A stretch of DNA of 64,000 nucleotides from Parasitella parasitica NRRL 2501. Taxonomy: Eukaryota; Fungi; Mucoromycota. Shown here in pieces: positions 1-64,000 of the stretch. The stretch spans positions 73,676 to 137,675 of the forward strand of contig MU619312.1 of NCBI GenBank assembly GCA_025201805.1, given 5' to 3'. The notes beneath the pieces are model-generated. The model was given only the letters and a program-made list of their open reading frames with translations, had not been told where the DNA came from and made no database searches. Every line of letters begins with the position of its first letter. Within the stretch, counting starts at the first letter, position 1. Position numbers and translations under genes: made by a program.

Positions 1-1485
1 ACGTCTGTCTTTAGAGATGGCGTTGATGTTGTCGTTGGTACTCCTGGCCGTATCCTCGACCATATCAAGTTTGGTAACATGAAATTGAGTGATCTTAAGT
101 TTATTATACTTGATGAAGCCGATGAAATGTTGGATGCTCGTGGTTTCGAGGAGGATATGTTCAATTTGCTGTCTAGTATTCAAGAGCAAAAGACTAGCCG
201 TGATTATCAAACCTTGTTATTCTCTGCTACTGTTCCTGAATCTGTCATGGAAACTATCAAGCGTTTCCTCAAGGAAGACTATGAGCGTATTGATTTGATT
301 GGTAACGCAAAGAACAGAACTAATACCAACATTCGTCATATTGCGATGCCCTCATCTTATCATACTCGTGCTGATATTATTGGTGATGTTGTAAACGTAT
401 ATGGCCGTAGCGGTTTGACAGTTATTTTTTGTGCCACAAAGGCTGACGCCAATGAATTGGGCGCCCATGATAAAATCAAGCAAGATGCCGCTGTTCTACA
501 TGGTGACATTGCCCAATCCTCCCGTGAAGCTACTATGAAGGCTTTCCGTGAAGGCAAATACAAGTGTATTGTTTGTACTGACGTCCTTGCTCGTGGGTTG
601 GATATCCCTCAAGTCGATTTGGTTATTAACTGCCAACCACCCAAAGATACCGAGTCTTATGTTCATCGTTCTGGTCGTACTGGCCGTGCTGGCCGTTCGG
701 GTGTCTGTGTCACTTTCTTCAAGCCAGCTGAGGAAGGTCTCTTGTCTTTCATCTCCAAGCGCACTGGTGTCAAGTTTGAGCAATTGTCTGCTCCTCGTCC
801 TGAAGATATTATCGAAGCTACTACTGAAGACGCTTTCAAATCAATTGACCTTGTCAAGCCTGATGTCTTGCCTTTCTTTGCTGAATCTGCCAAGCAATTG
901 ATCGAAAAACACGGCGCTGAGAATGCAGTTGCTGCCGCCCTTGCTTTCATGACAGGTTATCATCAAGGTGTTCCCAGCCGTTCCTTACTGTCTTCCCAAG
1001 AAGGCCAAACTACTTTGCTCATGCAATTAACATACACGATACAACATCCTGGCTATGTGCGTAACATCCTTAACCGTGAGTTCCCTGAATTAGGCTACGA
1101 TGACCTCAAGAGCTGGCGTATGACCCAAGATTCTATGGGCGTCGTTTTTGACATCAACTCTTCCAAATGCGAAGTTCAAGATGATGGCACAGTTCTTTTA
1201 GTAGGTAGACCTTGGACTTCTCGCAACATTACCTTGTCTGCTCCTTCTGTTCTTCCAGCTCTCCAAGAACGTGACAATAGAGGTGGCAGAGGTGGTAATT
1301 ATGGCGGCGGCAGCGGCTATGGCGGTGGAAGAGGCGGTGGATCATATGGCGGCGGAAGAAGTGGTTACGGCGGCGGCAACCGTGGTGGAAATGGCGGCGG
1401 CGGTCGTGGCGGTTATGGTGGTGGAAACCGAAACGGAGGAGGAGGAGGCTATGGTGGCCGTAATGGTGGCTATGGCGGCCGTTAA
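1..1485 (+). CDS. DEAD-box RNA helicase, DDX21/DDX50-like (5'-truncated by window)
   Basis: Frame is open from base 1 (VVGTPGR). Motifs LDEADEML, SAT, HGD, TDVLARGLDIP and YVHRSGRTGRAG are present, followed by a GUCT-like region and an RGG-rich tail. Confidence 0.93.
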   Translation, partial: TSVFRDGVDVVVGTPGRILDHIKFGNMKLSDLKFIILDEADEMLDARGFEEDMFNLLSSIQEQKTSRDYQTLLFSATVPESVMETIKRFLKEDYERIDLIGNAKNRTNTNIRHIAMPSSYHTRADIIGDVVNVYGRSGLTVIFCATKADANELGAHDKIKQDAAVLHGDIAQSSREATMKAFREGKYKCIVCTDVLARGLDIPQVDLVINCQPPKDTESYVHRSGRTGRAGRSGVCVTFFKPAEEGLLSFISKRTGVKFEQLSAPRPEDIIEATTEDAFKSIDLVKPDVLPFFAESAKQLIEKHGAENAVAAALAFMTGYHQGVPSRSLLSSQEGQTTLLMQLTYTIQHPGYVRNILNREFPELGYDDLKSWRMTQDSMGVVFDINSSKCEVQDDGTVLLVGRPWTSRNITLSAPSVLPALQERDNRGGRGGNYGGGSGYGGGRGGGSYGGGRSGYGGGNRGGNGGGGRGGYGGGNRNGGGGGYGGRNGGYGGR

Positions 1486-1682
1486 TAGTATTAATTTATT
1501 TTCGTTATATACAATCAAATCAACAATTATTTCATCATTTTTTCCTTTTGAATAGCACTGCCTCACATCAATCTTGTATTTTATAATCGTTATACTTGCT
1601 ACACAATTCAATTTTAAATAATAAAAAAAAGTAGAAAACTTTGCATAGAGAACAAATTCCAGTAACATTCAGACTTCTCTGT

Positions 1683-2581
1683 TTAATTGCTAATATGATA
1701 CTCTTTAGCATATGCCACACCGGATGCCACGGCATGCACTCTACTATCAATTATAAGCTTTCCTTTATGTGAATTCTGCAAGCCTATAATTTACAGATGC
1801 CCGAAATATCAAAATGGTGTTCCAATACACATTCGATTTATTTGACTTACGTATCAAGTTTTCTAAAAGGCCATCTAATGGTAAACTGATTGTTTGCAGA
1901 CTCCATTCATCAGCTTCTAGCGCTGGAACAGGGGGCGTTGATAATTCGGATACGTCAATGGTTACCTTGGCAATGTAGCAACATGAGTCAGAAAGCCCAG
2001 GTTCATAAGCTAATGGTGTTTTGACTAAATCAAATTTTGAAGCAGGAACATTGTAGCCCGTTTCTTCTCTCAGTTCACGTTGCGCTGAAAGAATAGGATC
2101 CTTCTCATCTGGATCAATCAAGCCTAAATGAGAAATCTACAATGAGTATAACCATCCTTATTTATTGCCAAATTTTACTGTTACCTGACGGGAACTCTAT
2201 ACAGTAACTCTCAATGGCCGGCCTGTTTTTGCTTACTATTTTAATGTACAAACTCAACATGATTCTCTCGAGCACTTGCCTGTATTGAACTACGAATAAT
2301 AATTCTGGCTCAGGAGTCAATAAAATAGCATGAATATCAACAGCTACTCTGTAAATCAGCAAAAAAGAACCACAACCTTAAGGCAATATATGTAGAACTG
2401 TACCATCTATGCTTGAATCGCGCTCTTTTCTTCGAATACAACGCTCCCATTTTCTTTGTATACCGACATTGTCTTTATAAACTATGTATTCGAGCTGCAG
2501 CCAGTCGCCTTTACCCATAAGCTCTGGGCGAGATGTCTCGACGTCAATGAGCTCTTTCTCGAGAAATCTTGTAGTCGTCAT
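1683..2581 (-). CDS. Nudix hydrolase, ADP-ribose pyrophosphatase (NUDT5/Ysa1-like), 5 exons
   Basis: Spliced reading gives RKWERC..., VVQYRPA, IEFPSGLID..E.....AQRELREETGY (Nudix box) and C-terminal IIDSRV. One intron is GC-AG (2223-2279). Confidence 0.85.
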
Positions 2582-2873
2582 TTTGCGTTGAAGGAGTAAA
2601 AGCGATTCTTGCTTGCATAGCGCTTGTTTGTTCTATCGCCGAGAGAGGAAATACAATCACAGCAGATTTCTTACAATTCAGGGTGCAGTAGAATGATTAA
2701 ATGATACAATTGCATATGGTCAATAAACAGGAGTTAATTATCTGAATTCGGATTACTAGGGATTTCAAGTTTTTTGACACAAACTGAAGTACGGAGCTAC
2801 TCTAAAAGAGAAAATCGATTGAGCACGACATTTGCTTTTATTGAAAAACTTTCATTTACACAATGGCCTGCCA

Positions 2874-4078
2874 TTAATCCATTTCCATATCTATAGTACG
2901 GTCATTACCCGATACAGATAATTCAGTGTGTAGTAAATCCAGCAATACATCAACCATGGGCCTTTGTTTGAATAGTATGACAAACTCTGAAAGGTATCCG
3001 ATTTTTTCGCCTGCTTGTCCTAATGGATCATTTGTTATATCGAAGAAAAGTACATTTGTAGGATACCCAGAGCTTTTATCTTCAAACAATATATCGACGA
3101 GCAATCTTTGATCATAATCATTCAATACTTCAATTTCCACTTTATGTATAGACGTGCTTTGATATCTGATTTCGATAGTATGTGATTTCTTCAGTTGAGC
3201 GACCTCTTTGAGAATCTCCCTCCTAGTGACATAGGCTTGGACTTGGTCGTGCACAATACGGATAAATGACTGGAAACGTATCAATAAAATAAAATAAAAA
3301 GGTTGCTTTACTTATAGATAATAACTTACATCAAAATTATCAGGTAAATATTTGTTTTGTATAGTCAATAAATGTATGAAATTTGGTATAGTGTGATGCT
3401 CTATCAATGGCTGTGTCAAGGTTTGAATTGAATTCGACTGAAGGCCCTCATGGCTTTTTTCATAGACGATATAATAGGATTCTATATACTTTCTATTGTA
3501 GAATGTTTCTAGTCGGATACAGTTATGATTGCCTTTGAATGTGAATATTGAACGGCCAGCAAGACGATGATAACTGATTGCTTCTCGTATACAGCAAATA
3601 TCGACAGTTGACATCATTTTAGCATATACCTATGAATAACAATTGTGAGATACAAGCTATTACACGACCTAGATTGATTACCTCTTTTTCCATATCATCG
3701 AATTCATATTCTGCTACTCTGGTAGGATCTATTGATAGGTATTAATAGTGCTATCGAGGTGGATCACACGCAAAAAAAAACCTTGAATCAATGCTGTAAG
3801 CGAGGATATTGTAATATAAGATAGGTCTTCCTCAAGTAATTCTTTTCTGAGCTGCTGATCTCTGGCTGTTGCAGTTGCCACTGTTGATAATCAAAATTAG
3901 TGATGTGTACGTATATGAGCTTGAAGAATTTACATCTTCTTTTCATCTCGTTGATTTGAGCCTTTAATCTATCATTCTCACTAGGTAAGCTTTGTTTATT
4001 TCGTCAGCAGAGCTAGCACATTGTGTATCTACATGGCATTCATATTTACAAAGTATCTTCTTCCATGTTTGTTTGCAT
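2874..4078 (-). CDS. Kinetochore protein CENP-O/Mcm21-like, multi-exon
   Basis: YHRLAGRSIF...IRLETFY..KYIESYYIV...HHTIPNFI.L...KYL...QAYVTRRE matches the CENP-O pattern. Start codon (4078 or 4066) is approximate. Confidence 0.72.
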
Positions 4079-4223
4079 CAAGAGAGATAGAATAGAGTGA
4101 TCAAGCAGATGTTCGTGACTAGACAAATACAAGGGCTGGATGTCAAAGCACGCGATGTACAGTCTTTCAAATCGCGAGAATCCACCATCTCACCACATCT
4201 TCATTTCTTTTGACATTTGCAAT

Positions 4224-5657
4224 ATGGTAGCGTTGACAATAGAACTACTCGAAAGAGCAGAATTTCATAATCAAGTGAAATAGTAAGCTGCTGCTGACAA
4301 TTCAGTTCTTTTCATAACAACTAATCAAGAGTTTTTTTCATTGTAGCATTATCGAGAATGGCGATTCTAGGTAAATATGTCTTGCAACGTTGCTGCAGAT
4401 GAAGATACTAAAATCCATTCCTTAGTTCATTGACAGCAACGCAAATCCGCAGTACATTGGAATCTCATTTTGTAAGTAGCCAGATGCAATGGCATTCGTA
4501 TTTAGAGACCTAATGTCATTTGCAGGATTTGGAAAAAGATGCATTGAAGGGAAAACCGTACAAAAAGGTTATCAATGCATTGATAGATAAAATATATGGC
4601 GAAATGCAGAAAGTACAAAAGAAACCCCCTCAAGAACATACGCCCGAAGCAACTGATTCTAGTAGAGAAGCATCTCCCACTACCAAATCCTTCTCGCAGA
4701 AAAGAAAAGCCCCATCTCCTGAAAAAGAAACAGAGGAAATAGCTGCAAAAAAACCTAAGGTGGAAACTGACAACAAAGAGGAAGAAGAAACAAAACCAAA
4801 AAAGACTTCTCGGGCAAAGAAACAATCCCCAAAAATCATTTCAGATGGTGAGGAAGAAGAAGACGACGAAGACGAAATGGAGAAAGATGAGGAAACAAAA
4901 GATTTTAGCAATGAACAGGAGGATGAGGACGAAAGTAACTCTTTTACACCACCTCCAGCCAAGAAAAAGGCTACTTCGAAATCTACCAAATCAAATACTG
5001 CGCCTGTAATATGCCCACAAAAGCAATTGTTGCTAATACTGACCTTTTTTTTACTATAGACTAAAGACGACGAATCAGTAAAGCGACTCAAACAATTCAT
5101 CAACAAGTGTGGAGTCCGCAAAGTCTGGTATTGACGGAATAGTGAAATTTTGATTATATTTCCCTAAACAGCATAAATAGGGCCAAAGAATTAGCAGAGT
5201 GTAGGAGTACGACAGCAGAGATAAGAAAATTAAAATCCATACTGGAAGAATTGGGCGTTCACGGTAGACCTACACTTGAAAAGTGTGAGGCTGTCAAGAA
5301 GGAAAGGGAATTAAAGGCAGAATTAGACAGTTTGGATACAAATTTAATCATTAATGAGACTGGGCGCAGGACAAGATCCAGAAATAATGGCTCAAGCAGA
5401 CCTACTTATGCAGTCGATAGCTCTAGCAGTAGCGAGGAAGAGGAAGATGATGATAATGAAGATTCTGCAGATGAAAGTAACGAAGATGAAGATAAACCTA
5501 TGGTATTTGATAACGACGTGAAAGGACAAATTGAACGTGAGGATGAAGAGTCTTCAGGGGTAAGTAATACAAAGGCGTATAAAATAATATGGCTCACGGT
5601 CATTTGTAAAAATAGGATGAATTTAAAAGCGATGAATCCGACGATTATGATGCCTGA
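4224..5657 (+). CDS. HIRIP3-like acidic chromatin protein / histone chaperone, multi-exon
   Basis: K/E-rich linker, then KRLKQFINKCGVRKVW-AKELAEC...LEELGVHGRPTLEKCEAVKKERELKAELDSLD, the HIRIP3-type C-terminal block, then an acidic tail. Confidence 0.7.
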
Positions 5658-6472
5658 GCACTATTACGTCTTCAAGCAAGTAGTTTCGACATTGTGCAAA
5701 GAATTCCTCCTTTCCAAAGGGAAAAAAGGTTAAAAATTTTGACTAGTAGATACTAGTATATCTTGAATTAAACAAAACTATTAATGCCCCTTTTATATGT
5801 GAGTCTCCAAAAATGATGTATGTGAAGCTGTACTTGTTTAGGCTTATGATGTGAATACATATTCCATCCAGAAAAAGTTTTGGATTTTCAATCTATACAG
5901 TAGAAGCCAAGCTTTTCTTTACATTTAGCCCGGGAGGTAACCTTTTATCAAGTATACATAAATTTGACGCATACTTGTTATTTGCAAATAGTAGGCAGTT
6001 TCCAAATAGTAGGCAGTTTGTCTATACGTAATGTTGCCAACGCAACAGGTAGTGAGATGTGTAATGCGTAAGATTTCACCCAGTTTATATTGTAATGATA
6101 AATCTTTTTTTCTGTCGATAATACATTAGCAGGCAATATAATTTGACAACAGGCACGAAAAACGTATTTTTTTTTACAGTTCTCAACCGACAGAGTACTG
6201 TTTTATTGTCATGATCTAACCTTCTTCACATGTTATACCATCTTCCTGCAAGCCTACAAATTGTGGCCATGTTATCCAAAGCAATTGCGGTCGAAGCCTT
6301 TGCTGTGTAATTTTTTTTTTCTTTGCTGTTATAGCACAAGAGGAATGAATCGCACACAAACAATAACAAGAGCTAATTTAAGCACCACACACCACTCTCT
6401 TTCAATATATTTCGTGTGCATTTAGTCCTACCATATTTTGCAGCCTCTTTCATTGTTTCATTATATTAACAC

Positions 6473-8987
6473 ATGATGCCACATCCTCACCCATTTCAAG
6501 AGTCATTTTGGTCACCCACAGCCTCTATTGATCCTATTCCAAATTTCAATACTGGATATACAGTTTTGCATACCAAACTTAAACAATCTAAGACCGAGAA
6601 TAAAGCCATTGGAGACTATGTAAAGCAACGAATAAATGCTGAAAAAGCTCATGCAAATTTGCTGGGTAGCATTAAGCCATCAACTTTACCGTTTGAAAAG
6701 GACGTTGGAGGTGCGCTGAAGAAATGCTTCGAGGTTGTCTGTGCAGAAAGTGAGGAGTCGGCCAAGGAACACTTTAACCGCGCCAGCAACTTGAATACAA
6801 CAGCTCTGGATCCTCTGCTGAAATTCTTTTCCAGGTACGATCGAATAATAACTCAAGCCAAGAAAACGGTTGAAGCACAAATCAATCAATTCAATATAGC
6901 ATGCAAAGCAATGGAAGATGCGAAAATATCTTATGTAAATCGATGCAAATCCTTATTACTTGTTCAACCTGGATTTACAGATGCAAAAGTCGGAAAAGGT
7001 CTACAGTTTCCTACAAGAGATCATGCTTGGATTTGGTTTTCAGAACTGTTTAGAAACCAAGAATATACGAAAGAACAAATTGTCGATATTTTAAAAGGCG
7101 TAGTGTTGGACGAAGAGGATGCAATTACAAGCCTGGTAGAGCTGCAATTTGTGAAACAAGAAAACGACAAGTTCATTAAACAGCAAAACTTGGTTGTTGC
7201 TGATGGGCCCGATGCCAGCACCACAACTTTGGATGGCAGTAAAAAGTTTTCAGGGTTCCTAGGTAGATGGGGAGGTCAGCCACAGCAAGTGAAGAAAGAA
7301 GAGCTGATAACAGATATGTTGGAAGCAGATAAACTTTATCGTCAATCTGTAAACAAGGTAGAACTTGAGCGAACACAGACCGAGCAAATATTGTTTATTC
7401 ATTATGAAGAAATGGAAAGCCTGGAGTTGGAGAGAATTCAAACTATAAAGCAAGGTAAACACATGGTGATGCAATCTGGACCACCTGAAATCTAACGCAT
7501 TGTCCAACTAGCGTTTATAAGCATGGCAGCTTCGCTATCAAATACGATCCCCAGGTGCAAAGAGACATTTGACAACATGATGCTCTATCAAGAGACACTA
7601 AAGCCAGACAAGGATGTGCAGTTTATCGTGGAGCAATATAGAACAGGACAATACTGTCCCAAACCGATTCTGTACGAGAGTTATTTTCACAGTGCAGCTG
7701 CAGGTAAATGCTTGCAGTTTTGTTGTAGGGCTCAAACTAACATTGCATTACATTATCGTAATACCATAACAGATCAACTATTTGGTGTTCCACTAGAAGA
7801 GATCACAAGAGTACAAGGTTCAATGGTACCACAATTGATCGATATAGGCCTATCTGTGATTGAATCAGGTGAGTTGTTGGTTTGATTTGCAGGCGAACAA
7901 TTGAGATGCTAATTTAGTAACTGGAAGGGTTTTCTCGACTTCACGATGAAGGTACAGATTAGCAAGATAAATAAAGCTTTTCTGCAACTAATGAATGCTA
8001 TAGAAAAGAATGTTGTGTGGACAGCTAGTTTGCCATTAGACAGAGTGCATGCAGCTAGAGCAGAAATCAACATAAACAGCCCAATCACAGATGAAATCCT
8101 ACCAAAGTTTGACCTAATGCTATTGGCATCTTTACTGCGACTTTACTTGTTAGAGCTACCAGAATGTCTATTTACGTTTGAATTGTACGAACCGTGTAAA
8201 CTATTGTATTCGAATAGTAAGTCAACCTTTCTTTTTTGCATAAGATGTGTCGTTTAAAACTTTGTTCATCCACAAAGAGGATCAAGATAAAGACAGCCGG
8301 TTGATGTCGATTAGTAAACTATTAGCTACATTACCTACAGCCAACTACCACACAGCCATGAAATTGCTAGGTCATTTTCATAAACTCGTAAAGCAGATAA
8401 CCTCAGATAGTCAATTCACATTATCCTCGTTGGCCAAGTCATTCAGTTATATATTTCTGCGACCTCAAATCGAATCAAAGATCAGTATACATGAAAGACA
8501 TCCGCAGCGTCTACTGTATGATTTAATTGAAAACTTTGACACTATTTTTACCCAAGAATCTCATCGCGCTCAAAGAAAAAACTCTACGAGACCTTCTATT
8601 ATTATAACCAAAAAAGAGGCCACTATTCCGAAAAAGGCCAATTCGCTTGATGAAGGTAGTACTGCAAGCGCAAGTAAAAGAACGAGTACATCTTCTATTA
8701 ATGTTACACGAAGAACATCCATTTTATCCTCATTCATGCGCAGTAGTCAATCGACACCTACTTCCATGAAACCCAAAACACCACTTACTATACCCATGCC
8801 CTCAAGTACTTTGTTTGAGGATCCTGATGAGATTGAGCGATCATCAGAGTCGTCTCTACTGAGTACCCCGCCCCAAATATCATCTTCTTCTGCTGAGCCT
8901 CATCATTATAAATCAGAGCATCTTGGCGATAATTTTATGATGGAGGAATTAGCGAGTCTAGATTCGTTTTTTGAAGACGAAGATTAA
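6473..8987 (+). CDS. F-BAR plus RhoGAP-domain protein (Rgd2/Rga8-like), multi-exon
   Basis: N-terminal FQESFWS FCH/F-BAR start, VEQYRTGQYCPKP, LFGVPLEE and ASLLRLYLLELPECL RhoGAP helices. GT-AG introns join the ORFs. Confidence 0.85.
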
Positions 8988-9816
8988 AAAAACCTATTTC
9001 AAAAATAAAAAAAAACAGATGGCGTGGTGTGATACGCCAAGTTCTTGCATTGAATGTCTCTCCCGGATCGTATCCGTATCAAAAAGTTAAAATTCTGTAT
9101 TTGATAGAATCAAGTAAAAAGCATATGTGTACATCATATGAATGGTAGATTTACCTTGTTATTTTTCGTGTAATTTCAAACAAACAGAAAAAAATAGTTG
9201 AGATCATTATCAAAAGACAGATCATTTACTTGAATATTGAGATTAGAAGCTTGTAGAATGGCATGATTTAGAACTTTTTTTTTTTCCTAATAAACTAAAT
9301 TTAAGCTGCCACAACGGATAAAAAGCGCGATGCAAAACTCAATTGTCAGTAACTTTCAATATGTATGTTTGATCGAACTCTGACAAGACGCTTTAATGAA
9401 ATGATTGTTTTCTTATCATGGATGACTTTTCTTTTTTTTTGACATTTAATACTTTTAATTGTCGTATTACCGAGCAATAATGATAGTCTAATTCTGATTC
9501 TAATCTGCTCCATAGAATTTTCGAATCAAAGACTATTTTATAGCAGAGCACTGTTTATATTTTTAGCTTCAGGTCATTGATAATCCATTTCTGTATAATC
9601 ATGTATCAAACAGCCGGATCGGAAACGAATTATTAGATGATTTGATCCCGTATCCTCTTCGTTTCCGACCTGTATGTTTCTAACTGATATTACAGAAAAA
9701 CTTTTGATAGGTGACCTGTCAAAAAAAAAAAGTATTTATATAGGATCGTACTGATCAAAATTGTCAAATTCAAACATCTTCAATATCATTCATACCCTTA
9801 CATAATATAATAGACA

Positions 9817-11519
9817 ATGACATTTCACAACAAAGACGGTCTCCATGACGAAGATGATCATAATAGTGTACATAGCCAAGGCAGCCAAGTCAGCACCATG
9901 ACAGCATACGATGCTGATGTAGAACAACCAAATATTGCACCATCACCACCATCAGAGGAGGCACGCATGGAGAAACTGTTAACCACAAATTCCTCTGAGC
10001 CTTATTCAGTGTTTTCTCGAAACAAAAAATTGTTGATCGTTACCATATGCTGCCTTACGGGTATCGTATCGCCACTATCAGCCAATATTTATTTTCCTGC
10101 ATTGGATGTTATTCAAAAAGTAAGCAGGTTACACGAAATCAAAAGAAACCAAGCATCTTGTTCTGACCATTTTATATGCAGGATTTACACACAACAACTG
10201 AATTAATGAACCTGACAGTTACCGTTTACATGATCTTTCAAGGCCTTTCTCCCTCCTTTTGGGGCTCATTAGCTGATCTTTGGGGCCGTCGGCCGGTATA
10301 TCTTGGTACACTTGTAGTCTACATGGGCTCTTGTGTAGGTCTTGCCTTGGCACCTACATTTTACGTATTGCTCATCTTGCGTATGTTGCAAGCTTTTGGT
10401 TCCAGTTCTGTTATTGCCATCGGTGCTGGTGTAGTAGGTGATATTGCTACACCTTCGGAACGTGGTAGTTATTTCGGCCTCTTTTCAATGGGGCAGATGT
10501 TGGGTCCTGTCATCGGTCCTGTTATAGGTGGAATTATCTCTGAATATCTCTCTTGGAGATGGATATTTTGGGTTTTATTGATGGTCGGTGCGGTTTTCTT
10601 TATTATCATCTTCTTTTTACTGCCTGAAACTCTTCGAAGTCTAGTCGGTAATGGTTCTGGACATGCTAATCCTACGCCTATTCAATGGTGGAGACATCGC
10701 CAAGCCCTGAAGCAGCGACAAGAGCAGCCTTTTTCTGACGATGACAGCTCTACCATCCATGATATCAAAAAAACTAGCCGTTTTCTGCAAATTCCTAATG
10801 TAACTCAACCATTTCTTTACTTGTGCGAGAAAGACATCATTTGCGCTTTAGTTTACAACGGCATCCACTACGCAACTTATTACTGTTATCTGACATCTAC
10901 TACCAGTCAATTTGTCTTGATATACAACATGTCTGAAATACAGATCGGACTTTGTTTCTTGTGCCAGGGTGTTGGCTGTATTTTAGGTAGCTTCTGTGAA
11001 GGTAAACTGCTGGACCATGATTTCAAAAAGACAGCCATTGAATCTGGCTTCAAGAACGCCGCTCGAGGTAAATTGCCTTCTGAATTCCCTATTTTCCGTG
11101 CACGTCTTCGCAGTATGTGGATCAATGCAGGCATTATTCAGATAATCACCTTATTTTATGGCTGGATGCTATACATACACGCCCATTTAGCAGTGATATT
11201 AGTTTTGCAATTCATCGTGGGCTTTGCAAATACCTCCATGTTCAATATCTTCCAAACATTGGCCGTAGATCTGTTTCCTGGAAAAAGTGCTACCATCACT
11301 GCCACCAATAATTTAGTGCGATGTATGCTTGGTGCTGTTGCTACTGTCAGCATTGAGCCTGGCATTGAAGGTGTCGGTGTCGGCTGGATTTTCACAATTA
11401 TTGGCTTGGTTTGTGTCGCCTCTAACGTATTGGTTCCCATTCTGTTCAAATTTGGCCCTCGTTGGAGAAAAGAAAGAATCGAGAAATTAGCTCGTAAATT
11501 AAAAGACCAAGAACACTAA
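9817..11519 (+). CDS. MFS drug:H+ antiporter (DHA1, Qdr/Aqr1-like)
   Basis: SPLSANIYFPAL, motif A GSLADLWGRRPV, LGPVIGPVIGG, WRWIFW and LPETLR. One intron at 10120-10182. Confidence 0.93.
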
Positions 11520-12324
11520 TTGGATTCAATATGCGCGTATATGTTTATGCATAATCGTCAAGTAACCTCATATGTAAATACTTCCTCCATAGCATTTGTA
11601 ATTATCGTCAATAGTTTATAAAAACAGTAAAAATAAAGTAATTGCTTACAGTTTTTCCTAAGCGAATTTCATATTCACGCATTTTGTGTTAATTGTAGCA
11701 AATTTACATGTAAATATCAAAGATGGGAGATGAGATTGTGAAAATTCTTGATGTAACTCGGTATTTTTTTAAGGGAAACGTTTGCTTTGAAAGAACTTGG
11801 CGATAAAAAAGTGTCTCTTTTATGAATATACTTTTCATTTTATCTAACGTTTTTCTATGATAGATTCAATTGAAGGCCTACCATAACCCATGAATTTTGT
11901 TTTATTCAAGCATTTGAAGACACTCTAATGCAGGCATTTTGTAAATCCTCGTGCAAAACAAAAAACCCTAGATTTGTCATTTTTTCACCTCACAAGCAAC
12001 CTTATGGCGCAATCAGCAAATTCTTATCTTATGTAAACATTGGTTATTAATAAGCATATGCTAATTGACCATTATCTTCCAGAGATTAGGGGATCCGTAA
12101 AACAGTTCGAAAGAAATGATCAAACCAAAAATGGAAGACATCTACCAGCATGTGAATTATACATTTTGTAATCAAATTTGTTTTGCACAATTTTGATAGA
12201 TTTATACCGTTTCTGACGCTTAAAACCGCACCAAATGACTTCTCCGACTTTGTAGCTTATATCTGATGCATTTCACTCCAATTTGATACAAGATTACCAT
12301 TTAGGTATTGATTATGCAAAATAT

Positions 12325-12359
<35 letters not shown>

Positions 12360-14667
12360 NNNNNNNNNNAACAGCCAAATTTTTTTTAGTGAACAACCTG
12401 TTTGCAACCGTATACCATTATATGCAAAATAGAACAATGTACAGATATACTTATAAAGTGTTACACTTTGTATTAGTAGGTTTTAGAAATATTTACGTAA
12501 AAGTGTCAATTAAATAGATTTTTTTCTAATCGAATTTAAGCAAACAAGAAGCGCAAATATTGATTTTGGTTTTGCTGCGTGCTGCTAACTACTACTACTG
12601 CTGCTGCTACTTCATACATATGCATCATATTTAGCTGGTAGTTAGATACACATTGCTTCCCGGAAAGGGTTCAGTAAAACAAGAGATCGAATTAATAATG
12701 AAATATAAAATAAAAATCAAAGACATGATAAAACAAGTTAGGGTTTTTAAGTAGCAAATTGTAGCATCAATATTTGTTCCGAAGCAAAATAATGCTGAAT
12801 CTATTAAAAACTGTCGTTTAGCTGGCCATACTGTAATACGAACAGCTCCAAAACTCTTCTATACAGTTTCTCATTAAAAGACATCGCAAACTCGCGTACA
12901 GTTTCCATGATGTATCTGAAATAGGAAAGAGACCAAATATTTTGCATTTCGGTTTGGTCAGTAATTGATATCATTTAAATTTTATAGACCTATACCAACG
13001 AGGAGAGCCACAAGAGAGGCAGGAAAAGCGTCGAACTTCTAGTCGTCAAAGGGCGTAGCTCAAACTGATTGTCTGGACACAAGCTAGATCATGATGCGCT
13101 TGTCCCGAAACTCGTAGGGAAATTTGTAACTCGACCAGCAACAAGCTATCACTGTATGATACTGATACGCCAATGACTTGTACCTTGCCCTTAGAAGATT
13201 CGGAAATGTAACATGAAGAATAACTCATTTTAAACAAGTTTGATCTTAAAATTAAGGTTTATGAGATCTTCGCGATGAGATGTACCCAAAGCTTTTGCTT
13301 TCCCTAAAGTTTCATATTCTATGCTCATCAAACCTATCGTTTATTTATTTAATGACCTGGATGGTACAAAAAATTGTCTCAAGAAGGATGCTCTATCGAT
13401 GGATTAGATAAATCAACATACATTTTGTTGGACGTTTGTACAGAAAACAGCAGGTGAACATCACAAGACTTGTCAATTACAATATGCACATACTCCAGAA
13501 TTAAGGGACGACAATATTTGGCAGGATATGAGTTGTTGCTGGTGTGATCAATATGCAATGAATTTCGATTTTCAATATACTACAGCATTTGAGTGCAGGT
13601 AATTTTTTGTATATGTGTGCTTGCAATTTTTGATTTAAAGCATTGCAAGATTTTTTTGTATTGTATTTAAAATCCTAGCATTAGCTACAAATAGAATTAC
13701 TATTACTAAAAATATTTTTGAAACAGTAATGCCTGATTATATGTACCTTAATCAACTAGCATCATACACATATATTTAGCCCCTCTTCCCATACCTTTTA
13801 TTGAGCGTATATTTGTTCAATTGGTTCAATTTGATAATTTGCTTTTTATTTTTCTATACACGTTGGGGTTGTTGTTGTTTGCAATAGGTTGGATTCTCTC
13901 TAGGATATTGTTTTTAGAGTTCTGAAATACCCAAAGCGTTCCGATGGATGCGCACAAACATCTCAATGTAACAATCCAACATCTTTATACAACATTTACA
14001 GATATTGATCTAGATGGAATCCAGGGAAATTTGGATTCTATTGTAAAATATGGGCTGATTCTTTACTATTCTAGAATATTGAGTAAAAATAGTTTTGTTA
14101 GGAAACTAAAATGCCTGTGTGTACCTGTTTTTTAACTGTATTGGGAAATGCCTGTATACATGACATGACATGACATGCTTGAGTGATAAACTGACCACTG
14201 CAATCTATTTTAACGATAATTTAGTAAATAACTGTCTGGACATGTGCAACATGAACGGATAACCCGAATCTAATGTATCACATAAACAGAAAACATGCCA
14301 TATCCTCATGGAATTTGTACAACATTTACAAACAACTTTTTATCAAGACGCACAAACTTTATTGCATGCTCGGAAAATGTGATACTTGAACCTTGTAAAC
14401 TATACGTTTCTGTGTGATTGTGTGTTTCTTTGTAGTTGATTACATTAATATATTATATCTTAGAGATTCAGTAGTTTGTGTATTTGAGACTTTGGTATAC
14501 AGTATTCACATATAATAGTAAAAGATAGGGTTGGGTTTAGAAAAACAATAATGTATAGTGAGGGTATAATAGTAGTATATATAGACTTGTTATCAGAGGA
14601 AGTAAAGGGGTGGGAGTTTGCGGTCAACGCTTATTTACATAAAAAGTTGAATTTGTCTGTCTGTGAA

Positions 14668-14691
14668 GTGTGTGTGCGTGTGTATGTGTGT

Positions 14692-14722
<31 letters not shown>
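14668..14722. repeat. (GT)n microsatellite, imperfect
   Basis: Direct read. Confidence 0.9.
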
Positions 14723-14723
<1 letters not shown>

Positions 14724-14872
14724 ACATAGATAATAATGAATGTATAATGTTGAAAGATGGAGAGAGATATAAGGAATGTAGTTGTTATAGATTGCTACTT
14801 CAAACATATCATAAATTGAGAGAAAATAAAATAATTGCCATAGTTAGCTTGTTATTGCATAGTTGGGTTGTA

Positions 14873-15912
14873 TCACAAAAGCAAGGCCGGAGATCTTCCG
14901 CTCATGAATGATGCATCACCAGTTTTTTCAAATGTATTTGGTTGCTGTTGATCAGTAAACGAGTACATATGATAAGAGGAGACAGATGTTACAGAAGAGC
15001 GGCTGCTAAAGTTGTCATCGCAATCAGGCGTGTTGGATTCGTCATAGCCTTGGTCTTCGTCAACTTCTTCAATGGCACCGTCTCCATAGTGATCGCTTGT
15101 CATTTTGTAAATCAAGTTTTCGTTTGCTTGGCGAAGCTGATCAATCTCTGATTGAAACCGTTCTTCTTTTTGAACTGTTTGTTTGACTGAAAAAAATCAA
15201 TTAGAATATATCGCTATGAAATACAATTGCACTACTTACCATATTCAAGAGTACGCTCAATAATTGTGCCTTTGGAAGGTCTGCGATCATTTTGCAAGTT
15301 GGGCAGCGAATGGGCAAGTTGTTGAAATTTAGTGTTCAAACATTCACGACGTGCACGCTCAATAGCATTGTGCTCAGCCCTTTTCTGGGCTTTATCGCCA
15401 CCAGCATTACTGTTGATGCCGTCTTGTTGATTTGCGAAATGGCTATATAAATTTATATATTTTGTTAAGCTTTTGTAATTATAATACAAATATATATAAA
15501 TTGCATTACCTCATAGGGTGGGAAGGAGGAGAAGCAGATGAAGAAGGTGAGTAGTGACCCATGTGAGGTGTCATGAATTCATTCATATTTTCGTTGGCTA
15601 AAAGTAACTGATCCAGTTGAGATTGTGGATTCTGTTGCATTTCTTGTTGATAATACATCACTAGAATATAGTTAAGTAAATGTAAATCATTTCAACTACA
15701 CACAACTTACTTTCCAATGCTCTTTGCTGCTCAAATGCAGCTTGTTGTTGCACTTGACGAATACGTTCGAGCTCAAGCTGTTGCAGTGTCATGTATTGCT
15801 GAACCTGATAGCGCTGCTGTTGCTGAGGTTGGTGCTGAGGTTGTTGAGAATAAAATGCTGGATCAACCATGTCGAATGGTTGATTGTATTGTGCTTGCTG
15901 GGTAGAACTCAT
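14873..15912 (-). CDS. bHLH transcription factor (Max/Mlx-like), multi-exon
   Basis: KRAEHNAIERARRECLNTKFQQLAHSLPNL...RPSKGTIIERTLEY; Q-rich N-terminus. Confidence 0.88.
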
Positions 15913-17229
15913 ATCTGGAGATGAATGGAAAAAAAAAAGATTGTAATTAGATTTTTTGAGTTTTTATTGATTAGAGAGAAAGAAAAGAGGAAAAAGTGCT
16001 CCAAAAGTTGGTATTTTTAAAGTTTTTCTTTTTTTTGTTTACTAACCAAGCAAGGGGTAAGCTCAAGGTGAATCTCAAAGGCAGAAGAGCAGCATTTACT
16101 GATAAAAACAATAACAACAAGTAGGCAGCTCACACTGATTTTACGTCTCCGTCTTTTTGTTTTTCTTTTCTTATCCTTCGTACTTTTTTTTTTTTTTTTT
16201 TTTTAGGTGCACAGATGTTATACATTTACATGAATGTATGAAGAAAAGATGTATGCAATCAAATACATTTGCATTTCTCGCTATTCTTTCCTTCATATAA
16301 TTATCCCTTTACTTTACCGGATTCCGGTTTAACTGATTCAAGAACTCCCGCATCCTCTCGTCAAAAGAGTTACACGACTTGTCAATATTAATACCTTGTG
16401 TAAATTGTTTTGGGATCATTGGACGACACCACATAATGATTTGAGAAGAAGTGAGGCAAAGATAAAGTGATTCGGACCTAATTTTAGTTTATTGGCTCTA
16501 ACCGTGCTTTCGCTATATTTGTTCACATCTCTTCTTGGTCGTTTTAGCCCTAATTTGTTCTCAAATGTTTGTAGAAAAAGGCTAATTACTACAATCAAGT
16601 CATGGGGATCTGTTTCATCGTATCTCGCCCTCCCTTTGCCTGACAGCATACTTTTTGCTTCCCCTCACATCTGCTCAAACTACACAAGATAGTGGATATT
16701 TTAAACCATTGTCGTACAATCTGACGGTGCACGAGCCTTCAGAAACGAGTCTTGTCAATTTTTAAGTTTCCTGCTGATAGTAAACTATTGCTCTTTTTAT
16801 AATTGTGGACTGCATCGCTTTGTATATAGCAACAGTGTGTGAGTGTATAGATCTAATTGGTTGCATGCAAAATTGTGTATTAACAAATACGCAACAACAA
16901 ATAACAGGATTAGAGAAGTATATGGAAAAAAAAACTTGATCAGTTGTGTAACATGTACCCGAATCCGTTACTACACGGAATACTTGCCCGATGGGAAATA
17001 TGAAGGAATTGTTTTATAAATTTTTATTTGAGTGTTATTTACATTATTTCTCAAGGAAATCCTTGTAGATACTGATTGATGAGAGGAAAAATGATTTGAT
17101 TGGATATTTACAATAGTAATGGTCAACATTATCATATAAGAAAAGAAAGGGAAGAGGGTATTTGGATACAAACAAATATCATAACAGATTTGCTTTTTTT
17201 TTTTAGGGCTGGATGACGAAGTGCATTTT

Positions 17230-18272
17230 TCAAACCTTGGATTTAGTTGCAACGCCTTTGTTGTTTCTGTGGATACGAATATGTTGACTCAAATTGTCAG
17301 TTCTTGCAAAAGATTTACCACATTCTTTATAAGGGCAACAATAAGCTATGAAGATGCATGGAATTAATATACTAGCAAAAAAAAAAAGAATTTTTGTATA
17401 CACTTACGTTTTTCTTTAGTATGGATTGACTTAACGTGTCTCTTCAAGTGCTCTGATCGTTTAAACAATTTGCCACATTCGTGGTGCTCACACAAAAACT
17501 GCTTTACATCCGGCTCAGTAGAAGTCTTGTACTTTTTGCGATCATTAGAAGTGACACCAGATACATCATTGCGCTTAGCACGTGTTGATTTCTTGACTTT
17601 GGCTTTACCACCACCACAGGCAAAAGTTTTCTTTTTCTTGTCGTTAGCCTCATTAGTAGTCTGTTTATCTTGGTAATCATCATCATCATTTGCTGATAAA
17701 CTTGTTTGTGACACAAATGGTGATGAAGGTGTTACGCAGTAAGCATCTGATTGCTGTTGCTGAGTAGGCACAAAATCTAATAAGTCATAAATTGATAAAT
17801 CGTGCAATTGAGATGAGCTAGATGAGGAAGATAGCGATGGAGTCATTAACTGAGATGATACAATGCTGGGTGTTGGCAAAGCATCAAACATCATAAATTG
17901 ATTATGTTGGTGTTGTAATGGTGGTTGTACGAATTGGTTGTGGGGGACGGATTGCCAATCCACAGAGTGTCGATGAGCTTGTTGATCCATGTAATAACCG
18001 TTGCTATGGATACAGGGGCAGCAACCTTTGTGGTGGTTGCTATGCAACTCACTGTTCATAGTTAATGGTGAAGGAACTTGTTTATGATGATAATAGTCCA
18101 AACTAGAGCCAACAGGTGAAGTTTCAAGAGAAGAATCACTTGTATAAGAGAGATAGTCGCCATAACTCATTCTACGAGAAGGAGAAGCCATGTGAGGTTC
18201 ACTATTGTTTCTGAAACGATGATACATGATGGGACTTGAAGGTTGGGGTTGATTTAAATAGTTGGAGTACAT
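17230..18272 (-). CDS. C2H2 zinc-finger transcription factor (Msn2/Seb1/EGR-like finger pair)
   Basis: CEHHECGKLFKRSEHLKRHVKSIH, then an intron, then PYCCPYKECGKSFARTDNLSQHIRIH. Stop at 17230. Confidence 0.88.
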
Positions 18273-18603
18273 TTTAGAAAAGAATGTGAGAGATGTGATT
18301 AAAAAGAATGGAATACAAGAGAAAAAAAGGATGTTGCATTAATTTTGGATTCTAATGCCCTTTTTATACTATTTTTCTGATCGTATGGTTCAGATCAAAA
18401 AAAGATTTCCTTTTAATTTCATGCTTCTTCCAATGGGCTGTATGAACAGTATATAAAAAAAAAAAGATTTTCATTACACATTCTGTGCTTCCATCTCTCT
18501 CTTCCAATTAAAGCTCGGGCAAGGTTCCGAGTGAACTTCTCTGAGGATGTAGTGCAGTGATATTCATTATTCTACTGTACATCCTATCCTCATGATCACT
18601 TTT

Positions 18604-18605
<2 letters not shown>

Positions 18606-18693
<88 letters not shown>
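18606..18693. repeat. 88-nt poly(dT) tract
   Basis: Direct read. Confidence 0.85.
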
Positions 18694-18695
<2 letters not shown>

Positions 18696-19069
18696 TATTA
18701 TATGATCTGCATTTGACACTCGACCTTAAATAGGGGATGTTTAGTAGCATTTTAGCTTGGTATTCTTTGTTCGTAAGTCGATATAGAAAGGCAAGGGCAC
18801 AAGTGATGTTATAATACTATAAAAACCACCTTGATCGTTACACTTTTTTAATGTTTTCTATCATAATGACTCTCAGGCCACCTCGTGTGCTCCACACATT
18901 TGAGTTATGCTTCTTTGCCTTTTTTTTTTTTGAAGCACGAATAGTAAATGTGGGCCAATCAATTACTACACTTGGCAGAGGTAAATAAAGGAGTAATAGC
19001 GAACAAATAAAAACGTGCTCAGACTGTATACTATACTAATGATTTGATCCGAATAATGCATAATTTATT

Positions 19070-21494
19070 TTAAACATACTGTTGTTGTTGTTGTTGTTGT
19101 TGTTGATGATGTTGATGTTGATGATTTCCGTCCAATAAGCCAGATTCTTCCTCAGCATCTAATGCATCTACGGATTCTGGGTCAACATTGTTACTTGGAG
19201 CCTTGAATAAAGCAATCAAGAAGCCCAATATAAACGATATCAAGAATAACCATTGAGAATAATAGAAGATGAGGCCAAACATGGGAGTATTCAGAGTGAT
19301 GCGGTCGATCAAAGTCGAAGAGACGGTTGGTGTACAAATTTCTAAAGTGCACACAATCAATATCTAGAGTTTACCCGTCATTAGCAAAAAGACTATGCTT
19401 ACCAGCAGGCCCATAAATATCACAAGGGACAATTTTATCTACTTTGTAAGTACAATCTCTTCTTCCACCATCAGTATGGTTACACTGCAGTCAGATAAGT
19501 GAATTAGTTTAGCTGTTAGATGTGCATAAAATTTTAATTATCATCTACATGACATACATATACTTGACTTCCAAAATGTGCATATCCTGGTGCTACGACT
19601 GATGTTATCGAGTAGTTTACTGCCAATAAACCAAGTGTGAGAAGCGTAGCAGTGAATAGCAATCCTTGCGGCGCGGTAGATCCTCTTTTGATACGATATA
19701 ACGTGACCCATAAGAATCTTACTCCAATTTGGACTACGCCTGCCATGGTAGCCAAAAAAAAGTACAAGATGATGGCTACCATGAAGATATAGTCCAAAGG
19801 AAATAGCTACAAACATAGATGTTATTGTGATAGTTGTATGCATAGTGTTTGTATCTACGGACCTTCTGTAGATGCACAAATATAAAGTTGATGGGATTAA
19901 ATAACTTCGGATGGCTGATGATGTAGCCACACTTCCTGCCACAAACAGACCATATCACTTTATCAATTCTATCGTATCGAGTTACAAGATGCTTTCAGAA
20001 CGAAACCCTTCTTTGCTTACATTGTCATAAACATACTTATCGCCATCACCAAGGCAAACACTAGTAGGATCAACCCGATTAACACCTAACAATAAACAAA
20101 ACAAGTATGCGTTACACGGCAAGTCAATAATAAACAAATAACTCCTTATTTTACTTGCCTGAAATGGTCTAAGCACTTTTAATACTTTTTGAAGGAAATT
20201 TGCTCTGTCTTGTTGGATGCCATTCAAACGACGTACAAGGATTCTTGGTTGTTTTTGTATTAGAGAGAAAGTTTAAATGTATTAATAGCAATTCCTACCG
20301 TTCTTGATCGTTCAAATTCTCCAATGTACGATAATCATGTGCTGACAATGCTTGATCTGATCCAGCATACTTGTGTTCAATCAATCTTTGCTGTTCCCGG
20401 ACCAAAACTAGCCGCTGGTTGATCTCATCATTTTCTGCATCGATTCTACGCTTGCCTTTAATTAAATTAAATGGTATAATAGATAATCCGGGTGCCTAGG
20501 CAGTCAAAAAATAAAATAAAAAAAAAAAGATTCCATTCACATGTATGCAATGAGTTTGGATGATGTGAAATGAGAAGACATTTATGCACAGGTAGAATAT
20601 ACTCACAGTGTAGACAATGAAAATAGCCATGCCGGGTAAAAACAAACAGCCGACAACAAACCAAATTGCCTTTGCTCCATCTATAATAGGAAATCAATCA
20701 TGCTGCCTTTGCATATTAACGTACATATATCCCACAAATAAGCAAAACTTACGGCTTTCTGTTAGTAAATTTTTGAACCAATCCAAATCAATGTGGGGTG
20801 GCAGAACGTTTGGTTTAAGAAATAGACCAAATAAAAAGAGAACTCCCATAATAGCAACAGTGAAAAACGTGTATCTCAACGCACTTAACCTTCGTTGACT
20901 TTTAGATTGGCCATCTTCTTCGTATTCTTCATAGTAAAAGTAAGCGTATGGAATTACAAAGAAGCTGAATGCAATAATTGAGCCGTAAAAAACTATATAA
21001 AAAAAAAAGGCAGGTTATCATCACAAGCATCCAATTCCGAGGCTTAATTCTAATCCTAATCCTAATCCTAGTCCTAATCCTAGTCCCTAGACCTAGACCT
21101 CCCCGTCCTCACCTCTCCAAACTGCATATTTTGACAGCTTGTTCACTTACCGTAATACATGACTTGCACTGTAAATGTCATCCAGTATATTGTATCCTTG
21201 TCTGCCCACAGCTTTTTCAATCCTGTTTGGGAATCAACCGTGGATGATACTAAAAATATATCAATGGGCAGTAATGCGACTGTTGCAAATATCAATGCAA
21301 GCGCAATCATAGTAACAATCGTGGCTGACAACTCGGAATCTCTTTTACTTTGGTAATAATTTGTGAATACGATACTAAACAAAGATAAACACTGTACATG
21401 CAATGTGTTATTATTTTGATTGGCCATCATGTGAACTACTTACAGCAGCCGTAATTGCAAATACGGTCCATGCTACTCCTACAACGGCAGGCAT
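19070..21494 (-). CDS. LMBR1-family membrane protein, LMBD1 (lysosomal cobalamin exporter)-like, multi-exon
   Basis: ALLPIDIFLVS, IPYAYFYYEEYEE, FPLDYI, GVRFLWVTLYRIKRGSTAPQGLL and APGYAHFGSQVY, with multiple TM segments. Confidence 0.85.
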
Positions 21495-21613
21495 TTTTAT
21501 TGATTATCTGTGATAATTAAATAAAGGAAAAGACGATAGCGTTTTGCACAATATGTTATATACAACTAAAATGATGTCATGATGATCTTGTTTCAGCGAG
21601 AAAAGCGCTCTTC

Positions 21614-24600
21614 TTAATTCGTCGTTGCAACGAGTGCGTCTTCTTCCAGCAAATCAGTTTGTAAAAGGCTTTCTATAAAGGGAAGATCGGGTTTCGATAG
21701 AGTGAATGAAGACTGGTATACGTATAGTCCAACATGCTCAATAAAGAATGAGAGTTGACGTATGGATGAAATACTATGCATCGTCAACATGGGACGTTTC
21801 AAGGACCCTAATGAAGGCTGCATGCTAGATTCAGATAGACTGAAATCGAAAGCGTCAACGGTTGTGATTCTGGCCATTTTTTCGTTCAACGATTCCATGA
21901 TTGGTATAGGCCCTTCAGTTTTTGTTTTGATCACGGTTTCTACAGTATCTCTTATAAAGATCCATTGGTAACTAGAACAAAAGTGAGTATAAAGTAATGC
22001 TTGGCAAGATTGCTGCGAGGCTTACATTTGGAAGGCATCAAGTTCAAGGGTACATAACAAATCCAAGAATTTACATCCAGCAAGTGCAATCTGTGCCTCT
22101 TCAGGTCGATTTTGAAAGTCATTATATACAAAGGAATTGAATAAACGCATCAATTCAGTAATCAACAAAGGCCAGAAGTTCATGAGATGCTTTTGTGAGA
22201 ATCGCATCAAAATAATACGCAAACAAAGGTAAATTTCCATGTGAACCATTTCGCCATGATCTAATTTAAGCAACTCTACAATTTTCTCTTGGATAATTGG
22301 CAGCTGTAGTGCGTATTGATCCTTTGAACCTGCAAATAATACAAATGACAATCTTCTTAAATTGAGAGATCGATTTATGGTTTCTTGATCTTTGTTGGAG
22401 AAGAATGTGTTGGATGGTGAAGTAGTTATACGTGCCATTAGTTCAGTCATTCTTTCCTTCTCGATGGAGAATGCTGTTTGAATGATGCCCAGCCATTTGT
22501 TACATGCTGTGCCGTTCATATGGAAGAACCGATTGTCGATAAACACTTCCCAGACTTCTTTCCTCCATGTTTTATAGGTAAATGGCATTCGAGCCATCTC
22601 GCATAGTTGATCCAATACAACAGAGCTCTTGACCTTGGATTTCAAAGAAGGCCCGACGACGTAATAAACCATATTATTCAATAAAGAGTTGATTTTGTCG
22701 TTGTCTCCAATAAGCTGGCGAAGGCGAGGTATAACTTGATGAGCAAGGTATTGATTCACTTGGTTAATCATGAGATCCTCTCTCAGTTTCCAGCTTGCTT
22801 TTTTTTCCATGTCTGAGACGTTGCTGATGGATACATTTCTTGTCATGGCGTCGGTTGTGTTGGATGCAACGCTATGATTGCTATGATGAGTAAGTTGATT
22901 ATGATATGCTTCGGTAGATTCGATCGTGTAGATAGATGATGTATCATCGCCGTCATCATATATTGTGCTTCTACCACGCATCCAGAGACTCTGATCAAAT
23001 GACTTTCCGGAAATCAATATGCAGTAATCAATGCATCTTTGATACAGCTCTTGCGCATCTTTGCGAATGCGTTTGTCCTGTTCGTACCCAGTAGACTTTG
23101 ACAATTCTTCCAGAGCCACAGTCAAAAATCGCATCAAGCTCGGCAAGAATATCTTGTAGGTATTGGCTTGAGATAGGTAATCTTTGGAGAATGAATGGAT
23201 AATGGGCCATAGCAACGCCATTGACTCGGGGTTCTTGATGTAACCACAGTAAATTTCGGCAAACCTTAATATAGAAGTATCCGTTCTACGTAGGCATGAG
23301 AAGGTCATGTATTATGATGAAATGCACACAAACACTTACAATTTGCCTTGTCTCAATATCTTTCTACGTCTATTTTGATGTGTACCAGGTGTTCTTTGTC
23401 GGATACTCTCTAAAAGTGTAGATATAACGTGCTGAGGTGTACTTGAAGGTGTACTAGACAGTATGTCCAGAGCGATGGTCTTGAAATGCTCTTCTTGCAC
23501 AGGCGTCTGGTCAAACTCTAATGCTGACGGATTTTCCATGTAGAAAATTTCGGTCAACCCTTCTACAAAGTCCACAGTGGAGTATTTAAACAATTTCTCA
23601 AATATAGTCTCCAACCTTCCTTTTGTCTGGTCTGCTGCGTAAGAGAAAGTATGCAAGATGGCGTCTACTTTAACATCGCCCATAGAGAGCATGGTTTGTT
23701 CATCCCACTCGGGTCTTCTGAAGGCATACCATGTGTTTATGAGAATCTGCATCACAATAGGCAAATGAAACATCATGGTGTCTCTTGGCTTTTCGTGTAA
23801 TTTGGGATGTTCTTCACCATGAACAACTTGAGCAAGCCCGACTAATGCAGAGTTTTCAGGAATAAGAGGTATAGGTAGATCCTGGCTTGTATTTGCAAAC
23901 CACTCATCGTTTAATATGCGTTCCGTTAAACAAAACATGAGCATCTTTTCAAGACCAATTAAGAGCACCATCGTCTCCCTATCGGCCGATACACAGGACG
24001 ATGTATTGGGCTTTTCGTGAATAGCAATTTCAATAGTATCGCATCGTAAACTGATTTGGTGGCAAACACACATCACCACGGGAACAATCAAGTTGCGGAA
24101 GCCATGTCTGATGTACGGAAGTGTAGCCAATACAAAATCCATCCAATGCTGAAGCATGCTACGATTACTTGACATTGAGAGCGCGTCGCTTATACATTTG
24201 ACATACAAATCTGAAGATGCTTGAATAAGTGCAATAGCTTGGTTTGGTGTTTGCTGCTGTTGGGCGCTCTGTATAGAGTTCACGCTGTCCACAGAACCTT
24301 TCTTTTGGTGTCCAGTCGTCGATTTGTCTTTGTGCGTTGTGCTGGCGCAAGTAATTGCTAAGCAGGCGTGTAGCAGATGCAAGAGTTTTTGCTGTAAATC
24401 CAAGTGTTGTTGGGTTATACAAAACAAGAGCTTATGTAAAACTGCCATTTGCACTTGCTGGACAAGTTCCATGTTGACAAAATCGAGCTTTGAAATGATT
24501 AGATACAGTAAATCTGCTGCATGGAGTTGGATGCCACGAATTGATTTACAAAGTGTATCCTTTGCAGTTTCTCTAGGTTCAGTTTCTACAAACCTACGCA

Positions 24601-27600
24601 AAGCGACATCATTTTTTAAGTAGCTCTCTCTAACACTGACTCTAGCCTGGACTTACCTGATAGCAATCAACACTAGCAAATCTAAAAAGGTTAAAGACTT
24701 ATTTGCTTCGTACTCTAGTGCGGCTTGGGCAATTTTCGCAATTTTCCCCTCGCTATCCACAGTGTGATTTTTACACGTTTTCAATACATTCAATCCTCCA
24801 AAAGTGATTAATGTGATCAGAGTTGTAAACATATAATCGATAATGTCCGTATCAAAAGCTTTCAGATATACAAAATATGAGATTTGGGTCGTCTTGTTTT
24901 GCCCATTCTTTTTTAATTGCTGGTTTTTCCATCCTACACTGAGCTCTGCTGGTCGGCGCAATATGTGTTGATCAAGCAGGGCTAGCAAGAATGGCTCTAA
25001 AAGCCGCACATAACTCTTCAGATGGCATCGAATCCACAAATCTCCTGCTCTTCGATCCAAAGGAGATGCACCATCTCTCAGTAAATCCAACATCAGAAAC
25101 ATGGGTCTTGAAAAGACTACACTTGCCTCTGACCTATTGTCTGATAACTCCCAAACAATCCCAAATTTCTCATAGTTGTCAAGTCTTTCTTGATCGTCTT
25201 CTGGATGTATGATATAATTGGAGATGATAGTTTCAATCTGGTGAGGTAATGAAGTTTCAATCAATTGCCACAACAGCTCTATAGTTCGCATATGAAGCAA
25301 TTGCAGTGAAGGCGACAAAAATCCCCAAAGCTTATCCATAATGGCCCTAATGTGTGATGTCTGTTTAAGGGCTGCAGGGTCGATGAAGCGCGGCTGTTTC
25401 ACAAGCAATGTCAACGTAGATAGTCCCGCATCTACAATGCCAAACACCTGAACTTGCTGGCAGCATTTGAGCAACACAGTCGTCAATGTATTGGATCGCT
25501 TCAGTTGAAATTCTGCATCGGCGGCATATTTAGCGACAATGGTCAAAGCAGTACACGCACCCAAGAACACGCGCTCCAAATGATGCTCGATATGCTTCAA
25601 TCGTTTGCCCTCTACACCGACATCTACACCGCTCAGAAGATTGTCGGCGATAATGTAATCGTTCACAAAGTCAATCAAAAAGCTCGTAATATTGTCGGAA
25701 ATCTCTCTAACTAATGCTTGTCCACGCAGCGAATCAAACTCGGGACGAGATTGATAGGGCTGATGTTGAGGTTGAGATCGAGACATGTTGACAGAAGACG
25801 ATAAATCACCTGCCTCTTCGTTGTTTGTAGTTACTTGCTCTCCATTATCTGCCTCCGAGAATTGCTGCTGTGATTGTTGCGATGTTTGTCCAATGCCGTA
25901 AAATTCACGCACATAATCCAAAATATTTGTATCCGATGTAAACTGTCTGCGGTTTTCCTTGTTACCATCTTCAGTCCGAGGAGCAGCACGGTTCACAAAT
26001 ACTAATTCAGGTAAACGCTCTAAGATATTGAGGATCAATGCAATGCATTGGTTCACTTGAGGTAAAAGTTCAACGAAATTTGGTATTTTCAAAGCAAAGT
26101 TCAGCTTCTTAACAAGCGCCGCAAGAATCAGAGGAAAGTGAATTTGCTTGATTTCGTCGTCTGCGAAATGGAACGATTCCAATGTGAATTCTACCAAGCG
26201 CAAGCTATCGAGCGTGCCGATGGATTTCGATGATTTTTTGTTTGTCATTGCCGTGCCTGAGAAACAAGTATCGATCAATTCGAACAATTTCATACAAACG
26301 AGGTAAGGCTCTACCATATCCATCCACATGTTTGCAGTCTTCATTACCTCCTCTTGTTGTTTTGACTTTGCGCTGGATTTCAAACTAATGAGCGAGTCAA
26401 TAAAGATGTTATTTACAATAGGCTGGCCCAATTCCCATTTGTCCATAAGCGAGATCAGTATTTTGTAAGGTCTTTGTTGTTCCATTTCGGCAGATATATC
26501 TGGGTGTTGCTGCTGCGTCTGAAACATGCCTCGCATTGCTTGTGTAGCTGGTTTCTCAGCAAAGGTGTTAAAGTATAAAACTTGAGCCTGTGTTGTTCCT
26601 TCAGTGCCCAACAGCCATGCATATAATCGCCTATTCAGTGACATGTCCTTTCGAAGCACGATACTCAACGCAGCTCGCATCAATATCACCAGATCATCGT
26701 GAGGTATCATGCGGCTTCTCAGCATGAAATTTTGTACCAGCAATTCCAGCATGCCACGTTGTACCAGTAATTGTTGATCATTTAACGTAGACGCAAATGC
26801 CCTCACCATCAAACTTACGTTTTCTTTGCCTCCTAAAACTAGAGCGACAGCTGAAAGAGTTGGTGGACATATTAGCTCGTGATAAGGAACATCGAGTATG
26901 CATAATTTACCTTCTCTGTCTATTATTTTAGGCAGTTTTCGAAGCAAGTAGTTTAGTGCGGGAGGACGAAGACTGGGGCTTCCGATCATAACCAGCCACA
27001 TGCAGGAATAAAAGAATGGCAATTCTACAGTTTCTGATACACTTTCGATTAATAAAACCACTTTATCGAAATATTCACTGCCTTCCTCTTCCAATGCTGG
27101 CAACAAGGCAATGATAAATCCTCTCATGGCAGGTCGTAATTTGCCTTTCAACGGAATATAATATCGTTCAAAAAGATTCAGCAATTGAGGCTACACGTCG
27201 CAAAATTAATGGTGAGCGCACAAAAGATAGTCTCTAGAAAGCTTACCTTGACATGTGTAGCTGCATATTGTACAAAAGGGAATAAGCCTGTCGACCACAA
27301 TGCTAAATCCTCTGCCAATTGATCCGACTAGAACAAACGGGGTTAAATGGTAAGTAAATCGCAGCATGTTCAGACAAACTACTGCCCCTACCCCAATGGT
27401 TTTTAATATATAAGCATATACTTCCAACGTCTTTTGATGAACACCAGCGGGGAAGCCTGGATTTAGACACTGTGCTAATCTCTTGGCAACAAGCTGCTTG
27501 CGCGGTATAACTGGAAATTGGGGATAAGCTTGAAAGGACTTTGTGTGTGCATGCGTGTTAGCTAAGCAAATGAATATCAATCAATAAGACTCACTTTGAG

Positions 27601-27995
27601 TAATCTACCGAGAAAAGAAATGATATCTGCCCATTCGTTCACGGCATCGAACGACTGAAGGTTCTTTTCTATTAATTGTACATATTTTCTATACCTCGAG
27701 TCGTTTTGAAATGCTTGCTTGATTGTTAAAATGGAAATTAGAATACAAAAGATTGGGTTTACCTTGTTCTGTTAGTTGAGGGCCTGTTTAATATATTAGT
27801 TGCAATCGCGCATACTTTGGCTGTGTTTTGGCCTTTTTTTTTGCTGGTTGACTTACTTGGGATTTCAGGAGAGCTGTCCATGTTGTTGTTGCTTTCGCTT
27901 GTGCTAGTGTCTGAATTATTGTCGTTTGCTGCTCGCTGGGAGATTTTTTTTAGTAGCTTTTGTGAGATTGAGAGCAAGTTGTCACTATCGCTCAT
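21614..27995 (-). CDS. DOP1: Dopey (Dop1/DopA) Golgi-endosome trafficking protein
   Basis: N-terminal EWADIISFLGRL and KRLAQCLNPGFPAGVHQKTLEVY, RKDMSLNRRLYAWL, and C-terminal LNLRRLSF...FWP. Confidence 0.93.
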
Positions 27996-28144
27996 GCCTC
28001 CTTTTTCAAGTTGGGTGCTAATAGTCAGGAAGAAAAGAAGAAAGGACACAAGTTTCTTAGAGTTTTGGCTTATTATATAACACACAAATCCATTCAACTC
28101 CGTGTTTTTTATTTCATGATGCTCATCACGTGTAGCGAGATGGT

Positions 28145-29655
28145 TTAAAAGTTATGAGTTCTCTTTTTCTTGCCCACTCTCTTCTTTGATGCATTCGGAT
28201 TTTTACGTCCGTAGCCAATAGTGTCGGTGCCAAACATGTTGTTGGTCACCTCTTTCGTATCTAATTTACCGTACAATGGGATGAAATCAGGATCAAACAT
28301 GTCCACTACCGTCTTCTTGGATTTTCTCTGTGTGGCCTTGATGTAATCTCGCTGGTCTTCTCTCAACACAATGTTGTTGGATTTGCGGCCGCCCTTGGGA
28401 GGAGGAATGTCATACACTGTGCCACGAAGTCTGTACTGAAAATTCTTTTTCAAGTGATATGCAATTTCACCTTTACTATTTGTACTGCATGTAACACGCT
28501 GAAGCGTCGCATTGCCACATTTAGGACAGAACTTCTTTTCTAAATCATTGGTAACAAAGAAACAGGCGTGGCATCGCATCACTGAGTTTCTGATCTTTTT
28601 GACTCTATACCCTCCAGCAGACACCAAGTTTAAATTCATCTGTAACAACACATTCTGCATGGCAAAATCTGCAGTCATACAACCAACTGCCATTACAGCC
28701 TTCCTTTTGAGTTCATCAGCGGTGACACCAATCTCGGCTGCCTTATATTCATCCACATTATCGGGTGTAATCCAGTCTCCACCATCTGAATCAGAGTCGT
28801 CTTCTGTTAGAGGAATTTGTGCTATCTGTTCATTAATATTGCTCTTTTCAAGCGCTGCAGAAAGCTCATCTTGTTCACTTTTAGCATCATCTTCCTCCTT
28901 GACATCTTCCATTTCCACATGCTTCTCTTCCTTGACAGGCTCCTCCTTTTCCGGCTTTTCGCTCCTGTCAACAGGCAGCACTTTTTTGGGCGTGTTGTTG
29001 TATTTTTTAGCAGGAGCTCTCTTTGTATTGGTGGCGATCTCCCAGCCATCTTCGTCTACTTGTTTTTCTAATTGAGGTCTTTTGAGAAAAGACATTGGTG
29101 GGGGTGCGCTTGGAAGAGATCCACTAGGTCTAGACTGATTCAAACATTAGATTTTGGCCCACACATGTCTCGGGGAAACAGCTTACGACAAGAGGCTCTG
29201 CACGAATATTGGCATCTCCATTTTCTCTCTTCTCCAAAGTATATGTAAGAGCAAGCACTTTCAAATCAGGTTGTGAGAGTACCCCATAATCACCAGTCTT
29301 TTTGGAAAATTCGGTAACTGTGACAGGTTGTAAATGTCAAGGAACATTCTCGACATGAATCCAGCTCAAACTTACCAAACTTGATTGCTTCTTCCGTAGG
29401 ATTCAAAATCTTCAATTCAAATGGTAACCGGGACAAGAATTCTCTAGAATGTGCACTTCTCAATTCGTAAAGAACTTCGGGGCATGTGTAAAACTCCTCG
29501 GCCATGTTTCTTAATGACATGCCGTTGATAATGGCATTTGTATCAATAATAAGGCATTTCAAGGTAGAGCTTGATCGAGTATCCACTTGCTGCTGTTGCT
29601 GTTCTTGTTGTTTCTCGGTGGCGGTGGTAGGTGCTGCTCCGATTACTTCAGACAT
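28145..29655 (-). CDS. NOB1: 20S pre-rRNA D-site endonuclease Nob1
   Basis: PIN domain (IIDTNAII...PEVLYELR; KKTGD..LSQPDLKVLALTY), GGDWITP, DFAMQNVLLQ and zinc ribbon CHACF...FCPKCG. Confidence 0.95.
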
Positions 29656-29819
29656 ATTTCAAAAATCAAGATGAAAGATCGAGGAGCATCCTGAATGGCA
29701 AGAAAAAAAACTTTTGGCATCATGAATAAAGGTCACTTAGATGGTCACATTGAAAGCTTTCTAATCTGCATTGCCTTTGCAAGGCTGTCTGTTTACGAGC
29801 CAATCATTCTAACAAAAAG

Positions 29820-31053
29820 ATGGATTATACAGTAGATGATACCGTGCTGTTTTATGGCGTTATCAAGAACATTAAACATGTGCTAAAGTTAATAAAAACA
29901 TTAGATATCAAGAATGTAATTTTGCAAGATTACGCTCAATACATTTGCTACTGATTAATTTGCGATTAGGTAATATCAATGTACATTCATGATGAAGGAA
30001 TCATCTTGTCAGTAGAGGATCAACGTTCAGTAAAAGCAATAGCCTATTTCAAATTACACTTATTTCATTTATTCAACTTCAAACAAGATGCTATTATACC
30101 CGCTTTTGGCCTGCCTGTTGATGTTCTCTCCAACGGTCTTCGCATCATGTTGCCCGCTGCAGAAACTATCAACGTATTGCAGGGCTCAAACGATTATTGT
30201 GAAGTAACGTATGATGGAACAGGCTCATATCTTACATTAAGGCACGTACTTGGCATGGATTGATGTTTGTACGTTATTAATACTCTTGCGAAATGCTAGA
30301 CGTCTGATTCGGGAACCCAATACCCAGCAGCATCAAACCATGAAATGCGAACTAATTCCATTTGAACCCGAAGAAGAGAGCACACAATTACAGTTTGAAG
30401 ACTCTACAGGCGAAGAATCACAGAGAATGATTATGAAAGTAAGTCGAACTAAAGCCATTACCGATATTACCTTCAACACTAACCTGTGGCACAGTCAATT
30501 TGGTTTAAAGATTTGATGAATGATTTGGATTCTGGATACCATAAAATCAGCTTAACCATGTCGCCGAATGACCCACCTTTCAAAGTTGTTGCTGAAGGCG
30601 CTGATCTTTTGACAGAAGCAGACTGCCCTCAAGATTCCGAGCCTTTCATTAACTTTGTATGCAACCGGGAATTGACATTCAGGTAAGTAGAGTTAGAAGT
30701 TACACAGAGATTTGATAATCTAAAAGTGACTGATCTGGCGATAATCTACTCTAGCTACCTCTATTCTCATATAGTACAATGTAAGAAAGCTCTCGACCTG
30801 TCAAACGAAGTATCCCTCGAGATGTACAACAATGGAGCACTTCGATTGTTTGTAGGTTATTCGTTTTTAAAATGTCTTTTTTTTTTTTTTTTACTTACAC
30901 CTTCAATAGTTTCAGATTGAAGGACCTCTCGGTAAACTTGACACTATCCAGTTTAACGTAAGCATTTCTTATATAACATTACTCACACAATGTGCTAATA
31001 AATTGCACATTTCAAATATATCATAGTTTCTTCCATCAACGAATGTTACCTAG
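29820..31053 (+). CDS. 9-1-1 checkpoint clamp subunit Rad1/Rec1-like, multi-exon, divergent
   Basis: GIILSVEDQRSVKAIAYF...F..F, YDGTGSYLTL, MKSIWFKDLMNDLD and Y.YSHI..CKKAL.LSNEV..G.L.L fit the PCNA-like Rad1 pattern. Confidence 0.68.
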
Positions 31054-31269
31054 AAAGGAAATCCATCGGAGATTGGAGGCATGATGGATCTGTTTTCTTT
31101 TGCACATCGATACTTCTCCAAACAAAAGTTTTCCATTTTTTCGTTAGCATGTTAGATTGCCCAGCATATTCGCATAATAAAGTCACATCTACCTTATCCA
31201 TCTTTGTAGCAACAATTATAAATAGTGGCTATATATCTTTTACCTCCACTTTTAGTTTATTTCAGATAG

Positions 31270-32586
<1,317 letters not shown>

Positions 32587-33699
32587 TCACATAAAATCAT
32601 TATCTATATTTCTAGAAAAATTATTTTTCATACCATTGTTTTTTTTTTGTATATTATTAACACATATTATTAAAGCTCGTGTCTTACCTTGATTGTTATA
32701 CAGTATCTTTGTTTGTCTATTTGTTACCTATCAATCGGGTTCTTCAAAAAGTATTATTATTTTCTCACGAAGGACATGTCTGCTTTAGTTTCAGATGTGT
32801 GATGTGCTTATAGATGCAATAGCTCATCTGTCAATCAAATATGTGTGATCCTTGACTAATCATCAATGCTGAACGAACGTTGTTTCGCAGGATAAGGCAG
32901 ATGGTTAAGAGTAGCATAAATCAACTTCCTTTTGTGAAATTCAGTCAAATTAAATTCATGTTGAAGCAGTGCGGATCAGCTATCATCGAAGCAGGATAGA
33001 ACCATATATCAAATATCAAATTGTACAAATAACGTTGGAGAAAATTTTAAGCATTTTCTTGATTGACACCCATGTCAATCTTAGCTATTTCTTTCAACAA
33101 TTAACATCGTGTATCTGGAAAATTACATTTTCTATCACCTATAATCATCGGCTGTGCTCATTTTTAGAGCCTCCTCAAGCTACACGTTTGAAGATATTAG
33201 ATTATAGCCTGTGCTAAAATCACCGTAGAACCGAGATCTAACTTGGAAAACTTAGCGTTGACTTGGCGCTATCTGGAAACAACGTTAGCTTCCATGTTTT
33301 TATTGATATCTGATTTATCAGAATGAGAAATTATTCAAATAAAACGGTTGTGAATTAATCAGGTAGAGATCTTGTTTATTACATGGAAAAAATGATGGTT
33401 TATATACTAGTGAATCTAAGTGGACTGATGGGAGGATAAGATACAAGTGTGTGACATGGTGTGATTTAGAGAATGGAACGATAGATTGTACCCGGTATCT
33501 ATTGTCCATGAACATGTCATGTTGAGTTATAAATAAGGAACATGATCCATTGGGATATGTTCCTGAATTGTGTTCAGGATTGAGTTTACTTGAGTTTGAC
33601 TTCCGGTTGGGAAATTGACACATAGTTAATAAAGAGTGTTTTGAACCGTAAATCTTTTAATAGTATGTATCACATAATCGTGAAATACAGAACAAAATA

Positions 33700-35400
33700 A
33701 TTAATGCATTTATCGCTAGAATCATTCCTTACTGCTTGGATATATTGGATAATTTCAAGGCATTGCCTGTATTAGTAGTGGCCAGCATTGATGGTATTTT
33801 GAGCAAGGATTTTTGCAGTTTTGTATTAGACAAATAGGATGGCAGTCAAGTTACACGCATCTTTGCCCGTAGTGTACGAAGAAAATTTAAACATATACTG
33901 CGGATTCCATTGTAAAACACATTGGCATATGATTTTATTATCCCTCAAGAGAAAAATATTATGATTCTTGATGAATCATCATCTACATTTCACGATAGAT
34001 TATTATGAAAAAAACCCCCCCAACTATTTTTGCAGATAACTTTTGATCGACACTTTGTCTAGTAGAAACCAAACAATGCTCAGATAGCCATGATCATGTC
34101 TGTTTTTATAAAGCATAAAATAGGCTTTATTTGGCACTTTAATGAAGCCTATCAGCGATTATACATGAAAATTTGTGAAATCGAGCTTGAAATAAATACT
34201 ATTTAATTGAGCTGAAGAGGGTCTGGGGGAGGGGCACTCTCCCACAAGAGAGGGCCCATATTTACTGACGAAGTATTTGTAGGCATCAACTTCACTTTTG
34301 GCTGGAATGTCCTTGTTGTGCTATTGATCAAATATATCATCGAATGAAAAAGGTGTTGTTGTATCTTCGAGCTCGTCTTGACACAGACTTTGTGTCTACT
34401 ATCAACAAGTGGCTCCTGAAAATTACCAACCAAAGGACCCAAATCATGGTTTTTCTTTCTTAAAGGATTTGCATACGTATCAAACATGAATGTTTTTTCC
34501 AGCATTTTTGTCTAAATGACAATTGCAATTATTGATGAAAAATGGCGGTATGGTCTGCTTAGGTTCTACACATAGAACTTGTGTAGATGGCTCTAACAGA
34601 TTCTGCTATTTTCATACCTTAATTGCGAACCGAAAAAGGAAAACCTTTTGCTTGGATGGTAAGAAATAGCGTGCCTATACCCTATTCACTTCTGGCTAGA
34701 ATACTAAGGGACCCTGAAGGAAAATAGGAGATGCAAGAATTTCAGCATTATATCTAAGAAATTTACCTTTAAAAAAATAAAAGCACAATCCTGGAGAAAA
34801 GGCAATTATAATATTGACACCAACAACTACATTGAGACGTGGCACAGACACTTGAAAGAAGTCTACTTGATGAATATCAAAAAGCAAGGGACGATGTGCT
34901 TCGTGATATGATGCAAGATCATTTAAGAACCACGTCAGGCATTCAAGCAAGATAAATTAACGATACTGCGAAAAGCACTCAATGATATGGAGGCAGATGC
35001 CTTAGTCGCTTCTCAAGGCAGCTTAATTCAAATTTTGTCATTTCCTTCTGATGTTAAAAGCTATAAAATCGATGATGACCTTCAGCTAAATAGAACAAAA
35101 ATACATTTGCATGGATTATCAAACTAACAAAGCTACTTGTAAGCAAATGTACCTTGTAAGTAAATATCTAAACGATACTTCATCTTATTATTAATAATCT
35201 TAAATGCTCTGTCGTACTAGGAGCATAGTGTTAACAACATTACCTTGGCCAAAAAGATGCTCACTTTCCAATGAGTGCAGTATAAAAAGACACAAGGAGC
35301 AAATTGTAATCAATACAGCTATACAGCAGGAAAAAAGACAGGAATTGTTGTTTGAGGAGTAAGTATCAGAACTGTCATTCAGTGTATGATTAATTATGCT
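33700..35400 (+). mobile_element. Decayed MULE/Mutator transposase with SWIM finger (boundaries approximate)
   Basis: Fragments IWHFNEAY (~34130), DTNNYIETWHRHLKEVYL (34816-34869) and SWIM-like ICMDYQTNKATCKQMYLV (35105-35158), with many stops and frameshifts. Confidence 0.7.
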
Positions 35401-36924
35401 TCTATAGGTCTCACTGAAGTAGACTATAGTGTTTCTACTGGTCCCTATATGAATAAATGGCAGAATACTTGAGATAAAGTTTTCAACAAAATGAAAGCAT
35501 GCAAGTATGTAGAAACAACAAGTTAGGAAGCCACCAAAGTATATTTCACAAAATGTCAATAAATAATCATAACGTTACTATTAAATAGTTACCAGCTATT
35601 ATTAGTTAAAGGAGAAGGCTTTGAAAGTTTTCGACACAAGTATTATGGATTCTGATACGCCAAGTCGCTATCACTTGAACACTACTTATAAGAGATATAA
35701 AGAAGGGGTAACACACAATAAGAAAAAAATATATGGGATCAAAGGCTATGTTTATTATCTTCGTAGGCTGGTGAAAGTCATCTTGTTTGATTGTTTACTA
35801 GTTTTCTCACTTCTTGCTGACACCCGCTTACAACGCGCCATCATCCCACCCGTGTGAGTTACTCGAGCTACTCAAGCTACTCAATTTATGCAAAATTATG
35901 GAAGAAGTATTTTCTGAGGTTTCTCCTTGTATAGTCAAAACCAAACCGAAAAACATGAAAAAAGCCCTTATTTTCGGTTTCCTTGCCTCACTCCTTGCCT
36001 CTGCTTACCTCCCGTTACCTCCCATTACCTTTCTTCACCCATATTTGCCTGCATTTGGCCGTATCTTTTGACCAAATAGCATTCAAGCATTTGTTAAAAA
36101 TTACACGAAAAAACCTACTCTTGTCTTTAACAGAGTAAACTCTATAGCGTATAACTCCATATGAGTATCATTGATCATCTCTTTGACAACCGGATACATA
36201 ATACGATTAGAAGGACTTTCTGGGTGTTTATTCATTAGAAACGGAGCACGAGAACTTATTGTTTCGACGACGAATAACTCATCGTCAACAACAAGATCAG
36301 CAATCTGTCCTGTCCATCTTTATAAAGAAACTGCGATACTTGAAGCCACCAAAGGCTACTATTTATTCGACATGTCTCTTTACTAACAATTTACCAAGAG
36401 CCGATTTCATTGTAACATCTTTATTTCTTGGTCTAATCTCTTGACCTGTTGTACGAGCTTATTGATGGTAGATTCCTTCAAACCTCTGGCAAAACGTGTC
36501 CGTTGGATGCCATATTCATGTGATTTAATCTGGCTCTTTGCCATGTTGCGTTTCTTTAGGGTCTCTTATGCTCTGGATTGTACGAGTCGACAATAGCCTA
36601 TAATAGCTCATGTTTGGTAGTTTTTATCAGCAGTCGCTTTTACTGAATGGCTTCGCTTGCAATTGTTGCAGAGTGCGCGCGTGGTGATGTTATTGCACTC
36701 AATCAATCGGATAATGAGCACATGTAACTGAAACAAACGGATTGAGTAGTTTTTTCATTGTGTTTTTATGCGGGAAAAAAAAGTGGGAGATGGAGACAAA
36801 TTGAGGGGTGTATTGTGTGGTGATAAAAGTAAAAAAAAATTACGTTACATAAACAAAATTGAAGGGACAAGATTAGAAGCACCTGAAATTTCCTTAAAGT
36901 GTACATTAATATATAGACATGAGC

Positions 36925-37459
36925 TTAAAATCCGTGAATCTTGATCTCGCTCTTTTTAGCAATGCCTTCAGTTACTATAAATTCGCCTAGCTTTACACGA
37001 TGGTCGCCTTGCAATTGAATGATCTCGCCGTGCTCCTCGTCTTCAATGACTGTACCGTTACAAGCAAAACTTTTCTTTACTGCTTTCAATAAACGTTTGC
37101 AATCTATTTCTTTAGGTAACCCTTGAAGAGTGGTCAAGGTCTTTCTGCCATTACGTTGTTGAACACGGATATCTAATCAGTATTTGTCATATAGTGTGCG
37201 TAGAAACAGAGAGCGAAAGTTGTTGGTTGGTTTGAAGGGAACGGCGTGGATAAAGAAGAAAAAATAACAGGGTTGCTTGATGAGTCGAAAGCTGCACTAT
37301 ATTCTTTATCTATTACTCACGGAAATAATTTGATTTAGATGTACCCTTGTCTTCCTCGACATCGGCAAAAGGATCTATATTTTATCTGATCTTTTAGTAA
37401 TCGAATAGCAATCGCAAAAGTAAAATCGTACCAAAAGGCTGGTTCAATTCTTCAGACAT
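36925..37459 (-). CDS. SUI1: Translation initiation factor eIF1 (SUI1), divergent copy, 3 exons
   Basis: DPFAD...HIRVQQRNGRKTLTTLQGL...KKSFACNG...IQLQGDHR...IKIHGF. Confidence 0.93.
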
Positions 37460-37671
37460 GCTTTAAAAACGGATGGATGGATGTATTGGAAAGAGAAGAA
37501 AAGGGATAGTCGTGTTGCATTTGATGTCGCCTCTTCTCTACCCGGGCTGATTTGCCATTACAGTGCCACCGAAACATGACTTTGCGAAATGTTCAAGTTC
37601 CGAGAATCAAAGCATAAGAATGTGCATAAACCAAATGCCTCTTTTTTTTGCTTCTTTTCTTGGTATTCAAG

Positions 37672-39166
37672 ATGGTCAAACCATGCATTTTATCAGCAAC
37701 GTGCTTCTTTATTGTCCATGCAAGTTGCCAACAGCAGCAGCATGAGCAACGAATGACCGCAATACCTGGTACAAAGTTGCCGGATCAAGCCATCTCACTC
37801 AGCTTAGCAACGGTTGCCACTGCACCATTGTCGCAAATTGACAGCATCTTACCTTTCAAATCATTTGGATTATTCACATACAATAGCTCTGATACTAACT
37901 CAAATACCATGTCTGGCATCCATGCTAGTGCAAGCGTCAGCAGTATTATGCCTTCCACAATATCGGCAAGCTACAGTAAAGAGCTTGTTCATGCTGCACA
38001 AGTGGATAGAGAACCCAGCAGCATTTATGCCATCACAAACTCAATAAACACAGTCAGCAGCTCGTCCGTAACTGAAAGTCGACTAACTGAGAGCAGTTCT
38101 GTTCCTAGCCTGCTTGATAAATCTCCTGGAGAGACTAATTCAGCGAAGAATGATGCTCCTATGCCAACAAAAAATACTCGGACAAACACCGTCTTATCAA
38201 CCAATATTTTACCCAAGGTTAAAGATACTACGATACAATTAAAAGAAACAAAACCTCCAGTTCTACCAAACAAAGCTAATGTAATATCAACGCCAAATGC
38301 CACTACTACAGTGACAGCCACCATAATAAAATCTGTAAAAACCACCGAAACAGTTACTATTACTGCAGAAGAAGCTGTTGACCAACGTATGAAATCATGC
38401 TACCGCAAGAACAAAAAGGTGTCGTTTTCTCAATATTGGATACCTAAAGAGAACGAGTGGGATGAAACAAACAGCGGAAAAAGAGTCTTTTTAGGTGGAA
38501 ATGAAAAGGTAAAATTAAAAGACAAAAACAACAAACTCCTAGGCATGGTCCCAGTGGATATGTACGATAAATGTCAAATGGAAGGCACGGTAGGTTCGGT
38601 AGAAAGGATCGTGTACACAAGACTCAAATTCTGTCTACATATGTATGCTTTAGTGCTTGTTGGAAAATGGCGACCTAATCAACATTGACAACAGCACCAA
38701 TAGCTTTATCAAAGTAGGCGGACAGGGACGTGAGCATAATGTCTTTGGCTTGGGATCTGGAGCTCAAAATTTGGTGCCTTACATCAGTGTAGCGGCTAAT
38801 GATATCCCATATGGTCAAAAGCTGTACATTTCTGAATTGGATGGTTTAGACTTGGGAGCAGGCATCAAGCACAACGGCTGCGTGCGAGTGGATGATGATA
38901 GCTGGTCTTTTGATTGTAAGAAATGGCCTGAACTTTAACGTGTTTATATCGCAGCTCACAATGTACATACATTAGCTTGTCAGGTTGACTTTTTTGTCCT
39001 GTCCTATGTCGATTTTCTGTGGCTCGATCTGGACGATGAGGTATCTGTCAAATACTCTGACTGTCAATTGAAGAATTACGTTACGAAGCAGCATTTGGCG
39101 CTCGTCAAAGCGTCGTCCAATGAAAAGATTATACCGTCGCTAATGAATGACAAATACAGGCCCTAA
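37672..39166 (+). CDS. Secreted Ser/Thr-rich protein with C-terminal 3D (MltA-like) domain, 3 exons
   Basis: Signal-peptide-like start and S/T-rich linker, then FSQYWIP...KCQMEGTC...LVPYISVAANDIPYGQKLYI.ELDG...HNGCVRVDD...QVDFFV. Confidence 0.7.
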
Positions 39167-39337
39167 ATTAAACAATAAAACCTTTAATTGAGTTATCTAC
39201 ATGCATTTGATTGTTACTCCTGATGATTGAGACTGGAATTTCAGCTTCTCCGAATACATTGTTTAAAATTTTTAATAAAAAAATGCCTTGTCAATTATAT
39301 TTTTCTTCTCCTTTCCTTCTTTTCTGCTTCCTCAAAA

Positions 39338-41216
39338 ATGACTGTATTGAATTCAACATTAAAAGCCCCATTTGGCGTGGTTGATATGGGCTCGAATGGC
39401 ATTCGATTCGGCATAGTGACAGCGTTTGCCAGACATCTGCCAGTAGCATACGAGGAAAGAGCTCCCATCTCACTGCTAGAAGCGCAAGGCGATGAGCATT
39501 ACATTCCTGCAGAAACAATTGATCAAGTCATTACCAGCTTCTTGCGCTTCAAAACGATTTGCAGACATGAAAATGTGGATCCTCACAATGTCAAAGTCAT
39601 CGCAACCGAGGCTACTCGAATAGCATCCAATTCAGGTGAGTTCTTATCGAAAATCAAAGAAGCTACGGGTTGGACAGTCGAAATACTATCAAAAGAACAA
39701 GAGGCCACGATTTCTTCCATGGGCATTGTTGGTAAGTGAAAACATGTTCTCCAAAGCTTTCAAAGTGTATAACACATCAAATTGGTATTTTTTTTTTTTT
39801 TTTTTTTTCAATGTAGGCTCTTTCTATAGAGTAGATGGGCTGACTATGGATCTGGGAGGCGGATCTGTTGAACTTAGCTTTGTCACATCAAAAGGCTCTT
39901 GTTCTCCACTATCAGAAGACTCAGAAAGACCCAAGAAGCGAGTAAAGACATCTGCAAGCCCTGTGTCACTGCCTTATGGCGCTGCCATTATGAGGAAACG
40001 ACTATCAGCATGTTCCAATGACAGGGAAAAGGCCGATCTGTATCAGGAGATTGTTCAACAAGTCGCACAAGCCAAAGTAACCACCAATATTCCAAGTCAT
40101 CTTAGAGACCATGATGGCTACACATTGTACATGAGCGGAGGAGGATTCAGGGCATTAGGATTTTTGAATATGGGCCTCACAAAAAGCAAAGACGGCACGG
40201 TGAAAAAGGGTTCGTACCCGATTCCAATAATCAGCGGCTACAGTATCACAGGTGAGCAGATGGCAGAATTAGTGGATAAATACAAGGATCGCGATCCTGA
40301 CGAACTGGTGCATGAACTCAAAGTTTTCCGTATTTCCAAGCGCAGAACGAGAATGCTGCCAGCGACCTGCTTCCTTGTCTCTGCTATAATGAAGGTGATC
40401 AAAATCAAAGACATCTACTTTAGCGAAGGTGGTGCTCGGCAAGGTATTTGCTATCACATGCTGCCGTACAGCGAGCAAATCAAGGATCCACTTTTGGAAG
40501 GCGTCAAGTCTTATGTATCACCATTGCCTCATGCACTATCATCGAATGAATTTAACACTGTGATGCACGCCTTGAACGGTGCCATTCCACCACTTTATCT
40601 TTCCCCTGACCACCCTCTCCAGCTCCACCGACTCGTGCCAGCTGCTGTTCACCTTGCAAACCTAACCACACACTATCCCAAAGAGACACGTGCATTTGTA
40701 GCGTTCCATATGCCACTTGCCAGCGGCCCATTAGCGAATATTCCTGGCCTTCTTCACTCCGAGAGAGCCATCTTGGCGTTAATGCTTGCATACCGCCAAG
40801 GAGGAGATGTGCCTGACCCCGTCTTTAACGCAATCGAAGCTATGATTGGCAAAAATGGCGTCTCTGTGTGCAAATATGTTGGCAGGTTGATGGAAATCAT
40901 GTTCATGATCTCTCCTCGTCATCCTGGATGGGGTTTGGAAGAAAGTGAAATCAAATTTCGTCTAGTTCGTCAGGAATCTGAAGACGATAGCACAAGCCCT
41001 CTTTCCTCGCCCATCACACCCCACACCAGACAGTATTATACAACTTCAAAATTGGAGATTGTGATGCCCAAGAAACTGAGCCCCATGTTGGACGCACCTG
41101 CAGTCATTTCAGTGATTGAAAGTATGGATAAAAAAGTCCAACCCAAGAAATTTGACATGGATGAAGAAACCCAAGATGTTCGAAATAAACTGTTTACTGT
41201 GACAATCGTTCACTAG
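39338..41216 (+). CDS. RTG2: Ppx/GppA-family protein, Rtg2-like
   Basis: GVVDMGSNGIRF...ARHLP...ERAPISL, ATEATR, MDLGGGSVEL, SGGGFRALG and EGGARQG. Intron at 39732-39816. Confidence 0.8.
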
Positions 41217-41273
41217 TCGTTTCCACACGGGTAATTTATTCAAATCATGTATCGAGGGATCTTCTCTCTTTTC

Positions 41274-41277
<4 letters not shown>

Positions 41278-41304
<27 letters not shown>
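41278..41304. repeat. (TA)n microsatellite
   Basis: Direct read; lies immediately left of the transposon end. Confidence 0.9.
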
Positions 41305-41305
<1 letters not shown>

Positions 41306-41311
41306 TGTATA

Positions 41312-43554
41312 CAGTGCAACCTGTGAATTTTGTCCATTTAGAAAACACAAATGGCGTTTATTGGAATATAAACATCCATTGGAAAAAAATAAATGGTGTT
41401 TCCTCAAAATTAAATATCGTATTCAAAAGCACATATTATCGTTCCTTAAACCTACATTGCATATCCTCCATAAATATTTTTTGTCTTGTTTTTTTTTTCT
41501 ACTTTTTTAAACTAATTCCCTTCAGAAAAGTCGGAAGGATACTTCTACTTCTTGCTCTGAAGGGGAGTCTTTTAAGAACAGAAACGGTAAAGATACATGT
41601 TAATTTCTGATCAAAACGTTACTAATTTAAGCTATGATGGTAGACACATATGAAAAAATTATAACCGACAATTCAGACGATGATTTTCAGCCATCAGTAG
41701 CCTTTAAATAAAGAAGTATGTATTAGCACATTATATTCATAAGTGCAGAAAATTCATAGCATTTTAAACACCCATTACATTGGTAAACAAAGCAAGAAAG
41801 AGGGCCAAGACGAAATTGGTAGCACAAGCGAGATCAGCTTTCGTAACACCAATGCTCAAGGTCCAATAACAGGTGAATCAGGCAAGAATACACAATCTGA
41901 TGAATGTACCCAATGTTACTGCTTCCAACTCTGACTCTACTGCTACCAAACCTGGTTCTAAAACGAAAAGCTTTGATGATAAAACAAGAAAAAAGGTGAT
42001 GACAGTGAAAACGACGATCAAAAATATATGGAAACCAGAATGTTTGCAGCCATTGTATAATCTAGTGAATACTACTCATACAGTCGTCACTCACACATTT
42101 GCTTTTTCAAAATACATGTTCTTGAAAGAACTGTCCGCAAACAGCAATTTTAACTTGAATGAATTTGTACGAAAAGAATTCTCTGTGGAAGTGTTCTTGT
42201 CTCTGATTGCCCAAAATACTACCCGCAGGGCTGTTAAGCATAAAGACACAACTGCAGAGTAGAGGAACTTCATAGCAAAATATCAACAATCTTACTTGGA
42301 AGACGCAAATTATAATTCCAATCAAACTGGTGAATGCTCAACAAATCGCACTATATGAGTGCACCAAGATTCAAACTGCTTATCTTAACAACATAAAGAC
42401 CCATTTTGGAAATAGATTGCAAACTCTACTAAATAAGCTCTGTGAGAAAAAAGAAAGAGCGGATACCATCCGTAAAGAAATGGCGTCCAATGCTTTTAGT
42501 GAAGAAGCTATTAACAAAGCGATACGACAAAAGGCTTACAATCCCTGTAACCAAGTTATGCAAGCTGTAGCTAAAAAAAAGGCATACCCAACGTTGATAT
42601 TTTGAATGAATCGTCAAAACCAAAAGTACAAACTTTCTTGTCGGCATATCCAGAAAATTACAAGTTTAAAATGGTCTCAATCTTCTACGATGTAAAGGCT
42701 AATCCAAAAAACCACTTCTAAGCCTTTGTTAAACTTGCTGAATTGTTTGAATTGGTGCAGCTAAAGCAATTTCTTTGTTTCCCATCAAGACCGATGTTTA
42801 TTCCTTGCTACATAAAGTTAGACAACAAGATTATCCACTACCATATTATTCAAAGCAAGGAACCTTTTGATACCAAGAAGTCAACTCGAAAACTGAGCAT
42901 CTATTGTCAATCTTAGAATCAAGGCTTTTAAAATTCGAGGATCCTTAAGCTTCAAAAATACTCTTGAAACTGATGGAGTTGGTGCCCGTATTATTAATCA
43001 GAACTGCGATACCTCCCGAAAAGAGCCGCAGTCAAGATGCTGCAAAAGAACGGTTTTAAAGTTTATCTCATTGGCGAATACAAAACATATTCCCTCTGCC
43101 CAAGTTGTGGTGGCAAGCTTGATCAAAAATTTAAACAATCCGAAACCCTATACCCATATCAACACCACAAAATGCCCACTGTAAAGTGTCATGGCCTAGC
43201 AAGGTAAAGCGAAAAAAATATATACTCACGTAACATGGATGGATCATGAAGACTAACCTTCTTCAAGATGTCGAAGCAGTATGTATTCAAGCAATCAAAA
43301 CCGACTATGGAATCGAGATCTTGCAGCTGTATTAAACTTTAGGAAGACTTTAACCTCCTTGAGGCAGACAGGCAGACGTCCGACAATTTTCTCAATACAA
43401 CAAAAACAAAAACTTTCCATCAAGGTTAACGCCCTGGTTATTTAATGCAGGTACGTACTTTTGAATCTAAAACATTTGTTTTTTTTTTGCCAAACGACAT
43501 TCATTTTTTTTTTTTTACTAACGATTTAAACTGACAAAATAATCATTCCAACTG
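41312..43554 (+). mobile_element. Non-autonomous Tc1/mariner-type DNA transposon carrying Fanzor1
   Basis: Left end TA|CAGT-N11-ATTTTGTC-N2-TTTA (41310-41340). Right end TAAA-N2-GACAAAAT-N10-ACTG|TA (43527-43556). Together these form an imperfect TIR with a TA duplication. No transposase inside. Confidence 0.68.
41520..43445 (+). pseudogene. Fanzor1 (eukaryotic TnpB-like RNA-guided endonuclease), decayed
   Basis: Fragments TVKTTIKNIWK..., TAYLNNIKTHF, YDVKANP, CFP...FIPCYIKLD, FKNTLETDGVG, VYLIGEYKT..LCPSC (RuvC-II plus Zn finger) and CHGLAR|C...RLWNRDLAAVLNF (RuvC-III, across the 43204-43267 intron). Stop at 42260-62, frameshifts, and the RuvC-I region is deleted near 43030. 5' start approximate. 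Confidence 0.88.
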
Positions 43555-43578
43555 TAATACTATTTACATTTTAATAAG
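43451..43578 (+). ncRNA. Putative Fanzor omega RNA region (scaffold to element end, plus flank-derived guide)
   Basis: Positional inference only: Fanzor/TnpB omega RNAs span the element right end into the flank. No fold was verified. Confidence 0.4.
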
Positions 43579-43621
43579 GGTAGTATATAAATCCAGACGT
43601 TGACTGTTGTACTAGAGAAAT

Positions 43622-46431
43622 CTATATTTTATCATGCATAGCAGTGCTTATGGGCGATGCTTGGTGAGGAGGAGAGTAGATGGAGGATATAAGTGTGTCT
43701 TTTCTAGCGAGTCCAATTTGATGTCTGGGTAACGGTGGAGGGGGAGGTCTATCCTTTTGGTAATTAGTGGAATTTCGTTGCTGTACTTGCAAATTATCAT
43801 CGATCGTCGTTATCAACGGCTCCGAGCTTGGAATAGCATCGTCATCGATTTTATAGTGCGTTGGTCTGGCACCAAAATCACCTTCAACTGAGCTGTTGTG
43901 AGCTTGTGCTCTGTACTCACGAGTACTGTTATAAATTGGTGGTATAGTAGTGGATGAGGAGGATTCAGCTCTGGAGCGACTTTGATGGTCAGGTATAAAC
44001 GGAGGGTATGGCTGTATTCTTTCGTCCACAGGTATTGTAGACAGTGGTGTCAAAGTCAAAGTTATAGGGTTGCTTTGGGGCCTGATTTCATCAGGCTTAT
44101 GCAGTGCAGATGTGACATGACTGTTGTTGCTGTTATTGCTGTTATTGCTGTTGTTGCTATTAAAGCTGTTGACCCCATTGTAATAGCTCGTAAGCATTTC
44201 TAGTGTATGAGAACTCGTTGTAAGGCGTTTGGAATTTCGGTTGTGTCCTGGGAGATCGCCATTGATATAAAAACTGGCTCTTTGCGAAGACATTGCCATT
44301 AGATTGGTAGAGCTGGTGTCGAGATTTGAAGATGTTGAAGCTCTGTTGCTCTTCTTTTGTTTCCTCCACATGGCCATGCGAGCTGGAGGTTTACCTGATT
44401 CGTCCAACTCATCATCTCCAAGGCCAGTTGCCATGGTAATCAAGTTTTTAACTAGCAACAGCAAGAATATAAAGTAGGCGAGGCAATGGATAGCCATTTG
44501 CATGTAGCCTACGTATTGCTTGACCATACTCGATGCTTCAATATTCGGCAGATAGCATATGTTTAAAAGTAAAACAAGTGATTTAATACAGCCAAACACA
44601 ACATGAAAAGCGTTTACTTGACTATCAGCATGCGGCCATTTGAACAGAAAGCCCAACGTCAGCAGTATTTCAGCTAAAATAATTAGTATGAGCTGTGCCA
44701 ATCCACTCGTCTGAAAGAGCCCAAGCATTGCTGCCACTACTGATTTATGTACAAGAATCACAATGAAAAAGTGAAATGTATCATCGGTATACGGGTTGTA
44801 TAGTGACCCAAATCTGAGCAAGAGTTTCAATTCCGTGTATATAAATGATGCGGGTCGGATCTGAAGCAACTTGATACTGATGAATCCGTAGAGCAGGAAG
44901 GGTACCACAAGAAATATAGCAGCAGAGAGTGTGATGTACCAAAAGGATGGTATCATCAACTGATAAAAGGATACTGTCAAAATTGGCAAATAGAGCAAAG
45001 TAATGATACGGACTAGAATTCCTATAATCAGAACATGAATTGTTACACTAAGAAGCCATGAACAACGTTGAAAATAAAATAAAATAAAACAAACCTATTG
45101 AGAAATCCCACATCTTTTTTGACATGACAGTGAAGCTTTGACGATCATTCATCTTGCCAAGCATGTAAAATACAGCCCAAATAATGCAACACAGCACTAT
45201 GCAAGACATTATGATGATGAGCGCGTAAACAAGAAAGGTGAAAAAGATGGCATTGACGTCAATTCCAGAAGCGGTTGCAAATTTGAGCATGCCTGTGCTC
45301 GTAACATTCACACCATGATCCGTTTCGTTTGCTGCTGTGATATTAGCCAATTGCCGCTTATAAATGCTGTATCTCGGGATAGAAGCAGTTTCTTGCAGTG
45401 GTGATGGCGACGACTGAAATATTCTGTGAATAACGGAATCCAGCCATCTCGACTCGAACAATAGATAGCTCCAAGAGAAATTAGAAGTGAAAAGCGCATG
45501 GAATCGTGGATAATCGATGTTGAGTTGGCCTGCCGCTACAATAAACTGGGCGTAAAATACCAGATCAAGAAATCCAGGTGTCTTTAAGCGTAACACACCT
45601 GGCAGCATGGCATAGTTGGAGCTCAGTAGAAACATATCGTGTTCTCCTCCTTGATGAAATATAGTGAACGAAGCAATCAGGGATATTATAGCTGCAGCGA
45701 CAGTAAATCCAATAGGTAGAAATGTAAAGACGTTTTGCCATGTCGGATGTTGGTAACCGACAGGAGCGAGCTTGATACATATGAGATGTTTGGAGTCTGC
45801 GTCAATTGCTGAGTACTCTGCAGTGATATCAGCCAATGGGTACGGAGCAACATCAGAAAGGTAAAAGGACTAAAAATAGACACACAGAAGAAATATAAAA
45901 TAGTTGGTTGGGTATAATTCTTTTTCTTTTTTTTTTTTTTTTCCTTCTCCAATGACCTACCCGTTGAATACTGAACTCTGTATTTTGATTTATTGGACAA
46001 CCACTTGATACATCACGGCAAAACTGCTGGGCTGGTGCGTGTAATGTTTGAAATCCAAACCTTAATTCAAACATAGAAGCAGCGAATGCTAAATTTAAAA
46101 AAAAAAGTTAATACTATATATAAACATCTTCTCGGGAGGAAATGAGTCTTTTCCTCCAATTGCTTTTTGATCGTTTATATTTACTCGATTCTTGTTGATT
46201 CAAGTTGCTGACTGTGACATTAGACGTGCTGGTAAAATTCAAATGGTAACTCCACGTTTTGACATCGAAATAGCGAGTTACAGAAGACACATCGAACTCC
46301 CCCTGATAGCAGTAAGTGAAATTGGTTGACGGAAACCACACATCATCTAATGACTGTGCATATCGAGAAGGAATTACTGTGAAAATTAATATCAAAAGGA
46401 GATTCAAATGATTTAGGTGAATAAATCTCAT
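43622..46431 (-). CDS. TRP-like / FLC (Pkd2-family) membrane protein with N-terminal ML-like domain, multi-exon
   Basis: Signal peptide, TPGFLDLVFYAQFIVAAGQLNIDYP.F..FTSNFSWS, RFGSLYNPY, multiple TM segments and a disordered tail. Confidence 0.82.
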
Positions 46432-48237
46432 GTGTGGATATGTATGTACTATGTGCGGTTGTATGTTGTATTTATAAAATCCTTGATATGATCAAGAGAA
46501 TAAAGAATGAAGAAAAAGGAGACAAAAAAGGACAAAAAAGAAGCCTTAACCCTTTATGACATTAATATTGAACCCTCATTTTGCATTCCCGCTTCATGGA
46601 TGATTAGTTTGATAGCCCCTTCCCTCCTCCATGGTTTGGGCTGTCATTTAGCAAACGATCAAATCGTTCAGCCACCTTAAAAAAAAAAAAAAGCATTGGG
46701 CAATCACTGCTAAACTGAGAAAACCAGTTTTACATTATTTCATCGCCAACTTGTTTGGCCCTTTCATATAAGGAACGTAGAATGTCGTGCTTTTTCTCGA
46801 CTATATACTTCAATTAATAAGGATATAAACTCTTTTTAAGAATGAAGAAGAAACACCAAAATACCAAAAAGGGAATTTTGAACAAATAATGGGTGCAAAC
46901 CGTTTATTACCACTGATTATGTCTGCAAACGTGAAATTGCTCAAAATCGAATGTTAAAGCTTCGTTCCTGAAGCGTTTGATTGGCTGTCTGTAGTAATTT
47001 ACAATGCACAAGACATGTCAAACAACAAAAAATATTCATCTCCACACCATCGAGCCATCTCTATTTACTTGTATGAATTAAATTCATCATCAATTAGACA
47101 ATCTTGTGAATTTTTCAATTTTTTGACTAATTTAATGAATGCTGAATAAATAACAACATAAAGCGGAATCGAAGACAAATGGAGAAATTTATTCATTTTC
47201 GATAATTACGGAAAGATAGGTTTCATACGTCTTTTGCCATTCTTAGGTTTTATATTCATTTATGGGCGCTATAAGCCTCAAACTCGGCTGGGGCTCGTTT
47301 ATCGCTCATCTGGTAAAAGCATGTTCAAGCATAATATACATTTTATGATGACGGTACAATGCTGCTACCACTAACATCTCAAATTCAGGCCCAAAGCACG
47401 TTTCCAGCGCCTTAATTAACTAGTTCCTGACAAACAAAAAGAAATAAAAAAAAACATTCCTGTGCCATATAGTGGTTGAGCCAACAAGCAAGTTAAGGAG
47501 GTTTCGTTTATGCACAGTTGACTTTTTACTGTAAAGAGCAAGTTGTTAATAACAACTTTCAACTGGATCTTGCAGCGCTTGCAATGTCTTTTCCCAACTT
47601 TGAATCCAATACCCTGTATGGCACTAATTTTACATGTTCGGTGAGAATTGGACCCTTTGAGAGAATCAGCAAATCTTTGTTGTGGGGATATCTCAAGAAA
47701 TAACAAGTATAATATTGCAGATGTTTCCTAAATGTTTTTTTTGTCAGCCTTTGAATTCTGCATCAAGCCGTATAGGGTATTATGCTTTAAAAACACCTTT
47801 TCATACTCCAAATGGCCTTGCTCCTGCAATTTTCGACGCTTTTGTTTCGCAGCAGACACACCTTAAATTTGGAGTACACACAAACGCATGAAGTCAACCA
47901 AACAATCCATCACATCAATATGTTGATTACATCAATAATCCTCCTTTTTGTGATGATAATTGGCTTCTCGTGTCAACTGAAACGAATTCTCCCTGTGGAA
48001 TAGGTCATCAAATTGAATCTGGAACGTTTTAAATGGATATGTATTTTCGAAAAGAAAAGCATCATGTTTATCATCGTTGATGCAGTGCAATTCATTTTTC
48101 TTCTTGTAGTGCAATTAAAGTATGCATTATGGCTACTATGGCACACGATTCCATGGCCCAGATTTGGGTATGTAACATAGATTATCATCATGGTGCATGG
48201 TGCAAACTGTTTTTATTTTCACCTTTTTACTTTCTCT

Positions 48238-48293
<56 letters not shown>

Positions 48294-50531
48294 NNNNNNN
48301 NNNCAATGTTGCTATTGCTTACAGATAAGCAACAACAAAAGCAGACAAAATCCAATCAATTCAAAATAAAGCTCTAAATAGTCGATGTATTGGTAAATTA
48401 CTGTCCTGATAAATATCAAGATCATTTGCTACGCCATGTTTTTTTGGTCATTTAACGATAATTATTACCTATTTTCAAATACTACAGTTCAACAAAGCTA
48501 CAACAACATCTTAGTTATAGAAAATTAATGCAACAGTTAATCTTCCAAATATGCTTCAGATATTAAAATCCAGCACATGTCAATAGATTGTAGAATTTAT
48601 TGCAAAATGTGAAAATAGATAGACACGGTATTCGGGTAAAAAGACAAAATCTTATTTTTTTAGTTGGGAGCCTTTTATTATATTGAAAAATAGAAGAGGT
48701 TGTTTATAAACTTTTTACAAACTGAGAAAAGTGATGTGATGAGATCAGGGTGCGATAAAAAAATAGAATAAAAAAAGCGGAAAGGATATACAATTATAAC
48801 TCTTCGATATTTATTCAAAGTTGAAAATGTAAGCCAAGATCCATCAAGTTGAAAGATCTTGGATGTACTTATATAAAACATAATCTGTATATTTCATGTT
48901 ACTAATGCAGTAACTGGATCGTTTCCAATTTAGGCTTCATGGGAAAGCAGTAACAACGATTGTGGTTTATATAGAGTACAAAGGCGTACAATTGTCTTTA
49001 TATTATGTTGAGTGTTAATAATGATATTTGTCATGTTCAATGTTGTTCTCAAGGACACGGTTCTTAATAAATAAATGTCTTACTAATTCAAATAGGACGT
49101 GTGAAAGACTGCCACCAGTAGTTCACATCACCGGGAGATAGGGTAGATTGTATGTCATGTCATTCATGTCATATTTATTTTATGGTCTGATGTTTTACGC
49201 TTTTGTTTACGTCTATGTTATACGAACATCCCGATTTCAGAATTGATACATCAGTGCTGATTTAAAAAATACTAATTTTGGGCGATGATGGAATAAATGA
49301 AAGTGTAATTTACATGAATATAATAAATTATATGTTTGTTGTAACCAGCTTTACGTTTCAATATAAGTACGGGCATGCTGATTGTCTATACGCAAATAAA
49401 GTGCGTGGGAAGATTATGATGTGTATTTTTTAGTTGTATTTATTATGTTTTTATCTTTGTTTTTCTCATAAAATCACGATTAATTTGGCTAAGTCAACAC
49501 CAAAATCCTAAAAACAAAAAAACAGGGTTTCCCCCTGTTTTGATGTTAGGCGGAGCTTGAAATTCGACCAAAAATAGAAATTGGTAGAATTTCAAGGAAT
49601 ACCACCCCTAAATAGCCGAAAAATGCCTTACCACACTTCAAAGCTTAGGATAAAATGGCCCATCTCAAGAACTGCTAGAGTAAGCACAGCAAATGAGTAG
49701 AAACAGCCTACATGCTCCTGTATGACCCGGATAAAGACCTAATGTCAAGTTTCAATGATAGGCCATCCACTTGACATGAAGAGAGAACCAAAACTACAAA
49801 TGCATAACAAAGAATTTTCAATTAGTAAAAAAGCTCTTATAGATATATAGAAAAAATAATAATACCTGAATGCGCTGCACACGAAACACGCCATCCTACT
49901 TAATGTTTTCTTGTGATAGGTACTATGAAAAACGAATACGAGCATATTAGTTACGTATTTTGAAAAGCGCGTGTAATATATACCTTAAAAGAATCGACTT
50001 TACCCAGAATCAAAGAGGTGTGAAGTGCCATATACCACCAATAATGAACACAAAGTGCACGCGTTTGCATTGTAGACAATCAAATATAATAGTATATAAT
50101 AATAAAATAATAATGTAATACAAGTGTGTAGAGAAGCAGCAAAAAAAAAAAAAGGTGGTTGCCAATTTTTAATAAGCCTGTGACCGTATTTTTGCGCAAA
50201 CAGCAAATGCATGCAATATAGCAAACCATATAAAGTGACAAAACTAAGCGAAAAACTATAATCTAGTGCACCGAAGCTATATGATAAGTTAAAATTGATG
50301 TTGTGGAATATGCTACTTTTTACGATTTGAAAATTGGTTGCTTGGATGAAAAGTTATTTCAATTTAAAGTCTTGATGAAAAGAGGAAAAAATGGGAAAAA
50401 CATTTATTTCAAGTTACATAGCTCTTCTCTCGACATCTAATTATGACAGCCAATTTTGAATACATTGTAGCATTTGAATAGTATATCATAATCAACATTT
50501 GGGTGGTTTCTCTTGTCTCTACAATGCTCAG

Positions 50532-51367
50532 TGTGAAATACATTCACCATGATGATCTGCATTCCACTTCTAGATTCATCCAGTTACCTTAATAAATTGA
50601 TATAAACTACATATGCGCACAGATAATAAGATGTACAATACAGATTTATACTATATAAGATATAAGCTAGAGACGGCACCATTAAGATGGATGACGCTAT
50701 AGACTGATACTTATATCTCGACACGAGCCTTAGACATTTACTAGATTTAGTACATGCTACGAGCTTATGCTATATAAGATCTATGCTTCAGATGCGTATT
50801 CCCAGTTTCTAGATTACGCACTACAAGACATATACCTATATCCATGATACTAGCTACAGATACATCATGTACTACAGACTTGTACAATATGTACAATGCT
50901 ATAGATATGCTTATGACATGCTATAGACATGCTACATATACCGTGATATATTATGCTAAGATGAATACCAAGTGATATACACTCAGACATGTACTATTAA
51001 TATAGACTGGTGGATAAGACTATACAAGAAATGATATACGCTTATGGATCGATATTAATAATCTTCGCATAGAAGATTGATCAGGGTACTACCTCGGGTA
51101 AAGTCTATCTCCNNNNNNNNNNNNNNNNNNNNNNNNNNNNNNGCTAGTTACGCAGTATTGTCGTACATGTTAAATTGCGAGAATAGAACATTTATCCACA
51201 GTTTAAGTATATAAAGGTTCATCTACCTGGCCAGTAGATGAACCGGAGCTTTATACACTACTTGTCGATTTGATAATAAAACCTATACCTTTATCAAGTT
51301 GACTTTATTGTTTTTTTATTATAATTTTTTTCCGTGAATCCATATAACAATTTATACCGATTCCACA
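50532..51367 (-). mobile_element. Solo LTR, family A (spans a 30-N gap)
   Basis: Minus-strand termini TGTGGAAT...ATTTCACA are near-inverted. A 5-bp TSD CTCAG flanks it (50527-50531 and 51368-51372). Confidence 0.75.
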
Positions 51368-52043
51368 CTCAGTACAAAAAACTAAAATTGACAAAATTAC
51401 AACATACAGTAGTATCATTTCGAAAATATTACGGTAATAACATATGCTGAGCTTTTTATTAGTATTACTGTTTATGCAAAATATACAGATTCTGATCTAT
51501 CTCTTAGTACTGATCTTTAAAAATGGAGAAAATTCTATGCCGGTTTATCATGGTAGTATAGTTACAAGTGGTACCTCAAAAAGCTTTTTTGATTGAGCAC
51601 GAAGCTGAATTTAAAAAAGGAAGCGCATTTTTTTGTTCAGAATGGTTCAGTTGACCAAAAAATCAATGTCGAAACTCTTTGATTGCATATTTGAAGCCAA
51701 ATTCATCAGAAGTCTCCAAGCATAATACAGTACATTGATACAAGAGTCCGTGCTCTATCTAACCGTGCAAAGATCAAAGTGAATTATATTGAAAAATTAA
51801 CGGATAAAACAGAAAAACCGAGATTTTTTTTTTTAGGTTAAAATGCCATTTTTGTGTATGGAAGTTTTTATTTCAAGATATTATATGGTACCTGAGGTCT
51901 ATATAAATAAATTTGTCTAGCATTGTTGCGTGATTAAACATCTTTTTTTTCGCTAAATTTGCGATTAAATAGTTTTTGACACAATCCATGAGTAGTCCTA
52001 AGGGAAAAATGTGCCTTGAAAGGAGTCTGAAAAAAGTCTGATT
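51143..52043. repeat. Left arm of ~900 bp inverted duplication (partner 63099-64000)
   Basis: Reverse complement of 63099-64000, with only about 3 substitutions and a few small indels counted by eye. Confidence 0.95.
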
Positions 52044-52197
52044 GTGTGTCGTTCCTAACACAATTGTGGTTGCCTCCACTCGGACATCGGATGTGGTTAT
52101 GGGCTCTCAAGCCACGCTTTATTTTCAATATAAATATATAATAAACTTTTATCCTGTTCCCTTTATACCTTTCAAAGCCGCGCACCGTGGAAATACT

Positions 52198-52989
52198 ATG
52201 TCAAGTATCAATGGACTCACCGACGAAAAAATTCAAAAATTACTTGAATTCTATGAACAATACCAAGGAGATCACAATGAAGAAGCATTTGACAGGTCAC
52301 AGCTCTTTGACTTACCTACACAAATCATCTCAGAATTGGAAGAGTCTACCTCTTCTGAGCTTAGAAGCAAGCTCAAACAATTCCACAAGGACACCCTCAA
52401 GTATGAGGGAGGCAAATGGACAAGATCGGGAGCCATTAATCGTATCTTCTTATCCGAGCTCAAGAAGCAGAGGCTGGATGCCACCCAGACCATCAATGCC
52501 TTCTATAAGGGAGCCGATCGTTTGCGTACGACAGAAAAAGCCTGCGCTGAAATCTTTGCAGACTTCCAACACATCATTGAACAGGGAGGTGGAGAGAATG
52601 AAATGGATATCATCTTGCAGAAAATCTAGCGTTTGGCAGTCTATTCGTTCGCCACTGGTAAAGAGTTGGACCAAGATGCCAAAGATTTGGCCACAAGGAC
52701 CATCAAGCTACCAGAAAACATGCAGTATCTCCGCGACAACGAAGAGGAAGGCAGGGACTTGGCCTTCCCTACCGAAGTTGTCGAGAAGATTTACCAAGGC
52801 CGCTATGAAGAAACCATCCTCAAACAGGCCACCTCAAGGTCATACGGCGGTTTTAAATCTCGAGGAGACCACCGTAGTAGCCATCGAGGAGGACGAACTA
52901 ATTTTTTTGGCAAGGGCAGGGGTCGAGGACAACCACCCCCACCAACCACAACAATATCCCACCATCCGTCAAACTCCACAGACCAGTGA
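52198..52989 (+). pseudogene. DIRS ORF1 (gag-like), in-frame stop at 52627-29
   Basis: ORFs 52042..52629 and 52633..52989 are in the same frame, separated by one TAG, and end in an RGG-rich tail overlapping ORF2. Confidence 0.75.
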
Positions 52990-53411
52990 GATTATTGACT
53001 TCGACCGTAATAGAAGCACAAAAAACCCTACAAAAAACCCAAAAACATCAGAAAATAGAAAACAAACAAACAAAGATCGACATGCATTACACTGTACCGG
53101 AAGATGGGATTCCTCCAGGAGGCCGTATACAGCACTTCCTCCACAACTGGAAGAAGATCACAACACACAAATGGCCCTTGTCTGTTATCAGCCAAGGATA
53201 CCAGATACAATTACAATCCTCACCTGTACCATGGAAACAGAGGCACCGATCACCGAACCCGGCGCTGGATCCTGTGGTGAAAAAAATTTTGGTCTCAAAA
53301 GTGATCGAACGGGCACCGGACCAGGACGACCGTTTTCTCTCAACTCTATTCACGATCCAGGAACCCAACAAGATTTGACCCATATTAGATTGCCGGCGAA
53401 TCAACAAACAC
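52986..53411 (+). pseudogene. DIRS reverse transcriptase N-terminus, cut by LTR insertion
   Basis: GGRIQHFLHNWKKIT...SVISQGYQIQL...FLSTLFTIQE..KI*PILDCRRIN is typical of the DIRS RT start. Confidence 0.85.
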
Positions 53412-53627
53412 TGTGGAATCGGTATAAATTGTTATATGGATTCACGGAAAAAAATTATAATAAAAAAACAATAAAGTCAACTTGATAAGGTATAGGTTCT
53501 ATTATCAAATCGACAGGTGTATAAAGCTCCGGTTCATCTACTGGCCAGGTAGATGAACCTTTATATACTTAAACTGTGGATAAATGTTCTATTCTCGCAA
53601 TGTAACATGTACAACAATACTGCGTAA
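53412..53627 (+). mobile_element. LTR family A, 5' portion, inserted in DIRS RT
   Basis: Begins TGTGGAATCGG and is near-identical to 63776-63995 and to the reverse complement of 51148-51367. Confidence 0.85.
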
Positions 53628-54062
53628 TTGATCTGCCATAATGTAGGTTAGGAGATCATGATAGTGTACTTCAATTAAAGATTGGAGATTGTCCAATGAT
53701 GTGTTGTTATACTGGTCGAAACAGGAGAATAAAGTCTTTGGTTCAAATCAGGAAGGTTATCTGTAACACAGATCTGTAGTATGATTGACAAACAATAAGG
53801 TACTGTCAGATCAAAGATCAATAACCTTGTAGTATAATAATATATCGTACCCTGTTAAGGATATGATGTTGCTTGCAAATTATTCTTATCGATTACTATC
53901 GACTAGTATTTTAAATAAGTCACCAAAAATTTATGTTGTTGTAAAAAGTATAAATAGCAGATGCAAAGTTGAATCTTTAATAAAGTAATCTCAAGTTTTC
54001 GTATCTCGTTAATTCAACGTTTTATATTATACTTTTCTTATTTCGATCTTGCAGATCTCAAC
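53628..54062 (+). mobile_element. LTR family B (5' LTR of a gypsy-like element)
   Basis: TATAAAT box and AATAAA are present. Ends GCAGATCTCAACA and is followed by gag. Homologous to 59185-59382. Confidence 0.7.
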
Positions 54063-54135
54063 ATTTTTTTTAACGGTCTAATTCGGATTCTATACTTTAT
54101 TTTTATTATTTACTACTATCAAATTTTTTTAACAA

Positions 54136-55567
54136 ATGTCTACTACTGGTTCTGTTCCTTCTTCTCCTCTTGGTGTTGCCTCTCGTGCTTCTTTGGGCTT
54201 TGAAGAAGCTCTTGCAGCTCTGAATTTTGAGCTCAAGGAATTGGGTATCAAGGTAGCTACTGCTGGAAACAGGCCTGCTTCTGAGGTTGATCCCTGGGTG
54301 GCCGAGTTGCAAGTCAAAAAGGCTAGGTACTTGGAGTTGCGAGAGCTCGCCGGACTCACCGGTTCTCCTTCGTCTGTTGTGTTGCCTTCTTCTGTTGGTT
54401 CTGCTTCTGCTACCAACAACATGTACAGTATCTGGTTCCAAGTGGGTTACCCTATTTCCAGTGGGAGGGTGTCATTTCTGACATCAAGCAAACTGTTTTT
54501 GCTGATTTGGATGCTTGTTTGTTGCGCTTTGAAGATGTTCTTCAGAGTCATGATTTGGACTTTGATGTCCATTGGTCTCGTCTGCTTCCCCGCTGTCTTG
54601 GTGCAGATCTCCGTGAATGGCTCATCGAATATCAGAGGGTTACGTTGGGTGAAACGCTAACCTGGGAGGTTATCAAGGCTGCTATGATGTTACGTTATGG
54701 CGTCCCCAAGGAACAGCTTCGCTTGCCGAGAATTCGTGCTTTTCTGAATTGCACTATTTGAAATGACGAGGATGTGGATTCGTTCTTGGAGCGATTCAAG
54801 AAGCTGAAGGTCAAGGCCGAGACCACTGACCCGTATGTCATCTGTATGGTGCTGTTTGATGCTTTCCCTGTTTCTTTTCGTGATGTTGTTTCTGTGGCGA
54901 TGTCTCAGGTGTCCAAGAAGAAGTTCTACGACCCTGAGTACATGGTCAACGTCTTGCGCCGTATCGCACATTCTGTGGATACCAAGAACGGCACTTTGGT
55001 TCCTAACGGCTTAAAAAACCGTAAGCGTGGCTTGGCAGAGAATGAGGAGCATTCTCATGGTGAGGGTTCTGGCAAGGACAGCAAGAAGTCGAAGTGGGCT
55101 CCTGGTGGTGCTGGAGGTGCTAGTGGTTCTGGTGGTTCCTCTGTTGGTGTAGGTGGCAGGCCCACTGGTAAACGTTGCTGGAAGTGCAACTCCAACAATT
55201 GGTCTCGCCAGCATGTTTGTAACACTGGCATCAAGTCCAAGGAGCCGTCGAAGGTGTTGCGTGTGTTGTCTTCTCCTTCTGTTGACACTGCTGTCAATCT
55301 TGCTGTTCTTTCTGCTGCTGCTGGGTCTCGTAGTGGTGTTTCGTCTGCTTTTGCAGGTGATGTCTTTTCGTCTGATGAGGACGATGTTTCTTCTGGGTTG
55401 GCTCTGGATGAGCCAATGGAAGATGTTGTTGGTCTTGGTGACCTGGAGGGTAGAGCTTCTACCCTCGTTTCGACAATGGCCAAAGTTTCGGTCAGAGATG
55501 ATGCTGCTGCGATTACAGCTTTGAATGCTCAGGATTGTAAGTTTGACGTAAGATTTAGTGCGGCTCC
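54136..55567 (+). pseudogene. LTR-retrotransposon gag, decayed; pol deleted
   Basis: HDLDFDVHWSRLLPRCL...W..IK, DSFLERFKKLK and zinc knuckle CWKCNSNNWSRQHVC. Frameshift near 54420 and stop at 54759-61. Confidence 0.8.
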
Positions 55568-56263
55568 AGCGTCGCTACAATGTGGCGCCCTCGATCTGAC
55601 ATAGGGACGCTCCAATTCAGAGATCTCACTTTCAGCCAACAAGAAGGAAACCTCATAGGTCTTACAATCATTAGCCGAGCGCCCAAGGAAACCTATTCGA
55701 AGAGCTCAAAGTTAGGGGTCATTGAGGACGAAGAAATCTGCCCAGTGCGCACATTGTTCATCTTTGTCGCACAGTCCAAAACCTTGCGTTCTGGCCTCCC
55801 AGAGGATCACACCTTGTTCTTGGCTAATATTAAATCAACCGAGAGCTGCCGCTCCATTCGACCATCTACTGCAGCTTGCTGGTTAACAAACATCAAGCAC
55901 GAAGCGGGAGTAAACACTAACATCTTCAAGGCGCACTCTCTGCGATCCGCTTCAAGCACCAAAGCAGTCGAAAAGGGCATTCCCATCCAAAAGGTCAAGG
56001 AACACGCAAACTGGTCTCTATCGGCAACCACTTTTGAAAAATACTATTAAAAACCGACAAACCAGCATGCGCGTGGGTCTCAAATCTCTACGCAACTCTT
56101 TGATGACAATACTGAGAAGAGAACCACATCCGATGTCGGAGTGGAGGCAACCACAATTGTGTGTCGTTCCTAACACAATTGTGGTTCTGTTGCCGAAACG
56201 AAGGCTGAGGATGCGGTGGGATCCCGCCGCAAGAGACTGTGGAGTGCTTTCTCTTTTTTCTGA
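55568..56263 (+). pseudogene. DIRS tyrosine recombinase, C-terminal catalytic half
   Basis: ATMWRPRSDIG (catalytic R), ICPV, FKAHSLRSASST (HxxR), HANW and FEKYY (catalytic Y). Premature stops at 56048 and 56171. Confidence 0.9.
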
Positions 56264-57713
56264 ATAGATAGTTGTATTTGTTTCCCTCCCTCTTTCCCAC
56301 CACACTCATCAAAAGAGTTGGGTGCTAGCTTCAAGGTATAAAGGGAACAGGATAAAAGTTTATTATATATTTATATTGAAAATAAAGCGTGGCTTGAGAG
56401 CCTATAACCACATCCTCAGTCTTCGTTTCGGCAACAGAACCATTCTCGGTATCTGTCTTTGCTGTCGAGATATTGCGAAAACCAGATTTTGCAAATTTTC
56501 AAGATTTCACAGCATATGTTCCTATTACAAACACCAAATTTTGTAATTAAATCATGTTCGAGTTTATAGGTAAAGTAATAAAAAAGCACGTTTTGTTACA
56601 CCTACCGGTATTGAACATGTCTTAGTGAAGCTCGTATTCGACAAGCTTGAGCCAATTTTGTCTTTTAAAGCTAAACTTTGTCTGCGTGTTTCTCAAGAAA
56701 CTACTAAGACACTTTAATTTTAGTTATTATCAAAATCTTTCAAAAACTTGATTTTCTACTAGATGTATTAGTTTTTAGATATAAATGTAGAAAAAAATAT
56801 TTTTTCATATGTTTTTAGCAGAGGCTGGATTTATTTTCATAACTTTCAAAGCAATAGATGGTATTCAAAATACATGATATAGCAATAAAAACATAGAGCT
56901 ACAAAATAGCTACGGAATGATTTTTGTTTTGTTAAAAAATTTCAATTTTGAGCGAGATAATGGCGAAAAACACTATGGTTTTTTAAACTTTTAAATGGCT
57001 TTATTTTGGCCCTGTTAGTCTAGGGAGGAAAAATCGTAGATTGAATCTGGTCGAGGTAAGAATTTGATTATTGGCAGAGATAATAAAGCTATAGTTGTGA
57101 ACAAGATAGTAATGTGCAGGTATTGACACGATGGTTTGTTTGGTCAAGTTTATAAAGCTGAAAGTGCTCAAAATACGTTTGCTTTTACTCAAAAACTATC
57201 AAAAAATGCGTTTTTCGGATATTTGAAAATCGGTAATAAGAAAAAGTGTTTATATAGCCCTGTCATCTATACGGTTAGATGCAGAATTCATTTTTTGTTA
57301 TAAAACACTTAGTACACATATTCAATATACCTATTACGTTTTTGAGCTATCCAGCAATAAACTAATGCAAAAATTCTTCAATTCTGGTTTGGGTCAAATG
57401 GAAACACACCGCTGGGATTGAATTTACAGCCTCTTTTCTCACTGTAAATGAGAACACCGCCTATTTTCAATTGAAGAGCAAAGGCTGATTCTTTTAGGTA
57501 ACTTTGGTATGACTCAATATAAATCGATAGCTAAGATATTGTATAAGACGGGTTCAAAAACCATTTTTATATACCTTCATTTTTGAATGAAATAAATACC
57601 ACTAAATCTAAAGCATTACCTTTTTCTCCGCTAAAAGACCCAAGTTGAAATCTCTGATATCTTTACAAGCTATTAAGCGATAGAGACACAAACTTCAGCC
57701 AAAATCTTCTTTT

Positions 57714-57772
57714 TGTTGGATCAAAAAGATAATAAAAAAACCAAAGGTTAACGAGATACGAAAACTAAAGAT
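57714..57772 (-). mobile_element. LTR 3' end (B-related family), runs into gap
   Basis: Reverse complement of 59325-59382; ends GATCCAACA. Confidence 0.75.
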
Positions 57773-59184
57773 NNNNNNNNNNNNNNNNNNNNNNNNNNNN
57801 NNNNNNNNNNNNNNNNNNNNNNNNNNNNNNNNNNNNNNNNNNNNNNNNNNNNNNNNNNNNNNNNNNNNNNNNNNNNNNNNNNNNNNNNNNNNNNNNNNNN
57901 NNNNNNNNNNNNNNNNNNNNNNNNNNNNNNNNNNNNNNNNNNNNNNNNNNNNNNNNNNNNNNNNNNNNNNNNNNNNNNNNNNNNNNNNNNNNNNNNNNNN
58001 NNNNNNNNNNNNNNNNNNNNNNNNNNNNNNNNNNNNNNNNNNNNNNNNNNNNNNNNNNNNNNNNNNNNNNNNCATTGTCATGATCTTCTGTCTATAATTA
58101 TGGCAGATCACTTTTTTTGCACCTTTCTACAATGTATGATGCAAGTTTCATGCATCTCTAACCATTTTTCAGATTTTGCTATGTTTGGACCCAAAACCTC
58201 GTATTTGATTTCTAATTTTCAACTATGGGTCAACCTTCAGGGTCATTTTTAGGTAGTGATTTGGGGTCCAAGCCAAGTATGCATCCAAGTTTTGGTGTGA
58301 TGACTGTACATTGTTGTATCCATATAAAGGCTACATATGTCATATCTAACTTAGTCATAATGCACGGATCATGATATTAATTGTTGGTAATTCTTTTACA
58401 AATAAGGAATAAGCTACAAGTTGTNNNNNNNNNNNNNNNNNNNNNNNNNNNNNNNNNNNNNNNNNNNNNNNNNNNNNNNNNNNNNNNNNNNNNNNNNNNN
58501 NNNNNNNNNNNNNNNNNNNNNNNNNNNNNNNNNNNNNNNNNNNNNNNNNNNNNNNNNNNNNNNNNNNNNNNNNNNNNNNNNNNNNNNNNNNNNNNNNNNN
58601 NNNNNNNNNNNNNNNNNNNNNNNNNNNNNNNNNNNNNNNNNNNNNNNNNNNNNNNNNNNNNNNNNNNNNNNNNNNNNNNNNNNNNNNNNNNNNNNNNNNN
58701 NNNNNNNNNNNNNNNNNNNNNNNNNNNNNNNNNNNNNNNNNNNNNNNNNNNNNNNNNNNNNNNNNNNNNNNNNNNNNNNNNNNNNNNNNNNNNNNNNNNN
58801 NNNNNNNNNNNNNNNNNNNNNNNNNNNNNNNNNNNNNNNNNNNNNNNNNNNNNNNNNNNNNNNNNNNNNNNNNNNNNNNNNNNNNNNNNNNNNNNNNNNN
58901 NNNNNNNNNNNNNNNNNNNNNNNNNNNNNNNNNNNNNNNNNNNNNNNNNNNNNNNNNNNNNNNNNNNNNNNNNNNNNNNNNNNNNNNNNNNNNNNNNNNN
59001 NNNNNNNNNNNNNNNNNNNNNNNNNNNNNNNNNNNNNNNNNNNNNNNNNNNNNNNNNNNNNNNNNNNNNNNNNNNNNNNNNNNNNNNNNNNNNNNNNNNN
59101 NNNNNNNNNNNNNNNNNNNNNNNNNNNNNNNNNNNNNNNNNNNNNNNNNNNNNNNNNNNNNNNNNNNNNNNNNNNNNNNNNNNN

Positions 59185-59382
59185 TATAACCTCATATCGT
59201 ACCCTGTCAAGTAGATTGTCACTGTGAATTAGTCTTGTCAATTAGTAATCTAAATAAGTCACCATAAATTTATGTAGTTGTAAAAAGTATAAATAGCAGA
59301 TGCATTTTCGATCTTAAATAAAGTATCTTTAGTTTTCGTATCTCGTTAACCTTTGGTTTTTTATTATCTTTTTGATCCAACA
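59185..59382 (+). mobile_element. LTR 3' part (B-related family), emerging from gap
   Basis: Shares ATATCGTACCCTGT, TAAATAAGTCACCA, GTAAAAAGTATAAATAGCAGATGCA and GTTTTCGTATCTCGTTAA with 53840-54062; ends in CA. Confidence 0.8.
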
Positions 59383-61185
59383 AACGGGAACATTTTTTAG
59401 AGCCAAAAAAAGTGCTTATCGAGCTAGGTTAAGGTGATAAATGTGCTCAAGCGAGAACATAAATTGAAACATCTTAAATGATCACATTTTTATGCTTAAA
59501 TGAGCACATAAATCACTAGTTTCATAGGCTTAAAATTACGCTCAAAAGGCTTGAAAAAATGTGCTCATGAAGCGAAAATGTGCCCGTACACTCAAAAAAA
59601 TGTGCTCAAAAAAGTAAAATTTGAGTATAAAAATGTAGCTGTAGCTTTTATTTTTTTCTCAATTTTTGTAGTATGGACCAGTACTTTATTATTGCTTTCA
59701 TTTCATATCGTTACATACAATACTGTCTTGATTATGTAGCCTTTGGTTCACACAGGCAATGATGGAAAACAGTGCAAGGTTAGCTATTACCCGATTTGAA
59801 ATTGAAGCGGCCGCTGAGGTATTTGCTATATACAAGAAAAGTGCATGAGTATAATAAATTTTGTTGACGACAGTAAGAAATAGCCACCTATATTAATTGT
59901 GAAAAGAAATGATACACTAGATCATATAAAATACTCGAAAAAAGAAGCAAGGAGGCAGCATCTTGAAAAAAAGTAGCAAGGTTTAGCTTCATAACTTCTA
60001 GAATCCAGGGCAAAAATGAGCAACAAACCTCTCATATTATCGTACATGTTCAGATACTGAGCACAAAATTACACCTGTAGTATGCCTAAATAATAGAAGA
60101 AATCTAATTTTAGTGTATATTAATAAAGCAAAAGAAGCAAGCCAAAAATTACTCAAAACTACCTTGACATTGACACCCAAACGGCGTAGTAGTATAATGC
60201 AAAAACAATTTTCATACATAGCATCATCTTTAGCTATTGCCTATATTCAGCAGTAAAAGTAGTCAATCATTTAGTTGCTACAAACAATTTAATGCAAATA
60301 GCAACACCATGCTCTCATATGAAAGATTAAACTGAGTAGAGCCTCTATATATTATTGACAAAAGGATTAATAGTTTGTTAGAATAAACTCGAATACATAC
60401 ACCATGATAATAGCAATACATAAAATATGTAGCGTATCATTTCTTCTTACCAAGCTATACTGCAAGCTTTTTCTTTATAATGAAAAAGAAGCTATAATTT
60501 CTTGTGATGAAACTACAGATACGTGAAGAAGATGTTATTACTCTGTATAATGTATTTATATTTGGCACAAATATGCTAACGTTGTATGTTTTTTAAGTTA
60601 AAATACCAGTTCATAAAGTAGTAAAAAGATAGATAAAACAAAAGAAAAAGGCCAAGGAGAGCTAACAAAGAAGCTAAAATATGCAATGTTTTGGGCTAAG
60701 CGTGCAGAAAGAAGCCAATGGAAAAACACCGCTACAAGAGGTCATCTCAACATTTGAAAGCAAACATGTACAAACAAAATATATACTTTATTCAAGTATA
60801 TTGCTACTGGTGCAAGCATTATTACCACCAGCGTCTTCTTCAACATCTTGAACAACACTTTGGTTAGAAACAGGTATTTCTTCGTCACTTTTTGCTTTCA
60901 GATGAACATTTGTATGATCACGTGCGAGCATAAATAAACTTTTACTCAAAACAGATGCGATCTCTGGAATGCAATATTTCAACGAATATTTGGTAGCAAA
61001 TGTTACTACTACCCGCACAAAAAAAAACCGAAATGTCTCAGAAATAATATTATATCATTAAAAATGAGCTATCTCAACTTTTTTTTATAAACGCACATTC
61101 TGTGGCAAAATTATTTAAGTTCTCACAAGCACATAAATACTCCCATGACCCTAATAATGTTCCCATTTGAGCACATTTATGTTCA
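59383..61185. mobile_element. Probable decayed DNA transposon with subterminal TGTGCTCA repeats
   Basis: ATAAATGTGCTCAAGCGAGAACAT (59437-59460) is inverted against ATGTTCCCATTTGAGCACATTTAT (61157-61180). Several TGTGCTCA-like units occur in 59410-59630. No transposase motif recognised. Confidence 0.45.
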
Positions 61186-61187
61186 CC

Positions 61188-62947
61188 GAGAACATCCAGG
61201 AGGCCATAGTGAAGTAAAGAACGTGGAAGCGGACCAGTTATCCAGGAAGGCCATCCCGTTGTACGAACAACATCTCCCGCAGTGGATCTTCAAGGACCTA
61301 CAACAGTATTGGGGACCGATCAAGCTAGATGCATTCGCCACACGCGAGAACAAGAAAGTCAAGAGGTACTACAGTTATCTACCGGATCCGGAAGCAATGG
61401 CCGTAGATGCGCTACAGCAAAAGTGGCCGAAAGAGGACGTCTATTGTTACCCACCATGGAAGCTAATTCCCAGGGCCTTGCACCTGATAAAAGCACAACG
61501 ACTGAAGAAGTTAGTACTAGTGACCCCATGGTGGCCAACTCAGTTCTGGTATCCAATAATTTTGCAAATGAGAAGGTTAGCACCTCCAATACATTATCAC
61601 CACAAGTCTTTGAATTTGGTCCCTTGGATGTTATCCGGAAGGCAAGAGAGAATTAAGGCCTAAGCCCTGACGAAACTGCTTATGTAGACGAATGTATTCG
61701 AGAAAGTACAGCCAAGACGTACGATAACGGTTGGACAAAATGGGTCCAGTGGTGTCTTCAACAGGAAGTGGATTGTTGCGAATATTACGTGAATCAATTA
61801 CTTCTTCGATTTTTTATTCATCAAAAGGACTATAGCAGTCAACATCTCAACACAATACGTTCTTCGATTGCTTCCGTATTCAAGTATGTACATCCCCAAA
61901 AACCGGCAATTGCTTCCAACGTACGAATCCAAGAGACGAAAGACAGTGAAAGGACCTTCAATTTTTCAATTGGAAACGTGGAACACAGATATTCTGGTAA
62001 ATTACATCAAGAAGACATGGAGTGTCAATGAAGACTTAAGTTTATTAGAGAACTTACAACTGAAGACGATGACCTTGTTATGCTTAGCGACGATGGCAAG
62101 ACCACGCTCGGATTTGGAAAGACTACGCACAGAGGATATCATTTTTTGTTAGTCCTCGGACAATCGCATTACCGGCGTGATTCTACATTTCAGAGAAGCA
62201 AAAGAAACACAAGTAAAATCGGTCACTTTGGGGATAAGCGAGGACAGGGCGGTATGCCCAGTGATTACTTTGGAATGCTTCATGACAAACACGGCTACAC
62301 TAAGAATTCGTTTATCAGGAGATCATACTTTGTTCTTAGCATATATTTCGGATCAGGAGAAGGTGGCCTCGGTTAGACCAACTACTTTATCGAACTGGCT
62401 GAAGGGAGTAATGCACCAGGCTGGTACTGACAAGAATTACGAGCCACATTCAATCAGGTCAGCCGCGAGTACAAAAGCTGTTAAAAGAGGGAACAGTATA
62501 ATGGCTGTGAAGAAACATGCAAATTGGAGTCTCAATACAAATACATTTGAATCTTTTTATTACAAACCGTCAGCCGCAGACTCTACCAGTACCAGGATCA
62601 CAAATTCAATTTTAACATCTGAAAACCATATCACATTAGGAGCTGAAGCGGAGGAAACTGAGATTGTTATATGTACGATCAACAATCAAGACGTTTCCGA
62701 AGCGAAAGCGAATAATGTGATAAATGCACACCCTTGGTATAAGTTTTGGTAATTTCGTTTAGTTTATTATGATGATCCCTCCCGAAAAAAAAAAAAAAAA
62801 AAAATTGAATTTATTACTATTAGCTAGCATTGAAAGATATAAGGGAAAGAAGGGTTTTATTGGTTTATCATATTTATAGTAAAAATAAAGCGTGGCTCTG
62901 AGAGCATTTATCACATTATTTGCTTTCGCTTCGGAAACGTCTTGATT
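61188..62947 (+). mobile_element. DIRS retrotransposon 2, 3' half (RNase H end, DAM-like methyltransferase domain, tyrosine recombinase, ICR, right ITR)
   Basis: KNVEADQLSR (RNase H), WGPIKLDAFA...YCYPPWKLIP...PWWPTQFW (MT), and ATMARPRSD...PHSIRSAAST...HANW..FESFYYKP (YR). 62684-62727 is complementary to the right end, which stops at ATT (62945-47). Confidence 0.92.
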
Positions 62948-63098
62948 TTTGAGCGAAAAAATGTCGAAAAACAAAATTGATTTTTAACCTTGAATAGCTT
63001 TATTTTGGCCCTCTAATCATAGGGCCGGAGAATTGTAGATTCCTTTTGGTCTAGAATAATACCATCCCTAATTTTTGTTCATACATTAAACTATGAAA

Positions 63099-64000
63099 AA
63101 TCAGACTTTTTTCAGACTCCTTTCAAGGCACATCTTTCCCTTAGGACTACTCATGGATTGTGTTAAAAACTATTTAATCGCAAATTTAGCGAAAAAAAAA
63201 GATGTTTAATCACGCAACAATGCTAGACAAATTTATTTATATAGACCTCAGGTACCATATAATATCTTGAAATAAAAACTTCCATACACAAAAATGGCAT
63301 TTTAACCTAAAAAAAAAAATCTCGGTTTTTCTGTTTTATCCGTTAATTTTTCAATATAATTCACTTTGATCTTTGCACGGTTAGATAGAGCACGGACTCT
63401 TGTATCAATGTACTGTATTATGCTTGGAGACTTCTGATGAATTTGGCTTCAAATATGCAATCAAAGAGTTTCGACATTGATTTTTTGGTCAACTGAACCA
63501 TTCTGAACAAAAAAATGCGCTTCCTTTTTTAAATTCAGCTTCGTGCTCAATCAAAAAAGCTTTTTGAGGTACCACTTGTAACTATACTACCATGATAAAC
63601 CGGCATAGAATTTTCTCCATTTTTAAAGATCAGTACTAAGAGATAGATCAGAATCTGTATATTTTGCATAAACAGTAATACTAATAAAAAGCTCAGCATA
63701 TGTTATTACCGTAATATTTTCGAAATGATACTACTGCATGTTGTAATTTTGTCAATTTTAGTTTTTTGTACTGAGTGTGGAATCGGTATAAATTGTTATA
63801 TGGATTCACGGAAAAAAATTATAATAAAAAAACAATAAAGTCAACTTGATAAAGGTATAATAGGTTTTATTATCAAATCGACAAGTGTATAAAGCTCCGG
63901 TTCATCTACTGGCCAGGTAGATGAACCTTTATATACTTAAACTGTGGATAAATGTTCTATTCTCGCAATTTAACATGTACGACAATACTGCGTAACTAGC
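63099..64000. repeat. Right arm of inverted duplication, including LTR-A 5' part (63776-64000)
   Basis: Reverse complement of 51143-52043, with the same LTR insertion point (CTGAG|TGTGGAAT). Confidence 0.95.

What the first reader, a model, noticed from the sequence alone, without database searches (positions are those of the whole stretch)
43443..43578. Fanzor omega RNA region looks like a spliceosomal intron whose acceptor must come from host flank
Seen in sequence: five nt after the Fanzor stop (TAA 43443-45) is a strong donor, CAG|GTACGT (43451). A U-rich tract follows, then a perfect TACTAAC branch point (43516-22). There is no AG dinucleotide from 43451 through the element end (43554); the first AG is 43577-78, about 22 nt into flanking DNA. 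Established: TnpB/Fanzor omega RNA is right-end scaffold plus flank-derived guide and must be separated from the mRNA. Inference: the spliceosome could define the omega RNA 5' end at the donor, releasing scaffold plus guide as a 3'-UTR intron ending at the first host AG. Alternatively it could perform first-step-only cleavage, as in S. pombe TER1 processing; the ~55-nt branch-to-AG distance is far longer than in the element's own internal intron (~8 nt). I know of no description of this route for Fanzor guide biogenesis; it would be a spliceosomal analogue of bacterial IStrons.
Basis: partly seen in the sequence, partly recalled or inferred. Interest (0 to 1): 0.88.

Follow-up and report, generated by a model that had tools for sequence, protein, structure and literature searches.

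The report
Decayed Fanzor end; intron-like guide precursor
The splice-like signals after this Fanzor gene are real, but the missing acceptor is damage in a dead transposon copy; intact relatives carry their own acceptor just inside the transposon end, so splicing may remove the terminal repeat and join the guide-RNA scaffold to flanking DNA.

Summary
However, the window element (41312-43554) is a dead, twice-deleted copy of a TA-flanked long-TIR transposon. It carries a Fanzor1 related to Parasitella parasitica PpFz1.

Sister right ends in the same genome keep what this copy lost:
- about 45 nt holding GCTAAC...TTCTTAG|GTTAGT;
- a terminal AATCAG 10 nt before the end, where the window has AATCAT.

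The donor CAG|GTA is deeply conserved. It lies at nt 36-41 of the published 49-nt PpFz1 omegaRNA scaffold. The covarying hairpin SL1 lies upstream of it, so the omegaRNA cannot begin at the donor.

In eight Mucorales lineages, CAG|GT...AG brackets the inner TIR (69-160 nt) and leaves 10-14 nt before the flank. Removing it would create a TGCAG/CTGTA hairpin that abuts the flank. Two intron-free, probably RNA, contigs show exactly that form.

Best reading (about 0.55, inferred): an element-encoded intron removes the TIR from the omegaRNA precursor. No RNA data exist here for this genome. Earlier follow-ups of this scan reached the same reading on other copies in this genome.

The parts
41312..43554 (+). 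Non-autonomous, decayed transposon copy. It runs CAGTG...CAACTG between TA dinucleotides at 41310-11 and 43555-56, with imperfect long TIRs.
   Evidence: Copy boundaries come from 9-10 copies in the same genome. The TIR is about 70% identical over 60-90 nt in sister copy C57. There are 13 stop codons in the Fanzor match.
43032..43037 (+). Junction of an internal deletion of about 820 bp. The lost segment encodes the RuvC-I (DPG) part of Fanzor.
   Evidence: The window aligns to L015 344-2155 and 2969-3414 with a 6-nt overlap. The deleted part holds the ORF MLMDPGRRDLLYCM. DNA contigs of run X1 show the same deletion form.
43037..43203 (+). Fanzor exon holding the RuvC-II / zinc-ribbon part (GEYKTYSLCPSCGGKLD...HGLAR).
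   Evidence: ORF list. Weak Pfam Cas12f1-like TNB match, E 0.02. The sister ORF matches the PpFz1 chain 9cf0_P with E 5e-47.
43204..43267 (+). Conserved CDS intron (GTAAAG...GACTAAC...CAAG) after the HGL(L/A)R codon.
   Evidence: The same position is interrupted in P. parasitica, R. delemar, M. mucedo, G. persicaria, L046 and L048.
43268..43445 (+). Last coding exon with the RuvC-III motif WNRDLAAVLNF. The stop TAA is at 43443-45.
   Evidence: PpFz1 match E 2e-10 for the sister ORF.
43413..43450 (+). Homologue of nt 1-38 of the published PpFz1 omegaRNA scaffold. Hairpin SL1 is 43419-43438, followed by the linker and TGCAG (43446-50).
   Evidence: PpFz1 omegaRNA sequence from PMC11423790 Table S3. 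Alignment A2 of 14 sequences. SL1 is 89% paired, 6 of 8 pairs have changes on both sides, and 0 of 500 shuffles reach the score.
43451..43456 (+). GTACGT, the conserved GT(A) directly after T(G/A)C(A/G)G. It is the candidate 5' splice site and equals nt 39-44 of the PpFz1 scaffold.
   Evidence: GT follows the motif in all 15 genomic lineages examined. Within this family it is T in 5 copies, C in 3 and A in 1.
43474..43487 (+). Scar of a copy-specific deletion. About 45 nt of the family sequence (GACAATAAT..GAGCTAACAGATATTTATTCTTAG|GTTAGTGAC..) is replaced by ATTTGTTTTTTTT.
   Evidence: Pairwise alignment with L015, multiple alignment, and a matching contig in run X1 (joint 3414-3470).
43516..43522 (+). 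TACTAAC, a branch-point-like unit of the subterminal repeat inside the right TIR.
   Evidence: TACTAAC in 5 copies, TACCAAC in 3. Repeat units CCAAACGACATTCATTTTTTT and ACTAACGACATTTATTTTTTT are read.
43545..43546 (+). AT where the family has the AG of AATCAG, the lost candidate 3' splice site.
43547..43556 (+). TCCAACTGTA (family TACAACTGTA), the last 10 nt of the right end. It would be the 3' exon; its CTGTA can pair with TGCAG (43446-50).
43577..43578 (+). First AG downstream of the donor in this copy. It lies in flanking DNA.

Best explanation
SHOWN. The window holds a dead, internally deleted copy of a TA-flanked long-TIR DNA transposon that encodes a PpFz1-type Fanzor1. The genome is most likely Parasitella parasitica.
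- The omegaRNA scaffold hairpin SL1 lies in the last codons of the ORF (43419-43438).
- The conserved motif TTAATGCAG|GTA ends the scaffold-homologous region.
- The T-rich tract and TACTAAC belong to the right TIR and its subterminal repeats.
- The lack of an AG results from a roughly 45-nt deletion and a G-to-T change in this copy only.

INFERRED for intact family members.
- Transcription reads through the right end into flanking DNA.
- The spliceosome removes the segment from CAG|GT to the AG that lies 10-14 nt inside the transposon end. This segment is the inner TIR, 69-160 nt, possibly removed in two steps through an internal AG|GT.
- The new junction lets TGCAG pair with the terminal CTGTA. 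That forms a short second hairpin placed directly before the flank-derived guide.
- The result is a PpFz1-like two-hairpin omegaRNA.

The acceptor is element-encoded, not host-derived. The product is the spliced exon pair, not the intron.
For: 1. Fanzor identity. Sister ORFs match PpFz1 (PDB 9cf0) with E 1e-100, 5e-47 and 2e-10.
2. Scaffold homology to the published PpFz1 omegaRNA, and covariation in SL1 across 14 sequences.
3. Eight sister right ends carry internal AGs and a terminal AATCAG.
4. The two P. parasitica copies of the PpFz1 family (L039, L040) stay alike for about 150 nt beyond the published scaffold, through the published "guide". They end at TTTTAG|(T/A)CTAAAAAACTGTA, inside a 113-nt TIR. 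So the natural flank is reached only across the TIR.
5. GT follows the motif in all 15 genomic lineages. An AG lies 10-14 nt before the end in all 8 lineages with a complete end, and the bracketed segment is 69-160 nt.
6. Two Logan contigs from one study (L045, L050) lack the otherwise conserved CDS intron. One starts with a sequencing adapter 55 nt before the ATG. They read GCAG|CTTCACTGTA|flank and GCAG|..42 nt..CTGTA|flank, without GT.
7. Forms with the segment removed fold into SL1 plus a 5-7 bp TGCAG/CTGTA hairpin next to the flank in 10 of 10 lineages. In R. delemar TACGG still pairs with CTGTA.
8. A deposited Mucor mucedo gene model ends in an exon that starts exactly at this acceptor, TTTATAG|TGTC.
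9. The fixed sequence after the unspliced scaffold has no other target in the genome.
Against: - No RNA evidence for this genome. The only run found behaves as DNA: its depth follows copy number and its joints equal genomic deletion variants.
- L045 and L050 have no matching genome, so they could be DNA of lineages without a long TIR. L038, a TIR-bounded DNA contig, shows that the CDS intron can be absent in DNA.
- PpFz1 purified from yeast carries the unspliced sequence and is active in vitro (PMC11423790).
- Donor positions +4 to +6 are weak in several lineages (GTATTA, GTACCT, GTCCAT).
- The AG near the end and the internal AG|GT also occur in the reverse complement of the left TIR. They may therefore exist for the transposase.
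- A second family in the same genome (L063) has no AG in its last 60 nt.
- No genomic copy has the segment precisely removed.
Confidence: 0.55

Rival explanations
1. No splicing takes place. The motif TGCAGGTA is conserved because the Fanzor protein binds it, as in the PpFz1 structure. The branch-point-like and AG|GT motifs are transposase-binding repeats of the TIR. The omegaRNA either keeps the whole TIR as a large loop closed by the long-range helix TGCAG/CTGTA, or it uses the fixed internal sequence.
For: - The PpFz1 RNP from yeast holds GGTAAGCAACAT as part of its scaffold and cuts DNA.
- The unspliced C57 right end folds with TGCAG paired to the terminal CTGTA.
- L050 shows that the loop of this helix tolerates a 33-nt insert.
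- The AG motifs are symmetric between the two TIRs.
- Subterminal direct repeats are present.
Against: - GTA is absent from the two contigs that lack the insert, so the scaffold does not need it. Yet GT is invariant in the 15 lineages that have the insert, while the next bases vary freely.
- The 3-bp pairing TGC/GCA seen in unspliced PpFz1 is not conserved in the other lineages (sequences).
- The fixed internal "guide" matches only the family's own right ends.
Confidence: 0.27
2. The segment is an ordinary 3'-UTR intron, or pair of introns, of the Fanzor mRNA. It bears on expression or mRNA stability only. The omegaRNA is made from another transcript or by another route.
For: - Canonical anatomy in the family consensus: a 60-nt unit GTACGT..GCTAAC..TTCTTAG followed by an 84-nt unit GTTAGT..TACTAAC/CTGAC..AATCAG.
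- These sizes resemble the 64-nt CDS intron.
Against: - It does not explain why the donor sits inside the scaffold region.
- It does not explain why the acceptor always leaves 10-14 nt ending in CTGTA that pair with TGCAG.
- It does not explain how a flank-derived guide would otherwise be joined to a scaffold lying 80-170 nt away.
Confidence: 0.1
3. The intron runs from the donor to the first AG in host DNA, or the spliceosome performs only the first step as for S. pombe TER1. Scaffold plus guide are released as the intron.
For: - In this copy there is indeed no AG before 43577.
- One other truncated family copy (L063) also lacks an AG in its last 60 nt.
Against: - The AG loss is specific to a dead copy.
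- The scaffold homologous to PpFz1 nt 1-38, with covariation, lies upstream of the donor and would stay in the 5' exon.
- An acceptor 22 nt into the flank would discard the part of the flank that should serve as guide.
Confidence: 0.03

Closest known systems
PpFz1 (Parasitella parasitica Fanzor1) and its omegaRNA, Xu et al. Cell 2024 (PMC11423790; PDB 9CF0-9CF3)
   Same: - Protein homologue: E 1e-100 on a 287-aa piece, about 50% identity over 680 residues.
- Same scaffold: hairpin SL1, an A/U-rich linker, then TTAATGCAGGTA.
- Same kind of transposon end...ACTGTA.
   Different: - This is a different paralogous family, and this copy is dead.
- The published RNA was defined in yeast and continues unspliced into sequence that the two native copies share. 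So its "guide" is element-internal.
- Here I propose that the native RNA skips that part.
IStrons: bacterial IS605/IS607 elements that combine a group I intron with TnpB and omegaRNA (PMC10690162)
   Same: One stretch at the transposon right end serves both RNA splicing and guide-RNA formation.
   Different: - In IStrons the intron is a self-splicing ribozyme that removes the whole element from host mRNA and competes with omegaRNA formation.
- Here the signals are spliceosomal, and only the inner TIR would be removed.
- Here splicing would create the omegaRNA rather than compete with it.
- No Rfam family matches.
Spliceosomal 3'-end processing of S. pombe telomerase RNA TER1
   Same: The spliceosome shapes a non-coding RNA.
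   Different: TER1 uses the first step only, to release the 5' exon. Here both steps are expected, and nothing in the intact copies suggests a blocked second step.
Introner-type transposons, DNA transposons that are spliced out as introns (from my own knowledge; PMC10690162 cites transposon-borne spliceosomal introns)
   Same: Transposon terminal sequence carries the splice signals.
   Different: Introners are spliced out of host genes as whole elements. Here an internal piece of the element's own transcript would be removed.

Membership tests
Fanzor1 (eukaryotic TnpB-like RNA-guided nuclease), PpFz1 type | Sequence homology to characterised Fanzor1 | tested here: met
   Sister copy ORFs match chain 9cf0_P with E 1e-100, 5e-47 and 2e-10. 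The window copy matches P0177 at 36-41% identity with 13 stops.
Fanzor1 (eukaryotic TnpB-like RNA-guided nuclease), PpFz1 type | Complete RuvC triad (D, E, D/N) and zinc ribbon in this copy | tested here: not met
   The RuvC-I segment is deleted (about 820 bp). The zinc ribbon CPSCGG and the NRD motif are present. So this copy is a relic, not a working gene.
Fanzor1 (eukaryotic TnpB-like RNA-guided nuclease), PpFz1 type | omegaRNA scaffold at the 3' end of the gene | tested here: met
   Homology to the published PpFz1 omegaRNA. Hairpin SL1 has compensatory changes in 6 of 8 pairs.
U2-type spliceosomal intron (GT-AG) | 5' splice site GT after an exon ending in AG | tested here: met
   CAG|GTACGT at 43448-56. 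GT is present in all 15 genomic lineages. Within the family it is T in 5 copies, C in 3 and A in 1.
U2-type spliceosomal intron (GT-AG) | Branch point CTRAY followed by the first AG within about 10-40 nt, inside the transcript unit | tested here: not met
   In the window copy the AG is lost (43545-46 is AT) and the next AG is 55 nt on, in flanking DNA. The feature is met in the family consensus (TACTAAC/CTGAC...AATCAG) and in P. parasitica PpFz1 copies (ACTAAC..TTTTAG).
U2-type spliceosomal intron (GT-AG) | Removal from RNA shown by junction reads | not testable with these tools
   The only run found is DNA-like. Indirect evidence: contigs L045 and L050 lack the segment, and a deposited M. mucedo gene model uses the acceptor.
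Tc1/mariner-like TA-flanked TIR transposon | TIRs, TA on both sides, a transposase gene | tested here: inconclusive
   TIRs and flanking TA are present in all copies. There is no transposase ORF in the element. No 9-bp duplication of the MuDR type reported for some Mucorales Fanzor elements was seen. The superfamily was not established.
IStron (group I intron plus TnpB) | Group I ribozyme fold at the element end | tested here: not met
   No Rfam match at E up to 1 in 43250-43700.

The most novel reading that the evidence does not exclude
In Mucorales Fanzor1 transposons the guide RNA is assembled by the host spliceosome. An intron that begins inside the omegaRNA scaffold and ends 10-14 nt before the transposon end removes the long terminal inverted repeat, possibly in two recursive steps through a zero-length exon AG|GT. 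Exon ligation then creates the second scaffold hairpin (TGCAG/CTGTA) directly in front of the flank-derived guide. If so, the published PpFz1 omegaRNA would be an unspliced surrogate whose "guide" is element-internal.
Probability: 0.5. Interest if true: 0.88.

Novelty: new variant of a known kind. Interest (0 to 1): 0.62.

Why it matters
How eukaryotic Fanzor nucleases obtain a flank-derived guide is open. Their host transposons need long terminal repeats at the very end, where bacterial TnpB elements place the omegaRNA scaffold.

A TIR-spanning intron would solve that conflict and would tie an RNA-guided nuclease to the spliceosome. It would also change how native Fanzor guides are predicted, because the scaffold and the guide would not be contiguous in DNA. 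The published PpFz1 omegaRNA would then be seen as a surrogate.

The idea can be tested at once with existing RNA-seq of Parasitella, Rhizopus or Mucor.

The window copy itself is an inert relic. Its particular lack of an acceptor has no functional meaning.

Tried and rejected
- RNA test. The look-up of sequencing runs gave one run, labelled "RNA?". Laid on the intact sister copy, its depth follows copy number (about 107 on the 820-bp segment against 350-460 on the commoner 5' part and about 16 in the unique flank). Its joints are the genomic deletion variants. I therefore read it as DNA. No GT..AG joint was listed, so expression and splicing remain untested.
- Processed copies. The exact predicted junctions, with the full segment or only the first unit removed, are absent from the genome at up to 3 mismatches.
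- Fixed internal guide. The 21 nt that follow the unspliced scaffold occur only in the family's own right ends. The 3-mismatch hits are at control level.
- Genome counterpart of the intron-free contig L045. No protein is more than 52% identical. The run numbers appear in no paper.
- Metagenome scan. It returned two further DNA loci with the same architecture and no transcripts. L070 comes from a human-skin metagenome assembly, but it is a fungal Fanzor transposon contig, not human DNA.
- Pfam on the window ORFs gives only a weak TNB match. Rfam gives nothing.
- A 9-bp target duplication (MuDR type) was not seen.
- Joined sequences. Exons were searched apart by reference. Joined forms were only folded inside scripts.

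Full report
**Observation**

- stop TAA at 43443-45;
- CAG|GTACGT with the G at 43451;
- a T-rich tract;
- TACTAAC at 43516-22;
- no AG until 43577-78;
- element end CAACTG at 43554, followed by TA.

The 128-nt AG-free gap is long. Only 8 of 3631 such gaps on this strand of the window reach that length, and a shuffle of the segment gives P about 0.01.

**What the element is**

The copy spans 41312-43554 between TA dinucleotides and has imperfect long TIRs. At least nine right ends and about nineteen fragments of the family lie in the same genome.

ORFs identical to sister copies are labelled Parasitella parasitica in NCBI. The genome is therefore most likely a P. parasitica assembly.

Sister copy C57 (L015) has the Fanzor hallmarks: DPG, an E plus CxxC zinc ribbon, and NRD. 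Its pieces match the solved PpFz1 with E 1e-100, 5e-47 and 2e-10.

The window copy is dead:
- it lacks about 820 bp that encode RuvC-I;
- it has 13 stops in the remaining match.

**Why the window has no acceptor**

I aligned the right ends of the family. The family reads:

...TTAATGCAG|GTACGT..GAGCTAACAGATATTTTTTCTTAG|GTTAGTGAC..TACTAAC..AAACTGACAAAATTAATCAG|TACAACTGTA|flank

The window differs in two ways:
- it lost about 45 nt, covering the first branch point, the first acceptor and the second donor, at 43474-87;
- it has AATCAT instead of AATCAG (43546).

Six of eight sister ends keep AATCAG, and two more keep another AG there.

TACTAAC is one unit of a subterminal repeat and reads TACCAAC in three copies. 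The donor T is C in three copies and A in one.

**Where the omegaRNA scaffold is**

The published PpFz1 omegaRNA (PMC11423790, Table S3) aligns with window 43413-43461. Hairpin SL1 is 43419-43438. It is followed by an A/U-rich linker, then TGCAG, then GTA.

Across 14 sequences from at least ten lineages:
- SL1 is 89% paired;
- 6 of 8 pairs show changes on both sides;
- 0 of 500 shuffles reach the covariation score, and slid controls are far lower.

The donor therefore lies at nt 39 of a 49-nt scaffold, and most of the scaffold is upstream of it. The omegaRNA cannot start at the donor, and the intron cannot be the omegaRNA.

**The native PpFz1 locus**

L039 is the published locus and L040 is a second copy. 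The two remain alike for about 150 nt beyond the published scaffold, through the 22-nt published "guide". They end at TTTTAG|(T/A)CTAAAAAACTGTA and then diverge. The last 113 nt form a TIR with subterminal direct repeats.

So the published guide is element-internal. The true flank lies beyond the TIR.

**Comparative anatomy**

GT follows T(G/A)C(A/G)G in all 15 genomic lineages examined. These come from P. parasitica (several families), R. delemar, M. mucedo, G. persicaria, Helicostylum, and Logan and metagenome contigs.

In the eight lineages with a complete end:
- an AG lies 10-14 nt before the end;
- the bracketed segment is 69-160 nt;
- most long versions hold an internal AG|GT(A/T)A, that is, a zero-length exon.

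When the segment is removed in a script, all ten forms fold into SL1 plus a 5-7 bp hairpin TGCAG(N)/(N)CTGTA directly before the flank. In R. delemar the motif is TACGG, which still pairs with CTGTA.

**Forms without the segment**

Two Logan contigs from neighbouring run numbers lack the CDS intron that P. parasitica, Rhizopus, Mucor, Gilbertella, L046 and L048 all have.
- L045 begins with a sequencing adapter 55 nt before the ATG. It reads ...TTTTATGCAG|CTTCACTGTA|flank for more than 400 nt.
- L050 reads GCAG followed by 42 nt ending in AAAAACTGTA, then flank.

I read both as mRNA contigs. This cannot be proved, because no matching genome exists, and L038 shows that the CDS intron can be absent in DNA. 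Under either reading, GTA is not needed by the scaffold when the TIR segment is absent.

A deposited M. mucedo gene model has its last exon starting exactly at the right-end acceptor.

**What could not be tested**

The only sequencing run found behaves as DNA. There is therefore no direct RNA evidence for this genome.

Other tests led nowhere:
- there are no processed genomic copies;
- the fixed internal sequence has no other target;
- Rfam gives no match;
- the searched literature holds no account of spliceosomal processing of Fanzor guides.

**Verdict**

- The "host-flank acceptor" and "omegaRNA as intron" readings are rejected.
- The wider idea survives in a different geometry: an element-encoded intron that removes the TIR and joins scaffold to guide. 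I hold this at about 0.55.
- The main rival is an unspliced RNA with the TIR looped out by the same TGCAG/CTGTA helix (about 0.27).

Earlier follow-ups of this scan on other copies in this genome (s1-688513, s1-697294, s1-688522) state the same reading. I saw them only after forming mine, and I do not count them as evidence.

Noticed in passing
L039:5755-5907 and L040:6003-6154 (P. parasitica GCA_000938895.1): The 22-nt "guide" of the published PpFz1 omegaRNA is conserved between two genomic copies and is followed by a 113-nt TIR. It is therefore part of the element, not flanking DNA.
   Followed up: yes
window 41305-41311; left flanks of sister copies; L039:1722-1729: The left flank is not random. 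TTGTA or (A/G)TA precedes the TA in most copies and in P. parasitica PpFz1 copies (TTGGTA|TA, TTGTTA|TA), while right flanks vary. In an empty site this would put ATA directly before the right flank, which fits the reported PpFz1 TAM 5'-ATN.
   Followed up: partly
window 43032-43037; G000 C161 and C50 copies: The same deletion of about 820 bp (RuvC-I region), with a 6-nt overlap, is shared by at least three copies. A deletion derivative has therefore itself been copied.
   Followed up: partly
L042:5541-5978 (Mucor mucedo): The deposited gene model P0025 joins the donor of the CDS intron to the acceptor 13 nt inside the transposon end. It finishes with 7 codons that run into flanking DNA.
   Followed up: partly
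L015:3533-3889 (record 7): A contig of run X1 that covers the unique right flank of the C57 copy stops at 3533, at the CAG before TACAACTGTA. In a DNA graph with 31-letter words I would expect it to run further into the element. This is unexplained. It could reflect a second sequence joined at that point.
   Followed up: no
L063 (G000 C22:286500-287700) and L059 (C16): A second Fanzor family in the same genome has a Gilbertella/PpFz1-like TIR (..AAAAAAG|GTAAGC..ACTAAC..). In L063 there is no AG in the last 60 nt before ...AAAAAACTGTA.
   Followed up: no
window 41265-41309: The element sits at the edge of a (TA)n microsatellite.
   Followed up: no
L038:1-30 and 2857-2886; L046:1-43 and 3329-3371: These Logan contigs end in perfect or near-perfect inverted copies of their own ends. 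The assemblies break inside the long TIRs, which marks them as DNA contigs of whole elements.
   Followed up: yes

Follow-up and report, generated by a model that had tools for sequence, protein, structure and literature searches.

A working Fanzor1 of Parasitella parasitica is PpFz1 (PDB 9CF0-9CF3), for which both biochemistry and structure are available and whose measured TAM is 5'-ATN (Xu et al. 2024, PMC11423790). Mariner elements that carry Fanzor1 alone and are flanked by TA duplications, for example PUl-4, have likewise been described, in a study that placed the Fanzor1 elements of Mucorales in MuDR or gave them no class (Bao and Jurka 2013, PMC3627910). Another parallel is the TnpB of bacterial IS200/IS605 elements, which shares with the locus described here a RuvC nuclease, a 3'-encoded guide RNA (omega RNA or reRNA), the use of a left-end motif as TAM and a proposed role in element retention; IS200/IS605 elements are moved by the Y1 transposase TnpA, without repeats or duplication, whereas our element is a eukaryotic cut-and-paste vehicle whose gene has introns. 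An active Fanzor1 in this species and, since 2013, Fanzor1 cargo in Mariner/Tc1 elements were thus already known, and the find is largely ordinary.

The window, that is, the whole 64,000-nt stretch of P. parasitica DNA that was analysed, contains a 2243-bp element at positions 41312-43554, with ends reading TA/CAGTGC...CAACTG/TA. This feature is very probably the fossil of a non-autonomous Tc1/mariner transposon carrying Fanzor1 and 3' omega-RNA cargo, inserted at a TA between RTG2 and a TRP/FLC-type gene. The coordinates and ends given in the initial annotation proved exact: CAGT lies at 41312-41315 and ACTG at 43551-43554, flanked by unstranded TA target-site duplications at 41310-41311 and 43555-43556. 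A second TA just before the left duplication yields the flank ...TTGTATA, and a (TA)n microsatellite adjoins this copy. Both neighbouring genes were confirmed by domain content, RTG2 by PF02541 and PF23566 and the TRP/FLC-type protein by PF06011. An empty site, which would be expected to read ...TTGTATAATACT... between these genes, was sought in four sequencing runs (X1, X2, X3 and X6); no joint across 41311/43555 was found in these runs, and contigs of all four carried the right junction with 0 differences.

Assignment to Fanzor1 is borne out by phmmer searches of PDB, in which the full-length copy from the same genome (C57) and each piece of the window copy separately matched PpFz1. The full-length paralogue matched PpFz1 with E values of 1.1e-100 and 4.7e-47 and SpuFz1 with 2e-13; the N-terminal ORF at 41870-42259 matched P. 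parasitica Fanzor1 (PDB 9CF0) with 9.1e-26, and a REC/WED piece of 276 residues matched PpFz1 with 1e-100, at about 65% identity judged by eye. The spliced gene model was searched one exon at a time. The three motifs from which the assignment was originally proposed are present and align with the corresponding PpFz1 residues (TLETDGVG, DE[FY]xTS-CxxC and WNRDxAAVLNFRK): TLETDGVG at about 42960-42985 (E 5.2e-7), LIGEYKTYSLCPSC at about 43073-43114 (E 8.7e-11; PpFz1 LIDEFRTSSFCPKC) and RLWNRDLAAVLNF at 43303-43341 (E 3.5e-9). The zinc ribbon and conserved Glu (DE[YF]xTS) are found as GEYKTYSLCPSC...KCHGLAR/C versus DEFRTSSFCPKC...LCHGLLR in PpFz1, the pattern for Fanzor1 being [TS]-[TS]-x-x-C4, and the RuvC-III RD motif is kept after the ribbon (WNRDLAAVLNF, Asp codon 43318-43320). 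The D>G change read earlier in GEYKT does occur in the window copy and C57, but among the family copies in which the site was read C10 carries a small deletion there, and the position varies among relatives, P0005 having N.

The RuvC-II/zinc-ribbon segment also matches SpuFz1 (E 0.0028). Pfam searches of stop-free pieces returned PF07282 only below threshold, at 0.024 for the RuvC-II/TNB segment of the window and at 0.0036, and the Fanzor1 identity is therefore based on searches of PDB and of representative proteins. A search of 1.84 billion representatives recovered 510 relatives, 59 of them at E <= 1e-30; the best named ones are Rhizopus proteins, and at NCBI the C57 and C10 fragments appear as P. 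parasitica 'hypothetical protein, partial'. The window family agrees with PpFz1 in species and protein family, and its post-RuvC-I region aligns just beyond the cyclophilin-binding insertion of PpFz1; it is nevertheless a separate paralogous family and not the PpFz1 gene. The earlier suggestion that intact relatives would be candidate programmable nucleases is true, but its novelty was overstated, PpFz1 of the same species being already known. A close counterpart in another genus is a Rhizopus arrhizus locus (L073) encoding the annotated 789-aa protein KAG1006560.1, with 63% DNA identity across element positions 750-3193; there the gene appears open and the left end runs off the contig.

The family comprises about 17 copies at dispersed loci of the genome, separated by K2P distances of 0.02-0.15. 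C57 (3193 bp) is the sole full-length member, and every copy examined is broken. A paralogue at C16:44540-46159 has a 685-aa open frame. That the ends are not a product of chance is shown by 14 left and seven right copy ends, which terminate at the same nucleotides amid unrelated flanking sequence in this genome; TA precedes CAGT at 12 of the 14 left ends, the seven right ends all terminate at ...AACTG/TA, and the six copies retaining both ends have TA at each side. By alignment, the left terminal inverted repeat of the window copy, of Tc1 type, occupies 41312-41411 on the plus strand and contains CAGTGCAACCTGTGAATTTTGTCC and two AAAYAAATGGYG subterminal motifs, with few differences from the left end of C57. 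The right repeat (43455-43554, plus strand) ends in CAACTG and has been degraded by deletions of 21, 15 and 11 nt. Within C57 the left end is identical to the right at 35 of 50 positions.

The left flank bears on the proposal that the TAM ends in TA. TATA stands to the left of 11 of 12 Fanzor-subfamily copies, against a background of 9.8%, and to the right of none of seven (Fisher 1.6e-4). Such a one-sided TATA is the genomic trace that would be left had an ATN-type TAM influenced the survival of insertions, and the proposal is compatible with these data, as with the TAM of PpFz1, while falling short of proof. The extra left TA could instead reflect a target preference of the transposase for TA-rich tracts, or its first TA could be part of the element, a lesser but real possibility. 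Tc1-family transposases favour TA-rich, often palindromic, sites; the window copy lies beside the microsatellite, and TTGTATA is common to the three deleted copies. A palindromic preference, however, should place TATA on the right as well, three related ends without Fanzor cargo have no extra TA, and the 5'-ATN motif published for PpFz1 fits ATA.

At the other end of the gene, a putative homologue of the omega-RNA core lies at 43413-43456 on the plus strand, comprising stem-loop 1 (TCAAGG-TTAACG-CCCTGG) and the conserved motif ATTTAATGCAGGTA over the stop codon. In a by-eye comparison with the PpFz1 omega RNA (Table S3 of PMC11423790), its first 40 nt or so were recognizable over this interval, stem-loop 1 and the AUUUAAUGCAGGUA motif being identical. 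The motif also occurs in Rhizopus L073 and in Logan L074, with compensatory changes in stem-loop 1 between lineages. When the 3' region was folded as RNA, the z-scores (0.1 to 1.5) showed no thermodynamic signal, with two of the four sequences disregarded, and Rfam held nothing relevant to the omega-RNA region.

What follows the core differs from PpFz1. After AATGCAG the element ends within 33-44 nt in PpFz1 (33 nt in its omega RNA) and L074, whereas the window copy continues for about 104 nt and C57 for about 150 nt, most of it Tc1 repeat. The greater distance in the window family is due to an intervening Tc1-type repeat of about 100 bp. For the same reason, the guide predicted to start at ATACTATTTAC is not established, some 100 nt of Tc1 repeat separating the omega-RNA core from the element end. 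The stretch from ...AUUUAAUGCAG/GUA to the element end is laid out like a spliceosomal intron (GTACGT ... GCTAAC ... YTTAG), and Rhizopus retains the same intron-like arrangement: in L073, stem-loop 1 is followed by AATACAG/GTA, then by some 60 nt of spacer and some 100 nt of Tc1 repeat, up to a CACTG/TA end. Guide formation in Tc1-borne Fanzor1 might depart from the scheme in which the scaffold runs to the right end, with the omega RNA being remodelled by splicing or the guide being a fixed element sequence in place of host flank, although we consider this improbable.

The reading of the element as a non-autonomous Tc1/mariner transposon held up on its TA duplication, its CAGT ends, a DD34E-like end and the lack of a transposase inside, tblastn having returned no match of a Tc1 transposase within the element or elsewhere in the window. 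At its left end C57 agrees at 39 of 50 positions with one terminus of a DD34E Tc1 element, with which the AAATAAATGGCG subterminal motif is shared, and the element end matches a second repeat type, which accompanies transposase remnants, at 21 of 24. The putative partner transposase has a DDE_3 match (3.5e-24) and DD34E spacing. One Tc1 family looks active, with five copies 99-100% identical and open 476-aa frames, for example at C34:106103-107359. From the similarity of the ends, Tc1 DD34E elements with related ends are the likely mobilizing partners. Against this, the ends of the young intact Tc1 family have diverged (39/50), and the repeat type that matches more closely is accompanied by partly degraded transposases. 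A 7.4-kb candidate partner with matching ends (C58:173916-181357) was rejected, as its arms are identical past the repeat; it is not a clean element but an inverted duplication lying where a contig ends. The arrangement resembles PUl-4-type elements in having Fanzor1 as the sole ORF, TA flanks and repeats matching those of transposase-encoding Mariner/Tc1 elements; it differs in host, the latter residing in an oomycete, viruses and Hydra, and in its probable partner, which here is of a DD34E Tc1 lineage.

Transposition itself was not observed, and the family ends are imperfect repeats (35/50), so that the copies might have spread by segmental duplication or nuclease-driven homing, the Tc1 likeness of the ends being incidental. 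We regard this as highly unlikely: in every copy that retains its two ends, similarity breaks off precisely at CAGT and ACTG, the flanking sequences are unrelated with TA at each side, and over about 100 nt the element has subterminal motifs in common with DD34E elements.

Loss of RuvC-I from the window copy, noted at the outset, is real. A segment of 814 bp that holds DPGRRD in C57 is missing at the junction 43032-43037 (plus strand), where comparison with C57 reveals TCAAGA microhomology; MDPGRRD, the motif of the RuvC-I catalytic aspartate, is present in paralogues C57 and C10. Along with RuvC-I, the deletion took the GNWSAP strand, the region of the RuvC insertion and part of the RuvC core, approximately residues 861-1149 of the PpFz1 fusion. 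An identical junction and a neighbouring G>A change are common to four copies (the window copy, C161, C50 and C105), and it is by this junction and the adjacent SNP, not by the tree, that the subfamily, present at no fewer than four loci, is defined. A tree built from the left 1 kb failed to unite the four deleted copies, though with weak support of 0.70-0.77; repeated deletion, or conversion among copies, may accordingly lie behind the shared junction.

The remainder of the gene is legible on the plus strand. Probable exon 1 (41634-41715; MMVDTYEKIITDNSDDDFQPSVAFK) contains SDDDFQP, matching ESDDDFQPP at the PpFz1 N-terminus, and has a premature TAA at 41709-41711 where C57 has AAA. It is followed by a probable intron 1 (41716-41782), inferred from reading the sequence, in which the GTATGT donor is kept and the acceptor is TG here versus AG in C57. 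The decayed main exon (41783-43031) comprises an NLS-like region and the REC and WED domains as far as the TLETDGVG strand. Its lesions were mapped from tblastn frames against P0001 and P0005 and from a list of indels relative to four paralogues, giving frameshifts at 41806 (-1), 41895 (-8), 42314 (+1), 42573 (+2) and 42865 (+1) and stops at 42260-42262 and 42719-42721. Beyond the deletion junction lie the RuvC-II and TNB zinc-ribbon segment (43038-43203; MLQKNGFKVYLIGEYKTYSLCPSCGG...KCHGLAR; PpFz1 8.7e-11), a 64-nt GT..AG intron with a branch-like GACTAAC (43204-43267) and the last exon (43268-43445), which carries the RuvC-III WNRD and a natural stop TAA at 43443-43445, RLWNRDLAAVLNFRK aligning to PpFz1 RLWNRDQAAVLNFRK. 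Splicing of 43204-43267 restores the frame as ...GLAR/CRSS, and a contig in X1, a run we guess to be RNA, joins 43203 to 43268; this spliced contig may derive from another copy.

The copy is dead, as first proposed: RuvC-I is deleted, and there are at least five frameshifts and three premature stops, the later lesions also including the lost splice acceptor and the right-repeat deletions. It is unable to make the nuclease and is a pseudogene of the Fanzor1 family, not a working member. That the gene is alive, its frame changes being introns of a shorter functional Fanzor-like protein, draws on the one real intron at 43204-43267 and on X1 contigs, from the probable RNA run, that pass through the deletion junction without a difference from the window copy, but is barely tenable, since the remaining frame changes are indels of 1, 2 and 8 nt that none of four paralogues shares and that lack splice signals, its in-frame stops stand at sense codons of the paralogues, and the RuvC-I aspartate region is missing.

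A plausible history of the fossil transposon can be outlined. Judging from the similarity of the ends, a Tc1 transposase supplied in trans would have moved the element; the spread of the deleted form suggests that the transposase came from elsewhere, and hence that the nuclease was unneeded for movement. By analogy with PpFz1 and the TnpB literature, the nuclease of intact ancestors, with RNA transcribed over the right end, may have cut element-free sites bearing a 5' ATN-type motif, and such cutting would have helped the element to be retained or to home. One subfamily lost 814 bp by deletion at the 6-bp microhomology and yet came to occupy four or more loci, and the window copy later acquired its frameshifts and stops, lost its splice acceptor and suffered the right-repeat deletions.

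Alone, the window copy is of little importance, as it cannot make a nuclease. The occurrence of a nuclease-deleted derivative at four or more loci, on the other hand, argues that Fanzor is dispensable for movement of its vehicle. In the Tc1-borne lineage, which includes Rhizopus, the repeat of about 100 nt interposed between omega-RNA core and flank makes guide formation a testable question.

The element at 41312-43554 spans 2243 bp (35% G+C), opens with CAGTGCAACC, closes with TTCCAACTG and has TA at either side. On translation, its stop-free pieces alternate between frames; they were searched singly, and a joined or read-through protein was never used as a query. A search of solved-structure sequences matched all four pieces to PpFz1, the Parasitella parasitica Fanzor1 (PDB 9CF0): in the numbering of the MBP fusion, 41870-42259 aligns with residues 498-600 (E 9.1e-26), 42897-43058 with 816-860 (E 5.2e-7), 42998-43204 with 1150-1206 (E 8.7e-11) and 43257-43442 with 1212-1255 (E 3.5e-9). 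Piece 42998-43204 also matched SpuFz1, a second validated Fanzor1 (E 0.0028). A counterpart of PpFz1 fusion residues ~861-1149 is absent from the window. The three motifs from which the initial annotation had recognized a Fanzor1 align with TLETDGVG, LIDEFRTSSFCPKC and RLWNRDQAAVLNFRK in PpFz1 and, with the per-piece matches, bear out that identity. The HMM search proposed there returned only a sub-threshold Pfam hit (PF07282, Cas12f1-like TNB; E 0.024), and it was the structure-sequence search that was decisive.

P. parasitica is a mucoralean mycoparasite, not a yeast. Among the 510 relatives, many of them fragmentary, that a phmmer search with a 287-aa paralogue ORF recovered from 1.84 billion representatives, 59 scored E <= 1e-30. 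Two short matches, with 100% and 92% identity in the aligned part, are entered at NCBI as 'hypothetical protein BD408DRAFT_..., partial [Parasitella parasitica]'. PpFz1 itself uses a 5'-ATN TAM for DNA cleavage in vitro, and a structure of the protein with bound omega RNA has been solved (PMC11423790). The present family is a paralogue of it; compared by eye, the REC/WED pieces share roughly 65% identity. Separately, C16:44540-46159 in the same assembly has a 685-aa open frame that represents another Fanzor1 family (40-55% identity to the relative P0005) and may be intact and PpFz1-like.

Searching the assembly (32.8 Mb in 450 contigs) at the DNA level recovered ~17 copies or fragments, full length only at C57:24650-27842 (3193 bp). 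Fourteen left ends open with CAGTGC and seven right ends close with AACTG, amid unrelated flanks, so other copies terminate at the same CAGT/ACTG bases as proposed; TA adjoins 12 of the 14 left ends and all seven right ends. The two ends form imperfect inverted repeats (35/50) with repeated AAAYAAATGKYG motifs across ~100 nt. Pairwise K2P distances of 0.02-0.15 over the left 1 kb indicate that the family is old. The remaining copies examined are broken or truncated too. An open frame survives on C201 (516 aa) and on C101 (479 aa) despite a 312-bp internal deletion, C201 also lacking the 5' part. This common deletion lies in the REC region (window 42224-42537) and has GC..CT ends that are not intron-like; a contig bearing its joint was found in the probable RNA run X1.

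No transposase remnant was found inside the Fanzor element, which is therefore non-autonomous. Its assignment to Tc1/mariner, as first suggested, is upheld by the TA flanks and by a 21/24 match between its end and a repeat type, CAGTGCGGCTGGTAAATTTTGTCC, that accompanies an older transposase lineage (61-71% identical, partly degraded; C45, C68 and C99). The other repeat type belongs to a Tc1 element inserted in the C10 copy, which starts with CAGTGCGGCCGGGAAATATTGTCC directly after TA, followed by AAATAAATGGCG motifs. The transposase of this Tc1 element has HTH domains, a Pfam DDE_3 match (3.5e-24) and DD34E spacing. It occurs in five copies that share 99-100% identity and have open frames of 476 aa, four of them between repeats paired 1.8-1.9 kb apart; this young DD34E family (C34:105868-107741, C65:77086-78959, C35:193418-195229, C16:183956-185829 and L055:1334-3458) is probably still transposing. 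Near the end of another contig, C58:173416-181492 forms a large inverted duplication whose arms contain a short relative of the element repeat and are identical beyond the repeat as well.

In other organisms, elements that have Fanzor1 as their only ORF, Mariner repeats and TA duplications were described in 2013 (PMC3627910), and a 2023 study again confirmed associations with Mariner/Tc1 (PMC10530073). In Rhizopus arrhizus, a locus (KAG1006560.1, 789 aa) shows 63% identity to element positions 750-3193 and terminates at the same CACTG before TA, its right end resembling the CAGTGCGGCTGGTAAATTTTGTCC repeat type; both genera therefore share the Tc1-borne lineage. A Logan contig (SRR10989974; L074:1-2886) carries an apparently complete 2886-bp Fanzor1 element. 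Its gene is open (732 aa), its terminal repeats are perfect over 30 bp (TACAAGCTAGAAATC...), and the contig stops just where these repeats do, TA being the outermost bases.

Relative to C57, the window copy lacks 814 bp, with the junction (43032-43037) inside a TCAAGA present at both breakpoints. Lost with it were MDPGRRD (RuvC-I), the counterpart of the PpFz1 RuvC insertion and the GNWSAP strand. Further lesions are confined to this copy: indels at 41806 (-1), 41895 (-8), 42314 (+1), 42573 (+2) and 42865 (+1), a compensating pair at 43129 and 43153, stops at 41709, 42260 and 42719, an AG>TG change at the acceptor of a probable first intron, and right-repeat deletions of 21, 15 and 11 nt. The copy is thus dead through RuvC-I loss and stops, as originally read. 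Copies on C161, C50 and C105 share the identical junction and a G>A 12 nt upstream, from which it follows that a single deleted form spread to at least four loci. The four deleted copies do not group in a tree built from the left 1 kb, although its support is weak, and gene conversion or recurrent deletion may alternatively account for the shared junction.

A TAM ending in TA had been predicted from the left flank. TATA directly precedes CAGT in 11 of 12 Fanzor-subfamily copies, where the background chance of TA preceded by TA is 9.8% (binomial 9e-11), against 0 of 7 right flanks (Fisher 1.6e-4), and the extra TA is missing from three related ends without Fanzor cargo. This one-sided TATA fits the 5'-ATN TAM of PpFz1 and agrees with the prediction, although the extra TA could possibly reflect transposase target preference or be part of the element.

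The accompanying prediction, a flank-derived guide, is weaker than that of the TAM. The 71-nt PpFz1 omega RNA begins with a hairpin followed by ...TTAATGCAGGTAAGC (PMC11423790), and the counterpart of its start, recognized by eye, lies at 43413-43456. Both Rhizopus and the Logan element also contain AUUUAAURCAGGUA and the hairpin, the arms showing compensatory changes across lineages (CCAAAG/CUUUGG, CCAAGG/CCCUGG, CAUAAG/CUUAUG); RNA folding and Rfam gave no support for this region. Whereas the PpFz1 omega RNA ends 33 nt past AATGCAG and the Logan element 44 nt past it, the window family continues for 104-150 nt, a ~60-nt intron-like spacer and then the Tc1 repeat. GTACGT, GCTAAC, a pyrimidine run and TTAG occur at window 43451-43554, L003:4546-4693 and the Rhizopus locus (L073:2684-2839), which has the same spacer layout; the Tc1 repeat interior holds a second donor-like GTTAGT and TACTAAC. 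No RNA joint at 43450 was found in X1.

Four public runs were aligned to 40912-43954. Contigs of all four cross the right junction without difference, and the empty site sought did not appear, no joint across the element occurring in any of them. A (TA)n microsatellite (41263-41309) directly left of the insertion prevents contigs from assembling over the left junction in all four. Run X1 was guessed to be RNA, which is supported by flank depths differing five-fold, where DNA runs are even, and by a GT..AG joint; this joint excises exactly 43204-43267 and so confirms that intron. X1 contigs are identical to the window copy over the deletion junction (42818-43061), which makes transcription of the dead copy probable, perhaps by read-through. 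A 2.9-kb high-depth X1 contig (43421-43954) extends from the neighbouring TRP/FLC-type gene, which is on the minus strand with its stop at 43622, as far as the right end of the element, and the 3' UTR of this gene may reach into the fossil.

The original observation and its main interpretation are both right: the window element is a pseudogene, one copy of a kind already known, and an active homologue in the same species has already been characterized.
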